DNA from: a virus
IMG/VR virus record: IMGVR_UViG_3300025093_001713
Coordinates: 1-37,747 of that record
Reading direction: 5' to 3' (one strand)
Length of the DNA: 37,747 bases
The stretch's first letter is position 1; the number at the start of each line of letters is the position of its first letter. Made by a program: the position numbers and the translations under genes. Shown here piece after piece: positions 1 to 37,747 of this stretch. A model generated the notes under the pieces. It searched no databases. It saw only the letters and a program-made list of their open reading frames with translations, and was not told where the DNA came from.

Positions 1-1044
1 TTACTTTTTCTCGCTTGGCAGCACGAACTCCTTGAAGCTCACCACCTCGTCACCCAGCCACTCGTTCAGCTGCTCGAACCGGCGCTGCAGCGGGGCCAGT
101 TCGTTCATCGCGTAGACCTCTGCCGCCTGGGTGATGCTGCCGAAGCCGCCGGCGTTGCTGGGTACCACGCCCATGAGCTGGGGTGGTATGCGGTGGCTGG
201 CCAGCTGGTCGTCGCGGGATACGTTTTTGATGTTGAAGAACTCATCCTTGGCCTGCACCTCACTGATCGGCAGGATCTGGATCCCGTCCTTTTTGCCGTT
301 AGGTGCATACACGAACAGGTTGCGGAAGTTGCCGGGCCCCTTCGAATCCTTGAAGGCCTGCTGCAGATCCTCGATGTCGTCTTCGTTCTGGCCGGCGTCG
401 GTCATGTACATCACGAATCCGGCGTGAGAGCCGTTGTTGTAGTACTTGCGGCGGAAGAGGGTGGCGGATTCATTCAGCCAGGCGCTTTGCAGGCTGCTCA
501 AGTACTCCGGCAGACCGTAGAGCTCCTGGTTTATATCGGGCTCGAGCAGATGGAAGATCGAACCTTCCTCGAATTCGTGTTCCTGCTTCCAGCCGTGAAC
601 CATGAAGTACTGCCCCGGATCCCTGCCGCGGCGCATGTATTTGGACAGCGGCGGGGTCAGATCGATGGTGCGGCGGGTCATCGACTCTTTACGCTCGATG
701 TAGCCATTACCGAAGGTCAGGAAGTCCAGGGCCCAGCGGCCGAATGCATCCCGGGAAAGCAGCTTGTGCGGAATGAATGAGCTCATCAGCAGGTTGCGCT
801 TGAAGTACAGCGCCGAGCTGTGATGGGTACCGGCGCGGAAGGCCTTGGCCAGCCCGCCCCAACTGATCGGCGGTTCGTAATACTTGCCGTTCAGCCAGCA
901 TTCCGAGTAGTCCATGATCTCGCGGCCGTCCAGCACCGGTACCGGATCCCCGAAGCTGAACGAAATGCCCTGGGACTGATTCGCGGCGTCGGCCGGTGGC
1001 GTTCCCTGTGCCTGGGTGTGCTGCTGGACTGTGCTGTTGCTCAT
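1..1044 (-). CDS. Q: Portal protein (P2 gpQ-like)
   Basis: Complete minus-strand ORF with its stop at 1-3. The translation resembles P2 gpQ-type portals and lies downstream of, and co-oriented with, the terminase gene as in the P2 P-Q operon. I prefer the ATG at 1044, which has a GGAGAA RBS and lies 13 nt after the terminase stop. The track start at 1074 is a TTG overlapping the terminase gene. Confidence 0.9.
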   Translation of the reverse strand: MSNSTVQQHTQAQGTPPADAANQSQGISFSFGDPVPVLDGREIMDYSECWLNGKYYEPPISWGGLAKAFRAGTHHSSALYFKRNLLMSSFIPHKLLSRDAFGRWALDFLTFGNGYIERKESMTRRTIDLTPPLSKYMRRGRDPGQYFMVHGWKQEHEFEEGSIFHLLEPDINQELYGLPEYLSSLQSAWLNESATLFRRKYYNNGSHAGFVMYMTDAGQNEDDIEDLQQAFKDSKGPGNFRNLFVYAPNGKKDGIQILPISEVQAKDEFFNIKNVSRDDQLASHRIPPQLMGVVPSNAGGFGSITQAAEVYAMNELAPLQRRFEQLNEWLGDEVVSFKEFVLPSEKK

Positions 1045-1057
1045 CGTACGTTCTCCG

Positions 1058-2821
1058 TCAATCGCCCATGACAATCCGGCCAGTGTTCCGGCCGGTCTGC
1101 CCTTCGAGTGGTTCGTTGTGTATTGCGTGGAACAGCGCCCATGCCAGATCGGCGTGGCCTGTTTCGTCGTTGCGCCCTGCGGTGTAGGTGAATTGCCGGC
1201 CGCTTTGCGTGGTGGTTTTGCGGATGGCCATCAGCGCCTGGGCGATATCGGTCCAGCCGGCGTCGAATTCGAGCCGGCCTTTGTTGATCACGTCGTATGC
1301 CTTGAGCACCAGGCGCGTTTTCACCTCTGGCGAATAGCTGAAGGTGGTCACGCCCGGGAAGAACTGCTTCACCAGCTGCGCCACGCCGCTACCCATGCCG
1401 GTCATGTCGATACCGATGTACGTGACCCAATAGCGCTTGGTGACGGCGCGTATCGCCTCGGCCTGTGCGGCGAAGTCCATGCCGCGGAACTGATGGCGCT
1501 CGAGCACGCGGAATTTGCCGCCCGCTACCGCCGGCGGCGCCACCACGATCAGGCCGGCGCTGTCACCGGTTTCTGCCGGGTCGTAGCCCACCCAGACCTG
1601 TTTGTCACCGAAGGGCCTGGTGGCGAAAGGTTTGAAGTCTTCTGCCCAGGCCTCCCAACTGTCGACCATGCACGGCTGCAGCATGGCCAGCGGGAATATG
1701 CTCGCGCCGTCGTCGACGAACTGGCACATCAGCAAGTTTTCGAATGCCTCGGCGCTGTATTCGTCGCGCAGCTCCTCGACGTCGAACAGATCGCATCCGC
1801 CGGCCTCGGCATCCAGGATGGTGACGATCTGCCGCCAGATCTTGTCCTCGCACAGCCGGCCCTGTTGCAGCACCTGGTGGCTGACGTCCATCTCGATCCG
1901 GTCTTTTTTCGCCCGCCGCTTGTTGAATCGCTCGCCGGTCCAGAAGGTATACGCCTCATGGGCCATTGAGCTGGGCGTGCTGAAGTAGGTTTTGCGGTAC
2001 TGCTTCTGCATCGCCATGCCGCTGGCCACCTTGTTCAGCTCCTCGAAGCGGAACGTCCAGAAGAACTCGTCGAAGTAGAAGTTGCCGTGGTAGCCCTGGG
2101 CTGTGCGGGCGTTGGTGCCGAGGAAGTAGATGTGCGCGCCGTTGGGTAGCACGATCGGGTCACCGGTGAGCTCCAGGCCGCAGGTCTCCCGCGCAAACTG
2201 CACGATGTATTGCTTGAACAGGTGCGCCTGGCTCTTCGAAGCAGACAGGAATATCTGGTTGCGGCCGGTCTCGATCGCGTCGATCAATGCTTCCCGGGCG
2301 AAGTAGAAAGTGGCGCCAATCTGGCGTGACTTGAGGATCGCCCTGGTGCGCTGCCCCCCGGCCATGTGCCAGTCTTTCTGGTAGTCGAACAGCGAATCGC
2401 GGAACGCCTCGAGCAGCTGCTCGGCCTGTTCTTCGCTGTATTCGTTGCGGGGCTTGCGCTTGCGATCGGCGGTGTTCCGGTTCGCCAATTTAGGGTTCAG
2501 ATCGGTCTCGGTACCGCCGTCCTGGTAGCGCTGGATCCGCGCCTGGCGCTCCAGTTGCCGGTGTAGCAGATCGATCTCTTTGAAGTCGCCGCTGGTCTTG
2601 CCATCTTTCAAAATCAGCTGTACAAGTCTGGCCTCGAGGGCCCCGCCAACCCGCTCAACGGAATCGGCGCGATCCCATTCATCACGCTTTTTCCAGCTGT
2701 GTACCGTCGGCTCTTTTTCGCCTATGTATTCAGCAATTTGAGTGATGCGCCAACCCTGCCAGTAGAGGAATTTCCCCAGCCGGCGCGGGTCCATCGATGT
2801 GCTATCAAGTGGGCTATTCAT
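1058..2821 (-). CDS. P: Terminase large (ATPase) subunit (P2 gpP-like)
   Basis: 587-aa ORF, close to the size of P2 gpP. It has the N-terminal LYWQGW..ITQIAEYIG..TVHSWKKRDEWD segment typical of gpP-type terminases and is divergent from the O-N-M-L operon. An internal Met at 2794 (MDPRRL...) is an alternative start. Confidence 0.9.
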   Translation of the reverse strand: MNSPLDSTSMDPRRLGKFLYWQGWRITQIAEYIGEKEPTVHSWKKRDEWDRADSVERVGGALEARLVQLILKDGKTSGDFKEIDLLHRQLERQARIQRYQDGGTETDLNPKLANRNTADRKRKPRNEYSEEQAEQLLEAFRDSLFDYQKDWHMAGGQRTRAILKSRQIGATFYFAREALIDAIETGRNQIFLSASKSQAHLFKQYIVQFARETCGLELTGDPIVLPNGAHIYFLGTNARTAQGYHGNFYFDEFFWTFRFEELNKVASGMAMQKQYRKTYFSTPSSMAHEAYTFWTGERFNKRRAKKDRIEMDVSHQVLQQGRLCEDKIWRQIVTILDAEAGGCDLFDVEELRDEYSAEAFENLLMCQFVDDGASIFPLAMLQPCMVDSWEAWAEDFKPFATRPFGDKQVWVGYDPAETGDSAGLIVVAPPAVAGGKFRVLERHQFRGMDFAAQAEAIRAVTKRYWVTYIGIDMTGMGSGVAQLVKQFFPGVTTFSYSPEVKTRLVLKAYDVINKGRLEFDAGWTDIAQALMAIRKTTTQSGRQFTYTAGRNDETGHADLAWALFHAIHNEPLEGQTGRNTGRIVMGD

Positions 2822-2868
2822 GCCCGCAATGATCCAGCCCGCCCCAGCTCCTTACCCGCCCGTCTCCT

Positions 2869-2887
2869 TGTAGCTTTCAGCGCTACA
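2869..2887. promoter_or_regulatory. Candidate Ogr-type late-promoter activator site (TGT-N13-ACA dyad)
   Basis: TGTAGCTTTCAGCGCTACA lies in the divergent P/O intergenic region. It sits inside a perfect 7-bp inverted repeat, TTGTAGC-N7-GCTACAA. The same TGT-N13-ACA pattern recurs upstream of V and FI. Confidence 0.55.
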
Positions 2888-2972
2888 AATGCGCCTCGTT
2901 GCCGCTCACGCGCCCACTGCCGACCATGCCCACATCACAGAGCGAATCAGCCGCCGCAAACAGATCTGAGGG

Positions 2973-3845
2973 ATGAGCATGAAATTCAAGTCCAAGTTTT
3001 TCCGTGTAGCAGTGGAAGGGATGACCACCGACGGCCGCAAGATCGAGCGCCAGTGGATCGAAGAGATGGCTTCCACCTACAACCGGACCAAATACGGCGC
3101 CCGGATCTGGATGGAGCACATGCGTGGCATGTTCGCCGATGGCCCGTTCAAGGCCTACGGCGATGTTCTGGCGGTCAAGGCTGAAGAGGTCGATATTGAC
3201 GGGCAAAAGAAGCTCGCCCTGTTCGCTCAGATCGAACCGACCGACGACCTGATCCTGATGAACAAGGCCAAGCAGAAGATCTACACCAGCATCGAGGTGC
3301 GCGAGAAGTTCGCCGATTCCGGCAAAGCGTATCTGATGGGCCTGGGCGTGACTGACTCCCCGGCCAGCCTGGGCACCGAAGTGCTGGAATTTGCAGCTAA
3401 TAATCCTGAAAAGAGCCCATTCAAGGGCAAGAAGGAAAACCCCGACAACCTGTTCACCGAGGCAGTAGAGGTGGAACTCGAATTCGAGGAGGTCGACGAG
3501 ACGCCCAGCATGACGCAAAAGCTGTTCAGCACCGTCAACGACCTGCTCGGCAAGAGCAAGGATAAGAACGTCAAGGATGACTCCCAATTTGCGGACATCC
3601 GCGAGGCAGTTACCGCGCTGGCCAAGCATGGCGCAGAGCAGGCCGACAAGTTCGCCCAGCTGCAGCAAGAGCACAGCACCACCAAGGATCAGTTCAAGGC
3701 CTTCACTCAGTTGAAGAGCGACTACGACAAGCTGGCCACCGACTTTGCCGAGCTGGTCGCACGGCTCGATAAAACCCCCAGCAAACAGCATCGTCAGCGC
3801 CCCGAGGCGACGGGCGGAGATGGGCAGGTCACCACCGACTGCTAA
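2973..3845 (+). CDS. O: Capsid scaffolding protein (P2 gpO-like)
   Basis: The N-terminus KFFRVAVEGMTTDGRKI...YGARIWMEHMRG and the segment PTDDLILMNKAKQKIYTSIEV follow the P2 gpO pattern. It occupies the first position of the rightward head operon. A second ATG at 2979 has the better GAGGGA spacing. Confidence 0.9.
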   Translation: MSMKFKSKFFRVAVEGMTTDGRKIERQWIEEMASTYNRTKYGARIWMEHMRGMFADGPFKAYGDVLAVKAEEVDIDGQKKLALFAQIEPTDDLILMNKAKQKIYTSIEVREKFADSGKAYLMGLGVTDSPASLGTEVLEFAANNPEKSPFKGKKENPDNLFTEAVEVELEFEEVDETPSMTQKLFSTVNDLLGKSKDKNVKDDSQFADIREAVTALAKHGAEQADKFAQLQQEHSTTKDQFKAFTQLKSDYDKLATDFAELVARLDKTPSKQHRQRPEATGGDGQVTTDC

Positions 3846-3889
3846 CCAACAACCCCAGGTAAGGCCCTTTTAGCCACGGAGTAACAATC

Positions 3890-4906
3890 ATGCGTAACGA
3901 TACACGGCGCCTTTTCAACGCCTACTTGCAGCAACTGGCAGTGCTGAACGGGGTGGAATCAGCCGCCCAGTCATTCAACATTGAGCCGAGCGTTCAGCAG
4001 ACGCTGGAAACCCGTATCCAGGAGTCGAGTGGCTTCCTGCAGCGCATCAACATGCTTGGGGTGGGTCAGCAGTCTGGTGAAAAGGTCGGTCTCGGCATCG
4101 GCAGCCCCATTGCAGGCACCACTGACACCACACAGAACGACCGGGAGACTACTGATCCCACCGTCCTGGACGCGCATGGTTATTTCTGCACCCAGACCAA
4201 CTTTGACACGCACCTGCGCTACTCCAAGCTGGATGCATGGCGCAAGTTCCCCGACTTTCAGGCGCGGATCCGAGACGCGATTCTCAAGCGTCAGGCCCTG
4301 GACCGCATCATGATCGGCTTCAACGGTGTGCAGCGCGCCGCGAACTCGAACAAGACCACCAACCCGATGCTGCAGGACGTAAACGTCGGCTGGCTGCAGA
4401 AGTATCGCCTGCACGCTGCAGAGCGTGTACTCAGTGAAGTGGTCGATGCCAGCGGTGAGGTCACCTACGGCGCCGGCGGCGACTACGCCAACCTGGACGC
4501 GATCATCTATGACGCCGTCAACAACCTGATCGAGCCCTGGTACCAGGAAGACACCGAGCTGGTGGCCATCTGTGGCCGCAGCCTGATGCACGACAAGTAT
4601 TTCCCTCTAGTTGACTCCGACCAGGCGCCGAGCGAGCAGCTGGCCCGCGACATCATCATCAGCCAGAAGCGCATCGGTGGCCTGCCTGCCGTACGTGTGC
4701 CGTTCTTCCCGGCCAACGCCGTCATGGTCACCCGCCTGGATAACCTGTCGATCTACTGGCAGGAAGAAACCCGCCGCCGGACCATCGTCGACAACGCCAA
4801 GCGCGATCGGATCGAGAACTTCGAATCCAGCAACGAGGCTTACGTCATTGAGGACTACGCCTGCGGCGCCCTGGTCGAGAACATCACCCCTTATACCGCG
4901 CCCTGA
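3890..4906 (+). CDS. N: Major capsid protein (P2 gpN-like)
   Basis: 338-aa ORF directly after the scaffold gene, with a GGAG RBS. Its size and position match P2 gpN, and a strong terminator/attenuator follows, as expected for a highly expressed capsid gene. Confidence 0.9.
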   Translation: MRNDTRRLFNAYLQQLAVLNGVESAAQSFNIEPSVQQTLETRIQESSGFLQRINMLGVGQQSGEKVGLGIGSPIAGTTDTTQNDRETTDPTVLDAHGYFCTQTNFDTHLRYSKLDAWRKFPDFQARIRDAILKRQALDRIMIGFNGVQRAANSNKTTNPMLQDVNVGWLQKYRLHAAERVLSEVVDASGEVTYGAGGDYANLDAIIYDAVNNLIEPWYQEDTELVAICGRSLMHDKYFPLVDSDQAPSEQLARDIIISQKRIGGLPAVRVPFFPANAVMVTRLDNLSIYWQEETRRRTIVDNAKRDRIENFESSNEAYVIEDYACGALVENITPYTAP

Positions 4907-4928
4907 TTTGCCTGATGGGTAGAGCCTT

Positions 4929-4956
4929 GCTGCCGGAGCGATCCGGCAGCTTTTTT
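4929..4956 (+). terminator. Rho-independent terminator/attenuator after the capsid gene
   Basis: GCTGCCGG-agcgat-CCGGCAGC is a perfect 8-bp stem, followed by TTTTTT. Confidence 0.8.
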
Positions 4957-4975
4957 ACACCAAGGAGACCGAACA

Positions 4976-5962
4976 ATGACCCGCAAACTCACGCCAGCCG
5001 CACGGCACATGGCCAAGGTAGCCGCGACCAACGCTGCTACGATCGCCGCCGCTCAACAGGGCACCATGGCCGACGCTACCGTGTATGAACAGCACCTGGC
5101 CAAGCTGTACCAGGACCGCTCCCGCCTCAAGAACATCGCATCCACCCAGGGCAAGGTAGCGCTCAAAAAGCAGCTGCTGGATGGGTACGACGATTACGTC
5201 AAGGGCGTGCTTGAAAGCGGGGCAGGGGTGCAGGACGAGGTATTCACCACGATCATGCTCTGGGCCATCGACGCGGAAAAATACACTCAGGCCCTGCTGA
5301 TGGCTGAATACGTGCTCGAGCACGAGCTCAAGCTCGCCGATCGCTTCGAGCGTCCACCGGCCACCATGGTTGCCGAAGAGATCGCAACCTCGGCCCTGAA
5401 CAAGCTCAAGGCCGACAAGCCGTTCAACCTGGCCATCCTGGAAACCGCCGAATCGATCACCCGCAAACATGACATGCACGACCAGGCCCGCGCCAAGATT
5501 CACCTGGCGATCGGCAAGGCCCGCCTGCTTGGGTTTAACGAGGAGGAGGTCACCCCCGAGTCTTTGCCATCCCTTGCTGAAGCGCAGAAGCACATCACCC
5601 GCGCCATCGAGCTTCACGAAAACTGCGGTGGGAAGAAAGACCTTGAAAAGGTCAATCGCCTGCTGAAGAAACATGCGGATCCTGTTAACCCCGAGCCCGG
5701 TACCGGCACCACCACAGAAGGCGAAAAGCCAGCGGACCAACCAACCGCTGATGCCCCAGCCAATGAAGGTGACGCCGGCGCCGCAGATGAAAGCACCAGC
5801 CTCACGGCAGATCCAGCCGCGGCCGCTGATGCCAACATCGAGCCGGGCCAGGGCGACAGCTCAACGGAAGAAACGAAGCCGGCCATAGCGCCTGCAGTCG
5901 AATCGCCGAAAGCAGCTGCCGCCCCAGCCAAGCCCGGGAAGAACAAGAAACCCGCTAACTGA
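4976..5962 (+). CDS. M: Terminase small/endonuclease subunit (P2 gpM-like) with a long low-complexity C-terminal tail
   Basis: Position after N and before L, with an AAGGAG RBS. The first ~240 aa fit gpM size and position. The last ~90 aa are rich in P, A, E, T and G. Confidence 0.8.
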   Translation: MTRKLTPAARHMAKVAATNAATIAAAQQGTMADATVYEQHLAKLYQDRSRLKNIASTQGKVALKKQLLDGYDDYVKGVLESGAGVQDEVFTTIMLWAIDAEKYTQALLMAEYVLEHELKLADRFERPPATMVAEEIATSALNKLKADKPFNLAILETAESITRKHDMHDQARAKIHLAIGKARLLGFNEEEVTPESLPSLAEAQKHITRAIELHENCGGKKDLEKVNRLLKKHADPVNPEPGTGTTTEGEKPADQPTADAPANEGDAGAADESTSLTADPAAAADANIEPGQGDSSTEETKPAIAPAVESPKAAAAPAKPGKNKKPAN

Positions 5963-6060
5963 GCGTCCCCCGACGCCCGCCGGCGCTGGGGTCTTGACCA
6001 GGGTTACTCTCCTTTCCCCAGTCAAGACACCAGCCCACCGGCGACTTGGGAACCTGAAAC

Positions 6061-6519
6061 ATGAGCGCATTCGTAGCAAGCGGCACCACCGAAACCTTCC
6101 AACTGACCAACGACGGCTGGTTTCCTGACCTGGACGCCCACGTTGCCCGCGAGCAGCTGCGCATTCACGGCGACGTTACCGACAAACGCCTCGAAGCTGC
6201 CCTGGTCAACGGCATGCTCACCGTCAACCAGCTGCTGCGCGACTTCAAAGCGCTGCACGTGCTGCTCTATCCGTCGTTGGAAGATGTGCCCACCACAGAG
6301 ATCAACGGCCAGAGCCGCCTGCAGTACCTGTACCAGCGCGCAGTCATCTGCACCGCCGGCGCCGAGCTGGTCGAGCGGTACCGGGATTACTCCGCCAGCG
6401 CCGAGGGCGACAAGAACGCCGAGTCCAGCGCGCCCAACATCGATGACCTGCGCCGTGACGCTCGCTGGGCCATCAGTGACCTGCTCGGCAAGCGCCGCAC
6501 TCGGGTAGAGCTGATCTGA
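6061..6519 (+). CDS. L: Head completion/stabilisation protein (P2 gpL-like)
   Basis: 152-aa ORF in the gpL position. Its stop overlaps the start of the X homologue (TGATG). Confidence 0.8.
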   Translation: MSAFVASGTTETFQLTNDGWFPDLDAHVAREQLRIHGDVTDKRLEAALVNGMLTVNQLLRDFKALHVLLYPSLEDVPTTEINGQSRLQYLYQRAVICTAGAELVERYRDYSASAEGDKNAESSAPNIDDLRRDARWAISDLLGKRRTRVELI

Positions 6520-6728
6520 TGGTCACCGTGCGCGCCGTCCAGGGCGATACCGTCGACCTGATCTGCTTCCGCTACTACGGCCGCACCGCTGGCGTCACCG
6601 AGGCCGTGCTCGAGGCCAACCCCGGGCTGGCCGATCTGGGGCCTATCGTGCCGATCGATTACCCCGTAACCCTGCCCGAGATCACCGAGCAGGCCGAGCA
6701 GAAAACCGCAGTAAACCTTTGGGATTAG
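6519..6728 (+). CDS. X: Tail protein X (P2 gpX-like, LysM-like)
   Basis: 69 aa. GDTVDLICFRYYGRTAGVTEAVLEANPGLADLGPI is the characteristic gpX motif. Confidence 0.9.
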   Translation: MVTVRAVQGDTVDLICFRYYGRTAGVTEAVLEANPGLADLGPIVPIDYPVTLPEITEQAEQKTAVNLWD

Positions 6729-6736
6729 GGGGCAAG

Positions 6737-7093
6737 ATGCCAGAACCGACCAGCAGCACAGCCGTAGCCGCCACCACCGCGGCCGGCGTCACCCTCGCCG
6801 CCATGGTGCCGTTCATCGACGCCAACGCGGTGATGGGTGCAGTACTGGGCGCCGCCCTGGTGGCCTATAACAAATCCGAGCTCAAGGCATGGCAGCGCAT
6901 CGGCAGCCTGTTTTTCAGCGCCTTGGTCGGCTACCTGATGAGCTCCGAGCTGGTCACCCAGACGCCCGTCACCGAGACCGGTACCGGCGCGTTCATCGGC
7001 TCAATCATCATCGTGCCGCTGGGCATCAAGCTCATGCAGCAGATCGATAAATTCGATATCGCCAGCTTGATCAAGCGCGGCCCGGGAGGCTGA
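6737..7093 (+). CDS. Holin-like membrane protein
   Basis: ATG at 6737 with an AGGGGG RBS. The protein has about three hydrophobic helices and a charged C-terminus, in the position of P2 holin Y. Confidence 0.65.
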   Translation: MPEPTSSTAVAATTAAGVTLAAMVPFIDANAVMGAVLGAALVAYNKSELKAWQRIGSLFFSALVGYLMSSELVTQTPVTETGTGAFIGSIIIVPLGIKLMQQIDKFDIASLIKRGPGG

Positions 7094-7094
7094 C

Positions 7095-7391
7095 ATGGCA
7101 ATTGAACCTGCAACAGCACTGGAGGCCACGCTGTACCCGGCCGTCGCCACGCTCGCCTATCTGGTCTCGGCCCTGCGCCTGGTCGCCTTTGACCGCCGCG
7201 GCTATCGCTGCCGGCGTGGTATCTCACTGCTCGCCACCGTCGTGATCGGCGTGTTGCTCTGCGCCGCCATCGACCTTCTGCTCAACCCCACTGCCGTCAG
7301 CCTCTGGCAAGCCCTGCCCGCCGTGCTGCTGTGCTTCCTGGTCTACCGGGCCAACGGCAACCTGGCCGCACTGATAAGGACCAACAGATGA
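7095..7391 (+). CDS. Second small membrane protein of the lysis cassette (holin/antiholin-like)
   Basis: 98 aa with three hydrophobic segments. It starts 2 nt after the previous gene, and its stop overlaps the endolysin start (ATGA). Confidence 0.6.
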   Translation: MAIEPATALEATLYPAVATLAYLVSALRLVAFDRRGYRCRRGISLLATVVIGVLLCAAIDLLLNPTAVSLWQALPAVLLCFLVYRANGNLAALIRTNR

Positions 7392-8221
7392 ACCGCGTGA
7401 TGATCATCGGCGACAAGAACCACCAGGTGCGAGATCTGCAGGCCGCGCTCAAGCGTGCCGGCGTAGACGTATACGTCGACGGCGACTTCGGCGAGAAAAC
7501 CGAGCGCGCCGTCATGGCCTACCAGCGCAAGGTGGGGCTGGTCGTCGACGGCATCGCCGGACCCAAGACACTCGCCGCCCTGGCCGGCGCCGATTGCAGC
7601 TGTCTGCTCAAGGAATCCGACCTGATACGCGCAGCCAATCGCCTGGGCGCCGAGCTGGCGACCATCAAGGCAGTGAACGAAGTGGAATCCCGTGGCGCTG
7701 GCTTCTTCGAGCCCGGCAAGCCGGCGATTCTGTTTGAGCGCCATATTATGCACCGCCAGCTCAGCTTGTTGACCGAGCTGGACGACGAGCACCAGGTGCA
7801 AAGCCGAGTGGCTGAGCTGGTGGCCACCTTGCCCAACCTGGTCAACCCACGCCCGGGCGGCTACAGCGGTGGCATGGCAGAACACGCGCGCCTTGCCCGG
7901 GCCAAGATGATCGACGCCGGCGCTGCCATCGGCTCCTGTAGCTGGGGCCTGTTCCAGATCATGGGCTTCCACTACGCCCACCTTGGCTATGCCAGTGAGC
8001 AAGCATTCGCCGACGCAATGCAGGCCAGCGAAGCCAACCACCTGGATGCATTCGTCCGCTTTATCGAAGCCGATCCAGCGCTGCACAAGGCCCTCAAGAA
8101 TCGCCAGTGGGCCAAGTTCGCCCGCATCTACAACGGCCCGGCCTACGCCCGCAACCTGTATGACGTCAAGCTGGCCCGCGCCTACGCTCGCCACAATGAG
8201 CTCCTCGAGGAGGCAGCATGA
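7388..8221 (+). CDS. Endolysin: peptidoglycan-binding domain plus N-acetylmuramidase (DUF3380-type) domain
   Basis: The N-terminus has a PG_binding_1 pattern (DGDFGEKTERAVMAYQRKVGLVVDGIAGPKTL). The C-terminus has EVESRG...FERHIM...WGLFQIMGFHY...FARIYNGP, typical of DUF3380 muramidases. The ATG at 7388 is coupled to the upstream stop. Confidence 0.85.
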   Translation: MNRVMIIGDKNHQVRDLQAALKRAGVDVYVDGDFGEKTERAVMAYQRKVGLVVDGIAGPKTLAALAGADCSCLLKESDLIRAANRLGAELATIKAVNEVESRGAGFFEPGKPAILFERHIMHRQLSLLTELDDEHQVQSRVAELVATLPNLVNPRPGGYSGGMAEHARLARAKMIDAGAAIGSCSWGLFQIMGFHYAHLGYASEQAFADAMQASEANHLDAFVRFIEADPALHKALKNRQWAKFARIYNGPAYARNLYDVKLARAYARHNELLEEAA

Positions 8222-8430
8222 ACGTCGACCTGGACAAGATCCGTCAGATGAACATCCAGCCCAACGCCGTGCTGCTGATCCCCGGCGGCACCGACGTTGA
8301 AACCATGCAGGAGCTGTCGCAAGCCCTGCACAAGGTGCAACCCCGCGGCAATGTGCTGTTGATCAACGGCCTGGACCTGCAGCAGCTGGACGAAAAGGAC
8401 ATGAACGCCGCCGGCTGGTACCGCAAATGA
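8218..8430 (+). CDS. Hypothetical 70-aa protein within the lysis cassette
   Basis: Start and stop are translationally coupled to both neighbours (ATGA at each end). There is no TM segment and no family I recognise. Confidence 0.55.
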   Translation: MNVDLDKIRQMNIQPNAVLLIPGGTDVETMQELSQALHKVQPRGNVLLINGLDLQQLDEKDMNAAGWYRK

Positions 8431-8894
8431 GCACCCTACGCCAGATCGCCCTGGGCCTCGGCCTGATCGGCGCCATCGTCGCGCTCATCTGGCTGCAGCA
8501 GATCCGGCTCGAATCAGCCCAGGCCGACAAAATCACCGCCCAGAACCGCGCCGCCACGGCAGAGCAAAGCATCCTGGGTCACAAGGCAGTGATCGGCGAG
8601 CTCGAGCAGTCGCTCGCCGGCGAACGCGCAGCGCAAAGCAAGCTGCGAACCCAACAGGCCGGCATCAGGCAGCAGCTGGCCGCACGAGAAAAACTGATCG
8701 AGGATCTACGCTATGAAAATCAGGAACTACGGGATTGGTCTGATGTGCCTTTGCCTGCTGCTGCTCGTCGGCTGCGGCAGCGCCCCGCCATTACCGGCGC
8801 CGCTGGTTATGAAAGTTGGCTGTCCGGAGGTGGTGCCCTGCACGCTGAGCGCCACAGCGCCGACACGCAACGGGAACCTGCTGAAAGACGCTGA
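8427..8894 (+). CDS. i-spanin (Rz / P2 LysB-like)
   Basis: N-terminal TM helix (LGLGLIGAIVALIWL), then a coiled-coil, then a DWSDVPLP...RPAITGA tail typical of LysB-type proteins. Confidence 0.8.
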   Translation: MSTLRQIALGLGLIGAIVALIWLQQIRLESAQADKITAQNRAATAEQSILGHKAVIGELEQSLAGERAAQSKLRTQQAGIRQQLAAREKLIEDLRYENQELRDWSDVPLPAAARRLRQRPAITGAAGYESWLSGGGALHAERHSADTQREPAERR

Positions 8895-9378
8895 TGTGAT
8901 CGAGGCCGACTGGGCCGCGTGCGCCGCCCAGGTCGACATGACACACGAATGCCAACAGAAACTGAAGGCCGACAATGAACAAGCCAGAGTCCCTACGCCA
9001 ACACCTGGAATCAGCGATCCCCGAGCTGCGCAAGAACCCCGATCGCATGCTGGTATTCATCGACAATGGCACGCTGCGGGCCACGGCAGCGCCGGGCCTG
9101 TCATTCGAGTACGCCTACACGCTCAATCTGATCTTCACCGACTTCGCAGGCCACCCGGACTCCATAGCGGTGCCGCTGTTTGCTTGGCTGCTGGTGAATC
9201 AGAACGAGCTGATGTCCAACCTCGATCGCGCCAAGGATTCAGTCAAGTTCGAAGCCGACATACTCGACAACAAGAAAGTGGATCTGTCGTTCACCTTGCC
9301 GCTTACCGAGCGCGTGATCGTCAAAAAGCAGGGCGATGGGCAGCTGCTGATCACCCACCCACCAGAGCCGCAGCCTGA
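8713..9378 (+). CDS. o-spanin (Rz1 / LysC-like lipoprotein); 3' end uncertain
   Basis: The start is embedded in the +1 frame of the i-spanin gene. It has a signal peptide with lipobox LLVGC (Cys21) and conserved Cys residues up to ...THECQQKL. The frame has no stop until 9378, deep inside gpR, so the true C-terminus is unclear. Confidence 0.6.
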   Translation: MKIRNYGIGLMCLCLLLLVGCGSAPPLPAPLVMKVGCPEVVPCTLSATAPTRNGNLLKDADVIEADWAACAAQVDMTHECQQKLKADNEQARVPTPTPGISDPRAAQEPRSHAGIHRQWHAAGHGSAGPVIRVRLHAQSDLHRLRRPPGLHSGAAVCLAAGESERADVQPRSRQGFSQVRSRHTRQQESGSVVHLAAYRARDRQKAGRWAAADHPPTRAAA

Positions 9379-9460
9379 CGAGCCCTATGAAGCAACCGAC
9401 TGGCAGCTCGAAGACGGTGCCGGCAACGTGCTCGCCAATTGGACGAGCCCCGCGCCGTGA
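8975..9460 (+). CDS. R: Tail completion protein R (P2 gpR-like)
   Basis: 161 aa (P2 gpR is about 155 aa) in the position between the lysis genes and S. LRQHLE...NPD...VFIDNG is a gpR-type N-terminus. Confidence 0.8.
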   Translation: MNKPESLRQHLESAIPELRKNPDRMLVFIDNGTLRATAAPGLSFEYAYTLNLIFTDFAGHPDSIAVPLFAWLLVNQNELMSNLDRAKDSVKFEADILDNKKVDLSFTLPLTERVIVKKQGDGQLLITHPPEPQPDEPYEATDWQLEDGAGNVLANWTSPAP

Positions 9461-9918
9461 CCGCTGACCTGGAAGCACTTGAAGACTGGGCCGGCGGACT
9501 GCTGGCCAAGTTGGAGCCCGGCGAGCGGCGCCGGCTCAACCAGTCGATCGCCCGCAAGCTGCGCAAAAGCCAGCAACAGCGCATTACCGCCCAGCGCAAC
9601 CCCGATGGCACTCCCTTCGCCCCACGTAAAGAGCGGGATCTGCGCGCAAAAAAGGGTAGGGTAAAGCGCAAGATGTTTACCGCCCTCAAAACCGCCAAGT
9701 ACCTCAAGCTGCAAACCGACGCCAACACCATCGGCCTGGCCTTCCTCGGCCGCACCGCACGGCTGGCCCGCGTGCACCAGTACGGCCTGCGCGACCGCCC
9801 CGGCCAAAACTCCCCCCGAGTAAAGTACGAACAGCGCGAGCTGCTCGGTCTCACCAGTGCGGATCTGGACATGATCCGCGACGACCTGCTCGCGCACCTG
9901 GCCGATCGCGGCCTGTAA
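9457..9918 (+). CDS. S: Tail completion / virion morphogenesis protein S (P2 gpS-like)
   Basis: IARKLRKSQQQRITAQRNPDGTPFAPRK is the hallmark gpS motif. I prefer the GTG at 9457, which overlaps the gpR stop (GTGA). The track TTG at 9439 is the alternative. Confidence 0.85.
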   Translation: MTADLEALEDWAGGLLAKLEPGERRRLNQSIARKLRKSQQQRITAQRNPDGTPFAPRKERDLRAKKGRVKRKMFTALKTAKYLKLQTDANTIGLAFLGRTARLARVHQYGLRDRPGQNSPRVKYEQRELLGLTSADLDMIRDDLLAHLADRGL

Positions 9919-9932
9919 AACCCACCCCTACA
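9914..9932. promoter_or_regulatory. Candidate Ogr-type late-promoter site upstream of V
   Basis: TGTAAAACCCACCCCTACA (TGT-N13-ACA) overlaps the S stop codon, in the only intergenic gap before the baseplate operon. Confidence 0.5.
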
Positions 9933-9978
9933 ACGCCAGCAACTGCCAAATCTCGCGCCCCCGCGTGAGCATAGCGGC

Positions 9979-10521
9979 ATGAACCCAATCGCCGAACTCC
10001 GCCGCCGCCTCGACAACATGATCCGCCCGGGCACCATCTACGCCCTGGACGCGGACAGCAAGCGCTGCCGGGTGAAATCCGGCGAGCTGCTCACCGATTG
10101 GCTGCGCTATTTCGTCGACCGCGCCGGCAGCGTGCGCAGAAACAGCGACCCAACCCTCAACGAGCAGTGCGTCGTCTTCAGCCCCAGCGGCGAGATGGGC
10201 GCCGGCTTTGTGCTGGTCGGCCTCAACAGCGACGAATTCCCGGGGCCCAGCGCCAACCCGGATCTGGACAGCACCACCTATGCCGACGGCACATGTTTCG
10301 GGTATGACCAGGGCAGCGGCGACTACACCGTCATGATGACGGCAGAAGGCCAGATCAACATCAGCGCCCCGGGCGGAATCAACATCACCGGCCCCGTCAA
10401 TATCACCGGCCTGGTCACAGTCACTGACGACGTGGTCGCCGACGGCATCAGCCTGGTCAATCACAAGCACGGGATCACCGGCGGCAGCTCAGCCCCCGGA
10501 CCCACGGACGTGCCCCAATGA
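9979..10521 (+). CDS. V: Baseplate central spike protein V (P2 gpV-like)
   Basis: The N-terminus L..LDNMIRPGTI...RCRVKSGELLTDWL parallels P2 gpV. The C-terminus has the HKH-containing spike tip (LVNHKHGITGG). Confidence 0.9.
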   Translation: MNPIAELRRRLDNMIRPGTIYALDADSKRCRVKSGELLTDWLRYFVDRAGSVRRNSDPTLNEQCVVFSPSGEMGAGFVLVGLNSDEFPGPSANPDLDSTTYADGTCFGYDQGSGDYTVMMTAEGQINISAPGGINITGPVNITGLVTVTDDVVADGISLVNHKHGITGGSSAPGPTDVPQ

Positions 10522-10868
10522 ACGGCATGGACCGCAACACCGGCAAGCCGCTCGACGGCTTGGGCCACCTGCGCCAGTCCATAGGCGACATCCTCACCAC
10601 CCCGATCGGCTCCCGCGTCATGCGCCGCGACTACGGATCCCTGCTGCCCGAGCTGATCGACCAGCCCCAGAACGCCGCTACCACCCTGCGCCTGTACGCC
10701 GCCACCTGCAGCGCCCTGATGACATGGGAGCCACGCCTGCGCCTCTCGCGCATCAGCCTGCAGCGCAACGCCAACGGGTCCGCGACCATGGATCTGGAAG
10801 GTGAGCATGCAGACACGGGCAACCGCGTAGAGCTGCAGGTGCCGCTGCAACTGGGGGCTGTCACATGA
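10518..10868 (+). CDS. W: Baseplate wedge protein W (gp25/GPW family)
   Basis: 116 aa. LRQSIGDILTTPIGSRVMRRDYGS..LID is the GPW_gp25 signature. The start is coupled to the V stop. Confidence 0.9.
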   Translation: MNGMDRNTGKPLDGLGHLRQSIGDILTTPIGSRVMRRDYGSLLPELIDQPQNAATTLRLYAATCSALMTWEPRLRLSRISLQRNANGSATMDLEGEHADTGNRVELQVPLQLGAVT

Positions 10869-11764
10869 GCAGCTTCACCGCCGTCGACCTCAGCCAACTG
10901 CCACCGCCCACGGTGGTCGAGCCGCTGGACTACGAAACCATCCTCGCCCGCAAGCTCGCCCAGCTGATCGCGCTGGATCCGGCGTTCGATGCCCTGGTCG
11001 AATCCGACCCCGCCTACAAAGTACTGCAGGTTTCGGCATACGATGAGCTGCATCTGCGCCAACGGGTGAACGAAGCCGCCCGGGCGGTCATGCTGGCCTA
11101 TGCCGTGAATGCGGATCTCGACCAGCTCGCCGCCAACTTCAACGTGCAGCGCCTGCTCATCACCCCGGCCAACCCGCAGGCAGTGCCGCCGGTACCGGCC
11201 GTGTATGAGTCAGACGAGGCCCTGCGCCGGCGCGTGCAGCTCAGCTTCGAGGCCTTCACCACCGCCGGCAGCCAGGGCAGCTACATATTTGCCGCGCTTG
11301 GTGCCAGCGGCCTGGTGCGTGATGCCAATGCCAGCAGCCCCGAACCCGGTCTGGTCTCGGTGTTTGTGCTGTCCCAGGCTGGCAACGGCACCGCATCCGA
11401 GCAGCTGCTCGATGCCGTCACCGCCGCAGTCAATGAAAAGAGCGTGCGCCCGATGACAGATCAGGTCAGCGTGCTTTCTGCCTCGGTGAATGAGTACGTC
11501 ATCACCGCCGAGCTCACCGTGTACCCCGGCCCAGATGCAGAAGTGGTCCGCGCTGCAGCCTACGCCAGCGCCCAGGCCTATGTGGCATCCATGCACCGCA
11601 TGGCCTACGACGTCGCCGTCTCCGGTGTGCATGCTGCCTTGCACATAGCGGGTGTGCAGTCAGTGGATCTGCAGGCACCCCTGGCCAACATCGTCAACGG
11701 CGAGGGCGAGGCATCCTATTGCACCGCCATCAATCTGACGCTCGCAGGTCAGCCCGATGTCTAG
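10865..11764 (+). CDS. J: Baseplate protein J (P2 gpJ-like)
   Basis: 299 aa in the W-J-I order with overlapping stop/start codons. The N-terminus has a baseplate_J-like pattern (LPPP.VVE.LDYE.IL). Confidence 0.9.
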   Translation: MSSFTAVDLSQLPPPTVVEPLDYETILARKLAQLIALDPAFDALVESDPAYKVLQVSAYDELHLRQRVNEAARAVMLAYAVNADLDQLAANFNVQRLLITPANPQAVPPVPAVYESDEALRRRVQLSFEAFTTAGSQGSYIFAALGASGLVRDANASSPEPGLVSVFVLSQAGNGTASEQLLDAVTAAVNEKSVRPMTDQVSVLSASVNEYVITAELTVYPGPDAEVVRAAAYASAQAYVASMHRMAYDVAVSGVHAALHIAGVQSVDLQAPLANIVNGEGEASYCTAINLTLAGQPDV

Positions 11765-12389
11765 CTACACCCCCCTGCCGCCCAACGCTACACCGGCTGA
11801 GCGCAACCTCGCCCTGGTGGCCGGCCACGTAAATGACGTGCCCGTCATCGTGCGTGAAGTCTGGAATGCCGACACCAGCCCCGCCGATCTGCTGCCCTGG
11901 CTGGCCCGCGCTGTGTCGATCGACGTATGGGATCCGGAGTGGACAACCGAGCAGAAGCGCGCCGCGATCAAGGCCTCGCTCGGCGTACATCGCAAGAAAG
12001 GCACCATCGGCGCCGTACTCGACGCCCTGGGCGCGCTCGGCTTCACCGCCAAGGTGCAGGAGTGGTTCAACCAGATTCCCCAGGCCGATCCCTACACCTA
12101 CCGGCTGATCATCGAAGTGGATCAGGTGGGTTACGACCTCGAAGACGTCGCGCTGCTGCTGGAAGTGGTCGGCAGCGCGAAGAACCTGCGCTCACACCTC
12201 ACCGAGATCGCGCCGATCATTCGCAGCCAGGTCGGGCCGGTGCTCGCCTCGGCAGTGATGGTGGGTACCGAGCTGCGCCTTGAGCCAAGCAACGCGCAAG
12301 AAGTTGCAGTACTGAACGACTTCTACGCCGCCGAAGCCCTGCTCGACACCATCGTTAACGTCAACTTGGCCCAGCATTTAGGAGAGTAA
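11757..12389 (+). CDS. I: Tail protein I (P2 gpI-like)
   Basis: 210 aa. LLPWLA.AVSID.WD..W....KR..I......HR.KGT is the gpI signature. Confidence 0.9.
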   Translation: MSSYTPLPPNATPAERNLALVAGHVNDVPVIVREVWNADTSPADLLPWLARAVSIDVWDPEWTTEQKRAAIKASLGVHRKKGTIGAVLDALGALGFTAKVQEWFNQIPQADPYTYRLIIEVDQVGYDLEDVALLLEVVGSAKNLRSHLTEIAPIIRSQVGPVLASAVMVGTELRLEPSNAQEVAVLNDFYAAEALLDTIVNVNLAQHLGE

Positions 12390-12393
12390 GACC

Positions 12394-14217
12394 ATGGCAG
12401 ATCTGCCCTTGGACGAAGCGGTACAACGTTTTCTCAGTAATGAAAAGCGGGTGAATATTTTTATAAACTCACCATCAGGTGAGGAATCGTTTCAGACTAG
12501 CGAGGGCCAAACGATAGCTGTTCTACAGAAAATCGTAGAAGCTGCATTGCTATCAAATGGCATTTACCCGGATGTAGCAAGCGGAGTAGCCGCTCTTGCA
12601 GATGAGGAATATTTCAGTGTCCCCAGCTCCTCAGACGATGGATACCTCGATCTATTTCGACGATTCGGAACTACTGCTAATTATGTAAAAACCTACCCGT
12701 CACTAGAAGGCGCCTCTAATCCTGTAGCTTTTACCTATGGAGAGTCTTCACCAAGAGAAACGGGTGGAAAAGTAATAGCAGACTTAGAGCTTGATGACTT
12801 AGAAGTGTTGGTAGGAGGGCAAAATATAAGGATGCTCGATGCGGCCGGCAAAGTTTTCTTGGAATTAACGAGAGAGGCGGTAAAACTAAACAACCTCTCT
12901 ATTAAAAGCCTTCTCCAGGCTGCTGATATAGAAACTGATAGAATAGAAGGGCCCGATTGGTTTGATTTTCAATCATCGAATGTATCGGTTAGCTTAAAGC
13001 CGGGACGTAAAGCAGCGCTGGTTTTCGAGTCGCAAGGCGTGGAACTCCTGACTTTCGACACCGAAAATAATGTTGTGCATATTCTCGGCAATTCATCCAA
13101 TCCAAATCAAGAGGATGTCGAACCCGTTCCCGATCCACTTTATGTAGAGTCCGGTCCGTCATTGTACTTTGATACGACAGACCCGATTTTCACTGAGCGA
13201 GTTTTTCAGGGCATCCCATCTATCGCGCGGACTGGAAGCAGACTGTGGTGTTGCTGGTACGGCGATGATGACTTAAGCACTTCTGGTTTTGGTGAAGGTC
13301 CTGGTAACTTTGCAATCCTGGGCTATTCAGATGATAGCGGCGCTACTTGGGCTGAGCACGGATATATCAAGTTTCTGGATGACCCCGCGAAACGAGTGTT
13401 TGATATTCAGGCCTGGACTGATCCTGACGGCAAGTTGTGGGTTTTCTTTGCTGTGTGCGGCGGCAACTCTTTAATGGACGGTGTAGAAGGGGCCTGGGCT
13501 GTCAGTTGCAAGAATCCAGAGGGGGAAATTCCGAACTGGTCAACTCCATGGCGTCTGTCGTATTACGGCGTACCGATGCAGCCTGTAGTAATAAACGAGC
13601 AAGTTTATGTCCCGATTGACTATTGGGGCGGAAACGTCAGGCCCGGGGTTGTTGCGCAACGCCCTGATCTTGTCGGCAAGAGACTGTTCCGGCTCGATTA
13701 TCGTAATCGCAAAGCCGAGTACCACTCTACGTTGCCAGCCAACATTGCGGGCAACTCGTTTGACGAAACCAACTTAACACAGCTATTTGACGGGCGCTGG
13801 CTTGCCGCATACCGGACTACTGGGCCGACTGAGTATTCAATATCAGAAGACGACGGCAAAACCTGGACGGCGTCGCAGGTGTGGGCCGCCCTTGGCGACA
13901 ACCCTTCTTCGAGAGTATTTGTGGCAGCGACTCCAAGCGGCCGGCTTCTGGTTTGCTATAACGCGAGCGCCGTTAGAGATAAGTTGACTGTGGCGATATC
14001 GGAGGACGGCGGTGATAGTTTTCCATTCTCTGTATTAATTGATGCGAGAGGTTCAACGTCTTATCCGGGGGTAACCTTTGGTGAAAATGGAGAGATATAC
14101 GTAACTTACGATTACAACCGAACTTCGGATAAGATCGTCTACTGCGCGGTTGTTAACGAACCGGAAATTATCGCTGGGACTTCTGTTCCTCAACTCAACA
14201 TAGTGAGTGATAAGTAA
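12394..14217 (+). CDS. Tailspike-like protein with a BNR/Asp-box (sialidase-fold) beta-propeller domain; candidate depolymerase or receptor-binding protein
   Basis: 607 aa in an AT-rich insert between I and H. It has three Asp-box motifs (SDDSGATW, SEDDGKTW, SEDGGDSF) and a sialidase-like first-blade motif FQGIPSIARTGSRLW in which the Arg of the canonical RIP is replaced by Gly. GGAGAG RBS. Confidence 0.7.
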   Translation: MADLPLDEAVQRFLSNEKRVNIFINSPSGEESFQTSEGQTIAVLQKIVEAALLSNGIYPDVASGVAALADEEYFSVPSSSDDGYLDLFRRFGTTANYVKTYPSLEGASNPVAFTYGESSPRETGGKVIADLELDDLEVLVGGQNIRMLDAAGKVFLELTREAVKLNNLSIKSLLQAADIETDRIEGPDWFDFQSSNVSVSLKPGRKAALVFESQGVELLTFDTENNVVHILGNSSNPNQEDVEPVPDPLYVESGPSLYFDTTDPIFTERVFQGIPSIARTGSRLWCCWYGDDDLSTSGFGEGPGNFAILGYSDDSGATWAEHGYIKFLDDPAKRVFDIQAWTDPDGKLWVFFAVCGGNSLMDGVEGAWAVSCKNPEGEIPNWSTPWRLSYYGVPMQPVVINEQVYVPIDYWGGNVRPGVVAQRPDLVGKRLFRLDYRNRKAEYHSTLPANIAGNSFDETNLTQLFDGRWLAAYRTTGPTEYSISEDDGKTWTASQVWAALGDNPSSRVFVAATPSGRLLVCYNASAVRDKLTVAISEDGGDSFPFSVLIDARGSTSYPGVTFGENGEIYVTYDYNRTSDKIVYCAVVNEPEIIAGTSVPQLNIVSDK

Positions 14218-15344
14218 TGAAGATATCTGGATTTTCCTGGCCTCGAGTAACTAACTGGGCGCCATACCGTGCGGCATTGGGTGATTCAGTCGAAAGTCAG
14301 CCAGCGGGCGGTACGGTATCCTACTCGGAGCTTGTGGACGTTTCTGCGCTTCCCGCCACCTCGGCGGGGCTCCGCTGGCGCGGTGGGCTCAATCTTAAAG
14401 ACGGCAAGGTCTTGATGCTCCCGGCCCATAGCGATGTGGGTAACTTCTACGTCTTCAACCCGTCGAACAATCAGCTAACTGTAGACTCTAATATAGGCGC
14501 ATGGGGCGGCCCTGGTGAATTCTGGGGCGGCGCTTTGTTGAATGACGGGCGTGCAGTTATCGCGCCATTCACCCACCCGGACATTAAAATATACGACCCG
14601 GTATCGAAAATTATGTCCTCGGTATCTACCGGCGCCGGGGCAGGCGGCAACAAATTCCAGGGAGCTGTGACGCTTCTGGATGGCCGAGTCTTGTTCGCCC
14701 CCTACGACTTCTCTAGCGTGAGCTGGTTGACTGCTGATGGCACTGCTTTTGTCACTGGGCCTGCTCACGGCAGAGGGTTAAAGGCGTTCTCGGGTGCTGT
14801 ACTCATGCCAAGCGGCAAGGTGCTGCTTGTTCCGCATCAGTCTACGCACTTTGGTATTTTCGACCCGTCCGACAACAGCTTCGCTTTGGGGCCAGCCCAC
14901 GGCAAGACAGTAGTAGGCCCTGCCATTTTTGGTGGCGGGCTGCTCATGCCGAACGGCAAAGTTTTCGTAATACCTGCCCGAGCCGATTCGGGCATGGTAT
15001 TCGACCCTGTAGAAGGGACCGCAGTAAATGCAGGTGCGCTTACTGCGCACACATCCGAGTGGTATTTGGGCGGCGCCATTCTGCCAGACGGTCGGGTAGC
15101 TTTAGCTCCTGGGTTTCAGCCGAACATATCAGTGTTCGATCCTGATTCTGTTCTGATTAGCCAAGGGGCTTCCATTGGGGCCCTGGCCAATCCGCCGTGG
15201 TTTACAAATGCCGTATCGATGGTTGATGGCCGAGTGCTCCTGATTCCCGCTAGGAGCGAGTTCCTCTCGGCAGTTTCCTTGGACGGTCATGAGGGTGGCC
15301 TTCCGGCAGTGGCGCTTCAAAGCGGTTATCTCAACAGGGCTTAA
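14217..15344 (+). CDS. Seven-bladed beta-propeller (Kelch-like repeat) protein, unknown function
   Basis: 375 aa. The start overlaps the upstream stop (TAATG). There are seven repeats of roughly 45-50 aa, each with the core G(G/A)xLLxDG(R/K)VLxxP...(V/I)FDP. Confidence 0.7.
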   Translation: MKISGFSWPRVTNWAPYRAALGDSVESQPAGGTVSYSELVDVSALPATSAGLRWRGGLNLKDGKVLMLPAHSDVGNFYVFNPSNNQLTVDSNIGAWGGPGEFWGGALLNDGRAVIAPFTHPDIKIYDPVSKIMSSVSTGAGAGGNKFQGAVTLLDGRVLFAPYDFSSVSWLTADGTAFVTGPAHGRGLKAFSGAVLMPSGKVLLVPHQSTHFGIFDPSDNSFALGPAHGKTVVGPAIFGGGLLMPNGKVFVIPARADSGMVFDPVEGTAVNAGALTAHTSEWYLGGAILPDGRVALAPGFQPNISVFDPDSVLISQGASIGALANPPWFTNAVSMVDGRVLLIPARSEFLSAVSLDGHEGGLPAVALQSGYLNRA

Positions 15345-15376
15345 AGAGCCCAAGACGCAAGAATCTAGGAGCGCCA

Positions 15377-16747
15377 ATGCCAACCTACAAATCCATTCAC
15401 ACCGCCCACGGCCTGCAGGCCATGGCTGCAGCCGAGGCCGCAGGCACGCCGATCAACATCACGCACATGGCCGTGGGTGATGGCAATGGCAACTTTGTGG
15501 ATCTCGCCGACGACATGACCGCCCTGGTGAATGAGCGGTTTCGCGCCACAGTGAACCGCGTCTACCAGGATCCGGAGCGCAACTCCAAATACACAGCCGA
15601 GCTGGTGATCCCGGTCAGCGTGGGCGGCTTTACGATCCGTGAGATGGGGCTGTTCGATGTGGACGGCAACCTGTTCGCCGTGGGCAACGTGCCTGCATCG
15701 GTCATGCCTGCCGAGGGTGAAGGCGCGTTCGCGGATATGATCGTTCGCTTCGAGTTCCTGGTCACCAATGCCACAGTGGTCACCCTGCAGGTGGACCCCA
15801 ACGTGTCAGTGGCCACCCAGTCGTGGATCCTCAACAACATCACCATGGCCACGCTGTTGCCGGGTGGTACCACTGGGCAGGTGGCGCGCAAGAATTCCAA
15901 TGCTGATGGCGACATCATCTGGGCGGATCCGGACCAGGTGAACGTGACCGTGGATACCATCGAAGAGAAACAGGAGCTGGTCGACGGGCAAACCGTGGTC
16001 ACCCTGGCGATCTGCACCACACGCGGGCTGGCCGTGTACGTGGACGGTGAGCGGGTACCCAATGACGAATGGACGCCGCACCCCACGGACCCGACCGAGT
16101 TCACGTTCAATACCGCGATTGTCGGCACGCATGAACTGATCTGCGCGCAGAACGAGCCCACCGGTAACGCACCCGCTCCGCTGGAGCGCAGCAAGAACCT
16201 TGCAGACGTCGAGAGCAAAGCCACGTCGCGGGACAACCTGGACGTGTTCAGCCGCGCTGAAACCCGGCAGATGTCACCCGCCGGCATGCTGGCTCACTTT
16301 GCCCGCACCAGCGCCCCCACCGGCTGGCTCAAGGCCAACGGCGCGGCCGTGGGCCGGGTAGCCTACGCGGATCTGTTCGCAGCCATTGGCACCACCTTCG
16401 GCGCCGGCGACGGCTTCAACACGTTCAACCTGCCCGACCTGCGCGGTGAGTTCATCCGCTGCTGGGACGACGGCAAGGGCGTGGATTTTGGCCGTACCCT
16501 GGGCAGCTGGCAGGGCGCTGCAGGTGGTGGGCTGGCCCAGTTCAAACTGATCCAGCAAAAGGCCGTACCGGCTGGCGGCGTAGGGCGTGGGGAGTTCCCG
16601 GTTCCGATGGACGGTAGTTTCAGCCAGTTCGTGCATACCGGTGAATACGGCGGCGATACGAACGGCTGGCTGGGCTTTGCCAATGATCCGCTGGTCACCA
16701 ACCTGCGCCCCCGCAACCGCGCCATGCTCGCCTGTATCAAATACTGA
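15377..16747 (+). CDS. H: Tail fibre protein (P2 gpH-like N-terminus, C-terminal phage tail collar domain)
   Basis: The N-terminus ...TPINITHMAVGDGNGN...RFRATVNRVYQD...TIREMGLFD matches the gpH baseplate-attachment domain. The C-terminus has PTGWLKANGAAV....YADLFAAIGTTFG.GDG.NTFNLPDLRGEF, the collar domain. Confidence 0.9.
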   Translation: MPTYKSIHTAHGLQAMAAAEAAGTPINITHMAVGDGNGNFVDLADDMTALVNERFRATVNRVYQDPERNSKYTAELVIPVSVGGFTIREMGLFDVDGNLFAVGNVPASVMPAEGEGAFADMIVRFEFLVTNATVVTLQVDPNVSVATQSWILNNITMATLLPGGTTGQVARKNSNADGDIIWADPDQVNVTVDTIEEKQELVDGQTVVTLAICTTRGLAVYVDGERVPNDEWTPHPTDPTEFTFNTAIVGTHELICAQNEPTGNAPAPLERSKNLADVESKATSRDNLDVFSRAETRQMSPAGMLAHFARTSAPTGWLKANGAAVGRVAYADLFAAIGTTFGAGDGFNTFNLPDLRGEFIRCWDDGKGVDFGRTLGSWQGAAGGGLAQFKLIQQKAVPAGGVGRGEFPVPMDGSFSQFVHTGEYGGDTNGWLGFANDPLVTNLRPRNRAMLACIKY

Positions 16748-16757
16748 GGGCCACCCC

Positions 16758-17042
16758 ATGCAAGCCTACCAACTCAACGCCGCAGGGCTGTTCCTGGGCA
16801 TCACCGAGGCGGACGAAAGCCCGCTCGAACCGGGCGTTTACCACATGCCCGCCGGCTGCATTGCCACACCCCCGCCCGAGACCTGGCCGGATGACACCTG
16901 GCCCAGGTGGAACGGCTCAGCCTGGCAGCTGGTCAACAAGCCCACCGCCCCAGCCGAGCCCAGCGCAGCGGAAAAGCTCGCTGCCTTCCTCGAAGCGAAT
17001 CCAGATGTGGCCGCGCTGGTCGACACTCCGGAGCCGGTGTAG
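16758..17042 (+). CDS. G: Tail fibre assembly chaperone (gpG/Tfa-like, short)
   Basis: 94 aa from the ATG at 16758, directly after H. It has the P.G..ATPPP......P.WNGSAWQLV pattern typical of Tfa N-domains. The upstream part of the track ORF overlaps H and is rejected. Confidence 0.7.
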   Translation: MQAYQLNAAGLFLGITEADESPLEPGVYHMPAGCIATPPPETWPDDTWPRWNGSAWQLVNKPTAPAEPSAAEKLAAFLEANPDVAALVDTPEPV

Positions 17043-17072
17043 CATCCATCTGGCTTAGGTCGAAGTAAGCAC

Positions 17073-17095
17073 CCCCGTTTCGGCGGGGTTCTTTG
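17073..17095 (+). terminator. Weak rho-independent terminator after the fibre operon
   Basis: CCCCG-tttcgg-CGGGG stem followed by TTCTTTG. Confidence 0.45.
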
Positions 17096-17103
17096 CCTGC
17101 CCC

Positions 17104-17122
17104 TGTAAACACGCCCCCCACA
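17104..17122. promoter_or_regulatory. Candidate Ogr-type late-promoter site upstream of FI
   Basis: TGTAAACACGCCCCCCACA (TGT-N13-ACA). Its centre (17113) lies 89 nt upstream of the sheath ATG (17202). It shares the TGTAAA half with the V site. Confidence 0.55.
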
Positions 17123-17201
17123 ACCCCAGCCGCTCCCAATCCCCGCGCCTACGCGACAGCATGACCCCTGACAGCAACTACCGCCCTGCAGGGAGCCAAC
17201 C

Positions 17202-18371
17202 ATGCCCGATTCATATCATCACGGCGTCCGAGTCATCGAGATCAATGAGGGCACGCGCCCCATTCGCTCCATTTCCACCGCCGTCGTGGGTATGGTGTGC
17301 ACCGCCTCCGATGCAGACGCCACCGTATTTCCGCTTAACCAGCCCGTTCTGCTCACCAACGTGCTCAGCGCCATCGGCGATGCCGGTACCGAAGGCACGC
17401 TTGCCGCCAGCCTGCGCGCCATAGCAGACCAGACCAAGCCCATCACCGTCGTCGTGCGGGTAGAAGAGGGGCTGGACGCGGCAGAAACTACCGCCAACAT
17501 TATCGGCGGCGCTACAGGTGGTGAATACACCGGCATGCAGGCGCTGCTCGCAGCAAAGGCCCGCCTCGGTGTTACCCCGCGTATTCTCGGTGTACCTGGT
17601 CTGGATGACCCAGCCGTTACCGCTGCCCTGGTCACCGTTGCACAGTCCCTGCGCGCCTTCGCTTACGCCAGCGCCTGGGACTGTGCCGACAAGGAAGCCG
17701 CTGTGGCCTACCGCGACACCTTCGGCGCGCGTGAGCTGATGCTCATCTGGCCAGACTTCCGCGCGTTCGACACCACCGCAGCCGCCACAGTAGATGCGCC
17801 CGCAGTCGCCCGCGCCCTCGGCCTGCGCGCCAAGATCGACCAGACCGTCGGCTGGCACAAGACGCTCAGCAACGTGCCCGTCAACGGCGTGACCGGCATC
17901 AGTAAGGATGTGTTCTGGGATCTGCAGAACCCCGCGACCGACGCCGGCTACCTGAACGAGAACGAGATCACCACCCTGATCCAGCAGAGCGGGTTCCGCT
18001 TCTGGGGCTCGCGCACCACCGCCGAGGATCCGCTGTTCGCCTTCGAGAACTACACACGCACCGCGCACGTGGTGGCCGACACAATGGCAGAGGCGCACCT
18101 GTGGGCCATCGACCAGCCCATGCACCCTCAACTGGTGAAAGACATGATCGAGGGCATCAACGCCAAATTCCGCGAGTGGAAGACCCGCGGCTACATCATC
18201 GACGGCAGCGCCTGGTACGACCCCGAGCTCAACACCCCGGAGCGCCTCAAGGCCGGCAAGCTCGCGATCGACTACGACTACACACCGGTGCCCCCGCTGG
18301 AAGATCTGACCTTCCAGCAGCGCATCACCGATCGCTACCTGATGGACTTCGCCAGCCGCATCAACGCCTGA
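17202..18371 (+). CDS. FI: Tail sheath protein (P2 gpFI-like)
   Basis: 389 aa. The N-terminus YHHGVRVIEINEGTRPI and the overall size and position are those of contractile sheath FI. Confidence 0.92.
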   Translation: MPDSYHHGVRVIEINEGTRPIRSISTAVVGMVCTASDADATVFPLNQPVLLTNVLSAIGDAGTEGTLAASLRAIADQTKPITVVVRVEEGLDAAETTANIIGGATGGEYTGMQALLAAKARLGVTPRILGVPGLDDPAVTAALVTVAQSLRAFAYASAWDCADKEAAVAYRDTFGARELMLIWPDFRAFDTTAAATVDAPAVARALGLRAKIDQTVGWHKTLSNVPVNGVTGISKDVFWDLQNPATDAGYLNENEITTLIQQSGFRFWGSRTTAEDPLFAFENYTRTAHVVADTMAEAHLWAIDQPMHPQLVKDMIEGINAKFREWKTRGYIIDGSAWYDPELNTPERLKAGKLAIDYDYTPVPPLEDLTFQQRITDRYLMDFASRINA

Positions 18372-18433
18372 TGCCTGACCCAGCGCGCCGCTAACCCCGG
18401 CGCCCACGGCCCACACTCCCGGAGAGCCCAGCC

Positions 18434-18949
18434 ATGGCTATGCCACGCAAACTCAAGAACATGAACCTCTTCAATGACGGCATCGGTTACGCCGGCATTG
18501 CGAAAACCGTCACCCCACCGCCGCTCAGCCGCAAGATGGAAGGCTACCGAGGGGGCGGCATGAACGGCCCCATCAAGGTCGACATGGGCATGAGCGACGA
18601 CGGTATCCAGCTGGAATGGACCGCCGGCGGGCTCGACGTCCAAACCCTACGCCAATACGGCATCACCCGGCACGACGGCGTGCTGCTGCGCTTTGTGGGT
18701 GCCTACCAGCGTGACGACGACGGCAGCGTGACCGCGGTCGAGATCGTCGTGCGCGGCCGGCACGAAGAAATCAGCATGGGCGAAGCCTCACCTGGTGAGG
18801 ACAGCGATCAGTCCATGACCACCACCTGCAGCTATTACAAGATGACCGTGGACGGTGAAGTCATCATCGAGATCGACATCCCCAACATGATCGAGATCGT
18901 CGACGGCGTTGATCGCTTGGCCGAGCAGCGCGCCGCGATCGGCATCTGA
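18434..18949 (+). CDS. FII: Tail tube protein (P2 gpFII-like)
   Basis: 171 aa. MAMPRKLKNMNLFNDG..Y.G is the typical FII N-terminus. Confidence 0.92.
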   Translation: MAMPRKLKNMNLFNDGIGYAGIAKTVTPPPLSRKMEGYRGGGMNGPIKVDMGMSDDGIQLEWTAGGLDVQTLRQYGITRHDGVLLRFVGAYQRDDDGSVTAVEIVVRGRHEEISMGEASPGEDSDQSMTTTCSYYKMTVDGEVIIEIDIPNMIEIVDGVDRLAEQRAAIGI

Positions 18950-18977
18950 CGCCGCCCAGCCTGACCTGAAAACCCCG

Positions 18978-18997
18978 CTGCCCGGTTCGCCGGGCGG
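18978..18997 (+). other. Stable UUCG-tetraloop hairpin between the tube and E genes
   Basis: The stem pairs 18978-18985 with 18990-18997 (8 bp including one G-U) around the loop TTCG. No U-tract follows, so this is more likely an mRNA-stabilising or attenuating element than a terminator. Confidence 0.3.
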
Positions 18998-19021
18998 TAT
19001 TGCAAACCCAAGGAGAATCAC

Positions 19022-19327
19022 ATGGCAACGCCCGAATACAGCAAGCCCGTTCCTCTCGATGTACCTATCAAGCGTGGTGAAACCAAAATCACCGACGTCA
19101 AGCTGCGCAAACCGCAGTCTGGCGAGCTGCGCGGCCTCAACCTGGTCAACCTGATGAACGGTGATGTGGACTCACTGATCCGCGTCATCCCGCGGATCTC
19201 CGACCCATCGCTCACCGAGCAGGAAGTCGCCCAAATGGAGCCATGCGACCTGGTGCAACTGGGTGACGCGGTGGCGGTTTTTTTGCAACCGAAGGCCATG
19301 CGGCAGCAGGTATCCCAAAGCACGTAG
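19022..19327 (+). CDS. E: Tail assembly chaperone E (P2 gpE-like)
   Basis: 101 aa with an AAGGAG RBS, in the position between the tube and tape-measure genes. Confidence 0.9.
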   Translation: MATPEYSKPVPLDVPIKRGETKITDVKLRKPQSGELRGLNLVNLMNGDVDSLIRVIPRISDPSLTEQEVAQMEPCDLVQLGDAVAVFLQPKAMRQQVSQST

Positions 19328-19461
19328 AGGAACCCATGGCGGACATTGCCATGGTGTTCCACTGGAGCCCCGAGGTACTGGACCGCCTTAGTCTCGTCGA
19401 GCTGATGGAATGGCGGGAGCGCGCCCGGGTACGCACTGACAGCGGCACAAAACACCGGTAG
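19022..19461 (+). CDS. Tail assembly chaperone E+E' (-1 programmed frameshift product)
   Basis: The zero frame reads GTT TTT TTG (19277-19285). The -1 frame is open from 19285 to the TAG at 19459-19461 and encodes ...MADIAMVFHWSPEVLDRLSLVELMEWRERA, a typical gpE' sequence. Confidence 0.85.
19279..19285 (+). promoter_or_regulatory. Slippery heptamer T TTT TTG for the E/E+E' -1 frameshift
   Basis: A run of seven T (19278-19284) followed by G. It is in the correct phase (X XXY YYZ) relative to the E frame and has the same sequence P2 uses. Confidence 0.85.
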
Positions 19462-19466
19462 GGAAC

Positions 19467-22019
19467 ATGGCTCGCGATCTCAAACTAAAGGTAACCCTCT
19501 CGGCGCTGGACCGCGCCACCCGACCCATCCGCACCGTGATGGGCAGCAGTATTGGCCTGGCCAAATCCCTCAAGCAGACCCGCGATAGCCTCAAGGGTCT
19601 GCAAACCCAGCAACGCGACATCAGCAGCTTCCGCACCCTGGGCAACGCCACCAAGCAAACCGGTACCCAGCTCAAGGCCAGCCAGGATCGTGTGCGGGCG
19701 CTTTCTCGCGAGCTGGGCAACACCCGCAACCCGACCCGGGCACTGAATACCGAGTTCCGCCGCGCCGTGCGCGAAGCCCAGGGCCTCAAAATCAAGCACC
19801 AGGAACAGCAACGCACCCTGCAGGGCTTGCGCAGCAAACTCAACGAAGCAGGCATCAGCACCCGCAACCTGGGCGAACACGAGCGCCGGCTGCGTGGCGA
19901 GATCGGCCGGGCCAATACCTCGCTGGGCAAGCAGGAAGCAGCCCTGCGGCGGGTCACCATGCAGCAGCAGCGGCTGCAGCGTGCCAAAGACAAGTTCCAT
20001 AAAAGCCAGCAGCTGGCCAGCAGTATGGCCGGCAGCGGTGCGGCTGGTCTGGCTGCCGGCGGTGGCGCACTGTACGCCGGCGCACGCTTCATGGCGCCCG
20101 GGCTGGAATTCGACGCCAGCATGTCCAAGGTGCAATCCCGCGCTCGCTTGGATAAAAGTTCGCCAGAATACAAGGCACTAAGGGCACAGGCCCGTTCACT
20201 CGGCGCAAGTACTCAGTTCACAGCCGTCCAAGCGGCCGAAGCACAAAGTTTCTTAGCTATGGCCGGGTTCAACCCCCAAGCGATTCAGGGGGCCATGCCT
20301 GGCATGCTCGATCTCGCCAAGGCTGGCGAAACCGACCTGGCGCAGACCGCCGATATCGCCTCCAACATTCTGAGCGGCTTCGGCATTGAAGCTACCAAGA
20401 TGGGAATGGTTGGCGACGTACTGACCGGTACGTTTAATCGGTCGAACACCGACCTGCAGATGCTCGGCGAAACCATGAAGTACGCCGCGCCTGTAGCTCT
20501 CGCGCTGGGGCAGGACATAGAGACCGTTGCCGCTATGGCCGGCAAGCTGGGTGACGCCGGCATCCAGGGTGGCATGGGCGGCACGGCTCTACGGGCTATA
20601 ATGAGCCGGCTATCTGCTCCTCCCAAGATGGCGGCCAATGCCATGGACGAGTTGGGGATATCGGCCAAGGATGCGATCGGCAACATGCGGCCGATGCCAG
20701 ACATTCTCCAGGAGATCTATAAAAAGACCCGACAGATGGGCAATGCCGAGCGCGCCGGCTACTTGAAAGCGATTGCCGGCGAGGAAGCAGTCAGCGGCAT
20801 GAACTACCTGGTAAATCAGGCGGGCTCCGGAGAGCTGCAGGGCTTCATCGCTACGTTGCGCAAGACCGAGGGCGAGGCCAGTAAAACAGCACGCACCATG
20901 GCGGATAACCTGCGCGGTGACCTGGACGCCCTCAACAGCGCCTGGGAGGATTTGGGCATCCAGACCATGGAAACCCAGGACGGCGGGTTGCGGGGCGTAG
21001 CACAGAGCCTCACCAGCATCATCGGCAAGGTCAGCGCCTGGACGGCGGCCAACCCCGAGCTCACCCGCCAGTTGATCAAGGGCGCCGCCGTGCTGGCCAC
21101 CACCGTGGCGGTCATGGGCGGGCTCACGCTTGCCCTGGCCAGTATTATTGGCCCCTTCGCGATGCTGCGCTACGGGCTCACGTTCCTGGGCATCAAGGGC
21201 GCTGGCCTGGTCGGGATACTAAAAGGGTTGGGCGGGGCGTTCATGTGGGTGGGCAAAGCCGTGTTATTCCTCGGCCGAGCGCTGATGCTCAACCCGATCG
21301 GGCTGGCCGTCACCGCCCTGGCCGGCGCCGCGTACCTGATCTACAAGAACTGGGACACCATCGTTCCCTACTTCAAAGGCCTCTGGGCCGAGATCAAGAC
21401 CGATGCCGGCGGTGGCCTGGCCGGGCTGGGCAAGCTGATACTCAACTTCTCGCCCCTGGGCCTGTTCTACCGCGCGTTCGCTGGCGTGATGCAGTACTTC
21501 AATGTTGATCTGCCCGCGCGCTTTACCGACTTTGGCGGGATGATTATCGGCGGCCTGGTAAATGGTATCAAAGGTGCCATGGGCAGCGTCAAAAGCACTA
21601 TCACCGGCGCTGGCGAGCAGACCATTGGCTGGTTCAAGGAAAAACTCGGCATTCGCTCGCCGTCCCGCGTATTCGCGCACCTGGGTGATGAGACCATGGC
21701 AGGGCTCAAGCTTGGTATCGATCGCAGCCAACGCGGCCCACTTAGCGCCGTGCTCATCGCCGGCCAGGCAATGGCCAAGGCCGGCGCGCTGGCCATCGGT
21801 GTGGGTGGGGCAGGGCAGGCAGTAGCAATCGACAACCGCCCAGCTCTGCAGGCCACCCCGCCTCAGATCGTCATCCAGGGCGACACCTACCACATCCAGA
21901 TCAGCGCGCCCCCGGGCAGCAACGAGGCCCAGCTCCGCCAGATGCTCAACCAGCTGCTGGACGAGCGCGAGCAGGGCAAGTCTGCGCGGATCCGCGCAGC
22001 GCTTCACGACAACGAATGA
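19467..22019 (+). CDS. T: Tail tape measure protein (P2 gpT-like)
   Basis: 850 aa, rich in coiled-coil and Gly/Ala, with hydrophobic central segments, directly after E/E'. Confidence 0.92.
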   Translation: MARDLKLKVTLSALDRATRPIRTVMGSSIGLAKSLKQTRDSLKGLQTQQRDISSFRTLGNATKQTGTQLKASQDRVRALSRELGNTRNPTRALNTEFRRAVREAQGLKIKHQEQQRTLQGLRSKLNEAGISTRNLGEHERRLRGEIGRANTSLGKQEAALRRVTMQQQRLQRAKDKFHKSQQLASSMAGSGAAGLAAGGGALYAGARFMAPGLEFDASMSKVQSRARLDKSSPEYKALRAQARSLGASTQFTAVQAAEAQSFLAMAGFNPQAIQGAMPGMLDLAKAGETDLAQTADIASNILSGFGIEATKMGMVGDVLTGTFNRSNTDLQMLGETMKYAAPVALALGQDIETVAAMAGKLGDAGIQGGMGGTALRAIMSRLSAPPKMAANAMDELGISAKDAIGNMRPMPDILQEIYKKTRQMGNAERAGYLKAIAGEEAVSGMNYLVNQAGSGELQGFIATLRKTEGEASKTARTMADNLRGDLDALNSAWEDLGIQTMETQDGGLRGVAQSLTSIIGKVSAWTAANPELTRQLIKGAAVLATTVAVMGGLTLALASIIGPFAMLRYGLTFLGIKGAGLVGILKGLGGAFMWVGKAVLFLGRALMLNPIGLAVTALAGAAYLIYKNWDTIVPYFKGLWAEIKTDAGGGLAGLGKLILNFSPLGLFYRAFAGVMQYFNVDLPARFTDFGGMIIGGLVNGIKGAMGSVKSTITGAGEQTIGWFKEKLGIRSPSRVFAHLGDETMAGLKLGIDRSQRGPLSAVLIAGQAMAKAGALAIGVGGAGQAVAIDNRPALQATPPQIVIQGDTYHIQISAPPGSNEAQLRQMLNQLLDEREQGKSARIRAALHDNE

Positions 22020-22029
22020 GGTACCCACC

Positions 22030-22461
22030 ATGATGATGGCCCTGGGGCTGTATGTGTTCGGCCTGGATACCGCCGCCTACCAGGACTTCCAGCGGCAAAC
22101 CAACTGGCGGCACCCCAGCAGCAACCGTGTGGGTGCTGCGCCGGTGCGCCAGTTTGTGGGCAAGGGTGAAGACACTATCACCCTGTCTGGCTTGATTCTG
22201 CCGGAGTTCAGCGGCAAGCGGCTGTCCCTCGACGCCCTGCGGCTGATGGCAGACACCGGCAAGGCCTGGCCCATGGTCGAGGGCACCGGCCGCATTTACG
22301 GGCTGTGGAGCATCGAGAGCATCAGCGAGAACAACACCCTGTTCTTCAGCGATGGCGCACCGCGGCGGATCGACTTCAGCATCACCCTGCAGCGCGAAGA
22401 CGACAGCCGCCTCGAGCTGCTCGGCAACCTGGCTGAAACCATAGGGAACATCCTCAGATGA
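22030..22461 (+). CDS. U: Tail protein U (P2 gpU-like)
   Basis: 143 aa. LG.YVF.L.TA.YQ...R...WRH....RVG..P..QF.G.G.D.ITL.G is the gpU pattern. Confidence 0.9.
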   Translation: MMMALGLYVFGLDTAAYQDFQRQTNWRHPSSNRVGAAPVRQFVGKGEDTITLSGLILPEFSGKRLSLDALRLMADTGKAWPMVEGTGRIYGLWSIESISENNTLFFSDGAPRRIDFSITLQREDDSRLELLGNLAETIGNILR

Positions 22462-23678
22462 TCGAGCAGCTCACCAGCCACACCGCGCCGGCGTTCCGCC
22501 TGGCCGTCGACGGCCGCGACATCACCCCCAAGGTCAACAACCGCCTGCTGCGCCTCACGCTCACAGACAACCGCGGCATCGAGGCCGACCAGCTCGATCT
22601 GACCCTGCACGACCACGACGGACTGCTCGCCATACCGCCGCGCCGCGCGGTGATCGACCTCTGGTTGGGCTGGCAGGGCAACGCCCTGGTGTACAAGGGC
22701 AGTTTCACCGTGGACGAGGTAGAGCATTCCGGCGCCCCGGATGTGCTTATGATCCGCGCCCGCAGCGCCGACATGCGCGCCGGCCTGACGCGCAAACGCG
22801 AGCGCAGCTGGCACCAGACCACCCTGGGCGAGATCATCGCCAGCGTGGCCGCAGCGTACAGCCTCATCCCGGTGGTCGATCGCGTGCTCGGCCAGATCCC
22901 GGTACCGCATCTGGACCAGGTGGACGAATCAGACGCCAACCTGCTCACCCGCCTGGGTACCGACCACGACGCGATCGCCACCGTAAAGGCCGGCCATCTG
23001 CTGCTGCTGCCCGTAGGGGCCAGCAAAACCGCCAGCGGGGTCAACCTGCCGCACATCACGCTCACCCGCCGCGACGGCGACAGCCACCGCTACCTGGTCG
23101 CCGATCGGGACGCCTACACCGGCGTGCGCGCCTACTACTACGACCCCAACAGCGCAGAACGGCTCGAGGCGATCATCGGCACCGAAGACAACATCAAAAC
23201 CCTGCGCCACGTGTATGCCAACGAGCAAAGCGCCCTGCAGGCTGCCCGGGCGGAATGGCGACGGCTGCAACGTGGCCTGGCTACCCTCAGCTACACCATC
23301 GCCCGCGGCCGGCCAGACCTTATCCCCGAGATGACCTTCAGCCTGGTCGGCATCAAGCAGCAGATCACCGAAGTGGTCTGGCTCTGCGCACGCCTCACCC
23401 ATGAGTTGAGCGACAGCGGCTACATCAACAGGCTGGAGCTAGAAAACCAATTGGCCGAAGACGAGGATCTGGCCGCGCTGGTAGAGGGCGGCTATACCGG
23501 CGTGCTGGCTTGGTACCGGGACAAAGACGGGGCCCAGAAGAAGATCACCCAGGGCGACCAGGCCAACCCCAAGCGGTTGACCCATCTGTATGCCAGTAAG
23601 GGGAGTGCGGAAAGGGCGGTGGAACGGGAGTTTGAGAGGTTGGAAGTGGGGCCCGGTGATTCGGCCCCTAATGCCTAG
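22458..23678 (+). CDS. D: Tail protein D / late control D (P2 gpD-like)
   Basis: 406 aa, the last gene of the tail operon, with its start coupled to the U stop. Confidence 0.9.
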   Translation: MIEQLTSHTAPAFRLAVDGRDITPKVNNRLLRLTLTDNRGIEADQLDLTLHDHDGLLAIPPRRAVIDLWLGWQGNALVYKGSFTVDEVEHSGAPDVLMIRARSADMRAGLTRKRERSWHQTTLGEIIASVAAAYSLIPVVDRVLGQIPVPHLDQVDESDANLLTRLGTDHDAIATVKAGHLLLLPVGASKTASGVNLPHITLTRRDGDSHRYLVADRDAYTGVRAYYYDPNSAERLEAIIGTEDNIKTLRHVYANEQSALQAARAEWRRLQRGLATLSYTIARGRPDLIPEMTFSLVGIKQQITEVVWLCARLTHELSDSGYINRLELENQLAEDEDLAALVEGGYTGVLAWYRDKDGAQKKITQGDQANPKRLTHLYASKGSAERAVEREFERLEVGPGDSAPNA

Positions 23679-23683
23679 GCAAT

Positions 23684-24865
23684 TTATTCTTTCGGTTTGG
23701 GAATAATACCCATTTTGCGTTGGAACTCCTCGAAAGGCTCCAGTCCCTTTGCCGCGTCCTTTATCAACTGATGATTGGGGTTAGCATCCAGGTTGCGGTG
23801 CATCTCGTTGAAAGGTTCCAATATTTTAGCCGCGTTCTTTATCAATTGTTGATTTGGAGGCTCTAGCAGTGATTTGAGATTGTCCGACATGGGTTGTAGC
23901 TTTAGAGCATTTTGAGTGGCCATTACCGAATCAAGCAAAGCCCTTGCATCACTGTTTAAAACTGGGCTGTTCTTGAGTTCATCTAGTTTGGCAGTTTTAG
24001 ACTCACCCCTTCTTGGCTGTTCAACTACTGCAGCGGCCTTGTTTCTTGGTTCGATCATGGCTTTCATCGCTTTATCGTAGAACAGTGATGCTGCCGCCAT
24101 CTCTCTGTCTGTGAAACCTAATCTGCGGGCTTCTTCCGACGCCTCGTCCATGGCCAATGAGATATTTCGCAGATACTGGTCATGCATCTCCTTGGTTAAC
24201 TTAATTATCAATCCCTTTTCCCGCGTTTTGAGTTCTTTGAGCTCGTTATTGCTTTGTTTTTTTAACTCGCCCTCCCGCTTGATAAAGTTATCTATTCTTT
24301 CTTGCAGCTCGCTTACTTCTAACCTGTGAACTTCCCCGTCTTTAGTTTTGTTCTCTCTGGCGACTTCGATCTGCTTTTGTGCGGCGTCCAGTTGTTCTTC
24401 AAGGTATTCGAACTTTTTATTAACGGAATTTAGCTGCCGATCCTTTGCATCAAGTTCAGCCTCCGACTCAGCGACCTTTCTATCCGCCTCGCGCCGGTTT
24501 TCACGGGCTTCCTCCCTTGACATAGGATTGGCATCAACGTGCTTGACGTAGTCTTCCTTCGCCTTCCGGATTTGCCAGCGCCAGTATTTCATCAGATAGC
24601 GGTTTGCAAAGGGGTAGCTAAAAACGAACGCCGCCGCGAAGATCCCTGGGTAGATAATGCCGAGCGTTATCCCATTCAGCCAGGGCGATTGCAGTGCGAA
24701 GTGGGCTTGTAAGACGGCCAGTTTATCTTCTACAGAGTTTGTAGAAAGCAGCCACAGAATCACCTTGTGATTCAACACCACCCAGGAAAGGATGAATGGC
24801 AGGAAAATGGGGTTGGTAACCCGCTCTGATATCTGCACCTTTACCGAATCCAATACTTCTCTCAT
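23684..24865 (-). CDS. Membrane-anchored coiled-coil protein of unknown function (cargo)
   Basis: 393 aa and AT-rich. It has two to three N-terminal hydrophobic helices (PIFLPFILSWVVL..., LGIIYPGIFAAAFVFSYPF), about 150 aa of E/K/R-rich heptad-like sequence, and a C-terminal tandem 26-aa repeat. A GAAAGGA RBS lies in the 12-nt gap after the upstream small gene. Confidence 0.75.
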   Translation of the reverse strand: MREVLDSVKVQISERVTNPIFLPFILSWVVLNHKVILWLLSTNSVEDKLAVLQAHFALQSPWLNGITLGIIYPGIFAAAFVFSYPFANRYLMKYWRWQIRKAKEDYVKHVDANPMSREEARENRREADRKVAESEAELDAKDRQLNSVNKKFEYLEEQLDAAQKQIEVARENKTKDGEVHRLEVSELQERIDNFIKREGELKKQSNNELKELKTREKGLIIKLTKEMHDQYLRNISLAMDEASEEARRLGFTDREMAAASLFYDKAMKAMIEPRNKAAAVVEQPRRGESKTAKLDELKNSPVLNSDARALLDSVMATQNALKLQPMSDNLKSLLEPPNQQLIKNAAKILEPFNEMHRNLDANPNHQLIKDAAKGLEPFEEFQRKMGIIPKPKE

Positions 24866-24877
24866 GTCGAATCCTTT

Positions 24878-25072
24878 CTATGGTTGATCTTGTTCAGGCT
24901 TAGACGTGGTCGCCTCGCCCGCGCTACTGGCGATAAAGGCAAAGCACGCGGCAAATCTCAACAGATCCGCCTGGTGCAAAGGGTGCATTCTTCGAAAATG
25001 CTGGATCAACAATGCTTCTTCATCGCTCAGCGGCTCTACGTTCGCGTTTCCTTCGAGTTGTTCGATAAACAT
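24878..25072 (-). CDS. Small soluble protein resembling the C-terminal tail of the adjacent XRE repressor (cargo)
   Basis: 64 aa from the ATG at 25072 (AGGAG 8 nt upstream). The track start at 25081 is a GTG lying inside that RBS. It aligns without gaps to the repressor C-terminus (see findings). Confidence 0.65.
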   Translation of the reverse strand: MFIEQLEGNANVEPLSDEEALLIQHFRRMHPLHQADLLRFAACFAFIASSAGEATTSKPEQDQP

Positions 25073-25199
25073 GCTTGCCACTCCTAATACGGCGCCGGTA
25101 CCGGACTGATACCTTCCTTCGCCAGGAGTTATCTATTTTCAACACATCACCGCGTGTCAGAAGCCGCCTAAACGTCTAATTTCAGCATTAACTCGACTG

Positions 25200-25583
25200 C
25201 TATTGGCAAAGCTCAAGCCCCTGATGGATTAGCGGCCCGACGCTGTACCTGGTACCTGGCAATTCAGGGTTCTCCAGCCAGATGTCATCGAGGGTATCCA
25301 TATCGCTCTGTGTGCGCGCTGGCCCGTTGAGCGGATAGGTATCACCCGTCACAACGTCAGCGACCACCACCGCATTCCTGCGGAGACATATCAGGTGCAT
25401 TTCCTCCATGCTGAATGGCCATTCCGGCCCATAGCTCTCGGCGCTGATTAGCACAATATTGGGCGCCTTAGGTGGAGTGGGGGCTGCGGGGAGCTGCTCA
25501 ATATCATTGGCATCTGGCGCATCGCCACAAGCAGACAATAGAGCTGCAGCAAAAGTCGCAATAAGTGCATGTCGAAATTCCAT
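25200..25583 (-). CDS. Lipoprotein, DUF2511/YebY-like (cargo)
   Basis: 127 aa with a signal peptide and lipobox LSAC (Cys19). The segment W.F..EE..L.C......V......YPLN...A......I....P......PLI.....LC matches my recollection of E. coli YebY. An AAGGAAAA RBS lies in the 41-nt gap after the repressor gene. Confidence 0.7.
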   Translation of the reverse strand: MEFRHALIATFAAALLSACGDAPDANDIEQLPAAPTPPKAPNIVLISAESYGPEWPFSMEEMHLICLRRNAVVVADVVTGDTYPLNGPARTQSDMDTLDDIWLENPELPGTRYSVGPLIHQGLELCQ

Positions 25584-25624
25584 CTCGTGTTTTCCTTTTT
25601 GATTGGGTTTATTGCCGGGCCAGA

Positions 25625-25975
25625 TCAGCCCTCTTTTGACACTCCATACACAGCAGCCGTCTCGGCCAGGGCGGTGGTGAGGCGCTCAACGGCAGCCTGA
25701 TCAGGGGCGGGAAGTTTGCGGTAGTGGTCTAGCACTGATGCCTCTTCCTCTGTGAGCGATCCCTCCAAAGCAGGCGTTCTGCGGCCAGTTAGAACGTAGA
25801 GCACATCGACGCCATTCTCTGCGATTGCGGCAAGGTAGGGCGCGTCGGGGTGCCTGGAACCCTTCTCATAATTCAGCTGAGTGGTTTTCGTCACCCCGCC
25901 AAGAGCGCCGAAATCTTCTTGATTGAAGCCCAGCCTCCGGCGCTCTTCTTTCAGTCTTTCGCCGAAGTTCAACAA
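25625..25975 (-). CDS. Prophage repressor, XRE-family HTH (CI/C-like)
   Basis: HTH_XRE core FGERLKEERRRLGFNQEDFGALGGVTKTTQLNYEKGSRHPDAPYLAAIAENGVDVLYVLTG. It is divergent from a Cro/Ner-like gene. There is no in-frame ATG, so the probable start is a TTG at 25975 (or 25972) about 10 nt after AGGAA. The 214-aa track ORF upstream of this point is antisense to the cro-like gene and is rejected. Confidence 0.8.
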   Translation of the reverse strand: MLNFGERLKEERRRLGFNQEDFGALGGVTKTTQLNYEKGSRHPDAPYLAAIAENGVDVLYVLTGRRTPALEGSLTEEEASVLDHYRKLPAPDQAAVERLTTALAETAAVYGVSKEG

Positions 25976-25992
25976 ATGGGCACCATTTCCTG

Positions 25993-26022
25993 TTGACAGT
26001 TCAACGAATGTTGAACTAATCT
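25993..26022 (+). promoter_or_regulatory. Putative early (lytic) promoter
   Basis: -35 TTGACA (25993-25998), an 18-nt spacer, and -10 TAATCT (26017-26022). It lies about 30 nt upstream of the cro-like ATG. Confidence 0.5.
25999..26016. promoter_or_regulatory. Operator: inverted repeat GTTCAAC-N4-GTTGAAC
   Basis: Perfect 7-bp arms fill the -35/-10 spacer of the putative lytic promoter. Further half-sites occur at 25967-25973 (GTTCAAC, overlapping the repressor start codon) and 26031-26036 (TTGAAC), with a degenerate copy at 25992-25997 (GTTGAC). Confidence 0.6.
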
Positions 26023-26053
26023 CGTCTGTATTGAACACTTTTAAACCCTTTGG

Positions 26054-26296
26054 ATGACTATGCCAAACCTCAGAACCCCAGAGCAAGCGCGCGAATGGCT
26101 GGATCAGCAGGGCAAATCCGTGACTGAGTTCGCCGCCGAACATGATCTCGACCTGCACACCACCTACCAGGTGCTCTCCGGCGCCAAGAAAGGCAAACGG
26201 GGCGAGGCGCACAAAGCTGCCGTCGCACTGGGCATCAAGCAGGGCGAAGTACCCCTGCCGCCGTTTCAACCTGTACCCGCTCAGATCAGCCAGTAA
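26054..26296 (+). CDS. Cro/Ner-like DNA-binding protein (BcepMu gp16-like family)
   Basis: 80 aa, the first gene of the rightward early operon. RTPEQAREWLDQQGKSVTEFAAEHDLDLHTTYQVLSG..KG.RGEAHKAAVALGIK fits the small HTH family I recall as phage-associated BcepMu gp16. Confidence 0.75.
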   Translation: MTMPNLRTPEQAREWLDQQGKSVTEFAAEHDLDLHTTYQVLSGAKKGKRGEAHKAAVALGIKQGEVPLPPFQPVPAQISQ

Positions 26297-26308
26297 GGAT
26301 CAGCCGCC

Positions 26309-26500
26309 ATGAAATCCGACCCCAAACGCCTCCGCACCCATCGCGCCACGCTCAACTTCGATGAGTACGAACAAAAGCTGATTAACGCCCTGGTCGACTA
26401 CACCGGCTTGAGCCAGGCCGAGTTGCTTCATCTGATCGTGATGAAGGAAGCCCGCGATCTGCTGCTGCCTGAATCCACTGTAGAGCTGGCCCGCGCCTGA
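26309..26500 (+). CDS. Small hypothetical protein (possible ribbon-helix-helix)
   Basis: 63 aa. ATLNFDEYEQKLINALVDYTGLSQAELLHLIV has a strand-helix-helix pattern and resembles the next ORF. Confidence 0.55.
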   Translation: MKSDPKRLRTHRATLNFDEYEQKLINALVDYTGLSQAELLHLIVMKEARDLLLPESTVELARA

Positions 26501-26556
26501 AGCGAGTGACCAGAGAGTCGCTAGCGGGTCACCAAATAGTTACTAAAGAGTCACTG

Positions 26557-26736
26557 ATGCCAGAAGCCCATGTTGAATTCGATGACACAGAGCGCGAACT
26601 GCTCGAGCGGATCCGCCAACGCTACGGTCTGGACGATTGCGCCCAGGCAGCCGAATGGCTGGTCAGAGCGCGGCTGCGCCGTGCAGCCAAAAGCATCACC
26701 GGCCGCGGGCGGGCGCTGTACCCGGTCGGCCGGTAG
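26557..26736 (+). CDS. Small hypothetical protein (possible ribbon-helix-helix, paralogue of the preceding gene)
   Basis: 59 aa from the ATG at 26557 (AAAGAG RBS). The sequence is AHVEFDDTERELLERIRQRYGLDDCAQAAEWLV. The GTG at 26506 is the alternative start. Confidence 0.5.
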   Translation: MPEAHVEFDDTERELLERIRQRYGLDDCAQAAEWLVRARLRRAAKSITGRGRALYPVGR

Positions 26737-26766
26737 CCAACCTTTACTTGATTCAGGGGAGGGACG

Positions 26767-27072
26767 ATGAGCGTCTACAAGCTGGTTTGTCCGCACTGCC
26801 GCGGCAAGATGCGCATCCGCACGTCAGACGGCGAGCACATATTCCTGCGCACGGCGTATCTGCAGTGCACCAACGAGGCTTGCAGCTGGTCCTGCCGTGC
26901 CACGTTCGAGATGACCCACGAGCTGAGCCCCAGCTCTACCCCCAACCCCAACGCCATGCTGCCCGTAGCCCCCAGTGCGATGCGCCGGGCGGCACTGCCG
27001 CAGAACGACGACGAGCAACTCGACATGCTGGACCACAAGGAGCACGACCATGCTGCAAGCACAGACGCATAA
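26767..27072 (+). CDS. ogr: Ogr/Delta-family zinc-finger late transcription activator
   Basis: CPHCRGKMRIRTS...YLQCTNEACSWS is the Cys4 Ogr/Delta signature. The protein is 101 aa with an acidic C-terminal extension. Confidence 0.85.
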   Translation: MSVYKLVCPHCRGKMRIRTSDGEHIFLRTAYLQCTNEACSWSCRATFEMTHELSPSSTPNPNAMLPVAPSAMRRAALPQNDDEQLDMLDHKEHDHAASTDA

Positions 27073-27598
27073 CCAAGCAACCGAGCACCAGGACATGCTG
27101 CAGGCGGCCGCCAGTGGTTTTGTCGCCCGCCACCAGGGCGAGCACCTGGATGACCAGGCGCTGTTCGATCGCACCGTCGCCCACCTGATCGCGGTATTCC
27201 AAGTCAATCGCACCACGGCGGAGAACATGGCAGCCCGGGCCAGCGCGCCGGCGCCGCATACAGTCCCAGGCTTCGGGCTCGACAGCATGGCCAAGGAAGC
27301 GATCAACTTCATGCAGCGCATGGACCCCGCCACGCTGGCCACCGTCATGTGCCACAGCACGGCGCAATACCTCAAGGGCCTGTTCGATATCAGCCTGGAG
27401 GCAGCACAAGACGCCGCCGCCGTCGCCTTTGCCCGCCTGCGCCCATCGCACCTCTACCACGACGTCAGCCGCAGTGACGCCCAGCTGGTCATGCTGCGCG
27501 ATCCCGAGCGCGGGGTGACCTACGCGGTGCCGGTGTCGTTCATCGTCCACCACGTTATCCAGAACCCGGCACGCCACACCCTGCACCTCGTCAACTGA
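27050..27598 (+). CDS. Hypothetical early protein
   Basis: 182 aa from the ATG at 27050 (AAGGAG 7 nt upstream), overlapping the ogr 3' end by 23 nt. I recognise no family. Confidence 0.6.
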   Translation: MLQAQTHNQATEHQDMLQAAASGFVARHQGEHLDDQALFDRTVAHLIAVFQVNRTTAENMAARASAPAPHTVPGFGLDSMAKEAINFMQRMDPATLATVMCHSTAQYLKGLFDISLEAAQDAAAVAFARLRPSHLYHDVSRSDAQLVMLRDPERGVTYAVPVSFIVHHVIQNPARHTLHLVN

Positions 27599-27611
27599 TC
27601 CGGAGCGCGCC

Positions 27612-27854
27612 ATGGATACCGTCAAAGTCGTGCTCGAGCTCACCCGGGAAGAAGCCGCCGCGCTCGTTCAGGCCCAGCGCACCGCCTACCGCCTGCGCCT
27701 GCAGGCCGAGTTCTGGGACGACCGCTACCGCAACATTCCGCACCCCATGCGGCACGGCAGCATCCTGGCGCATTGCCCCGATATGTCAGCCAACAAGAAA
27801 CTGCTCGGCGCACTCGCCCAGGGCAGCAAAACCGAATCCGTCAGGGGCGTTTGA
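27612..27854 (+). CDS. Hypothetical early protein
   Basis: 80 aa. Its stop overlaps the primase start (TGATG). Confidence 0.5.
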   Translation: MDTVKVVLELTREEAAALVQAQRTAYRLRLQAEFWDDRYRNIPHPMRHGSILAHCPDMSANKKLLGALAQGSKTESVRGV

Positions 27855-30544
27855 TGCAATCTGAAATACATCGTGAAGTGCTCACGCGCATCGACCGTGA
27901 CTACGGCCTGAAAAAGGTCTCCGGTAACTGGATGCGCGGCGGCACCTGCCCCGTTTGCAGTAAGAAGGAGCTGTACACCCACAAGGATGAGCCGTGGGTG
28001 CTGCGCTGCGGCCGCGAGAGCAAATGCAACGCCGAGCTGCACGTAAAAGACCTGTACGACGATCTGTTCGACGACTGGAGCAACCGCTACAAGCCCACGC
28101 CAGAAGACCCCACCATCACCGCCCGGGCGTACCTGGAGTTCAACCGCGGCTTCCGTGAGGAGCTGATCAAGGGCTGGTACACGCAAGAGCAGTACTTCGA
28201 TCGCGAGCTGGGCATCGGCACCGCCACCGTGCGCTTTTCGCTGCCCAACGACAGCTGGTGGGAGCGCCTGATCGACCGGCCGCACCGCTTCGGCAAAAAG
28301 GCGCGGTTCAAGTTCCAGTCCAAGCACAACGGCTGGTGGTGGTGCCCGCCCTCTGTGGATCTGCTGAAGGTCGACGAACTGTGGATCGTCGAGGGCATCT
28401 TCGACGCAATCGCACTGGCCCATAACGACATCACGGCCGTCACTGCACTGAGCAGCAACAACTACCCCGAACTGGCCCTGGCCAAGCTCGCCCGCGACTG
28501 TGACGAGGCCGGCACCAAACGCCCGAAACTGGTATGGGCTCTGGACGGTGACGCAGCCGGCCGGCGCTACACCCGCAAGTGGGCAGCCAAGGCGCGCGAG
28601 GCCGGCTGGAAGTGCTCGGCCATGCAGATCCCCCAGCGGGACAAGAAGATCGACTGGAACGAGGCGCATCAGCGCGACAAGCTGACCGGGCAGAACATCG
28701 CCGAGTATCGGCATCACGGTGAACTGCTGCTGGCCCAGAGCCCGACCGAAAAAGCCCTGCTGATGTACACCTGGCGCGAGCGCCACGAGTTCCACTTCCA
28801 GTTCGACCGCCGTCTGTATTGGTTCAAGCTCGACATGGTGAAGTACAACAAGGCGTTCAACGACCTGGAGGAGTCCGAGCACGTCGAGATCCGCGCCATG
28901 AATGACCACCAGCGGCGGGAGAAAGCGCTCGAGCAGTCGGGCAGCGTGGTGCAGATCGCCAACTGCTACCCGCAGGCGCTGTACTTCCAGCGCAACGAGG
29001 TGACCGATGAGTCGTGGTATTACTTCCGCGTCGACTTCCCCCATGACGGCGGGAGCATCAAGAACACGTTCACAGGTGGCCAGGTGTCCGCCGCCAGCGA
29101 ATTCAAAAAGCGCATGCTCTCGATCGCCGCCGGCGCCGTGTTCACCGGCAGCGGCCAGCAGCTCGACCGCATCATGCAAGACCAGCTCTACGGCATCAAA
29201 ACGGTAGAGACCATCGACTACATCGGTTACAGCCGCGAATACCGCTGCTACGTCCTGGGCGATCTGGCCATCAAAGCGGGGCAGATGTACCAGGTAAACG
29301 ACGAGGACTTCTTCGAGTTCGGCAAGCTGCGCCTCAAGAGCCTGCTGAAAACCATCCCCCTGCACATCAACCGTGACGCCAGCAAATACCGCGACGACTG
29401 GCTGGCCATGCTCTGGACCGCCTTCGGCGCCAAGGGCGTGATTGCCCTGGCGTTCTGGCTGGGCTCACTGTTCGCCGAGCAGATCCGCGAGCAGTACAAA
29501 TCCTTCCCCTTCCTGGAAGCCACCGGCGAGGCCGGCGCGGGCAAGACCACGCTGATCACCTTTCTGTGGAAGCTGATGGGCCGGGAATACGAAGGCTTCG
29601 ACCCGTCCAAGTCATCGGTGGCCGGCCGCTCGCGTCTGATGGGGCAGGTGTCCGGTATGCCGGTGGTGCTGATCGAGGGCGACCGCAACGAGGCCGATCG
29701 CGCACACGCCAAGTCATTCGACTGGGACGAGCTGAAAGACTTTTTCGGCGGCGGCACCCTGCGCACCCGGGGCGTAAAAACCGGCGGCAACGAGACCTAC
29801 GAACCGCCATTCCGCGGCACCATCGTGATCAGCCAGAACGCCGACGTGTCAGCCTCCGAGGCCATCCTCACCCGTATCGTCAAGCTGCACTTTCAGCGCC
29901 CGGTGGTCACCGATGAAAGCCGCGCCGCCGCAGACAACCTCAACCTGATGCAGCCCGAGGAGCTCAGCTATTTCATGATCAAGGCCCTGCGGATGGAAGA
30001 GCAGCTGATGGGCGTGTTCGGTACCCGGGTGCTGGCCTACGAAAAGGCCCTGCGGGCGCTCAAAGAGATCCGCGTGGAACGCATCATCAAGAACCACGCG
30101 CAGATGATGGCGCTGGTGGATTGCCTTGACCAGGTGCTGCCCCTGGGCGAAGAGCGCAAGAACGAAGTGGTACTCACCCTGCGCACCATGGCCATGGAAC
30201 GCCAGCAGGCCATCAGCGCCGACCACCGCCTGGTTGCCGAATTCTGGGAGGTATACGACTACCTCGAAGGGCTAGAAGAGGATCCGGTCGTCAACCACAG
30301 CACCGACCCCAACCTGATCGCCATCAACCTCAACGAGTTCGCCGCCCGCGCCGCCGGCCACCGCCAGCAGATCGCCGAGCTCACGCTGCTGCGCTCTCTG
30401 CTCAAAGACAGCCGCACCCACAAGTTCATCGACTCCAACCGCGCCGTGCACAGCGCCATCCGCGCCAACCACGCCCAGGAGCGCAACGGCGCGTTCGACA
30501 AACCCAGACCCAGCACCCTCAAGTGCTGGATCTTCAAGAAGTAG
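27854..30544 (+). CDS. Bifunctional DNA primase/helicase (zinc finger + Toprim + P-loop NTPase)
   Basis: 896 aa from the ATG at 27854. It has a zinc motif CPVCSKK...RCGRESKC, a Toprim domain (LWIVEGIFDAIAL ... LDGDAAGRRY), Walker A ATGEAGAGKTT and Walker B-like VVLIEGD. The 27 codons the track places upstream overlap the previous gene. Confidence 0.85.
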   Translation: MQSEIHREVLTRIDRDYGLKKVSGNWMRGGTCPVCSKKELYTHKDEPWVLRCGRESKCNAELHVKDLYDDLFDDWSNRYKPTPEDPTITARAYLEFNRGFREELIKGWYTQEQYFDRELGIGTATVRFSLPNDSWWERLIDRPHRFGKKARFKFQSKHNGWWWCPPSVDLLKVDELWIVEGIFDAIALAHNDITAVTALSSNNYPELALAKLARDCDEAGTKRPKLVWALDGDAAGRRYTRKWAAKAREAGWKCSAMQIPQRDKKIDWNEAHQRDKLTGQNIAEYRHHGELLLAQSPTEKALLMYTWRERHEFHFQFDRRLYWFKLDMVKYNKAFNDLEESEHVEIRAMNDHQRREKALEQSGSVVQIANCYPQALYFQRNEVTDESWYYFRVDFPHDGGSIKNTFTGGQVSAASEFKKRMLSIAAGAVFTGSGQQLDRIMQDQLYGIKTVETIDYIGYSREYRCYVLGDLAIKAGQMYQVNDEDFFEFGKLRLKSLLKTIPLHINRDASKYRDDWLAMLWTAFGAKGVIALAFWLGSLFAEQIREQYKSFPFLEATGEAGAGKTTLITFLWKLMGREYEGFDPSKSSVAGRSRLMGQVSGMPVVLIEGDRNEADRAHAKSFDWDELKDFFGGGTLRTRGVKTGGNETYEPPFRGTIVISQNADVSASEAILTRIVKLHFQRPVVTDESRAAADNLNLMQPEELSYFMIKALRMEEQLMGVFGTRVLAYEKALRALKEIRVERIIKNHAQMMALVDCLDQVLPLGEERKNEVVLTLRTMAMERQQAISADHRLVAEFWEVYDYLEGLEEDPVVNHSTDPNLIAINLNEFAARAAGHRQQIAELTLLRSLLKDSRTHKFIDSNRAVHSAIRANHAQERNGAFDKPRPSTLKCWIFKK

Positions 30545-30583
30545 GCGCGGCAACGCCTGCCCATCAAGCAAGGAGAGAACCCA

Positions 30584-30970
30584 ATGCAGAAATACATACC
30601 AGACGAGCCGCTCACCGAGGCCCAGAAAGACGCCAGAACGGCCAGCATCTACGCCGACATTCTCGCCATGGAACAGCGCAAGGAATACGCCCGCGAGCTC
30701 GGCCTGCCCGCCCTGGTGCGCCTGGTGAAGGTCGCCCAGGGCAACACCGGCCAAAGCGCGCACATCGGCCGCTTCCTGCTCAGCCTGTACAACGGCCGCG
30801 CCTACCCGCTGGACCCCAGCAACCTGCGCTGCATCGACTACGACCTGCACCAGTGCTGCCTGTGCGTGCTCGCCATGGACTATTCGCCCGAGCGTGAAGT
30901 GCACGAGCTCGTCGTCGGTGGCCACCAGATCTGGGAGCAATTCAAAGAGCGGTGGGGGCAGCAGTCATGA
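30584..30970 (+). CDS. Hypothetical early protein
   Basis: 128 aa with an AAGGAGAG RBS. Its stop is coupled to the next start (ATGA). Confidence 0.6.
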   Translation: MQKYIPDEPLTEAQKDARTASIYADILAMEQRKEYARELGLPALVRLVKVAQGNTGQSAHIGRFLLSLYNGRAYPLDPSNLRCIDYDLHQCCLCVLAMDYSPEREVHELVVGGHQIWEQFKERWGQQS

Positions 30971-31182
30971 GCAAGCCCCCGTTCTATGCCGGCACCTACA
31001 ACGGCCGCGACTACATCCACCAGATGGTGGGCGAGCGTGTCGTGGCAGCCAAGAAGATGACCGAAGCGCAATGCCTGGAAGCCCTCAAGCTCCCCGGCCT
31101 GCAAAAGACTGTCAGCACCGCCCTGAACCGGCGGCTGATGGAGCTGGAAAAGCAGAAACTCACCGAGGGAGAAACACCATGA
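30967..31182 (+). CDS. Hypothetical early protein
   Basis: 71 aa with ATGA coupling at both ends. Confidence 0.5.
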   Translation: MSKPPFYAGTYNGRDYIHQMVGERVVAAKKMTEAQCLEALKLPGLQKTVSTALNRRLMELEKQKLTEGETP

Positions 31183-31529
31183 AACTGCACCTGATATCAG
31201 GCCCAGCCGGATCCGGCAAAACCACGATGCTGGGCGCTCTGGCCCGCCAATCTACCGGTGTCAAAAGGAGTGATCCCACTAACTGCACCATGGCTGGCAT
31301 GGCGAGATTGGTACGCGCAGCCTTCGTGAACCCTCATACCAAGCTGGTGGTCTTCGACGGTATCAATTCAGAACAGCTTTTCGAGCTGACGAGGCTGAGC
31401 CGCACCCTGAATGGTCGCGAGGATTTGACCATTGCCGCCGCCCTGGCCTGCTATGTCCAGGCGCCCGACTACACGTTCGAGAACCTGCAAATCACCCACC
31501 TGCCAGCACGGCAAGCACAGCCAGCCTGA
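31179..31529 (+). CDS. Small P-loop NTPase-like protein
   Basis: 116 aa from the ATG at 31179. It has Walker A GPAGSGKTT at the N-terminus and a hydrophobic strand + D (LVVFDG) as a possible Walker B. Confidence 0.6.
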   Translation: MKLHLISGPAGSGKTTMLGALARQSTGVKRSDPTNCTMAGMARLVRAAFVNPHTKLVVFDGINSEQLFELTRLSRTLNGREDLTIAAALACYVQAPDYTFENLQITHLPARQAQPA

Positions 31530-31539
31530 ACAAAAAAAA

Positions 31540-31567
31540 GCCCCAGTGAGCGGCAACTCACCGGGGC
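31540..31567 (-). terminator. Hairpin with a flanking A8 tract; reads as a rho-independent terminator only on the minus strand
   Basis: GCCCCAGTGAG-cggcaa-CTCACCGGGGC gives 10 bp with one mismatch, preceded on the plus strand by AAAAAAAA (31532-31539). On the minus strand that is a stem followed by T8. All credible genes here are on the plus strand. Confidence 0.45.
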
Positions 31568-31593
31568 CCGCTACCACACAAGGAGAGAACCCC

Positions 31594-32049
31594 ATGCAAA
31601 CGCATGAGAATCAAAGCAGCAGCGCGGTAGAGAGTACCAGCAGCGCGCATATCAAGCGATACCAGGTGAGTGAGCCGTTTTCCGACTTCGAGGTAACGCT
31701 CGAGGTCGATCACACCATCCTGACGCCTGAGCGGGCAAAGGAGATCAACGAGTTTCGCGGTAGTCCAGAAGAGCGTATCGAGGCGGAAAACGGCGACGAA
31801 GTGAAGGCTGTCATACGGATGGCCGGCCAGTTCATCGTCCGTATGATGCTCGAGAGCGGCTGGGGCGTCAGCTTTCGTACCCGCCAGGTAGACCAGGGGC
31901 ATACCTGGTCTACCAAGTTCCGGAGCGAGGAGGGCTGGGGCGGCGAGGACGACACACACTTCGGCTGGTGCGGGATCCGAGTTATCGGCGCAGATGTAGA
32001 AGCGCCAGGCTTCGACGAGTTCCAGCTCGAGGAGTTGCCCAATGAATAA
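31594..32049 (+). CDS. Hypothetical early protein
   Basis: 151 aa from the ATG at 31594, with an AAGGAGAG RBS. Confidence 0.6.
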   Translation: MQTHENQSSSAVESTSSAHIKRYQVSEPFSDFEVTLEVDHTILTPERAKEINEFRGSPEERIEAENGDEVKAVIRMAGQFIVRMMLESGWGVSFRTRQVDQGHTWSTKFRSEEGWGGEDDTHFGWCGIRVIGADVEAPGFDEFQLEELPNE

Positions 32050-32067
32050 CGCCGACCTGCTGAACCT
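32036..32067 (+). repeat. Gene-junction direct repeat, copy 1
   Basis: TGCCCAATGAATAACGCCgACCTGCTGAaCCT. Copy 2 lies exactly 400 nt downstream and has 2 mismatches in 32 nt. Confidence 0.85.
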
Positions 32068-32449
32068 CCCCGCCGGCGACCTGCGCGCCATGTATGCCAA
32101 CGCCATGGACCAACTCGAAGCTGTCAAGCGCCTGCTCACCGAGGAACCCAAACCCGTCACATTCACCACCAGCGGCCGCCAAACGGGCAAAACCACCAAG
32201 CTGCTGCACGAGCTCCAGCGCGAGAACATGACGTACCAGGTGCGTCTTGACGAGATCCGCAGAGCACTGGGTGTCAGCGATGCAAAGCCAAAGATCACCA
32301 GTCCAGAGCGCGCCAACTCGACGGGCGTGAAATTTAACGGCTTTCACGTGATGTGCAACCCCATGCTCCCCCCGATGACCATGATGGTCGGGAATGACGT
32401 TTACAAGATGCTGACCGAACATGTGCCGTCGAGGATGCCCAATGAATAA
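32042..32449 (+). CDS. Hypothetical early protein (MNNADLL...)
   Basis: 135 aa. Both its start and its end lie inside a repeated junction sequence (..CCCAATGAATAACGCC..). Confidence 0.6.
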   Translation: MNNADLLNLPAGDLRAMYANAMDQLEAVKRLLTEEPKPVTFTTSGRQTGKTTKLLHELQRENMTYQVRLDEIRRALGVSDAKPKITSPERANSTGVKFNGFHVMCNPMLPPMTMMVGNDVYKMLTEHVPSRMPNE

Positions 32450-32467
32450 CGCCAACCTGCTGACCCT
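32436..32467 (+). repeat. Gene-junction direct repeat, copy 2
   Basis: TGCCCAATGAATAACGCCaACCTGCTGAcCCT. A third, shorter copy, AATGAATAACGCC, is at 32877-32889. Confidence 0.85.
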
Positions 32468-32660
32468 GATCGGCCTGCTGATGCTCTGCGGCTTCATCGT
32501 CGTCTGGGCCCTGGTCCGCGGCTGCGCCGACGATATCGACGCCCTGGACCGCTACCAGGTCGAGCCCAACCCGCACCGCTGCCCAGAGTGCAGCGCCATC
32601 AAATCCGAGACAGACGAGATCACCGGCTGCCAATACTGCGCAGGGGTCAAGCAACCATGA
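32442..32660 (+). CDS. Small membrane protein with a C-terminal Cys4 zinc-ribbon-like motif (MNNANLL...)
   Basis: 72 aa with a TM helix (LLTLIGLLMLCGFIVVWALV), then CPEC...CQYC. Confidence 0.55.
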   Translation: MNNANLLTLIGLLMLCGFIVVWALVRGCADDIDALDRYQVEPNPHRCPECSAIKSETDEITGCQYCAGVKQP

Positions 32661-32881
32661 ACCCAACAATCAAAACCGAGCAGCCCCAGGACAAAGGTTT
32701 CATGCACATACAGGTGATCTGCGATGTTTGCGGTGAATCCCGCAGAACCCACCACCACCCACGCTGCTCGAAGATCCGCCAGCAGCGGTACCGGAGGGAA
32801 GCGACCCACAGCAACCAAGCCGCAGGGTTCGAATCTAAGTCGGCGCTGCCAAAGCCAGCCAAGGGAGGCTCGAGCAAATGA
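32657..32881 (+). CDS. Hypothetical small basic protein
   Basis: 74 aa with ATGA coupling at both ends. It contains Cys/His motifs (CDVCGESRRTHHHPRC). Confidence 0.45.
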   Translation: MNPTIKTEQPQDKGFMHIQVICDVCGESRRTHHHPRCSKIRQQRYRREATHSNQAAGFESKSALPKPAKGGSSK

Positions 32882-33504
32882 ATAACGCCTTTTATTTGCA
32901 GGACACCCGCACCAACACCGGTACCCGAGCCATGTTCTGGAGTAAACACGGCGGCTACACCTCCAGCCTGAGAGACGCCGAGGAGTTCACCTGGGAGAAG
33001 GCTGTCAGCCAGTATCAATCCCGCGAAACAGATCTGCCCTGGCCAAAGGCACACGTCGACGCTCGCGCGCAGACCAGCGTGGATTTCCAGTACCTGAACG
33101 CGCAGGCCGCTGCTGCAGAGATCGACCATGAATCGATCTTCTTTGTCGCCTATCCACGGCAATGGGATGGCAACGATCTGGTTTGGCGCGATGACTTGGG
33201 AAAACCAACGGCCAATCTTAATGGGGCAATACGGCCAAATGGCAGTGAAGCTGCCGCCTACTACCAGGAACTTGGATTTGAGCTATGGCCCGCTGGATAC
33301 ATTCTTGAGAAAAGCCGAAAAGTGGTGGTCGCATCGGATCTGGATATCAAGCAGGCAATGCGCGAAGCCGGCGTGAAACTGCCCAAGATCAAACGTCATC
33401 GGATCCGCAAACAACGATTCAACTGCGAAGGCTGCGGCAGATTCCTTAATGAACGCCAACGCTACTGTGGATGCGATAACTGTGGAGAGAGCAATTCGCC
33501 ATGA
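32878..33504 (+). CDS. Hypothetical protein with a C-terminal zinc-ribbon-like motif (MNNAFYL...)
   Basis: 208 aa, with C-terminal CEGCGRF...CGCDNCG. Confidence 0.6.
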   Translation: MNNAFYLQDTRTNTGTRAMFWSKHGGYTSSLRDAEEFTWEKAVSQYQSRETDLPWPKAHVDARAQTSVDFQYLNAQAAAAEIDHESIFFVAYPRQWDGNDLVWRDDLGKPTANLNGAIRPNGSEAAAYYQELGFELWPAGYILEKSRKVVVASDLDIKQAMREAGVKLPKIKRHRIRKQRFNCEGCGRFLNERQRYCGCDNCGESNSP

Positions 33505-33737
33505 TCACCCAAATCGGCATCACCCTATTCAGCCTGATCGCCATCTACCTCACCCAGGACAAACGCCTCGAGCGCCGCCGCTGGGCCAGCGTCTTCGGCC
33601 TGATCAGCCAACCATTCTGGTTCTATGCCTCGGTCACCACCGAACAGTGGGGCATCTTCCTGCTGTCGCTGCTGTACACGGCAGTGTGGGCCAAGGGCTT
33701 CTATATTCACTGGATCGCACAACCGGAGGTGGTCTGA
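33501..33737 (+). CDS. Small integral membrane protein (three hydrophobic helices)
   Basis: 78 aa with coupled start and stop. It vaguely resembles a PnuC-like fragment; this is from memory only. Confidence 0.55.
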   Translation: MITQIGITLFSLIAIYLTQDKRLERRRWASVFGLISQPFWFYASVTTEQWGIFLLSLLYTAVWAKGFYIHWIAQPEVV

Positions 33738-34177
33738 TGCCCTTGCCATACCAGGACGCCAAGGCCGGTACCCGCGCCTTCGACGAGATCCAGAAAACGC
33801 TTGATCACTTCGGATGCGATCGCTTCGGCTCGATGCAGGACAAAGGCCGGCAGGAAACCATCGTCCAGTTCAGCTATCAAGGCCGTGACGTGCTGATGAA
33901 AGTGAGCTGGGGCGGTTACGCCAGCCTCTGGCTCAAAGAGAACCCCTGGTCGTCACGCCGGCAACTGGACAAAGACGGCTGGAATAAGAAAGCCATGGAC
34001 GTTGCCCAGGGCGCGGTATGCTCGCTGCTGCGCGACTGGATCAAGGCACAGGTCACCGCCGTGGCCTGCGGCGTCCGGACGTTCGAGGAGGCATTCATGC
34101 CAGACCTCATGCTGCCCAACGGCCAGCGCCTGATCGAGGTGGTGCACAACCAGAAGATGCTGGAGAGTAAGCCATGA
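33737..34177 (+). CDS. Hypothetical early protein
   Basis: 146 aa from the ATG at 33737, which overlaps the previous stop (TGATG). Confidence 0.55.
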   Translation: MPLPYQDAKAGTRAFDEIQKTLDHFGCDRFGSMQDKGRQETIVQFSYQGRDVLMKVSWGGYASLWLKENPWSSRRQLDKDGWNKKAMDVAQGAVCSLLRDWIKAQVTAVACGVRTFEEAFMPDLMLPNGQRLIEVVHNQKMLESKP

Positions 34178-34356
34178 CGTTTGGAACTTATTTAGCTATC
34201 TCTTTGGTAATGATGGTCATGGATTCAGCAATCTGCCTGACTTCAAACGAGCGTTACCGAGTCGTCCCATCTCTACTGCTCTCTTTGATCTGGCCATTTA
34301 CAGCTTTATGCGCCATCTACTACGCATGGCGTCATAGCCGGAATCTGAAGCCATGA
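34174..34356 (+). CDS. Small AT-rich two-helix membrane protein
   Basis: 60 aa, coupled at both ends (ATGA). It is visibly more AT-rich than either neighbour. Confidence 0.5.
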   Translation: MTFGTYLAISLVMMVMDSAICLTSNERYRVVPSLLLSLIWPFTALCAIYYAWRHSRNLKP

Positions 34357-34574
34357 TGGTGGATCCAGCCGTAAAGCCCATCAAACAGCAGCTGCTCGAG
34401 CTCGAAGCGCAGGCCTGGTTGCAGAAAGGCTACAACAACCCCACCGGCATCGAGCAACTACGCGAGCAGCTCAAGGCCCACCGGTCGCAGGCGAACATAA
34501 ACAACCTGGTGGATGAAATGCGCCGGCAGTGGACGCGCCGGCGCGAGTGGATGACCGACGGTGGCTCTGGATGA
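34353..34574 (+). CDS. Hypothetical small protein
   Basis: 73 aa, helical and charged, with coupled start and stop. Confidence 0.5.
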   Translation: MMVDPAVKPIKQQLLELEAQAWLQKGYNNPTGIEQLREQLKAHRSQANINNLVDEMRRQWTRRREWMTDGGSG

Positions 34575-34694
34575 AAAGCAAAGCGGCTATCATGTCCCGA
34601 CTTACCCCGGGCCAGATCCAGTTGCTATCGCTACTCGCAGACGTAGCGGTCGATCGCTGGCTGGCCCAACCGGCCAACCAGAGCGATAGAAATA

Positions 34695-36309
<1,615 letters not shown>

Positions 36310-36321
36310 TCTGAGGGCGCC

Positions 36322-36349
36322 ATTCTACTCATTGGCGGAGGGCTGTCAA
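36322..36349 (-). promoter_or_regulatory. Sigma70-type promoter of the tRNA-fMet gene
   Basis: On the minus strand: TTGACA (36349-36344), a 16-nt spacer, TAGAAT (36327-36322), then the GC-rich discriminator GGCGCC. The -10 lies 12 nt upstream of the mature tRNA 5' end. Confidence 0.6.
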
Positions 36350-36553
36350 GCGATTGAACAGAAAAGATTTTTTCCTCGCGGGTTATGCCTGGGTAAGGTC
36401 CGCTCCGTGATCAGGGCAAACAGCTCGCCAGGCCCCGCGTTCTTTGATGTGCGTCACAATGCCATCATCGCTACTTGGCTAAAATGCCAACTCTGGCGTA
36501 TGCTCCGATTGGAGCAAGCATCCTGAAAATAATAACAGTCGCCTGATGCGACG

Positions 36554-37747
36554 GTGGAGTCCAAGGTGACCAAAGCAACAGACACCTATGCCCTGTCTGC
36601 CTGGCGTGGCGAATTTGTTTTTAAAGAGACCGAGCAGGCCTATCGTGAGCACGTCAAGGAGGAAACCGCCCGCCACCTGATAGTGGCCCTGCGTGTATGG
36701 GCAGGATTGCTGGTCACCTTCGGCTGGTTGGATTATATCGCCCTGGGCATGAGCGAAGGCTTTTATCACCTGATGGGTATGCGGTTGTTTTCCGCGACCA
36801 TGGTGCTGATCTTCTCCGCGGTGATCAAGTATCGTCCCGGGCTGGCCCGTGACGGTGTTGGTGTGACCATCATCGAGGTGCTCGGCTTCTTCCTCTTCTT
36901 TATGATCTATTTCGTACGGCCGGACATCACCACCTGGAATATAGGGGTCACGGTCATTCTGCTGATCAGTATCTATATTTTCGTTCCCAACCGGATCGTC
37001 AATTCCAACCTGGTATCACTGTTCGGGATCCTCGGGACTCTCTACTGTGTTGCTCTGAACGGAGCCGAGCCCAGACTCCTGATAGGCCTGTTCTTCCTGC
37101 TCGGCCTGCCTACGACTATCGGTTACTTTGCCGGTGTCAGACTTAACCTGGGCAAGCGTCATCAATATGCCCTGTTCATGGAAACAGTGCAGGTCAACCA
37201 GTCCCTGCAGGCGGAGATCAAGCGCCGTGAAGCGCTCGAAGTCGAGCTCAAGCTTCAGGCGACCACCGATCCGCTGACCGGGCTGCTCAATCGCCGGCAA
37301 TACGAAAACCTGTTCTCCCGTGAGCAGGAGCGGGTAAAGCGCCATGGCAGCAAGCTGTCACTGTGCGTTGCCGATCTGGACCATTTCAAGAGGGTCAATG
37401 ACGAGCATGGTCACGACGCCGGTGACCAGGTGCTCAAGCACATTTCCGATCTTTTCGTGGACACGCTCCGGCATACGGACATCGTCGGGCGCTTTGGTGG
37501 CGAGGAGTTTATCCTGCTGTTGCCTGATACCGATCTCGACAATGCGCTGACGGTCATCAGCCGGCTGCGCGAGAAGCTGCAGGCCAGCCCGGTGAATGTG
37601 GGAGACAAGGTGCTCCAGGTTACCGCGACTTTTGCGGTCACGGAGGTGGTAGCAGAGGATGCCACCATCGAGGACGTGATTCGTCGCGCCGACAAGGCGC
37701 TCTACCAGGGCAAGGAGGCAGGCCGGAACCAGGTGGTGGCGAGCTGA
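36554..37747 (+). CDS. Membrane-bound diguanylate cyclase (GGDEF domain), host gene
   Basis: The N-terminal ~200 aa contain about six hydrophobic helices. The C-terminus has a GGDEF domain with the active-site motif GGEEF and an RxxD I-site (RHTD) five residues upstream. The start is a GTG at 36554 or at 36566; the latter has a GGTGGAG RBS. Confidence 0.88.
   Translation: MESKVTKATDTYALSAWRGEFVFKETEQAYREHVKEETARHLIVALRVWAGLLVTFGWLDYIALGMSEGFYHLMGMRLFSATMVLIFSAVIKYRPGLARDGVGVTIIEVLGFFLFFMIYFVRPDITTWNIGVTVILLISIYIFVPNRIVNSNLVSLFGILGTLYCVALNGAEPRLLIGLFFLLGLPTTIGYFAGVRLNLGKRHQYALFMETVQVNQSLQAEIKRREALEVELKLQATTDPLTGLLNRRQYENLFSREQERVKRHGSKLSLCVADLDHFKRVNDEHGHDAGDQVLKHISDLFVDTLRHTDIVGRFGGEEFILLLPDTDLDNALTVISRLREKLQASPVNVGDKVLQVTATFAVTEVVAEDATIEDVIRRADKALYQGKEAGRNQVVAS

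Follow-up and report, generated by a model that had tools for sequence, protein, structure and literature searches.

The stretch of DNA that was analyzed, referred to here as the window, comprises 37,747 nucleotides (positions 1 to 37,747 of IMG/VR record IMGVR_UViG_3300025093_001713) of a P2-type prophage of marine Halopseudomonas. Its tail genes are arranged in the order J-I-[607]-[375]-H-tfa-sheath, where the numbers give the lengths, in amino acids, of the products of two genes that occupy a slot between the P2-type gpI and gpH genes; all features described below lie on the + strand. Baseplate gene I (11757..12389; 210 aa; Pfam Tail_P2_I, 8e-43) forms the upstream flank, or left homology arm, and ends in a TAA stop codon at 12387-12389. 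From a reading of the sequence, the ribosome-binding site of the first slot gene (AGGAGAG, 12380-12386) sits inside the last codons of gene I. The first slot gene (12394-14217; 607 aa) and the second (14217-15344; 375 aa) are both intact open reading frames that share one base (TAATG) and are translationally coupled. A cassette-specific intergenic spacer (15345..15376) carries the ribosome-binding site of gene H (AGGAG, 15367-15371) as well as the right recombination junction, and it is followed by the gene for a gpH-type tail fiber (15377..16747; 456 aa; Pfam Phage_tail_fib, 9e-46, and Collar, 1e-20), which is the primary fiber and constitutes the right homology arm. Next comes a tail fiber assembly chaperone-like gene, tfa (16755..17042; 95 aa; PHROG 1766, 4.5e-6), so that the H/G pair is indeed intact downstream, as a first-pass annotation of this DNA had stated. 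The 607-aa gene is therefore located in a tail morphogenesis operon beside baseplate and fiber genes, as modular tailspike genes are. Neither slot protein was covered by any PHROG or NCBIfam family.

Promoter- and terminator-like sites within positions 9900-17300 showed no excess over chance, and the first terminator-like hairpin on the + strand 3' of the I-to-H cluster was placed at 17073-17088 by a terminator scan. This bears on the possibility that the two genes are morons, i.e., lysogenic-conversion or accessory genes that benefit the lysogen through a lectin and a sialidase-like enzyme, acting inside the cell or after release, and that do not encode virion parts. A foreign composition and the lack of any PHROG phage family on either protein would be compatible with such genes, as would the fact that relatives of the propeller domain are mostly cellular "exo-alpha-sialidases." However, the internal promoters and terminators that mark morons were sought and none was found above chance; instead, the genes are translationally coupled inside a late tail operon. 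Moreover, the N terminus of the 607-aa protein (MADLPLDEAV..., as read from the sequence) has no hydrophobic leader and thus no evident signal peptide. Since, in addition, a conserved head is joined to a wide variety of bodies at this same locus and the same pair of genes is found at the tail fiber position of siphovirus-type modules (see below), we regard the moron explanation as very improbable.

The slot differs sharply in base composition from its surroundings. The mean GC content in 300-nt windows was 0.517 (minimum, 0.423) in the slot versus 0.610 +/- 0.046 elsewhere, and GC3 was 0.46 for the 607-aa gene and 0.58 for the 375-aa gene versus 0.78-0.81 for the J, I, H, tfa, sheath, and TMP genes. 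A comparable AT richness is reached in just one further part of the window, at about 23650-25000. The first-pass annotation had counted 21 G+C per 60 nt in the line of sequence starting at 12421, a count that proved exact, and had spoken of an AT-rich inserted island; as far as origin is concerned, the drops in GC and GC3 bear out this description and indicate AT-rich, horizontally acquired DNA. It had further pictured the island as extra genes dropped into the I-H junction of a canonical P2 tail, creating an unusual dual receptor-binding system whose docking is unexplained. A unique island of this kind would account for the sharp compositional drop, and it would be consistent with the gene order in the P2-type relative Ralstonia phage RSY1, where I is followed directly by H, the very arrangement that had been cited for P2. 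It would also be consistent with the Pfam results, in which the Phage_tail_fib (PF12571) N-terminal baseplate-attachment domain was present in the downstream gpH and, as previously remarked, was missing from both slot proteins. However, comparison with relatives gave a different picture.

The close relatives compared were Halopseudomonas prophages and viral contigs. The I-H slot was occupied in all seven of the related J-I...H loci that were compared (L010, L011, L012, L015, and L028-L030), by genes encoding products of 639+275, 570, 1069, 942, 669, 638, and 656 aa, and the slot GC content was below that of the flanks in every relative examined. At L022, the same order was found, with a head-bearing gene (516 aa) directly after J and I on a contig that stops before H. 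Each relative's slot gene consists of a common N-terminal head of ~48 residues and an unrelated body, and the bodies are mostly carbohydrate-enzyme-like (SGNH or SASA esterase, BNR_4, and pectate-lyase-like, several of these matches being weak). The second slot gene of L010 showed no similarity to the 375-aa propeller of the window. More distant P2-type phages keep H and its chaperone and likewise have an additional enzyme-like gene placed precisely in the I-H junction, namely, the putative tailspike gene gp14 in Burkholderia phage Mica (the tailspike is not discussed in the Mica genome announcement) and an SGNH hydrolase gene in Pseudomonas/Stutzerimonas phage ZRG1. Unlike the window cassette, these are single genes that encode other enzyme folds and have no detectable similarity to the window head or body; a BLASTP search for an N terminus shared by the 607-aa protein, Mica gp14, and the ZRG1 SGNH hydrolase found nothing. 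From these comparisons, the I-H position holds a predicted second receptor-binding gene across the whole phage lineage. The notion of genes newly dropped into a canonical junction is thus contradicted by the same head at seven of seven loci, and a second receptor-binding set is not unusual for this type of phage, given the lineage-wide slot gene and the analogous genes of Mica and ZRG1. The first-pass annotation had itself proposed a comparison with related prophages and had allowed that its reading would fail if these genes turned out to be a normal, conserved part of the lineage's fiber module with a known role. Because the slot is occupied throughout the close relatives, that reading is partly refuted. 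The slot belongs to the normal, conserved fiber module of the lineage, whereas this particular cargo is neither conserved nor of characterized role.

The boundaries of the exchanged DNA were defined by alignment to the relatives. Homology to L010 detected by blastn extended over 9907-12541 and began again from 15376, and gpI and its L010 counterpart were 97% identical in amino acid sequence. Among the relatives, DNA similarity spans gene I and enters the head, ends near codon 50, and is back 1 to 3 nt before the H start codon, placing the right junction at 15374-15376. On the left side, near-identity was lost at about codon 11 and any similarity by about codon 50 in the DNA alignment, which puts the left recombination zone inside the head. 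The description of an island bounded exactly by gene ends therefore holds for the positions of the genes but not for the left end, where homology to the relatives enters the first slot gene by ~148 nt. A left junction that lies within a slot gene and not at the stop codon of gene I is at odds with a unique island, as are the head-bearing slot genes at all seven J-I...H loci and directly after I at L022, the low slot GC in all relatives, and the analogous genes of Mica and ZRG1; together, these results make that explanation very improbable.

The head of the 607-aa protein (residues 1-49; 12394..12541) shares 40-62% amino acid identity with the heads at L010, L011, L012, and L015 and matched no Pfam or PHROG family. 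It was found at residues 1-50 in about 18 cluster representatives of 516 to 969 aa, with bodies that are mostly unrelated to one another and among which GDSL/SGNH, SASA esterase, and BNR_4 domains occur. Such conservation of the N terminus with turnover of the body suggests that the head is most likely an attachment or adaptor module, for which it is the candidate. In 21 of 24 metagenome loci, the head was present on genes of two non-P2 tail contexts in which no homologue of J, I, or H was detectable. The third head-bearing tail context is GTA-like. A docking domain common to gpI and the C terminus of siphovirus tip proteins encoded upstream of head-bearing genes was considered and was rejected, as the hhalign probability was 0.2%. 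Because the head also occurs in non-P2 contexts without J, I, and H, and because no domain shared by gpI and the tip proteins was detected, its role as an anchor is put forward as a candidate role only. Docking via a lineage-specific C-terminal extension of gpI was likewise considered and was dropped because RSY1 gpI is 205 aa long even though RSY1 has no slot gene. The earlier view that docking was unexplained holds at most in part, since a lineage-wide head is now the candidate attachment module. Similarity between the P2-lineage head and the "M..NTGNPV..DL.DN" N terminus of siphophage homologues was suggestive (hhalign probability, 22%; E value of about 1e-3), and homology was not accepted on this basis.

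Beyond the head, the 607-aa protein has a short neck motif at residues 54-105 (12553..12708; YPDVASGVAALADEEYF...) that is common to the siphophage homologues, L015, L051, and Pseudomonas phage Zuri gp89. Similarity of the siphophage homologues to the 607-aa protein begins at residues 54-57, and Zuri and Ebordelon match residues 57-105 with 57% identity. The N-terminal 250 residues were modeled poorly by AF2 as a monomer, and the middle region (residues about 106-252; 12709..13149), in which pLDDT values were mostly <50 and which aligns with P0002-P0004, is possibly an oligomeric stalk or a beta domain. The remainder of the chain (residues about 253-607; 13150..14217) is predicted to be a six-bladed propeller of the sialidase fold (GH33-like, BNR_2). 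This assignment was supported by Pfam (BNR_2, 1.4e-14; score of 54.6 bits, the cutoff being 31.4), by the AF2 model (pLDDT of >90 over residues about 250-607), and by Foldseek, the top matches of which were all sialidases (E values of about 1e-12). Three Asp-boxes (S-x-D-x-G-x-x-W/F) were located at residues 312-319, 484-491, and 536-543. At the sequence level, the propeller is related mostly to cellular "exo-alpha-sialidases" that are about 380 aa long and come from Verrucomicrobia and other phyla. Phage endosialidase tailspikes of the K1F type (GH58) are sialidase-fold propellers that serve as receptor-destroying spikes. They differ from the 607-aa protein in having a C-terminal stalk and an intramolecular chaperone domain, neither of which was detected in the window protein; by Pfam and AF2, no C-terminal domain follows the propeller, and the chain ends there at residue 607. 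Neither the 50 best fold matches of the 607-aa protein nor its 60 best sequence matches included a GH58 entry.

The conserved residues of the 607-aa propeller are R269, D337, E458, R474, R507, and Y557. When aligned to 7LBU and 4BBW, Y557 and E458 correspond to the canonical nucleophile pair and D337 corresponds to the acid/base residue; these three residues are invariant or nearly so in 59 homologues. R474 aligns with the second Arg of the sialidase triad, and the identity of the third is uncertain; D337, E458, R474, and Y557 are all at canonical positions and are invariant in six phage homologues of 27-45% identity. R269 and R507 are invariant in the 59 homologues but lie off the canonical triad positions. 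The motif FQGIPSI aligns to FYRIPAL such that Gly273 takes the position of the RIP Arg across the whole subfamily, and a complete arginine triad is therefore not found. Because the first triad Arg is Gly273 throughout the subfamily, the substrate may not be sialic acid. Thus, the window protein resembles the GH33 exo-sialidases of Micromonospora viridifaciens (1EUR), Cutibacterium acnes (7LBU), and Bacteroides (4BBW) in its six blades, Asp-boxes, catalytic Asp, Glu/Tyr pair, and second Arg, but it differs from them in having Gly for the RIP Arg, with an invariant Arg four residues upstream, in sharing only 14-18% identity, and in the fusion of its propeller to a 250-residue phage N-terminal region. 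The subfamily-wide Gly273 raises the possibility that the domain is a noncatalytic, lectin-like binding module and not an enzyme. We consider this rather unlikely, since the acid/base Asp, the Glu/Tyr nucleophile pair, and a second Arg occupy canonical positions, R269 and R507 are invariant in the 59 homologues, and all these residues are kept in the six phage proteins despite their divergence. The propeller probably binds, and probably cleaves, a surface glycan with an acidic keto-sugar of the nonulosonic- or ketoaldonic-acid type.

The 375-aa protein was predicted by AF2 to be a seven-bladed beta-propeller (pLDDT, 86.9; pTM, 0.88) with an N-terminal helix, blades spaced at intervals of about 46 residues, DG[RK]V motifs at residues 62, 110, 155, 199, 246, 291, and 337, and a nearly invariant C-terminal Asn (N373). 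It had no match in Pfam, PHROG, or NCBIfam or in a tblastn search of phage genomes. The fold is that of virginiamycin B lyase (Vgb; Foldseek E value, 1e-12; TM, 0.68/0.86) and other seven-bladed propellers (Kelch/NHL-like), but identity to these proteins is 10-12%. In an alignment of 14 homologues whose internal repeats are imperfectly registered, the invariant columns are Gly, Pro, and Phe only, and no invariant polar residue suggestive of a lyase site is evident there. The best viral Foldseek matches were C-terminal domains of long proteins (TM, 0.78-0.80), one of them a collagen-repeat fiber protein, and some homologues of the 375-aa protein bear fiber-like or collagen-like N-terminal extensions.

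In each of the six contexts examined, some of them siphovirus-type tail modules of Pseudomonas prophages, a propeller gene of the 375-aa type adjoined a BNR_2 gene. At L004, L006 (Pseudomonas asiatica), and L018, the BNR-plus-propeller pair lies 3' of a TMP-DUF1833-...-tip protein series, the tip protein being ~1000 aa long, and further pairs were found at L026 and L027. Synechococcus phage Ssp-JY37 encodes a full-length homologue of the 607-aa protein within its tail module; this homologue has no propeller partner, and the next gene shows no similarity to the 375-aa protein. A two-gene unit of receptor-binding protein plus partner, shared by morphologically different phages of marine Gammaproteobacteria, has a parallel in the Alteromonas host-recognition module, in which a fiber and its cognate chaperone are common to schito-, myo-, and siphoviruses (PMC10579305); that module pairs a T4-like fiber tip with a small chaperone, whereas the window module pairs two propellers. 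By this precedent, the 375-aa propeller could be a mere assembly chaperone or transient cap for the 607-aa spike that is missing from, or loosely held on, the mature virion, and its gene has the placement expected of a chaperone gene, directly 3' of and coupled to that of its presumed client and co-inherited with it in all six contexts. However, a seven-bladed propeller of 375 aa is unlike known tail fiber assembly proteins, and no homology to known Tfa or chaperone families was found in Pfam, PHROG, or NCBIfam. Known Tfa proteins are small and have a fold other than a seven-bladed propeller. In addition, homologous propellers are found as C-terminal domains of fiber-like and collagen-like proteins, and the sialidase-fold homologue of Ssp-JY37 has no such partner. 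A chaperone or cap role is for these reasons judged unlikely.

Together, these results make it likely that the window contains a resident slot for a second receptor-binding protein, with a swapped cargo of spike and propeller, in the tail operon of a P2-type Halopseudomonas prophage. The slot region would be the variable cargo of this resident position. The product of its first gene would be a chimeric spike made up of head, short neck, stalk-like middle, and C-terminal six-bladed propeller, in which the head of ~48 residues most likely fixes the spike to the tail tip and the sialidase-fold propeller probably binds, and probably cleaves, an acidic keto-sugar surface glycan. The second propeller, inherited with the first gene as a unit, would most likely be a noncatalytic glycan-binding or accessory subunit on the first gene product. 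Since the slot genes appear to be cotranscribed and translationally coupled with the baseplate and fiber genes, the virion would carry gpH fibers plus the spike complex, an incorporation that we infer from position and homology; the earlier suggestion of a virion with both a fiber and an enzymatic spike is thus judged the most likely outcome. The cassette was probably acquired by homologous recombination, for which the 5' ends of the head and of gene H would have served as arms. Its source would be a pool of phages of lower GC content, where this two-gene module is also used by siphovirus-type tails. What seemed an oddity hence becomes the rule for one clade of P2-type phages, in which the I-H junction would be set aside for a second receptor-binding protein, usually an enzymatic one, and would be ready for exchange by recombination. 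With the exchange arms defined, the slot should be useful for annotating prophage host range, and it offers a naturally occurring scaffold on which the accommodation of extra spikes by P2-type phages and tailocins can be studied. The work also flags two uncharacterized families, a phage sialidase-fold spike without the RIP Arg and its obligate partner, the seven-bladed propeller.

The cassette is an instructive yet fairly ordinary case of phage tail protein modularity. Modular tailspikes and receptor-binding proteins, such as the TSP clusters of Ackermannviridae and the depolymerases and esterases of Klebsiella and Acinetobacter prophages, likewise combine a conserved N terminus with swapped C-terminal carbohydrate-active domains, are likewise encoded in the tail module, and pass between unrelated phages; their bodies include the SGNH, SASA, beta-helix, and beta-propeller types. 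Unlike these systems, the window has an adaptor of ~48 aa, a slot between P2 genes I and H, and a two-gene cargo. A more far-reaching reading is that the head is a cross-morphotype plug that lets receptor-binding cassettes be exchanged between tails of the contractile P2 type and noncontractile tails of at least two kinds and, at the same time, that the spike and its partner form an undescribed heteromeric, two-propeller receptor-binding complex. We regard this combination as tentative and on balance unlikely. If it is true that the head docks to different tail types, there would be a shared, structurally conserved socket on otherwise unrelated-looking baseplates and tail tips, and this would explain how receptor-binding modules cross morphotypes. 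The primary fiber varies as well, in that the distal tip of gpH (about 16513-16708) diverges from those at L010, L011, and L015, as seen from gaps in the blastn alignments.

The window carries the full P2-type morphogenesis module (terminase, capsid, lysis, R/S, V, W, J, I, H, chaperone, sheath, tube, tape measure, U, and D), in which two open reading frames separate gene I (11757-12389; Tail_P2_I, 8e-43; TAA stop at 12387-12389) from gene H (15377-16747). The gpH product combines a Phage_tail_fib with a Collar domain, and a chaperone-like gene of 95 aa follows its gene. Gene 1 (12394-14217; 607 aa) comes directly after gene I, with its RBS, AGGAGAG (12380-12386), lying within the final codons of gene I, and it overlaps gene 2 (14217-15344; 375 aa) by one base (TAATG); the RBS of gene H is AGGAG at 15367-15371. 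Promoter-like and terminator-like sites between 9900 and 17300 showed no excess over the shuffled expectation, and past the I-to-H cluster, a terminator-like hairpin on the same strand first appears at 17073. In 300-nt windows, the GC content of this slot averaged 0.517 (minimum, 0.423) versus 0.610 +/- 0.046 elsewhere in the window, and GC3 was 0.46 in gene 1 and 0.58 in gene 2 versus 0.78 to 0.81 in every flanking tail gene. The AT-rich two-gene stretch described between I and H in the first-pass annotation was thus borne out by the reading frames, GC, and GC3, and its count of 21 G+C for the line at 12421 was exact. Such a composition also invites the rival but unlikely reading that the two genes are a moron, which has to be set beside their position and translation signals within the tail cluster.

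A second rival holds that the cassette is a unique insertion, and the first-pass annotation had likewise pictured an island dropped into a plain I-H junction. Gene I is indeed followed directly by H in Ralstonia phage RSY1, with no gene between them. However, searches with gpI recovered two Halopseudomonas loci (L010, with 97% gpI identity, and L011 of H. sabulinigri, with 78%) and three viral contigs (L012, L015, and L013, with 94%, 90%, and 78%), and all hold a head-bearing slot gene, the I-to-H distance being 1.8 to 3.3 kb in every one. The relatives' slot gene opens with a head, MAELPLDEAV.RF.SNEERI..FVNAP.GEE...T..GE.VPVLP, that is 40 to 62% identical to the window head, and the bodies after it are unrelated. 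These include proteins of 639 aa (weak BNR_4) in L010, 570 aa with a pectate-lyase-type motif in L011, 1069 aa in L012, and 942 aa in L015. In further loci, J and I precede a head that is fused to a SASA esterase (L022) or to bodies of 638 to 669 aa ahead of H (L028 to L030). Two-gene cassettes recur in the slot, since the cargo of L010, the closest relative, also has two genes; its second (9559-10386; 275 aa) matches no family and is dissimilar to the window's propeller. The more distant P2-type phages Mica and ZRG1 have an analogous gene at the same I-H place, but neither the pectin-lyase-like "putative tailspike" of Mica (gp14) nor the SGNH hydrolase of ZRG1 shares sequence similarity with the window's slot. 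Slot-gene GC was below flank GC in all relatives (0.50 to 0.58 versus 0.62 to 0.64), so the window is the extreme case of a general pattern. A marine metagenome contig of 225 kb (JGI 3300006790) and a second assembly encode an identical 607-aa protein. On this comparative sequence evidence, the slot is resident in this clade and the cargo alone is foreign; the possibility that relatives would reveal a normal module of the lineage holds for the slot gene, which they share, but not for the bodies, which differ between them.

The exchange junctions were mapped by DNA alignment. The window and L010 are homologous from 9907 across gene I as far as 12541, and again from 15376 onward; for L012, homology restarts at 15374. 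On the left, near-identity covers the stop codon of I, the RBS, and about 11 head codons; the remaining head DNA is a diverged AT-rich version, and by about codon 50 no similarity is left. The right-hand similarity begins again 1 to 3 nt ahead of the H ATG. The exchanged unit therefore starts within the head and ends at the last base ahead of gene H, so that the bounds at gene ends proposed earlier hold at H, but the left edge lies inside the gene 1 head. Recombination probably used the conserved 5' ends of the head and of H as its arms. The window head is itself AT-rich, with a GC of 0.44, so the fusion of head and body probably predates the transfer and was formed in a lower-GC donor.

An exhaustive HMMER search over 1.84 billion cluster representatives placed the head at residues 1 to 50 of about 18 proteins of 516 to 969 aa. 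Their bodies, mostly unrelated among themselves, include GDSL/SGNH esterases, SASA-type sialate O-acetylesterases, and BNR_4 proteins, and several lack a Pfam match, a pattern that points to an N-terminal adaptor carrying interchangeable receptor-binding bodies. Scanning metagenomes with the head profile gave 24 loci, only 3 of them in the J-I...H arrangement; about 8 come after a siphovirus-type trio (165 aa, 116 aa, and 960 to 1208 aa). In three others (L043, L044, and L047), and in L024 as well, the head gene follows a Phage-tail_3 protein of ~750 aa and proteins of ~400 and ~300 aa. Thus, the head is used on at least three tail architectures. The heads of these four loci are diverged versions; in L024 the ~400-aa protein is a muramidase and a Phage_BR0599 gene lies upstream, and the context looks like GTA-type or alphaproteobacterial siphophage modules. 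The docking left unexplained in the first-pass annotation has an answer in principle, with the head as candidate adaptor, but no domain shared by gpI and the siphovirus tip proteins was found (hhalign probability, 0.2%). Two head loci, L032 and L034, lie 33.5 kb apart on contig Ga0206130_10000577, where the same siphovirus-type tail-tip region occurs twice; the downstream genes have identical heads and different bodies (1220 aa, complete, versus >1545 aa), and the pair could be a concatemer or a co-assembly of variants differing only in the receptor-binding body.

Behind the head, similarity of the 607-aa protein to siphophage homologues starts at residues 54 to 57, and a short neck motif (residues 58 to 105) is common to these homologues, L015, another locus (L051), and Pseudomonas phage Zuri gp89. 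Residues ~106 to 252 were modeled poorly as a monomer, and residues ~253 to 607 form a confidently predicted six-bladed propeller (pLDDT >90) whose top structural matches were all GH33 sialidases (E ~1e-12), in agreement with profile searches. Three Asp-boxes are present. Alignment to 7LBU and 4BBW put D337 (acid/base), E458 and Y557 (nucleophile pair), and R474 (second Arg) at canonical positions. Throughout the subfamily, Gly273 takes the place of the RIP arginine, an invariant R269 lies four residues ahead of it, and R507 is likewise invariant, its match to the third Arg being uncertain. A rival reading makes the domain a noncatalytic lectin; the substituted RIP position has to be considered there, and the invariance of the active-site-type residues across six phage proteins of 27 to 45% identity argues for a working active site. 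We infer that gene 1 encodes a putative retaining glycosidase, or at least a binder, of an acidic keto-sugar-containing surface glycan. In contrast to K1F-type endosialidases, which have stalk and chaperone domains, it has neither and ends at the propeller.

The 375-aa protein had no match in Pfam, PHROG, or NCBIfam and none in 50,697 phage genomes. It has seven repeats of ~46 residues, and a confident model (pLDDT, 86.9; pTM, 0.88) shows an N-terminal helix and a propeller of seven blades. The best PDB match was virginiamycin B lyase (TM, 0.68/0.86). Among viral proteins, the best fold matches (TM, 0.78 to 0.80) were to the C-terminal domains of long proteins, including a collagen-repeat fibre protein, and some sequence homologues are extended at the N terminus by fibre-like or collagen-like sequence. 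The invariant columns among 14 homologues are Gly, Pro, and Phe only, which favors a binding or structural role over catalysis. That the protein is an assembly factor or cap, a chaperone-only partner, appears less likely. At their distal end, the siphovirus-type tail modules of loci L004/L005, L006 (Pseudomonas asiatica), and L018 (TMP, DUF1833, a gene of ~130 aa, a tip protein of ~1000 aa, and in some cases a gene of ~150 aa) also have a ~630-aa BNR_2 gene directly followed by a ~370-aa propeller gene, with identities of 33 to 45% (BNR_2) and 31 to 40% (propeller). Stand-alone propeller homologues in L026 and L027 have a sialidase-fold gene directly before them (E, 5e-61 and 3e-72), and the adjacency held in all 6 contexts. 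The propeller-paired 793-aa sialidase-fold homologue of L027 (789-3170) has a third unrelated N terminus (MSNRRSIADFPRNEAGLVDEF...), so at least three different N-terminal adaptors have come to carry the BNR-plus-propeller module. A more distant homologue in Ssp-JY37 (27%) comes after the tape-measure gene without a propeller partner.

The best-supported reading is that the tail carries gpH fibres and a second receptor-binding complex. The head would anchor the 607-aa protein to the tail, the sialidase-fold domain would recognize and probably trim a surface polysaccharide, and the 375-aa propeller would serve as an accessory subunit for binding. Enzymatic receptor-binding proteins that are swapped behind conserved adaptors are well known; what is new is the definition of the I-H junction of a P2-type clade as the resident site of a second RBP, with its junctions mapped, an unannotated head family of ~48 aa that crosses tail types, and an uncharacterized two-propeller cassette. 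SGNH esterases are common among the prophage RBPs of a Klebsiella study, and 18% of the prophage depolymerase domains found in Klebsiella lysogens have beta-propeller folds (PMC13123978, PMC12491483). A fibre-plus-chaperone module is common to several morphotypes of Alteromonas phages (PMC10579305).

The distal tip of gpH (16513-16708; residues ~380 to 445) has no DNA homology to L010, L011, or L015, which are 87 to 90% identical over the remainder, and L012 is homologous along the whole of H. By this pattern, exchange of the fibre tip has been independent of the slot cassette. A second AT-rich island (23650-25000; GC, 0.42 to 0.50), as extreme as the slot, directly follows gene D. It holds an ORF of 393 aa (23684-24865) on the minus strand, opposite to gene D, with no match in Pfam or PADLOC, followed by a DUF2511 gene (25200-25583) and an HTH repressor-like gene (25625-26269). 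The island may represent a moron or serve in defence or exclusion, in the place where P2-type prophages usually have their accessory genes. For a P2-type phage, a serine integrase in place of a tyrosine one is atypical; the window encodes a large serine recombinase (34695-36254, plus strand; Resolvase, Recombinase, and Zn_ribbon_recom) whose 3' end overlaps a tRNA-Met gene (36233-36309, minus strand). This region, after which comes a bacterial GGDEF gene, is probably the prophage end and attachment site.

Follow-up and report, generated by a model that had tools for sequence, protein, structure and literature searches.

Defense hotspots of P2-like phages are fixed pairs of core genes that surround rapidly exchanged accessory genes of foreign composition (PMC9122126, PMC13586616). 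Four such hotspots of P2 are described in the available text of a 2026 survey: the old/tin locus between gpA and gpQ, int-att, int-primase, and a tail-gene locus (PMC13586616). The interval between tail gene D and the prophage repressor gene, which is the subject of this analysis, is absent from these four in the same text (PMC13586616), and in P2 itself, this position is occupied by ogr and int. Independently, inner-membrane and periplasmic exclusion proteins of prophages are established, in particular, SieA of P22 and gp15 of HK97 (PMC10883804), and Glo is described as the periplasmic product of an "immunity gene" of the P2-related Vibrio phage K139 (PMC4870250). Like Llp of T5, these are small phage-encoded envelope proteins that block related phages, and most of the four are prophage-expressed, with Llp being produced early during lytic infection.

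The closest described gene arrangement is found in PSP3-type phages. In PSP3, SW9, SI22, SEN1, Midge, RCIP0057, and 613R3, a gene encoding a DUF2511 domain protein is located directly after cI, without either of the two genes that follow it in the locus described below; the PSP3 gene (gp28, orf28) begins 8 nt after cI and precedes int. To our knowledge, two decades have passed without a function being assigned to DUF2511 behind cI in these phages.

The window analyzed here (the whole 37,747-nt stretch of viral DNA in IMG/VR record IMGVR_UViG_3300025093_001713) contains three minus-strand genes between D and an XRE-type repressor gene. The open reading frame (ORF) list gives them at the same positions as an earlier note on this DNA, as follows:

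22458 to 23678, plus strand: tail gene D (baseplate hub; PF05954, 6.1e-12), convergent with the cargo
23684 to 24865, minus strand: gene for a 393-aa inner-membrane protein (ORF list, family profile, and AlphaFold2)
24878 to 25072, minus strand: gene for a 64-aa helical protein (ATG with AGGAG 8 nt before it)
25073 to 25199, minus strand: 127-nt spacer from the lipoprotein stop to the small-gene ATG, with CCGGTACCGG at 25095-25104
25200 to 25583, minus strand: gene for a 127-aa DUF2511/YebY lipoprotein (PF10709, phrog_2950, lipobox LLSAC)
25584 to 25624, minus strand: 41-nt spacer from the repressor stop to the lipoprotein ATG, with the ribosome-binding site AAGGAAAA
25625 to 25975, minus strand: gene for the XRE-type (helix-turn-helix) prophage repressor (HTH_3, HTH_31, phrog_8)

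The small gene encodes 67 aa if read from GTG (24878-25081) or 64 aa from the ATG at 25072, the start called by JGI. The gaps described in the earlier note were recovered in full: 12 nt (AAAGGATTCGAC) separate the small-gene stop from the large-gene ATG, the 41-nt gap contains its ribosome-binding site and no terminator-like hairpin, with an empty terminator scan, and the cassette ends exactly 5 nt from the convergent D stop, the scan of this gap being empty as well. Downstream of the 393-aa gene, a hairpin rich in G+C and lacking a U tract is located just within the 3′ end of D. The 22 and 37 G+C previously counted in two 60-nt lines are both exact, and the G+C content of the genes is 0.47 (large), 0.51 (small), 0.555 (lipoprotein), and 0.578 (repressor), compared with 0.658 in D and 0.604 in the whole window; GC3 is 0.54-0.57 in the cassette versus 0.85 in D. 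The low G+C of the large gene is partly due to its coil rich in Lys, Glu, and Asn. This foreign composition supports the separate origin proposed for the cargo, and all three genes are oriented in the direction of repressor transcription. A megablast search of the whole region against 50,697 phage records produced no match.

In related P2-like phages, the gene order is repressor, small ORF, differing cargo, and D. The cargo is a 148-aa lipoprotein in L070, a 105-aa secreted protein together with a BRCT protein in L073, and, in L006, a zinc-ribbon membrane protein, a Cys-rich secreted protein, a BRCT protein, a 169-aa homologue of the large protein, and a 94-aa ORF. D is the fixed right-hand border of the slot, also in L006 and L070-L072. 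When the slot was compared across relatives, as envisaged in the earlier note, the cargo between D and an XRE repressor was found to differ among the window, L006, L070-L072, and L073. Because these marine P2-like relatives hold different secreted and membrane proteins at this position, the D-to-repressor slot is a variable cargo site. Unlike the cargo of the P2 defense hotspots, its cargo matches no catalogued defense system (PADLOC). The view that the three genes have no counterpart in the P2 gene order thus holds for P2 but not for the PSP3-type relatives, in which a DUF2511 gene directly follows cI.

The lipoprotein, far from unrecognizable, is a member of Pfam DUF2511 (PF10709) with a score well above the cut-off (54.5 bits against 21, E = 1.6e-14, profile positions 2-87 of 87) and also matches phrog_2950 (1e-20). 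In a sequence comparison, YebY (PDB 7N0J) aligned with it end to end (1.4e-6). The protein consists of a signal peptide with the lipobox LLSAC, a Pro-rich linker (residues 20-42), and the DUF2511/YebY domain (46-126); the export signal, an N-terminal hydrophobic segment ending in LLSAC, can be read directly from the sequence. In YebY, Cys48 and Cys113 are a strictly conserved pair that forms a stabilizing disulfide. C66 and C126 of the lipoprotein align with both of these residues and are invariant across the phage homologues, so that a C66-C126 disulfide is predicted from the conserved cysteines. Against its counterpart in a second metagenome (L017), pN/pS is 0.20 for the lipoprotein and 0.40 for the 64-aa protein, whose L017 counterpart is 81% identical and has the same gene order around it. 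Given this purifying selection, the lipoprotein and small ORFs are real genes.

Since the DUF2511 domain follows cI in PSP3, SW9, SEN1, and other 186-like phages, the placement of the lipoprotein gene is a known arrangement. PSP3 gp28 and its homologues share with the window lipoprotein the Pfam domain, both cysteines, an export signal, and the same-strand position downstream of the repressor, at 31-37% identity. The enterobacterial homologues are soluble proteins of the periplasm with an ordinary signal peptide, whereas the window homologue is a lipoprotein whose linker is Pro-rich. In addition, int comes after the DUF2511 gene in PSP3-type phages but is located at the other prophage end in the window. 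MlbQ of Microbispora, a DUF2511 protein, is likewise a lipoprotein with an unstructured linker; it binds a lantibiotic and is encoded within a lantibiotic gene cluster, and Escherichia coli YebY belongs to a copC/copD-type operon and has been linked to copper handling or delivery, not to phages (PMC8689200). Neither YebY nor MlbQ is phage-borne, and there is neither a copper-operon nor a lantibiotic context around the window lipoprotein.

AlphaFold2 modeling of the 393-aa protein revealed two membrane helices followed by a 130-residue helix, with pLDDT > 90 for residues 1-170. The N-terminal part starts with an amphipathic helix, followed by membrane helix 1 (residues ~21-39, including the invariant N32), a short periplasmic helix, and membrane helix 2 (~61-85), which continues as a basic helix to residue 112, with a conserved NP break next. 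Hydropathy peaks at residues 19-42 and 62-87, and a charge of +4 follows the second membrane helix. The continuous predicted helix at residues 117-248 is rich in Glu, Lys, and Leu and, judging from this composition and the predicted helicity, is probably a coiled coil. The C-terminus contains low-confidence helices with two 25-aa repeats (336-386); pLDDT is 35-66 for residues 271-393 and below 50 at 274-293 and 320-343.

The fold search of this model against PDB and BFVD had a best E of 0.87, and the sequence searches yielded no relative in PDB, no match at E ≤ 1 beyond noise in Pfam and NCBIfam, and, with tblastn, no match in phages. The protein matches phrog_4780 (2.4e-14). In agreement with the earlier statement that the unknowns belong to no described defense family, PADLOC-DB v2.0.0 models match none of the three proteins: there was no match for the 64-aa protein or the lipoprotein, and the matches of the 393-aa protein are coiled-coil noise from LmuB (E 0.011-0.32). 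A word-index protein search found two matches each for the large and the small protein, and a scan of genomes with the alignment of close relatives found no relatives. The large-protein family surfaced solely in the full HMMER scan, and its 51-sequence alignment is too diverse to be scanned with as a pattern. The pN/pS value against L017 is invalid in the 5′ portion of the large gene, a run of N in the scaffold having shifted the alignment.

At E ≤ 1e-3, the family profile search detected 1256 representative clusters, which all have residues ~1-160 in common, and every one of the 351 clusters at E ≤ 1e-10 aligns from residue ~1. The proteins of this family combine an N-terminal two-helix membrane domain and a coiled coil with a variable C-terminal domain. 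The signature of the family consists of an amphipathic helix, membrane helix 1 with S-W-x3-N, helix 2 ending in Y-P, a basic helix, and a (D/N)-(T/N)-P break, and the 393-aa protein fits this N-terminal signature of ~150 residues. Among 150 sequences, N32, P73, and P85 are invariant, and R15, P19, F24, S27, W28, and S41 are conserved in at least 90%. Most family members end in a winged helix; for a typical member, P0032, the C-terminus matched MarR/ArsR regulators with a Foldseek probability of 1.00 (rmsd of 2-3 Å over 70-80 columns, in matches that align the winged helix alone). The window protein lacks this domain and has helices with the two 25-aa repeats instead.

The family is spread across Proteobacteria and Campylobacterota, and its members are usually single genes: inserts of opposite orientation in lambdoid phages, a passenger of an integrase/primase-type island, plasmid genes, and small chromosomal islets. 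For example, opposite-strand members are encoded between the terL and portal genes of E. coli phage EC.W1-9 and within the nin region of Klebsiella phage KO-TP1; one is inside an integrase/HTH_17/DUF3987 island, one adjoins a PhdYeFM/PIN pair, and others are on plasmids of Leptospira and E. coli. The G+C content of the member gene is below that of its neighbors in all 50 loci compared (by a mean of 12.8 points), and GC3 is lower in 49 of the 50 (by 18 points). A conserved partner gene for this family was ruled out by a census of 150 neighbor genes (roughly 40 of the 52 loci with typical members), in which no Pfam family was present more than twice; an HMM search found no small-ORF homologue upstream of the distant family members. 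Defense-type neighbors are few (AriA twice, at 6.5e-61; HsdR N-terminal domains; the candidate models PDC-M30B, PDC-M41B, and PDC-S01), and the majority of the neighbors are non-defense genes, several of them housekeeping. Searches of 51 members against Pfam, NCBIfam, and PADLOC returned coiled-coil noise alone (SMC, LmuB, JetC, and LETM1), and SieB (PF14163) and the two-transmembrane SLATT effector domains are absent among the top 25 of the 42 Pfam families listed for these members. The family is therefore laterally mobile and matched by no named family in the libraries searched.

The repressor matched HTH_3 (3.2e-6), HTH_31 (3.4e-6), and phrog_8 (6.7e-15). Mechanical ORF calling gives 214 aa from TTG 26269, overlapping a cro-like gene; the true start is probably TTG 25975, for a protein of 116 aa, and the orthologues in L006 and L070-L073 have 117 aa. 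Operator-like repeats AGTTCAAC at 25966-26017 overlap this start. The C-terminal ~35 residues of the repressor bear the motif LTEEEASVLDHYRKLPAPDQAAVERL, and the 64-aa protein carries the motif LSDEEALLIQHFRRMHPLHQADLLRF, followed by a hydrophobic helix and an acidic tail. Pairwise BLASTP of the two yielded E = 2e-5 over 38 residues, and the small-protein HMM detected repressor tails of five phages at marginal significance (E 4e-4 to 0.013 among 17,299 fragments). The 64-aa protein thus bears a weak resemblance to the C-terminal tail of the repressor that this prophage encodes. Pairing of small and large genes is found in the closest relatives alone (L003, L007, and L017); in L003 and L007, an ORF with the motif immediately precedes the gene of the large-protein homologue. 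The small ORF of L006 that bears the motif adjoins the repressor gene, three genes away from the large-protein homologue, and a 49-aa motif-bearing ORF immediately after the repressor gene is conserved in L006 and L070-L073.

This relationship is reminiscent of Bacillus subtilis SinI, a small protein that modulates the XRE-type repressor SinR, inasmuch as in both cases, a helical segment of the small protein recurs in the C-terminal region of the repressor. Because of this shared segment, the 64-aa protein could pair with the repressor. Unlike the SinI/SinR relationship, what is shared here is a motif of ~30 residues whose significance is marginal, and we know of no sequence relationship between the 64-aa protein and the Sin domain.

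The arrangement of the locus has the logic of an operon, with short gaps, ribosome-binding sites, and no terminator-like site found by pattern scanning in any of the four gaps. The 41-nt spacer is identical to that of L017 in 38 of 41 positions, and the 127-nt spacer is better conserved (93.8%) than the neighboring synonymous sites, given that the third codon positions of the flanking genes are 69% and 85% identical. No match to a sigma-70 promoter, no structured RNA, and no Rfam family was found in the spacers, and the fold z-score of the 127-nt spacer is −0.26. The perfect palindrome CCGGTACCGG pointed out previously is indeed present but can hardly count as a special site: it is unremarkable in itself because the window holds 81 perfect 10-bp palindromes. 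The sole CTGT-N8-ACAG LexA box of the window, at 37172, is remote from the cassette and its small gene. From position and analogy, cotranscription of the cargo with the repressor and its expression in the lysogen are plausible. The shared strand, the 41-nt gap, the empty terminator scan, and the placement of the PSP3 DUF2511 gene between cI and int lend indirect support to transcription from the repressor promoter in the prophage.

We interpret the locus as a variable slot at the 3′ end of the repressor (lysogeny) unit that holds two modules, with superinfection exclusion or abortive defense in the lysogen as the likeliest role; we assign this reading a probability of about 0.5. Position and analogy make such a role plausible. 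The lipoprotein is a lipid-anchored DUF2511/YebY domain exported to the periplasm; it would bind something in the envelope and, expressed in the lysogen, act at the surface or in the periplasm as a factor of protection or exclusion. In the 393-aa protein, the conserved membrane domain would be the acting part, either a membrane effector or an inner-membrane block, and the variable C-terminus might set the specificity, whereas the 64-aa protein would be a local regulator or partner. The likeness to Glo, SieA, gp15, and Llp is one of position and logic alone: no similarity in sequence or fold was detected, the cargo matching none of their families in Pfam, PHROGs, or PADLOC, and the 393-aa protein is far larger and has a long cytoplasmic coiled coil.

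The cargo could instead provide the host with a benefit unrelated to phages, that is, act in lysogenic conversion, with the lipoprotein binding an envelope-active peptide or metal and the 393-aa protein being a membrane-tethered regulator or scaffold. This appears unlikely to us, although lantibiotic binding by MlbQ and the link of YebY to copper delivery (PMC8689200) are compatible with it and many members of the family occupy small chromosomal islets next to housekeeping genes. The MarR/ArsR-type winged helix of typical members, a fold of many transcription regulators, points the same way and would also fit a regulatory or DNA-tethering role, but the window protein has no such domain. Moreover, family members turn up repeatedly in temperate phages, in a satellite-like island, on plasmids, and beside toxin-antitoxin or defense genes, and envelope proteins encoded right behind the repressor have precedents in exclusion (PMC4870250, PMC10883804).

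We consider it distinctly improbable that these genes serve the life cycle of the phage itself, such that the 64-aa protein modulates the repressor by tail mimicry, as in the case of SinI, and the membrane protein is involved in the lysis-lysogeny decision, induction, or DNA handling. The BLASTP pair, the repressor tails found by the small-protein HMM, the 49-aa ORF kept behind the repressor in L006 and L070-L073, and the unusually conserved spacer upstream of the small gene all speak for such a function. However, the similarity is short and marginal, with the HMMs of the window type and the 49-aa type detecting each other only at E 0.02-0.2, and the L006 small ORF showed no BLASTP alignment with the L006 repressor. 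The relatives of the large protein lie mostly outside phage regulatory regions, and an anti-repressor cotranscribed with the repressor would require an extra layer of control, none of which is visible here.

With similarly low probability, the 393-aa family could represent a large group of undescribed single-gene membrane effectors borne by prophages, satellites, and plasmids, in which the membrane domain kills or seals the cell membrane when a swappable C-terminal sensor detects a phage. Such a sensor may be the winged helix in most members and the helical repeats in the window protein, and the 64-aa repressor-tail mimic would couple the effector to the prophage's own repressor, sparing the resident phage and arming the effector only in a stable lysogen.

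The cargo comprises two independent passenger modules, namely, the lipoprotein gene and the 64-aa/393-aa pair. The earlier reading of the cassette as one exclusion or defense system, taken here as three integrated components functional only as a set, is very improbable: the single strand, the tight spacing, and the same gene order with 81-89% identical proteins in L017 are in its favor, but L017 is merely a close relative of the same prophage, DUF2511 is found on its own after cI in PSP3-type phages (PSP3, SW9, SEN1, Midge, and RCIP0057), L006 keeps a large-protein homologue next to D without DUF2511, L003 and L007 carry the small-large pair behind different upstream genes, and the distant relatives of the large protein are single genes without a conserved neighbor in the census.

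It is proven that new anti-phage mechanisms can come from the accessory genes of prophages. In marine P2-like phages, the fixed D-to-repressor slot gathers envelope-directed proteins, and one of its passengers comes from a family that comprises at least 1256 sequence clusters, is named in no library searched, and is recurrent on mobile elements. The slot genes make a concrete, low-cost set of constructs for exclusion and defense assays. If none of them affects phages, the region would be ordinary lysogenic-conversion cargo; a phenotype of the DUF2511 gene, if found, would also inform the role of chromosomal YebY.

The window is an entire P2-like prophage and has a match in a 225-kb JGI marine contig. 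Its capsid and tail genes extend as far as the tail gene D, and the integrase adjoins a tRNA-Met gene at the window end far from D; the overlap between these two is probably the attachment site and the prophage border.

Features of the window
22458-23678, tail gene D (Phage_GPD match)
24865-23684, minus strand, gene for the 393-aa (large) protein
25072-24878, minus strand, gene for the 64-aa (small) protein
25583-25200, minus strand, lipoprotein gene
36233-36309, minus strand, tRNA-Met gene, overlapping the end of the mechanical integrase ORF (34695-36254)

An ORF check agrees exactly with the earlier note on where the three minus-strand genes of the cassette lie, between D and the immunity switch, and the note's ribosome-binding sites and composition figures are likewise accurate. 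The small gene, put at 64-67 aa in the note, is better started at the ATG at 25072 (64 aa; AGGAG 8 nt upstream), as in the JGI annotation. The gaps from repressor to lipoprotein, lipoprotein to small gene, small to large gene, and large gene to D stop are 41, 127, 12, and 5 nt; a pattern scan of the cassette spacers found no terminator-like site and no sigma-70 match. The composition is foreign: G+C is 0.47 in the large gene vs 0.658 in D, and GC3 is 0.54 vs 0.85. The palindrome CCGGTACCGG, singled out earlier, is present but unremarkable, the window having 81 perfect 10-bp palindromes. The 127-nt spacer (window 25073-25199) is 93.8% identical to positions 545-672 of L017, a close relative with the same three-gene order; the genes on either side agree at 69% and 85% of their third codon positions. 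Searches for a promoter, a terminator, an Rfam family, or a stable fold gave nothing in this spacer, which, judging by its sequence, is a possible constrained non-coding element.

The D 3' end (window 23648-23681) contains a G+C-rich hairpin, GGGGCC-N9-GGCCCC, together with a 10-bp palindrome, TGCCTAGGCA; the palindrome starts in the last D codons, spans the stop codon, and reaches into the 5 nt that separate D from the convergent 393-aa gene. Neither strand has a U tract after these elements, so they do not make a canonical bidirectional terminator. Three AGTTCAAC half-sites (window 25966-26017), likely operators, lie in the immunity switch, which is bounded by the repressor and a cro-like gene (26054-26296). 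Two of them make the palindrome AGTTCAAC-GAAT-GTTGAACT, and one overlaps the TTG at which the repressor probably starts. The first tail-fibre gene (window 12394-14217, on to 15344; gene G+C 0.486, GC3 0.46) falls in another patch of low G+C (0.44-0.51 per 500 nt) and has a BNR/sialidase-like domain (PF13088, 1.4e-14); patch and domain together suggest a module for receptor binding that was acquired separately.

Taking D and the repressor as fixed borders, we compared the slot between them in the window and six other loci.

Slot content between D and the repressor
Window and L017: DUF2511 lipoprotein, small protein, large protein
L070-L072: 49-aa ORF, unrelated 148-aa lipoprotein
L073: 49-aa ORF, 105-aa secreted protein, BRCT protein
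L006: small ORF, zinc-ribbon membrane protein, Cys-rich secreted protein, BRCT protein, 169-aa large-protein homologue, 94-aa ORF

The slot is thus a variable cargo hotspot, a possibility raised in the earlier note, and its differing contents make the cassette a composite. The comparison shows that exported proteins are favoured. The BRCT-domain protein (215-220 aa; L006 4449-5111, L073 1281-1928) is recurrent cargo, and for its L006 version PADLOC gives the candidate PDC-S48 as a weak, partial match. The passages on P2 hotspots in two studies name gpA-gpQ, int-att, int-primase, and a tail-gene locus; the D-repressor slot is absent from the hotspots that these passages give for E. coli P2 [PMC9122126, PMC13586616].

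The lipoprotein matches Pfam DUF2511/YebY well over threshold, as well as phrog_2950, and its alignment covers the crystallised YebY chain end to end, including both disulfide cysteines. By tblastn, the domain also occurs in PSP3 (gp28), SW9, SI22, SEN1, Midge, RCIP0057, and 613R3. In PSP3, SW9/SI22, and RCIP0057, the DUF2511 gene starts 8 nt past cI and is followed by int; therefore, DUF2511 directly behind the repressor is a recurrent feature of 186-like phages, and the window lipoprotein is a new member of this known arrangement. The enterobacterial phage proteins have an ordinary signal peptide, whereas the window protein has a lipid anchor with a Pro-rich linker. We know of no study of any phage-borne DUF2511 copy. 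Within the family, MlbQ is a lantibiotic-binding lipoprotein, and periplasmic YebY is linked to copper delivery [PMC8689200]; that the cassette is host-benefit cargo without relation to phages, we consider unlikely.

L017 encodes an 81%-identical copy of the 64-aa protein, and against L017 the small and lipoprotein genes have pN/pS values of 0.40 and 0.20, respectively, so both genes are real. Directly upstream of the next-closest large-protein homologues, in L003 and L007, are ORFs containing ...HQTDLLRF... and ...KADMLRF..., the L007 one with an in-frame stop; distant family members have no such upstream ORF. The motif L[ST]xxExxL[LIV]xx[FY]R[RKQ][LM]xxxxQxxxxR is common to the 64-aa protein and the C-terminal end of the prophage's repressor (BLASTP pair E 2e-5). 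A 49-aa ORF right after the 117-aa repressor gene in five loci likewise consists of this motif.

Positions of the 49-aa ORF
L006 3312-3497
L070 7001-7150
L071 5279-5428
L072 6380-6529
L073 723-872

This ORF (consensus MEYQENPQ...LSAxExALLxGFRxLDEQAxQDVxRxVxALLGLPA) is kept in related marine P2-like phages, and no library has a name for it. An HMM built from the small proteins alone finds the repressor tails of these five loci at E 4e-4 to 0.013; cross-detection between the 64-aa and 49-aa types is marginal, and one pairwise comparison of small ORF and repressor gave no alignment at all. The 64-aa protein as a repressor-tail mimic is a lead from sequence; phage-regulatory functions as the explanation of the cassette seem distinctly improbable.

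A word-index search with the 393-aa protein found only itself and one 45%-identical protein; the full HMMER scan gave 1256 representative clusters at E<=1e-3, of which 351 reach E<=1e-10. All matches align from residue 1 to ~150-200, most members being 250-300 aa, and in a 150-member alignment N32, P73, and P85 are invariant, with R15, P19, F24, S27, W28, and S41 nearly so. In the AlphaFold2 model (residues 1-170 at pLDDT above 90), an amphipathic helix comes first, then membrane helix 1, which carries the polar invariant Asn; after a short periplasmic helix, membrane helix 2 extends into the cytoplasm as a basic helix, and a conserved Pro break separates this from a helix of 130 residues. By hydropathy and the positive-inside rule, both termini are predicted to be cytoplasmic. 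Pfam, NCBIfam, and PADLOC have no model for the family (51 members tested), Foldseek found no match for the 393-aa model in PDB or BFVD, and the RefSeq label of the E. coli member is "hypothetical protein." P0032, which is typical of the family, has a MarR/ArsR-type winged helix at its C-terminus, where the window protein instead has a longer coil plus two helical repeats of 25 residues; thus, the N-terminal domain stays constant and the C-terminus varies.

The family was seen in 48 genome and 4 viral loci, across many proteobacterial and campylobacterotal lineages. In E. coli phage EC.W1-9, its gene sits on the opposite strand between terL and the portal gene, and in Klebsiella phage KO-TP1 in the nin region; both are classic places for morons (independently transcribed phage passenger genes). 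Other members reside on plasmids of Leptospira and E. coli, within an integrase/HTH_17/DUF3987 island of a Thiodiazotropha symbiont, and next to a PhdYeFM/PIN pair. G+C is below that of the neighbours in 50/50 loci (mean 12.8 points), and GC3 in 49/50 (by 18 points). A census of 150 neighbouring genes revealed no conserved partner; a minority of these genes belong to mobile elements or defence (integrase, resolvase, capsid, terminase, HsdR N-terminal domains), with PARIS AriA found twice and the candidate-system models PDC-M30B, PDC-M41B, and PDC-S01 also present, and several others are housekeeping genes. This pattern is the hallmark of a single-gene islet that moves laterally, compatible with defence without proving it; a single three-gene system is very improbable. 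Upstream of P0003, the closest 306-aa homologue of the large protein, L007 encodes a 549-aa P-loop protein (1689-3338) weakly matching STAND NTPase models and the PADLOC candidate PDC-M28C, a context whose sequence suggests a defence-island-like setting.

The earlier note's observation of the cassette is confirmed; its interpretation as a candidate exclusion or defence cassette holds in part. Beyond the established anatomy, domain identity, family breadth, module independence, slot variability, and foreign composition, we infer the function: with a probability of about 0.5, these are two envelope modules, independent of each other and expressed in the lysogen, that probably serve exclusion or abortive defence. 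K139 Glo [PMC4870250], P22 SieA, and HK97 gp15 [PMC10883804] are precedents by position and logic only, no homology having been found. The cassette would be transcribed by read-through from the repressor promoter and the DUF2511 lipoprotein would act on an envelope target; in the 393-aa protein, the conserved two-helix domain would be the effector and the C-terminus the sensor, with the 64-aa protein as a putative regulator. The 2TM-coiled-coil family is undescribed and worth testing.

Follow-up and report, generated by a model that had tools for sequence, protein, structure and literature searches.

Gene content at the locus and its prophage setting

The window, that is the whole stretch of 37,747 nucleotides that was analysed (IMG/VR virus record IMGVR_UViG_3300025093_001713), contains a complete gene for a 393-aa protein on the minus strand, at exactly the coordinates given in a preliminary description of this DNA (23684–24865). 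The gene begins with an ATG codon, which a ribosome-binding site (AAAGGA) precedes by 6 nt. Its product was identical to the 393-aa protein called on JGI contigs Ga0098074_1000024 and Ga0098073_1007847. On a 225-kb JGI metagenome contig encoding the identical protein, the genes on one side were ordered as sheath, tube, gpE, tape measure, gpU, and gpD, and beyond the cargo block lay a helix-turn-helix repressor, Ogr/Delta, and a Toprim primase. Judged by its sequence, the window is a phiCTX/P2-like prophage, with tape measure, U, and D genes showing approximately 69% DNA identity to those of phiCTX and other Peduoviridae. The right end of the prophage is occupied by a large serine recombinase gene (34695–36254), a tRNA-Met gene (36233–36309), and a host GGDEF gene. 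The genes surrounding the 393-aa gene are listed below.

22458–23678, plus strand: tail gene D, the convergent neighbour, with which the late operon ends (Pfam Phage_GPD; similarity to phiCTX gene D)
23684–24865, minus strand: complete gene for the 393-aa membrane/coiled-coil protein (open reading frame list and sequence)
24878–25072, minus strand: 64-aa ORF, which ends 12 nt before the 393-aa gene (JGI call, 64 aa)
25200–25583, minus strand: predicted DUF2511/YebY-like lipoprotein gene of the co-oriented block (Pfam PF10709, E 1.6e-14; phrog_2950)
25625–26269, minus strand: CI-type helix-turn-helix repressor gene, which heads the co-oriented block (NCBIfam RstR/DicA-type; Pfam HTH_3/HTH_31)

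The 393-aa gene is thus the last of four co-oriented genes, following the repressor, the DUF2511/YebY-like lipoprotein, and the 64-aa ORF, and it converges with gene D, with 5 nt separating the stop codons of the pair. An LLSAC lipobox was read directly in the sequence of the DUF2511/YebY-like protein, and the 64-aa ORF resembled the C-terminal tail of the repressor of the block (BLASTP, E 6e-5). Across the 393-aa gene the GC content drops to 0.44–0.51, compared with 0.62–0.69 in the adjacent tail genes, and the whole cargo block, bounded by tail gene D on one side and the CI-type repressor on the other and sharing the strand of the latter, is low in GC. The same position in phiCTX is held by unrelated genes (orf28–31); orf28 was considered as a counterpart of the 393-aa gene, but it shares only the position and is unrelated. 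The 393-aa gene is a “moron”, an accessory gene that the phiCTX/P2-like prophage carries as cargo in a variable block. Its location on the repressor strand of that block makes expression in the lysogen probable. Nothing above background or shuffled controls emerged when the surroundings of the block were scanned for promoters and terminators and the flanks were folded; lysogen expression and co-transcription with the repressor are therefore inferred.

Family membership and architecture of the 393-aa protein

The N-terminal ~160 residues matched a large unnamed family, which is missing from Pfam, NCBIfam, and PADLOC. The profile phrog_4780, of unknown function, matched residues 1–225 (E 2.4e-14), and the related PHROGs phrog_13369, 22645, and 8191 are likewise of unknown function. 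These unannotated PHROG families share the N-terminal membrane module and the start of the coil with the window protein, whereas phrog_4780-type profiles do not include its C-terminal region, the window protein being the longer. The exhaustive HMMER search against 1.84 billion representatives returned 1,256 representative proteins when the threshold was E≤1e-3, of which 351 also passed E≤1e-10. Alignments were limited to query residues 1–~180 in nearly all cases, and the matched proteins were usually 250–300 aa long. This search was needed to reveal the family, because a word-indexed protein search recovered only the window protein itself and a single relative, P0002 (45% identity, 341 aa). 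Alignment of the window protein to the family using hhalign gave a probability of 99.7% and an E-value of 1.3e-25.

The family is marked by a ~125-residue N-terminal module with ER..SP/ISW..WN and IEDETPLT-like motifs and the invariant residues P19, N32, P73, and P85, by a coiled coil directly past the module followed by a variable C-terminal head, and by a stand-alone gene on prophages and other mobile elements; each of these marks was found here. By them the 393-aa protein is a member of a large uncharacterised phrog_4780-like family, although the preliminary description had considered no family assignable. Scans of the window protein against Pfam and NCBIfam gave nothing above noise, and no match was obtained using tblastn against 50,697 phage records or an IMG/VR scan with the close-subfamily alignment. 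Searches of PDB sequences with the protein and the family profile yielded coiled-coil noise and one weak MarR match, and Foldseek comparison of the AF2 model with PDB and BFVD gave no match at E≤0.001 and nothing like the membrane module. No structural, secretion, or chemotaxis family was therefore matched by the profile and fold searches, the kind of placement that the preliminary description had set against its own phage-exclusion reading. Literature searches, including those on the accessions of the E. coli family proteins and on keyword combinations, found no published experiments on any family member. One locus from the genome scan (L039) was discarded as a false positive, the ORF there being a sulfate permease gene.

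The following features were distinguished within the gene, all on the minus strand.

24530–24865, minus strand: conserved N-terminal membrane module, residues 1–112 (family alignment; AF2 pLDDT 86–98)
24746–24808, minus strand: hydrophobic helix 1, residues ~20–40 (Kyte-Doolittle maximum 1.71)
24611–24679, minus strand: hydrophobic helix 2, residues ~63–85 (Kyte-Doolittle maximum 1.80)
24491–24553, minus strand: conserved juxtamembrane motif, predicted to be cytoplasmic, residues 105–125, DYVKHVDANPMSREEARENRR (family alignment)
24122–24517, minus strand: extended, charged helical region (probable coiled coil), residues 117–248 (AF2 helices; charge)
23858–24121, minus strand: orphan helical C-terminal region, residues 249–336 (aligns with P0002 only; AF2 pLDDT 42–82)
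23697–23852, minus strand: two tandem 78-nt copies, a duplication that encodes two 26-residue repeats (repeat search; protein score)

The AF2 model, built with an 80-sequence alignment as input, was wholly helical, with a mean pLDDT of 79.9 and values above 85 over residues 1–200. The module consists of an amphipathic helix (residues 2–16), hydrophobic helix 1, a loop helix (45–55), and hydrophobic helix 2 with a basic extension; the AF2 helices 21–31/33–39 and 61–112 both had pLDDT >85. Two of the two to three hydrophobic helices proposed in the preliminary description were recovered and the third was not, as Kyte-Doolittle values exceeded 1.6 only at residues ~19–40 and ~63–86 (19-residue windows). 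The membrane segments on which that description relied are thus supported by hydropathy. Helix 1 appears only borderline membrane-spanning; the mean Kyte-Doolittle maximum in the family was 1.44 for helix 1 vs 1.90 for helix 2, and a conserved Asn32-His-Lys stands in the middle of helix 1. Among the 80 family sequences P19, N32, P73, and P85 were invariant and R15, F24, W28, S41, and K48 near-invariant. Because polar and proline residues are conserved within the hydrophobic helices, beside a variable head, the module is probably the functional core of the protein. The architecture of a membrane anchor with a stalk, as previously proposed, was confirmed in this respect, but the anchor does not seem to be a passive one.

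The Lys/Arg-rich stretch that follows helix 2 contains 7 K/R per 25 residues in the window protein. Over the 80 sequences, the mean K/R count was 5.8 in the 25 residues past helix 2 vs 1.7 in the 20-residue inter-helix loop, which is net acidic. Based on this positive-inside charge bias, the coil and the head, together with both ends of the protein, are predicted to be cytoplasmic. Any partner of the coiled coil and repeats would therefore be intracellular. The preliminary description had envisaged contact with a partner at a distance from the membrane; the stalk agrees with this, and the side on which contact would take place is predicted from the charge distribution to be the cytoplasm. The product as a whole is predicted to be an inner-membrane protein with two hydrophobic helices and a cytoplasmic coil carrying an interchangeable C-terminal head. 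The motif at residues 105–125, with the family consensus IEDETPLTxEExRxIR, served as the search pattern by which related loci were recovered.

The long charged coiled coil noted earlier was supported by composition and by the model: D/E/K/R made up 47% of residues 101–230, the heptad pattern peaked at 127–168, and continuous AF2 helices spanned residues 117–203 and 209–248. Residues 225–393, used as a separate query, gave no matches. The tandem C-terminal repeat is also real. The BLOSUM62 score of residues 337–359 against 363–385 was 75, whereas 300 shuffles gave 28.4 +/- 3.8 with a maximum of 41, and a direct count found 15 identities in 23 positions rather than the 14 given previously. At the DNA level, where the repeat had been placed at 23711–23857, we found two in-register copies at 23697–23774 and 23775–23852, 73% identical and spaced by 78 nt; Tandem Repeats Finder did not report the 78-nt repeat. 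P0002, the closest full-length relative, contains a single copy, so the duplication is recent and lineage-specific. The repeat, on which the preliminary description had put its stress, is by this comparison a minor, lineage-specific feature. The repeated 26-residue motif is amphipathic. A 94-aa ORF located after the truncated relative P0004 was considered as a frameshifted repeat-bearing C-terminus; BLASTP gave no support for this.

Clustering of the C-termini of 142 representatives yielded 59 clusters, the largest of which (68 sequences) was a MarR-like winged helix, and such a winged helix was present in about half of the members examined. In the AF2 model of one of them, P0017, the coil formed a helix at 116–160, and Foldseek matched the model to SlyA, MexR, and MarR with a probability of 1.0 over ~80 residues (rmsd 2.3–3 A). 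The winged helix was absent from the window protein, whose C-terminus was all-helical, without strands, and fell outside that cluster. Beyond this, the ten longest members contained only additional modules resembling winged helices or a DUF1488 domain, and enzymatic domains were absent from their Pfam scans. In sequence terms, the membrane module is conserved and the C-terminal head is swappable, being an orphan helical region here and a winged helix elsewhere.

Genomic contexts of the family

Neighbour clustering over 34 genome loci revealed no conserved neighbour family, and most members had an upstream gap of >60 nt and neighbours in mixed orientations. Every individually inspected context with enough flanking sequence was a mobile element, whether a prophage, a satellite-like element, or an island. 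P0004 (50% identical) and P0008 (~21%) were located in the same cargo region of other P2-like prophages, convergent with gene D, and P0029 (~18% identical) was also in this region of a P2-like prophage, just downstream of the repressor. In one E. coli prophage lineage, three diverged alleles occupied a single slot beside tRNA-Arg, between the large terminase gene and the portal gene. The flanks of this slot occur in ~500 genomes; within it the family alleles and genes of the Gp49 and DUF2829 families replace one another, and the alleles run opposite to the late genes. Two of the slot alleles were found in 25 and 34 of 5,426 genomes, respectively. In phages EC.W1-9 and KO-TP1, the family member was a lone opposite-strand gene. 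Lambdoid phages were among the carriers of the family as single-gene cargo.

Other members had different surroundings. P0050 adjoined an integrase gene in a prophage with lambda-type tail genes, P0007 was situated in an integrase/AlpA/DUF3987 island, and P0016 adjoined a HigB-like toxin gene and inovirus-like genes. At twenty IMG/VR loci the neighbours included tape measure, terminase, portal, and repressor genes. At the chromosomal loci, the immediate neighbours were mixed, comprising many housekeeping genes and a few mobile-element or defence genes; matches to defence or candidate-defence models were found for ~5 of 130 neighbouring genes, a count taken with no background control. The indication of defence-island enrichment of the family at chromosomal loci is thus weak.

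Possible functions and comparison with known systems

Our preferred, tentative explanation is that the 393-aa gene encodes an accessory membrane protein that is expressed in the lysogen and most probably acts in phage exclusion or abortive infection. The functional context would then be conflict between phages. This reading was suggested by the stand-alone gene in a temperate-phage cargo slot, its orientation with the lysogeny genes, the conserved module, and the fast-swapped head. The C-terminal head would recognise a cytoplasmic ligand of an incoming phage, which may be a protein for the head of the window protein and DNA for the winged-helix relatives. The membrane module might then permeabilise or depolarise the membrane, leading to abortive infection; alternatively, it might keep the head at the inner membrane, the site of phage genome entry, resulting in exclusion. 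The exclusion or abortive-infection role put forward in the preliminary description agrees in its setting with the low-GC cargo block, the repressor strand, and the relatives carried as single-gene cargo, and it remained plausible and unrefuted in the light of the profile, fold, and membrane-segment results. P2-like phages are known to have several cargo and defence hotspots (PMC13586616). Other roles in lysogenic conversion would fit the cargo position equally well. PADLOC-DB v2 models matched the window protein only through coiled-coil composition (best LmuB, E 0.011), and among models run across 80 members only coiled-coil types recurred.

A broader proposal, possible but somewhat unlikely in our estimation, is that the family constitutes a new, widespread single-gene anti-phage system of temperate phages, composed of the module and swappable heads. 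At the inner membrane, such a system would intercept the DNA or proteins of an incoming phage, or else it would trigger membrane-based abortive infection; its specificity would be retuned as heads are swapped and duplicated. If the family is defensive, it would be a compact single-gene system without an enzymatic domain, with an exchangeable head and with the work done by the membrane module, and would offer a clean model of how recognition modules are exchanged while the membrane effector stays fixed. A further gain would be an annotation for >1,000 sequence clusters that are now “hypothetical,” including recurrent cargo of E. coli and P2-like prophages. If it is not defensive, the highly conserved, unannotated membrane module still merits a family entry. 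The 393-aa gene is less a surprising find than one that reasonably merits experimental testing.

A non-defensive function in lysogenic conversion or regulation, as a membrane-tethered adaptor or transcription regulator, seems rather unlikely to us, although several observations speak for it. The protein would link signals from the membrane or envelope with a target in the cytoplasm, acting for instance in prophage maintenance or induction or in host gene expression; the winged-helix relatives would bind DNA, and the window variant would bind a protein via its repeats. The MarR-like winged helix that ends about half of the members examined, the absence of an enzymatic effector domain from every member examined, the position of the window gene after a repressor and a small repressor-tail-like ORF, and the lack of a defence model match are all consistent with this function. 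However, neither a target gene nor an operator context was conserved beside the family members at the 34 loci, and the part that is conserved is the membrane module, not the DNA-binding head. In addition, diverged alleles swap in the same prophage slots beside toxin-like cargo, which is more typical of conflict genes.

The arrangement of the window gene, with the 64-aa ORF stopping 12 nt before its start codon, could also be that of an addiction-type or toxin-antitoxin-like membrane toxin, for which the 64-aa ORF would serve as antidote or regulator and which would stabilise the prophage. The two hydrophobic helices and the basic stretch resemble those of small membrane toxins and holins, and one relative adjoins a HigB-like toxin gene. 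This possibility was weakened because no homologue of the 64-aa ORF was found beside any other family member, the closest relatives included. A tightly coupled, co-oriented upstream ORF was present at only 7 of the 34 loci, and those ORFs were mutually unrelated; the wide upstream gap and mixed-orientation neighbours of most members also argue against a fixed toxin-antitoxin pair, and we consider this function improbable.

Class II holins have two membrane helices, cytoplasmic N- and C-termini, and a charged tail on the same side. The window protein recalls them in its two hydrophobic helices, its charged tail, and the predicted location of its ends, but a holin- or antiholin-like role in the timing of prophage lysis is very improbable, since the gene is not part of the late operons and runs on the other strand, the E. 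coli prophage relatives are likewise oriented against the late genes, the length of 393 aa is far above that of any holin, and no PHROG lysis family was matched. Holins of class II are smaller than ~150 aa, encoded in the lysis cassette, and expressed late; the similarity of the window protein to them is confined to the predicted topology.

With regard to exclusion, P22 SieA, T4 Imm, and HK97 gp15 are inner-membrane proteins encoded as phage or prophage cargo and thought to block phage genome entry. They are small and have neither a long coiled coil nor a swappable head, whereas the window protein has both, and no SieA-, Imm-, or gp15-like match was obtained in the Pfam and PHROG scans of the window protein. 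With regard to abortive infection, the membrane effectors of CBASS and Pycsar and lambda RexB combine a membrane module with separate recognition, the expected outcome being membrane depolarisation. The window family resembles them in having a conserved membrane module coupled to what would be a recognition function. However, these effectors are activated by an adjacently encoded partner enzyme or second protein, whereas the window family has no conserved partner at the 34 loci, and the PADLOC models of these systems did not match the window protein or the family.

A published precedent is SNIPE, an inner-membrane-anchored, cytoplasm-facing defence protein acting at the genome injection site (bioRxiv 10.1101/2025.11.03.685801). 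Its homologues have a diverse N-terminal region and are modelled to act at phage DNA entry (bioRxiv 10.1101/2025.11.03.685801). The window protein is similar to SNIPE in being an elongated product of a single gene and in its predicted anchoring in the inner membrane and predicted cytoplasmic placement of the functional domains. It differs in that SNIPE has one membrane helix, a periplasmic N-terminus, a DUF4041 DNA-binding domain, and a GIY-YIG nuclease; neither DUF4041 nor a GIY-YIG/T5orf172 nuclease was detected in the Pfam scans of the window protein, the 80 members, or the ten longest members. The two also differ in the part that is conserved, which is the enzyme in SNIPE, where the anchor varies, and the membrane module in the window family, where the head varies.

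Weak similarity was also observed to Lamassu LmuB and Wadjet JetC in PADLOC and NCBIfam matches (E 0.01–0.3, residues 100–295 only). In the SMC-like ATPases (LmuB, JetC, and SMC) two halves of an ATPase head flank the coil, and no such halves were seen in the window protein; the SMC_prok_B match reached 12.6 bits vs a curated cut-off of 567. Since the matches were confined to the coil stretch at residues 100–295, the similarity looks compositional.

Genes between the repressor and the family member

Two small genes are located in the window between the gene of the 393-aa membrane protein and that of the CI-type repressor:

24878-25072, minus strand: 64-aa ORF, directly upstream of the 393-aa gene
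25200-25583, minus strand: predicted lipoprotein of DUF2511/YebY-like type, with an LLSAC lipobox (Pfam E 1.6e-14; phrog_2950), immediately behind the repressor gene

A BLASTP comparison revealed similarity of the 64-aa ORF to the prophage repressor in the C-terminal tail of the latter (E 6e-5), with the common motif LS/TxEEAxxLxHF/YRK/R...Q. The same motif was present in a small ORF that follows the repressor of a related P2-like prophage, L041 (3312-3497, plus strand; 49 to 61 aa). The 64-aa ORF could be a repressor modulator that acts through mimicry of the repressor tail. The predicted lipoprotein, in turn, may be a second cargo item with action on the cell envelope.

Short family members and neighbouring cargo

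The closest P2-like relative, P0004, is a short form of 169 aa, which stops about 50 residues into the coil and whose sequence was identical across three contigs (L040-L042). Further family members of 164-185 aa are also known. Such a combination of membrane module and short coil may thus represent a functional minimal form or else a decay product.

In L041, a gene for a 220-aa cargo protein (4449-5111, plus strand) lies just upstream of the family member; on reading of the sequence, the C-terminus of this protein looks BRCT-type, with no Pfam hit on record. The corresponding cargo region of a further P2-like prophage, L070 (3043-5665), holds a gene for a Dam-type methyltransferase as well as a UmuD/UmuC-like pair (Peptidase_S24 and IMS), alongside the family member.

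Variable slot in E. coli prophages

In E. coli prophages (L046, L045, and L067-L069), a one-gene variable slot extends from the large terminase gene to the portal gene, with tRNA-Arg alongside. Its flanks were found in about 500 E. coli genomes, and its occupant alternates among three diverged family alleles, a gene of the Gp49 family, a DUF2829 gene, and genes for further hypothetical proteins.

Tail-fibre region and prophage end

A second low-GC stretch (GC 0.51-0.54) was observed in the tail-fibre region of the window (12394-15344, plus strand). Its products include a protein of 607 aa that carries a BNR_2 (sialidase-like) domain and one of 375 aa that matched no family; the stretch is probably an exchanged host-recognition module.

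The prophage end was marked by the following features:

34695-36254, plus strand: large serine recombinase, overlapping tRNA-Met
36233-36309, minus strand: tRNA-Met
36554-37747, plus strand: host GGDEF gene, beyond the prophage end

Tyrosine integrases are the usual choice of P2-like phages; a serine recombinase was also found in the related prophage L072.

What the first reader, a model, noticed from the sequence alone, without database searches (positions are those of the whole stretch)
24878..25081. Small cargo protein looks like a stand-alone copy of the repressor's C-terminal tail, without the HTH
The two sequences align without gaps. The repressor C-terminus is LTEEEASVLDHYRKLPAPDQAAVERLTTALA and the small protein is LSDEEALLIQHFRRMHPLHQADLLRFAACFA. 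That gives 10 identities and about 10 conservative pairs over 31 positions. The small protein has no DNA-binding domain. If the repressor's tail mediates oligomerisation or partner binding, a free copy could act in several ways. It could modulate the repressor or act as an anti-repressor. It could be a decoy. It could tether the downstream membrane protein, to which it is translationally linked, to the repressor or to a related incoming-phage repressor. That would physically link the immunity and exclusion functions.
Basis: seen in the sequence. Interest (0 to 1): 0.65.

Follow-up and report, generated by a model that had tools for sequence, protein, structure and literature searches.

The report
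Repressor-tail mimic gene in P2-like prophages
The small gene is real and belongs to a widespread, unnamed family of 38-70-residue phage proteins that copy the two-helix tail of the prophage's own repressor without its DNA-binding domain, so it most likely binds that tail and tunes or switches off the repressor, as SinI does to SinR.

Summary
The ORF is best read as 64 aa from ATG 25072, with an AGGAG 8 nt upstream. It carries the motif L-x3-E-x2-LL-x2-[FY]R-x-[LM]-x3-[DH]Q-x5-R-x3-A. The same motif forms the conserved two-helix C-terminal tail of the neighbouring XRE-type repressor.

The pairwise similarity alone is only modest. However, 25 of 82 related loci, plus Pseudomonas phage Dobby gp34, carry an equivalent HTH-less small ORF. 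It is always on the repressor's strand and always downstream of it. It is almost confined to P2-like prophages with a convergent gpD gene (Fisher p = 4e-12). A profile of those small proteins, built without the window, scores the window ORF at 28.8 bits; the best of 5000 shuffles reaches 9.4. The small-protein profile matches a repressor-tail profile at 97.8% probability (E = 1e-12). dN/dS is 0.13-0.64. All members are annotated as hypothetical (phrog_23693).

The gene is therefore a conserved part of the immunity region, not cargo. The downstream 393-aa membrane protein is not a conserved partner.

Most likely mechanism, by inference: a SinI/AimX-like tail mimic that heterodimerises with the repressor. 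A conserved leader that sequesters the Shine-Dalgarno sequence suggests gated translation. Binding and its direction are untested.

The parts
24878..25072 (-). Small ORF, 64 aa from ATG 25072 (MFIEQLEG...EQDQP), stop TAG at 24878-24880.
   Evidence: AGGAG lies 8 nt upstream of the ATG. The gene was called at 64 aa in public assemblies (P0001).
24938..25030 (-). Repressor-tail-like two-helix motif, residues 15-45: LSDEEALLIQHFRRMHPLHQADLLRFAACFA.
   Evidence: The single-sequence AF2 model gives helices at residues 17-29 and 34-51 with pLDDT about 75-80.
25080..25129 (-). Structured leader. Anti-SD ACTCC (25125-25129) pairs with SD GGAGT (25080-25084). Two inner helices lie between them: GGCG/CGCC, and GGTATCA with CGGTACC.
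   Evidence: Across 13 leaders, 90.5% of cells are paired against 83.7% in shuffles (0 of 500 reach the observed value), and 6 pairs have compensatory changes. The window's own fold energy is not exceptional (z = -0.21).
25133..25161 (-). Conserved upstream block, CTGACACGCGGTGATGTGTTGAAAATAG (relatives have CTGGTGGCACGCG..TGTGCTGAGAATG). It may be a promoter or regulator site; its nature is unresolved.
   Evidence: It does not meet sigma-70 criteria. The spacing is wrong for sigma-54 (read from the alignment). It matches no Rfam family.
25625..25975 (-). XRE-family immunity repressor, 116 aa if it starts at TTG 25975 (MLNFGERL...). The start is uncertain because the ORF stays open upstream.
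   Evidence: HTH_31 and HTH_3 hits. 96 homologues and alignment A1. AF2 pLDDT 87.9, with the HTH at residues 4-63 and tail helices at 76-87 and 90-115.
25664..25756 (-). Repressor C-terminal tail motif, residues 74-104: LTEEEASVLDHYRKLPAPDQAAVERLTTALA.
   Evidence: The motif is conserved across the family as L[TS]xxExxxLxxYRxLPxxDxAAVxRxxxALA.
25200..25583 (-). 127-aa DUF2511/YebY-family protein with a lipoprotein-like N-terminus. It is variable cargo between the repressor and the small ORF.
   Evidence: Pfam PF10709, E = 1.6e-14. phrog_2950. Related prophages carry different genes at this position.
23684..24865 (-). 393-aa protein with two N-terminal hydrophobic segments and a long charged helical region. 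It starts 12 nt after the small ORF's stop and has its own AAGGA site. It is low-GC cargo.
   Evidence: phrog_4780, function unknown, E = 2.4e-14. Only one homologue, P0100, was found.
25966..26016 (.). Operator-like repeats in the repressor/cox divergent region: AGTTCAAC(A/G)AATG at 25966 and 25998, and the palindrome GTTCAACGAATGTTGAAC at 25999-26016.
26054..26296 (+). Divergent 80-aa HTH protein in the position of Cox/Apl.
   Evidence: phrog_925, E = 3e-25. Dobby gp36 annotation.
22458..23678 (+). Convergent tail gene gpD, which marks the end of the repressor-side transcription unit.
   Evidence: Phage_GPD. tblastn across loci.

Best explanation
The ORF is a genuine, translated small gene. 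It belongs to a conserved family of 38-70-aa proteins that are paralogues of the two-helix C-terminal tail of the XRE-type immunity repressor of P2-like (Citexvirus-type) Pseudomonas prophages.

Inferred steps. The repressor tail is taken to be the module through which repressor subunits pair, as in SinR and the arbitrium repressor AimC. The free tail copy would then dock onto the repressor tail and form a mixed helical bundle carrying only one DNA-binding domain. That would lower or abolish cooperative operator binding, making the small protein a SinI-like anti-repressor or titrating modulator. Its translation appears to be held back by a conserved leader in which an upstream ACTCC pairs with the GGAGT Shine-Dalgarno. 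If so, the mimic would be made only when that structure is opened.

Shown here: homology, conservation, position, purifying selection, and covariation in the leader.
Inferred: tail-mediated oligomerisation, heterodimer formation, the direction of the effect, and the trigger.
For: - Homology to the tail. BLASTP E = 2e-5. Shuffle tests. The tail HMM ranks the ORF second in the six-frame window. The stand-alone-family HMM gives 28.8 bits against 9.4 for the best shuffle. hhalign of the small-protein family against the tails gives 97.8% probability, E = 1.3e-12, over 38 columns.
- Recurrence. There are 26 HTH-less hits in 25 of 82 related loci, all on the repressor's strand and downstream of it (binomial p about 2e-16). 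Phage Dobby gp34 is also a member.
- Association with the P2-like layout. 23 of 29 loci with a convergent gpD have the small ORF, against 3 of 55 without (Fisher p = 3.6e-12).
- Signs of a real gene. Nearly every member has an ATG with a GGAG-type Shine-Dalgarno. dN/dS is 0.13-0.64 in the 13 pairs where dS could be estimated.
- Structure. The repressor is predicted as an HTH plus linker plus helices 76-87 and 90-115 (pLDDT 87.9). The small protein is predicted with matching helices.
- Structural neighbours with an HTH plus C-terminal helices include the SinR/SinI complex 1b0n and the phi106 repressor-AimX complex 9sf2.
- Precedent. SinI is conserved with, and binds, the SinR helical oligomerisation surface (PMC3163267 abstract). 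AimX binds the AimC C-terminal oligomerisation domain and blocks DNA binding (10.1101/2025.11.23.689978).
- Cognate small-protein/tail pairs are slightly more alike than non-cognate pairs (mean 43.8 against 40.0, permutation p = 0.013).
- The conserved SD-sequestering leader is supported by covariation.
Against: - No interaction was tested or modelled.
- The tail's role in oligomerisation is inferred from analogy, not shown.
- The gene lies downstream of the repressor on the same strand. No promoter or terminator is predicted between them in the window. It may therefore be co-transcribed with the repressor in lysogens, which is an odd place for a pure anti-repressor.
- No LexA box lies upstream, so there is no obvious induction signal.
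- The cognate preference is weak and could reflect linkage alone.
- Six P2-like loci, including phage KS5, lack a detectable copy.
- In the one other context of the 393-aa gene (L004), the small ORF is decayed.
- The first 17 family members were picked by their score against the tail HMM. The profile-profile score is therefore partly circular. Position, strand, start signals and phrog_23693 are independent of that selection.
- The window's own leader fold is no more stable than shuffles.
Confidence: 0.45

Rival explanations
1. Decoy or shield. The free tail does not inactivate its own repressor. It soaks up something that targets repressor tails, such as an anti-repressor from a satellite or competing phage, or a protease adaptor. 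Alternatively it captures the repressors of incoming related phages.
For: It sits on the repressor's strand with no predicted terminator between the two genes. Expression in the lysogen alongside immunity and cargo genes is therefore plausible. It resembles many family tails, not specifically its own: its own repressor ranks 4th of 97 and the best match is P0012. Cognate preference is weak.
Against: No tail-binding antagonist is known for this repressor family. The SD-sequestering leader argues against constitutive production. This explanation needs the same untested tail-tail or tail-partner binding.
Confidence: 0.15
2. Positive cofactor. The small protein joins the repressor's helical bundle and stabilises the repressor or changes its oligomeric state, for example by capping or bridging dimers. 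It would then reinforce immunity rather than relieve it.
For: It has the same position and orientation as the repressor operon. It is conserved in most P2-like members. No stress-responsive site lies upstream.
Against: A module with no DNA-binding domain that occupies a pairing surface is expected to reduce DNA-binding valency. Known precedents (SinI, AimX) are antagonists.
Confidence: 0.12
3. Same fold, different partner. The two-helix module is a general interaction motif. The small protein acts on another phage or host factor (Cox-like protein, Ogr, RNA polymerase, replication proteins) independently of the repressor.
For: The family is ancient and only about 30% identical to cognate tails. 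Fifty-two loci carry the repressor and cox-like gene without any small ORF, so the tail works without it.
Against: Strict linkage to the repressor's strand and downstream side. Conserved hydrophobic and charged positions are shared with the tails.
Confidence: 0.15
4. The small protein links the repressor, or an incoming repressor, to the downstream 393-aa membrane protein and so couples immunity to exclusion.
For: The two genes are 12 nt apart in the window. A remnant of the small ORF also precedes the only homologue of the 393-aa gene, in L004.
Against: In the other 25 loci and in Dobby, the small ORF is followed by gpD directly or by unrelated genes. In L004 the small ORF is broken by stops or a frameshift and scores 1 bit against the family HMM. 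The 393-aa gene therefore persists without it. The 393-aa gene has its own ribosome-binding site.
Confidence: 0.04
5. Non-functional relic. The ORF is a left-over 3' end of an older repressor gene, stranded by cargo insertion or an immunity swap.
For: It is homologous to the 3' end of repressor genes and lies in a recombination-prone cargo region with a GC drop. Decayed copies exist: L012 is truncated and L004 is broken.
Against: Starts with Shine-Dalgarno sequences are intact in nearly all copies. dN/dS is below 1 in every pair where it could be computed. Distinct conserved subfamilies occur across species. The leader is conserved with covariation. No HTH-coding remnant lies upstream.
Confidence: 0.04

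Closest known systems
SinI / SinR (and SlrA / SlrR) of Bacillus subtilis
   Same: An XRE-type HTH repressor has a short C-terminal helical oligomerisation module. A separate small protein is homologous to that module, lacks the HTH, and forms a mixed helical bundle that abolishes DNA binding (PMC3163267 abstract). The SinR/SinI complex 1b0n is among the structural neighbours of the repressor model.
   Different: No sequence relationship was found; Pfam returns no SinI hit. This is a phage immunity switch in Gammaproteobacteria, not a chromosomal biofilm switch. The small gene lies downstream of the repressor, often with cargo in between, rather than immediately upstream. Binding and antagonism are untested here.
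AimX / AimC of arbitrium Bacillus phages (bioRxiv 10.1101/2025.11.23.689978; PDB 9sf2)
   Same: A phage XRE repressor is built as HTH, linker and helical C-terminal oligomerisation domain. A small helical protein occupies that domain and prevents oligomerisation and DNA binding. 9sf2 appears among the fold neighbours.
   Different: In the passages read, AimX is described as mimicking the position of the partner subunit, and its fold varies; it is not described there as a sequence paralogue of the repressor domain. AimX is controlled by AimR/AimP signalling. The hosts are Gram-positive. Here the small protein is a demonstrable sequence paralogue of the tail, and the control signal is unknown.
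Anti-repressors of the P2 family: Tum of phage 186 and Epsilon of satellite P4 (from general knowledge)
   Same: P2-like phages have repressors that are not self-cleaving and can be inactivated by a small protein that binds the repressor.
   Different: Tum and Epsilon are not homologous to their target repressors. Tum is under LexA control, whereas no LexA box lies upstream of these small ORFs. Their genome positions also differ.
phrog_23693 (PHROGs v4, unknown function)
   Same: This is the sequence family that holds the stand-alone small proteins. Relatives hit it at E values down to 1.6e-7 and the window ORF hits it weakly at E = 0.096.
   Different: The family has no name, function or stated link to repressor tails. 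All public members examined are annotated 'hypothetical protein'.
Small-ORF anti-repressor modules of linear plasmid-like phages (bioRxiv 10.1101/2022.09.16.508337)
   Same: Phage-encoded small proteins control prophage induction (abstract). That they do so by inactivating the cI-type repressor is from my own recollection of the paper, not from the text retrieved.
   Different: As I recall, those small ORFs are paired with a dedicated transcription factor and are not reported as copies of the repressor's own domain. No such adjacent regulator is evident here.

Membership tests
Stand-alone repressor-tail-like small proteins of P2-like Pseudomonas prophages (phrog_23693 type) | Sequence match to a profile of family members built without the query | tested here: met
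   28.8 bits; the best of 5000 shuffles scores 9.4 and the next six-frame decoy in the window scores 1.7. The direct hit to phrog_23693 is weak at E = 0.096, but relatives hit it at E values down to 1.6e-7.
Stand-alone repressor-tail-like small proteins of P2-like Pseudomonas prophages (phrog_23693 type) | Position: same strand as the XRE repressor, downstream of it, and before the convergent gpD | tested here: met
   The window order on the minus strand is repressor 25625-25975, small ORF 24878-25072, then the convergent gpD at 22458-23678. All 26 relatives have the same orientation.
Stand-alone repressor-tail-like small proteins of P2-like Pseudomonas prophages (phrog_23693 type) | Short ORF (38-70 aa) with ATG and a GGAG(T) Shine-Dalgarno, and no HTH domain | tested here: met
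   64 aa with AGGAGT 8 nt before the ATG. No Pfam HTH is found.
SinI-type anti-repressor | Small protein homologous to the C-terminal helical module of a partner XRE repressor | tested here: met
   hhalign gives 97.8% probability, E = 1.3e-12. BLASTP to its own repressor gives E = 2e-5.
SinI-type anti-repressor | Sequence membership in Pfam SinI (PF08671) | tested here: not met
   No Pfam family is hit by the window ORF at E <= 1. Eight relatives gave no SinI hit, only two sub-threshold hits to unrelated families. The resemblance is one of mechanism and architecture, not of family.
SinI-type anti-repressor | Forms a heteromer with the repressor's C-terminal module | not testable with these tools
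   Only monomer predictions were available. No multimer modelling or experiment was possible.
SinI-type anti-repressor | Relieves repression or abolishes DNA binding | not testable with these tools
   Needs EMSA, a reporter assay or an induction assay.
LexA-controlled anti-repressor (Tum-like) | LexA box (CTG-N10-CAG) in the promoter region | tested here: not met
   None was found within 300 nt upstream in the window or in 18 of 19 relatives. L028 has one weak match.
XRE-family phage immunity repressor (the neighbour, not the small ORF) | N-terminal HTH_3/HTH_31 domain, divergent from a Cox-like gene, with repeats in between | tested here: met
   Pfam HTH_31 at 4e-7 and HTH_3 at 7e-7. PDB neighbours are the 434 and P22 repressors. 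The divergent phrog_925 gene. Operator-like repeats.
P2-like prophage (Peduoviridae, Citexvirus-like) | Tail module (sheath, tube, gpE/E', tape measure, gpU, gpD), Ogr/Delta activator and primase next to the immunity region | tested here: met
   Pfam families on the identical contig L001. The repressor's nearest phage relatives include Pseudomonas phage Dobby, a Citexvirus.
Type I toxin-like small hydrophobic peptide | A predicted transmembrane helix | tested here: not met
   The maximum Kyte-Doolittle 19-residue mean is 1.22, below the 1.6 threshold. Family members are charged and amphipathic.

The most novel reading that the evidence does not exclude
P2-like Pseudomonas phages, including P. 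aeruginosa Citexviruses such as Dobby, may carry a self-contained induction switch. A paralogue of the repressor's own pairing tail would be kept silent by an SD-sequestering RNA leader. When an as yet unknown signal opens the leader, the paralogue would be translated and would dismantle the non-cleavable repressor by subunit mimicry. That would explain how this group of phages, whose regulatory region has remained uncharacterised, leaves lysogeny without RecA-mediated cleavage and without a LexA-controlled anti-repressor.
Probability: 0.3. Interest if true: 0.75.

Novelty: new variant of a known kind. Interest (0 to 1): 0.62.

Why it matters
The immunity region of phiCTX/RSA1-type P2-like phages is poorly understood. 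A 2011 survey could not identify their repressor or their cox gene (PMC3448106).

This work identifies three things:
- a conserved repressor architecture of HTH plus a two-helix tail;
- a conserved small paralogue of that tail, present in many Pseudomonas prophages (the Dobby gp34 cluster alone is recorded on at least 1000 contigs);
- a conserved structured leader in front of the small gene.

Together these give a concrete hypothesis for how lysogeny is controlled in this phage group. It can be tested in a tractable system, Dobby gp34/gp35 in P. aeruginosa. If the hypothesis holds, it extends SinI-type control by subunit mimicry from a Bacillus developmental switch to Gram-negative prophage immunity. 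It would also give a function to an entire PHROG of unknown function.

Tried and rejected
- Direct homologue searches with the small ORF found nothing useful. The word-indexed search returned only the ORF itself. Full HMMER against 1.84 billion representatives returned the ORF itself plus a junk repeat ORF, P0098. tblastn against phages found nothing meaningful. The family was found only by scanning the surroundings of repressor homologues.
- The 393-aa protein has no relatives in genome or viral contig scans, or in phages. It has one homologue overall. Its PADLOC hits are weak coiled-coil noise.
- A relic of an HTH domain upstream of the small ORF: none in any frame.
- LexA boxes upstream: absent.
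- A sigma-70 promoter or intrinsic terminator between the repressor and the small ORF: none predicted.
- A sigma-54 reading of the conserved TGGCAC...TGC block: rejected, because the GG-to-GC spacing is 13 nt rather than 10 (read).
- A repressor operator copy upstream of the small ORF: only a 10-mer resemblance, not significant.
- Rfam: no match for the leader.
- Fold search with the low-confidence small-protein model: nothing meaningful.
- The PDB sequence search covers only the HTH, not the tail.
- The energy z-score of the window leader alone is unremarkable. Support for the leader comes only from the comparative alignment.

Full report
**1. The observation**

The ORF at 24878..25081 (-) exists.
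- BLASTP extends the alignment to 12/38 identities with no gaps, E = 2e-5 for the single comparison.
- The Smith-Waterman score is 53. One of 20000 shuffles of the small protein reaches it. No shuffle of the repressor or of its tail does.
- This is real but not overwhelming. Among 518 six-frame segments of the window, an unrelated non-coding frame scores 47.

Two details need correcting.
- The best start is ATG 25072, giving 64 aa. An AGGAG lies 8 nt upstream, and the GTG at 25081 sits inside that Shine-Dalgarno. Public gene calls use the 64-aa form.
- The 393-aa gene does not overlap the small ORF. It starts 12 nt after the stop codon and has its own AAGGA site.

**2. The repressor tail is a real module**

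The neighbouring gene (25625..25975, about 116 aa, start uncertain) is an XRE-type HTH protein. It is divergent from a Cox-position HTH gene (phrog_925), and operator-like repeats lie between the two.
- It has 96 homologues, mostly in Pseudomonas, Stutzerimonas and Burkholderia.
- Their alignment conserves the HTH, a DVLYVLTG motif, and then L[TS]xxExxxLxxYRxLPxxDxAAVxRxxxALA.
- AlphaFold2 with that alignment (pLDDT 87.9) gives a five-helix HTH at residues 4-63, a linker, and two helices at 76-87 and 90-115.
- PDB sequence hits cover only the HTH.
- Fold neighbours with an HTH plus C-terminal helices include C.Csp231I, the SinR/SinI complex (1b0n) and the phi106 repressor-AimX complex (9sf2).

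**3. Profile-level tests**

A tail HMM built without this window's repressor or its closest relative scores the small ORF at 12.7 bits. None of 5000 shuffles reaches that score. On the six-frame translation of the whole window it ranks the repressor first (63.8 bits), the small ORF second (11.5) and the next decoy at 5.2. The small ORF resembles many family tails, not only its own. Its own repressor ranks 4th of 97, and the best match is P0012 with a score of 65.

**4. The small ORF looked like an orphan until the neighbourhoods were scanned**

- Direct searches with the small ORF returned only itself.
- Two related prophage contigs were found through repressor homologues. Each carries an HTH-less ORF with the tail motif downstream of the repressor and of different cargo. 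L005 has a 43-aa ORF scoring 34.8 bits and L006 a 56-aa ORF scoring 18.5 bits.
- I then fetched 80 genomic loci around repressor homologues and scanned 2.1 million residues of six-frame translation. The tail HMM found HTH-less second hits in 17 loci, while unrelated noise reached at most 11 bits.
- A profile of 17 of those stand-alone proteins, built without the window, extended this to 26 hits in 25 loci. Every hit is on the repressor's strand and downstream of it (binomial p about 2e-16).
- Pseudomonas phage Dobby gp34, a 38-aa hypothetical protein lying immediately after the repressor gp35, is also a member.
- The window ORF scores 28.8 bits against this independent profile. The best of 5000 shuffles scores 9.4 and the next window decoy scores 1.7.
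- hhalign of the small-protein family against the repressor tails gives 97.8% probability, E = 1.3e-12, over 38 columns.

One caveat applies. The first family members were selected by their score against the tail HMM, so the hhalign figure is partly circular. Their strand, position and start signals, their similarity to each other, and their match to the independent phrog_23693 are not affected by that selection.

**5. It is a gene, and it is a core gene rather than cargo**

- Nearly every copy has an ATG preceded by GGAG, AGGAG or AAGGA.
- dN/dS is 0.13-0.64 in the 13 pairs where dS could be estimated.
- The small ORF tracks the P2-like layout. Of 29 loci with a convergent gpD downstream, 23 have it. 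Of 55 loci without gpD, 3 have it, and two of those are at contig ends (Fisher p = 3.6e-12). Those 55 loci are mostly a different kind of element that carries only the repressor and the cox-like gene.
- The genes between the repressor and the small ORF, and between the small ORF and gpD, differ from locus to locus. They include a DUF2511 lipoprotein, an SNase/Excalibur nuclease, a DndB-like protein, a Peptidase_S24 protein and proteins of unknown function.
- So the small ORF is the conserved element inside a cargo hot-spot. In the window the whole stretch 23700-25200 has low GC, 0.42-0.53 against about 0.66 for the phage.

**6. The 393-aa neighbour**

- It has two N-terminal hydrophobic segments and a long charged region.
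- It hits only phrog_4780, of unknown function.
- It has one homologue, P0100, at 45% identity.
- Upstream of P0100, in L004, there is a remnant of the small ORF. HQTDLLRFALC there matches HQADLLRFAAC in the window, and the DNA is 23/27 identical over that stretch.
- The first helix of that remnant lies in another frame and is interrupted by stops. The remnant scores 1 bit against the family profile.
- The pair may therefore have moved together once, but the 393-aa gene persists without an intact small ORF. In other loci the small ORF has no such neighbour. The tether idea is not supported.

**7. A conserved leader (an extension beyond the finding)**

Upstream of the small ORFs in the window, L005, Dobby and ten other loci there are four elements in order:
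- a conserved block (CTGGTGGCACGCG...TGTGCTGAGAATG in relatives; CTGACACGCGGTGATGTGTTGAAAATAG in the window);
- an ACTCC(C/T)GG element;
- a GC-rich hairpin;
- the GGAGT Shine-Dalgarno.

The RNAalifold consensus pairs ACTCC with GGAGT around two inner helices. On 13 leaders, 90.5% of cells are paired against 83.7% in shuffles (0 of 500 reach the observed value). The covariation score is 0.309 against 0.184 (0 of 500). Slid controls give 29-45% paired. Six pairs show compensatory changes, all in the inner helices.

The limits of this evidence are as follows.
- The structure was derived from the same alignment on which it was tested.
- The SD helix itself never covaries.
- The window's own fold energy is ordinary.
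- The leader matches no Rfam family.
- No sigma-70 promoter, terminator or LexA box was found.
- The TGGCAC...TGC block has the wrong spacing for sigma-54.

**8. Mechanism**

Shown: a conserved, selected small paralogue of the repressor's two-helix tail, without an HTH, fixed in the repressor-side transcription unit, and preceded by a structured leader.

Inferred: the tail is the repressor's pairing module, and the free copy docks on it. The closest precedents work exactly this way.
- SinI shares the helical surface of SinR and forms a heterodimer that cannot bind DNA (PMC3163267).
- AimX occupies the helical oligomerisation domain of the phage repressor AimC (10.1101/2025.11.23.689978).

I put the probability that the small protein binds the repressor tail at about 0.6, and the probability that the net effect is antagonism at about 0.45. 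An SD-sequestering leader fits a product that must be kept off in lysogens. The weak excess similarity of cognate pairs (p = 0.013) is compatible with co-evolution but also with simple linkage. The rivals are a decoy or shield, a positive cofactor, a different partner, a tether to the 393-aa protein, and a relic. Each is listed with its evidence in the Rival explanations section.

**9. Novelty**

All public members are annotated as hypothetical proteins, and the PHROG family has no function. The regulatory region of phiCTX/RSA1-type P2-like phages was described in 2011 as unidentified (PMC3448106). I found no paper describing this small protein. The principle, subunit mimicry of a repressor's oligomerisation module, is known from SinI and is similar to AimX. 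This is therefore a new variant of a known kind. It involves a different sequence family, a Gram-negative prophage immunity switch, a different gene arrangement, and a possible translational gate.

Noticed in passing
window 25080-25161 (-); L018 9254-9350, L087 4398-4494 and 10 other loci: A conserved leader lies upstream of the small ORFs. A sequence block is followed by an anti-SD ACTCC that pairs with the GGAGT Shine-Dalgarno around two hairpin helices with compensatory changes. It is not in Rfam. The upstream block resembles a sigma-54 -24/-12 element but has the wrong spacing.
   Followed up: partly
L004 620-890: The only homologue of the 393-aa gene (P0100, on an AT-rich 1.9-kb contig) is preceded by a decayed copy of the small ORF. 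HQTDLLRFALC is kept in one frame, while 'GSDERFLLD*' lies in another frame with stops.
   Followed up: yes
window 23705-23854 (-): The 393-aa protein ends with two tandem copies of a 24-residue unit, separated by two residues: NQQLIKNAAKILEPFNEMHRNLDA and NHQLIKDAAKGLEPFEEFQRKMGI (residues 338-361 and 364-387). The unit is absent from the homologue P0100.
   Followed up: no
window 25966-26016: Operator-like repeats lie between the repressor and the cox-like gene. There are two direct copies of AGTTCAAC(A/G)AATG 32 nt apart, and a perfect palindrome GTTCAACGAATGTTGAAC. The first copy overlaps the putative TTG start of the repressor.
   Followed up: partly
window 34695-36254 (+) and 36554-37747 (+): The prophage appears to use a large serine recombinase (Resolvase + Recombinase + Zn_ribbon_recom) rather than a P2-type tyrosine integrase. 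The next gene is a GGDEF diguanylate cyclase, probably host DNA, so the prophage end would lie near 36.3-36.5 kb.
   Followed up: no
L009 8674-8820 and 11765-11896: One Pseudomonas kuykendallii prophage carries two different tail-only small ORFs downstream of a single repressor. A DndB-like gene lies between them.
   Followed up: no
L013, L014, L019 and about 50 other loci (repressor at about 8001): A large clade of the same repressor family, with the tail motif LSEVEEWVLGSYR..., sits next to the cox-like gene. It has no Ogr, primase or gpD within 8 kb and no small ORF. This is a different kind of element that uses the same repressor architecture.
   Followed up: partly
L010 10457-12324: In one locus the small ORF is followed directly by a Peptidase_S24 protein and a 440-aa ORF. 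This looks like a UmuD/UmuC-type pair carried as cargo.
   Followed up: no
window 25200-25583 (-): A DUF2511/YebY-family protein with a lipoprotein-like N-terminus (phrog_2950) lies between the repressor and the small ORF. It is probably a lysogenic-conversion cargo gene.
   Followed up: no
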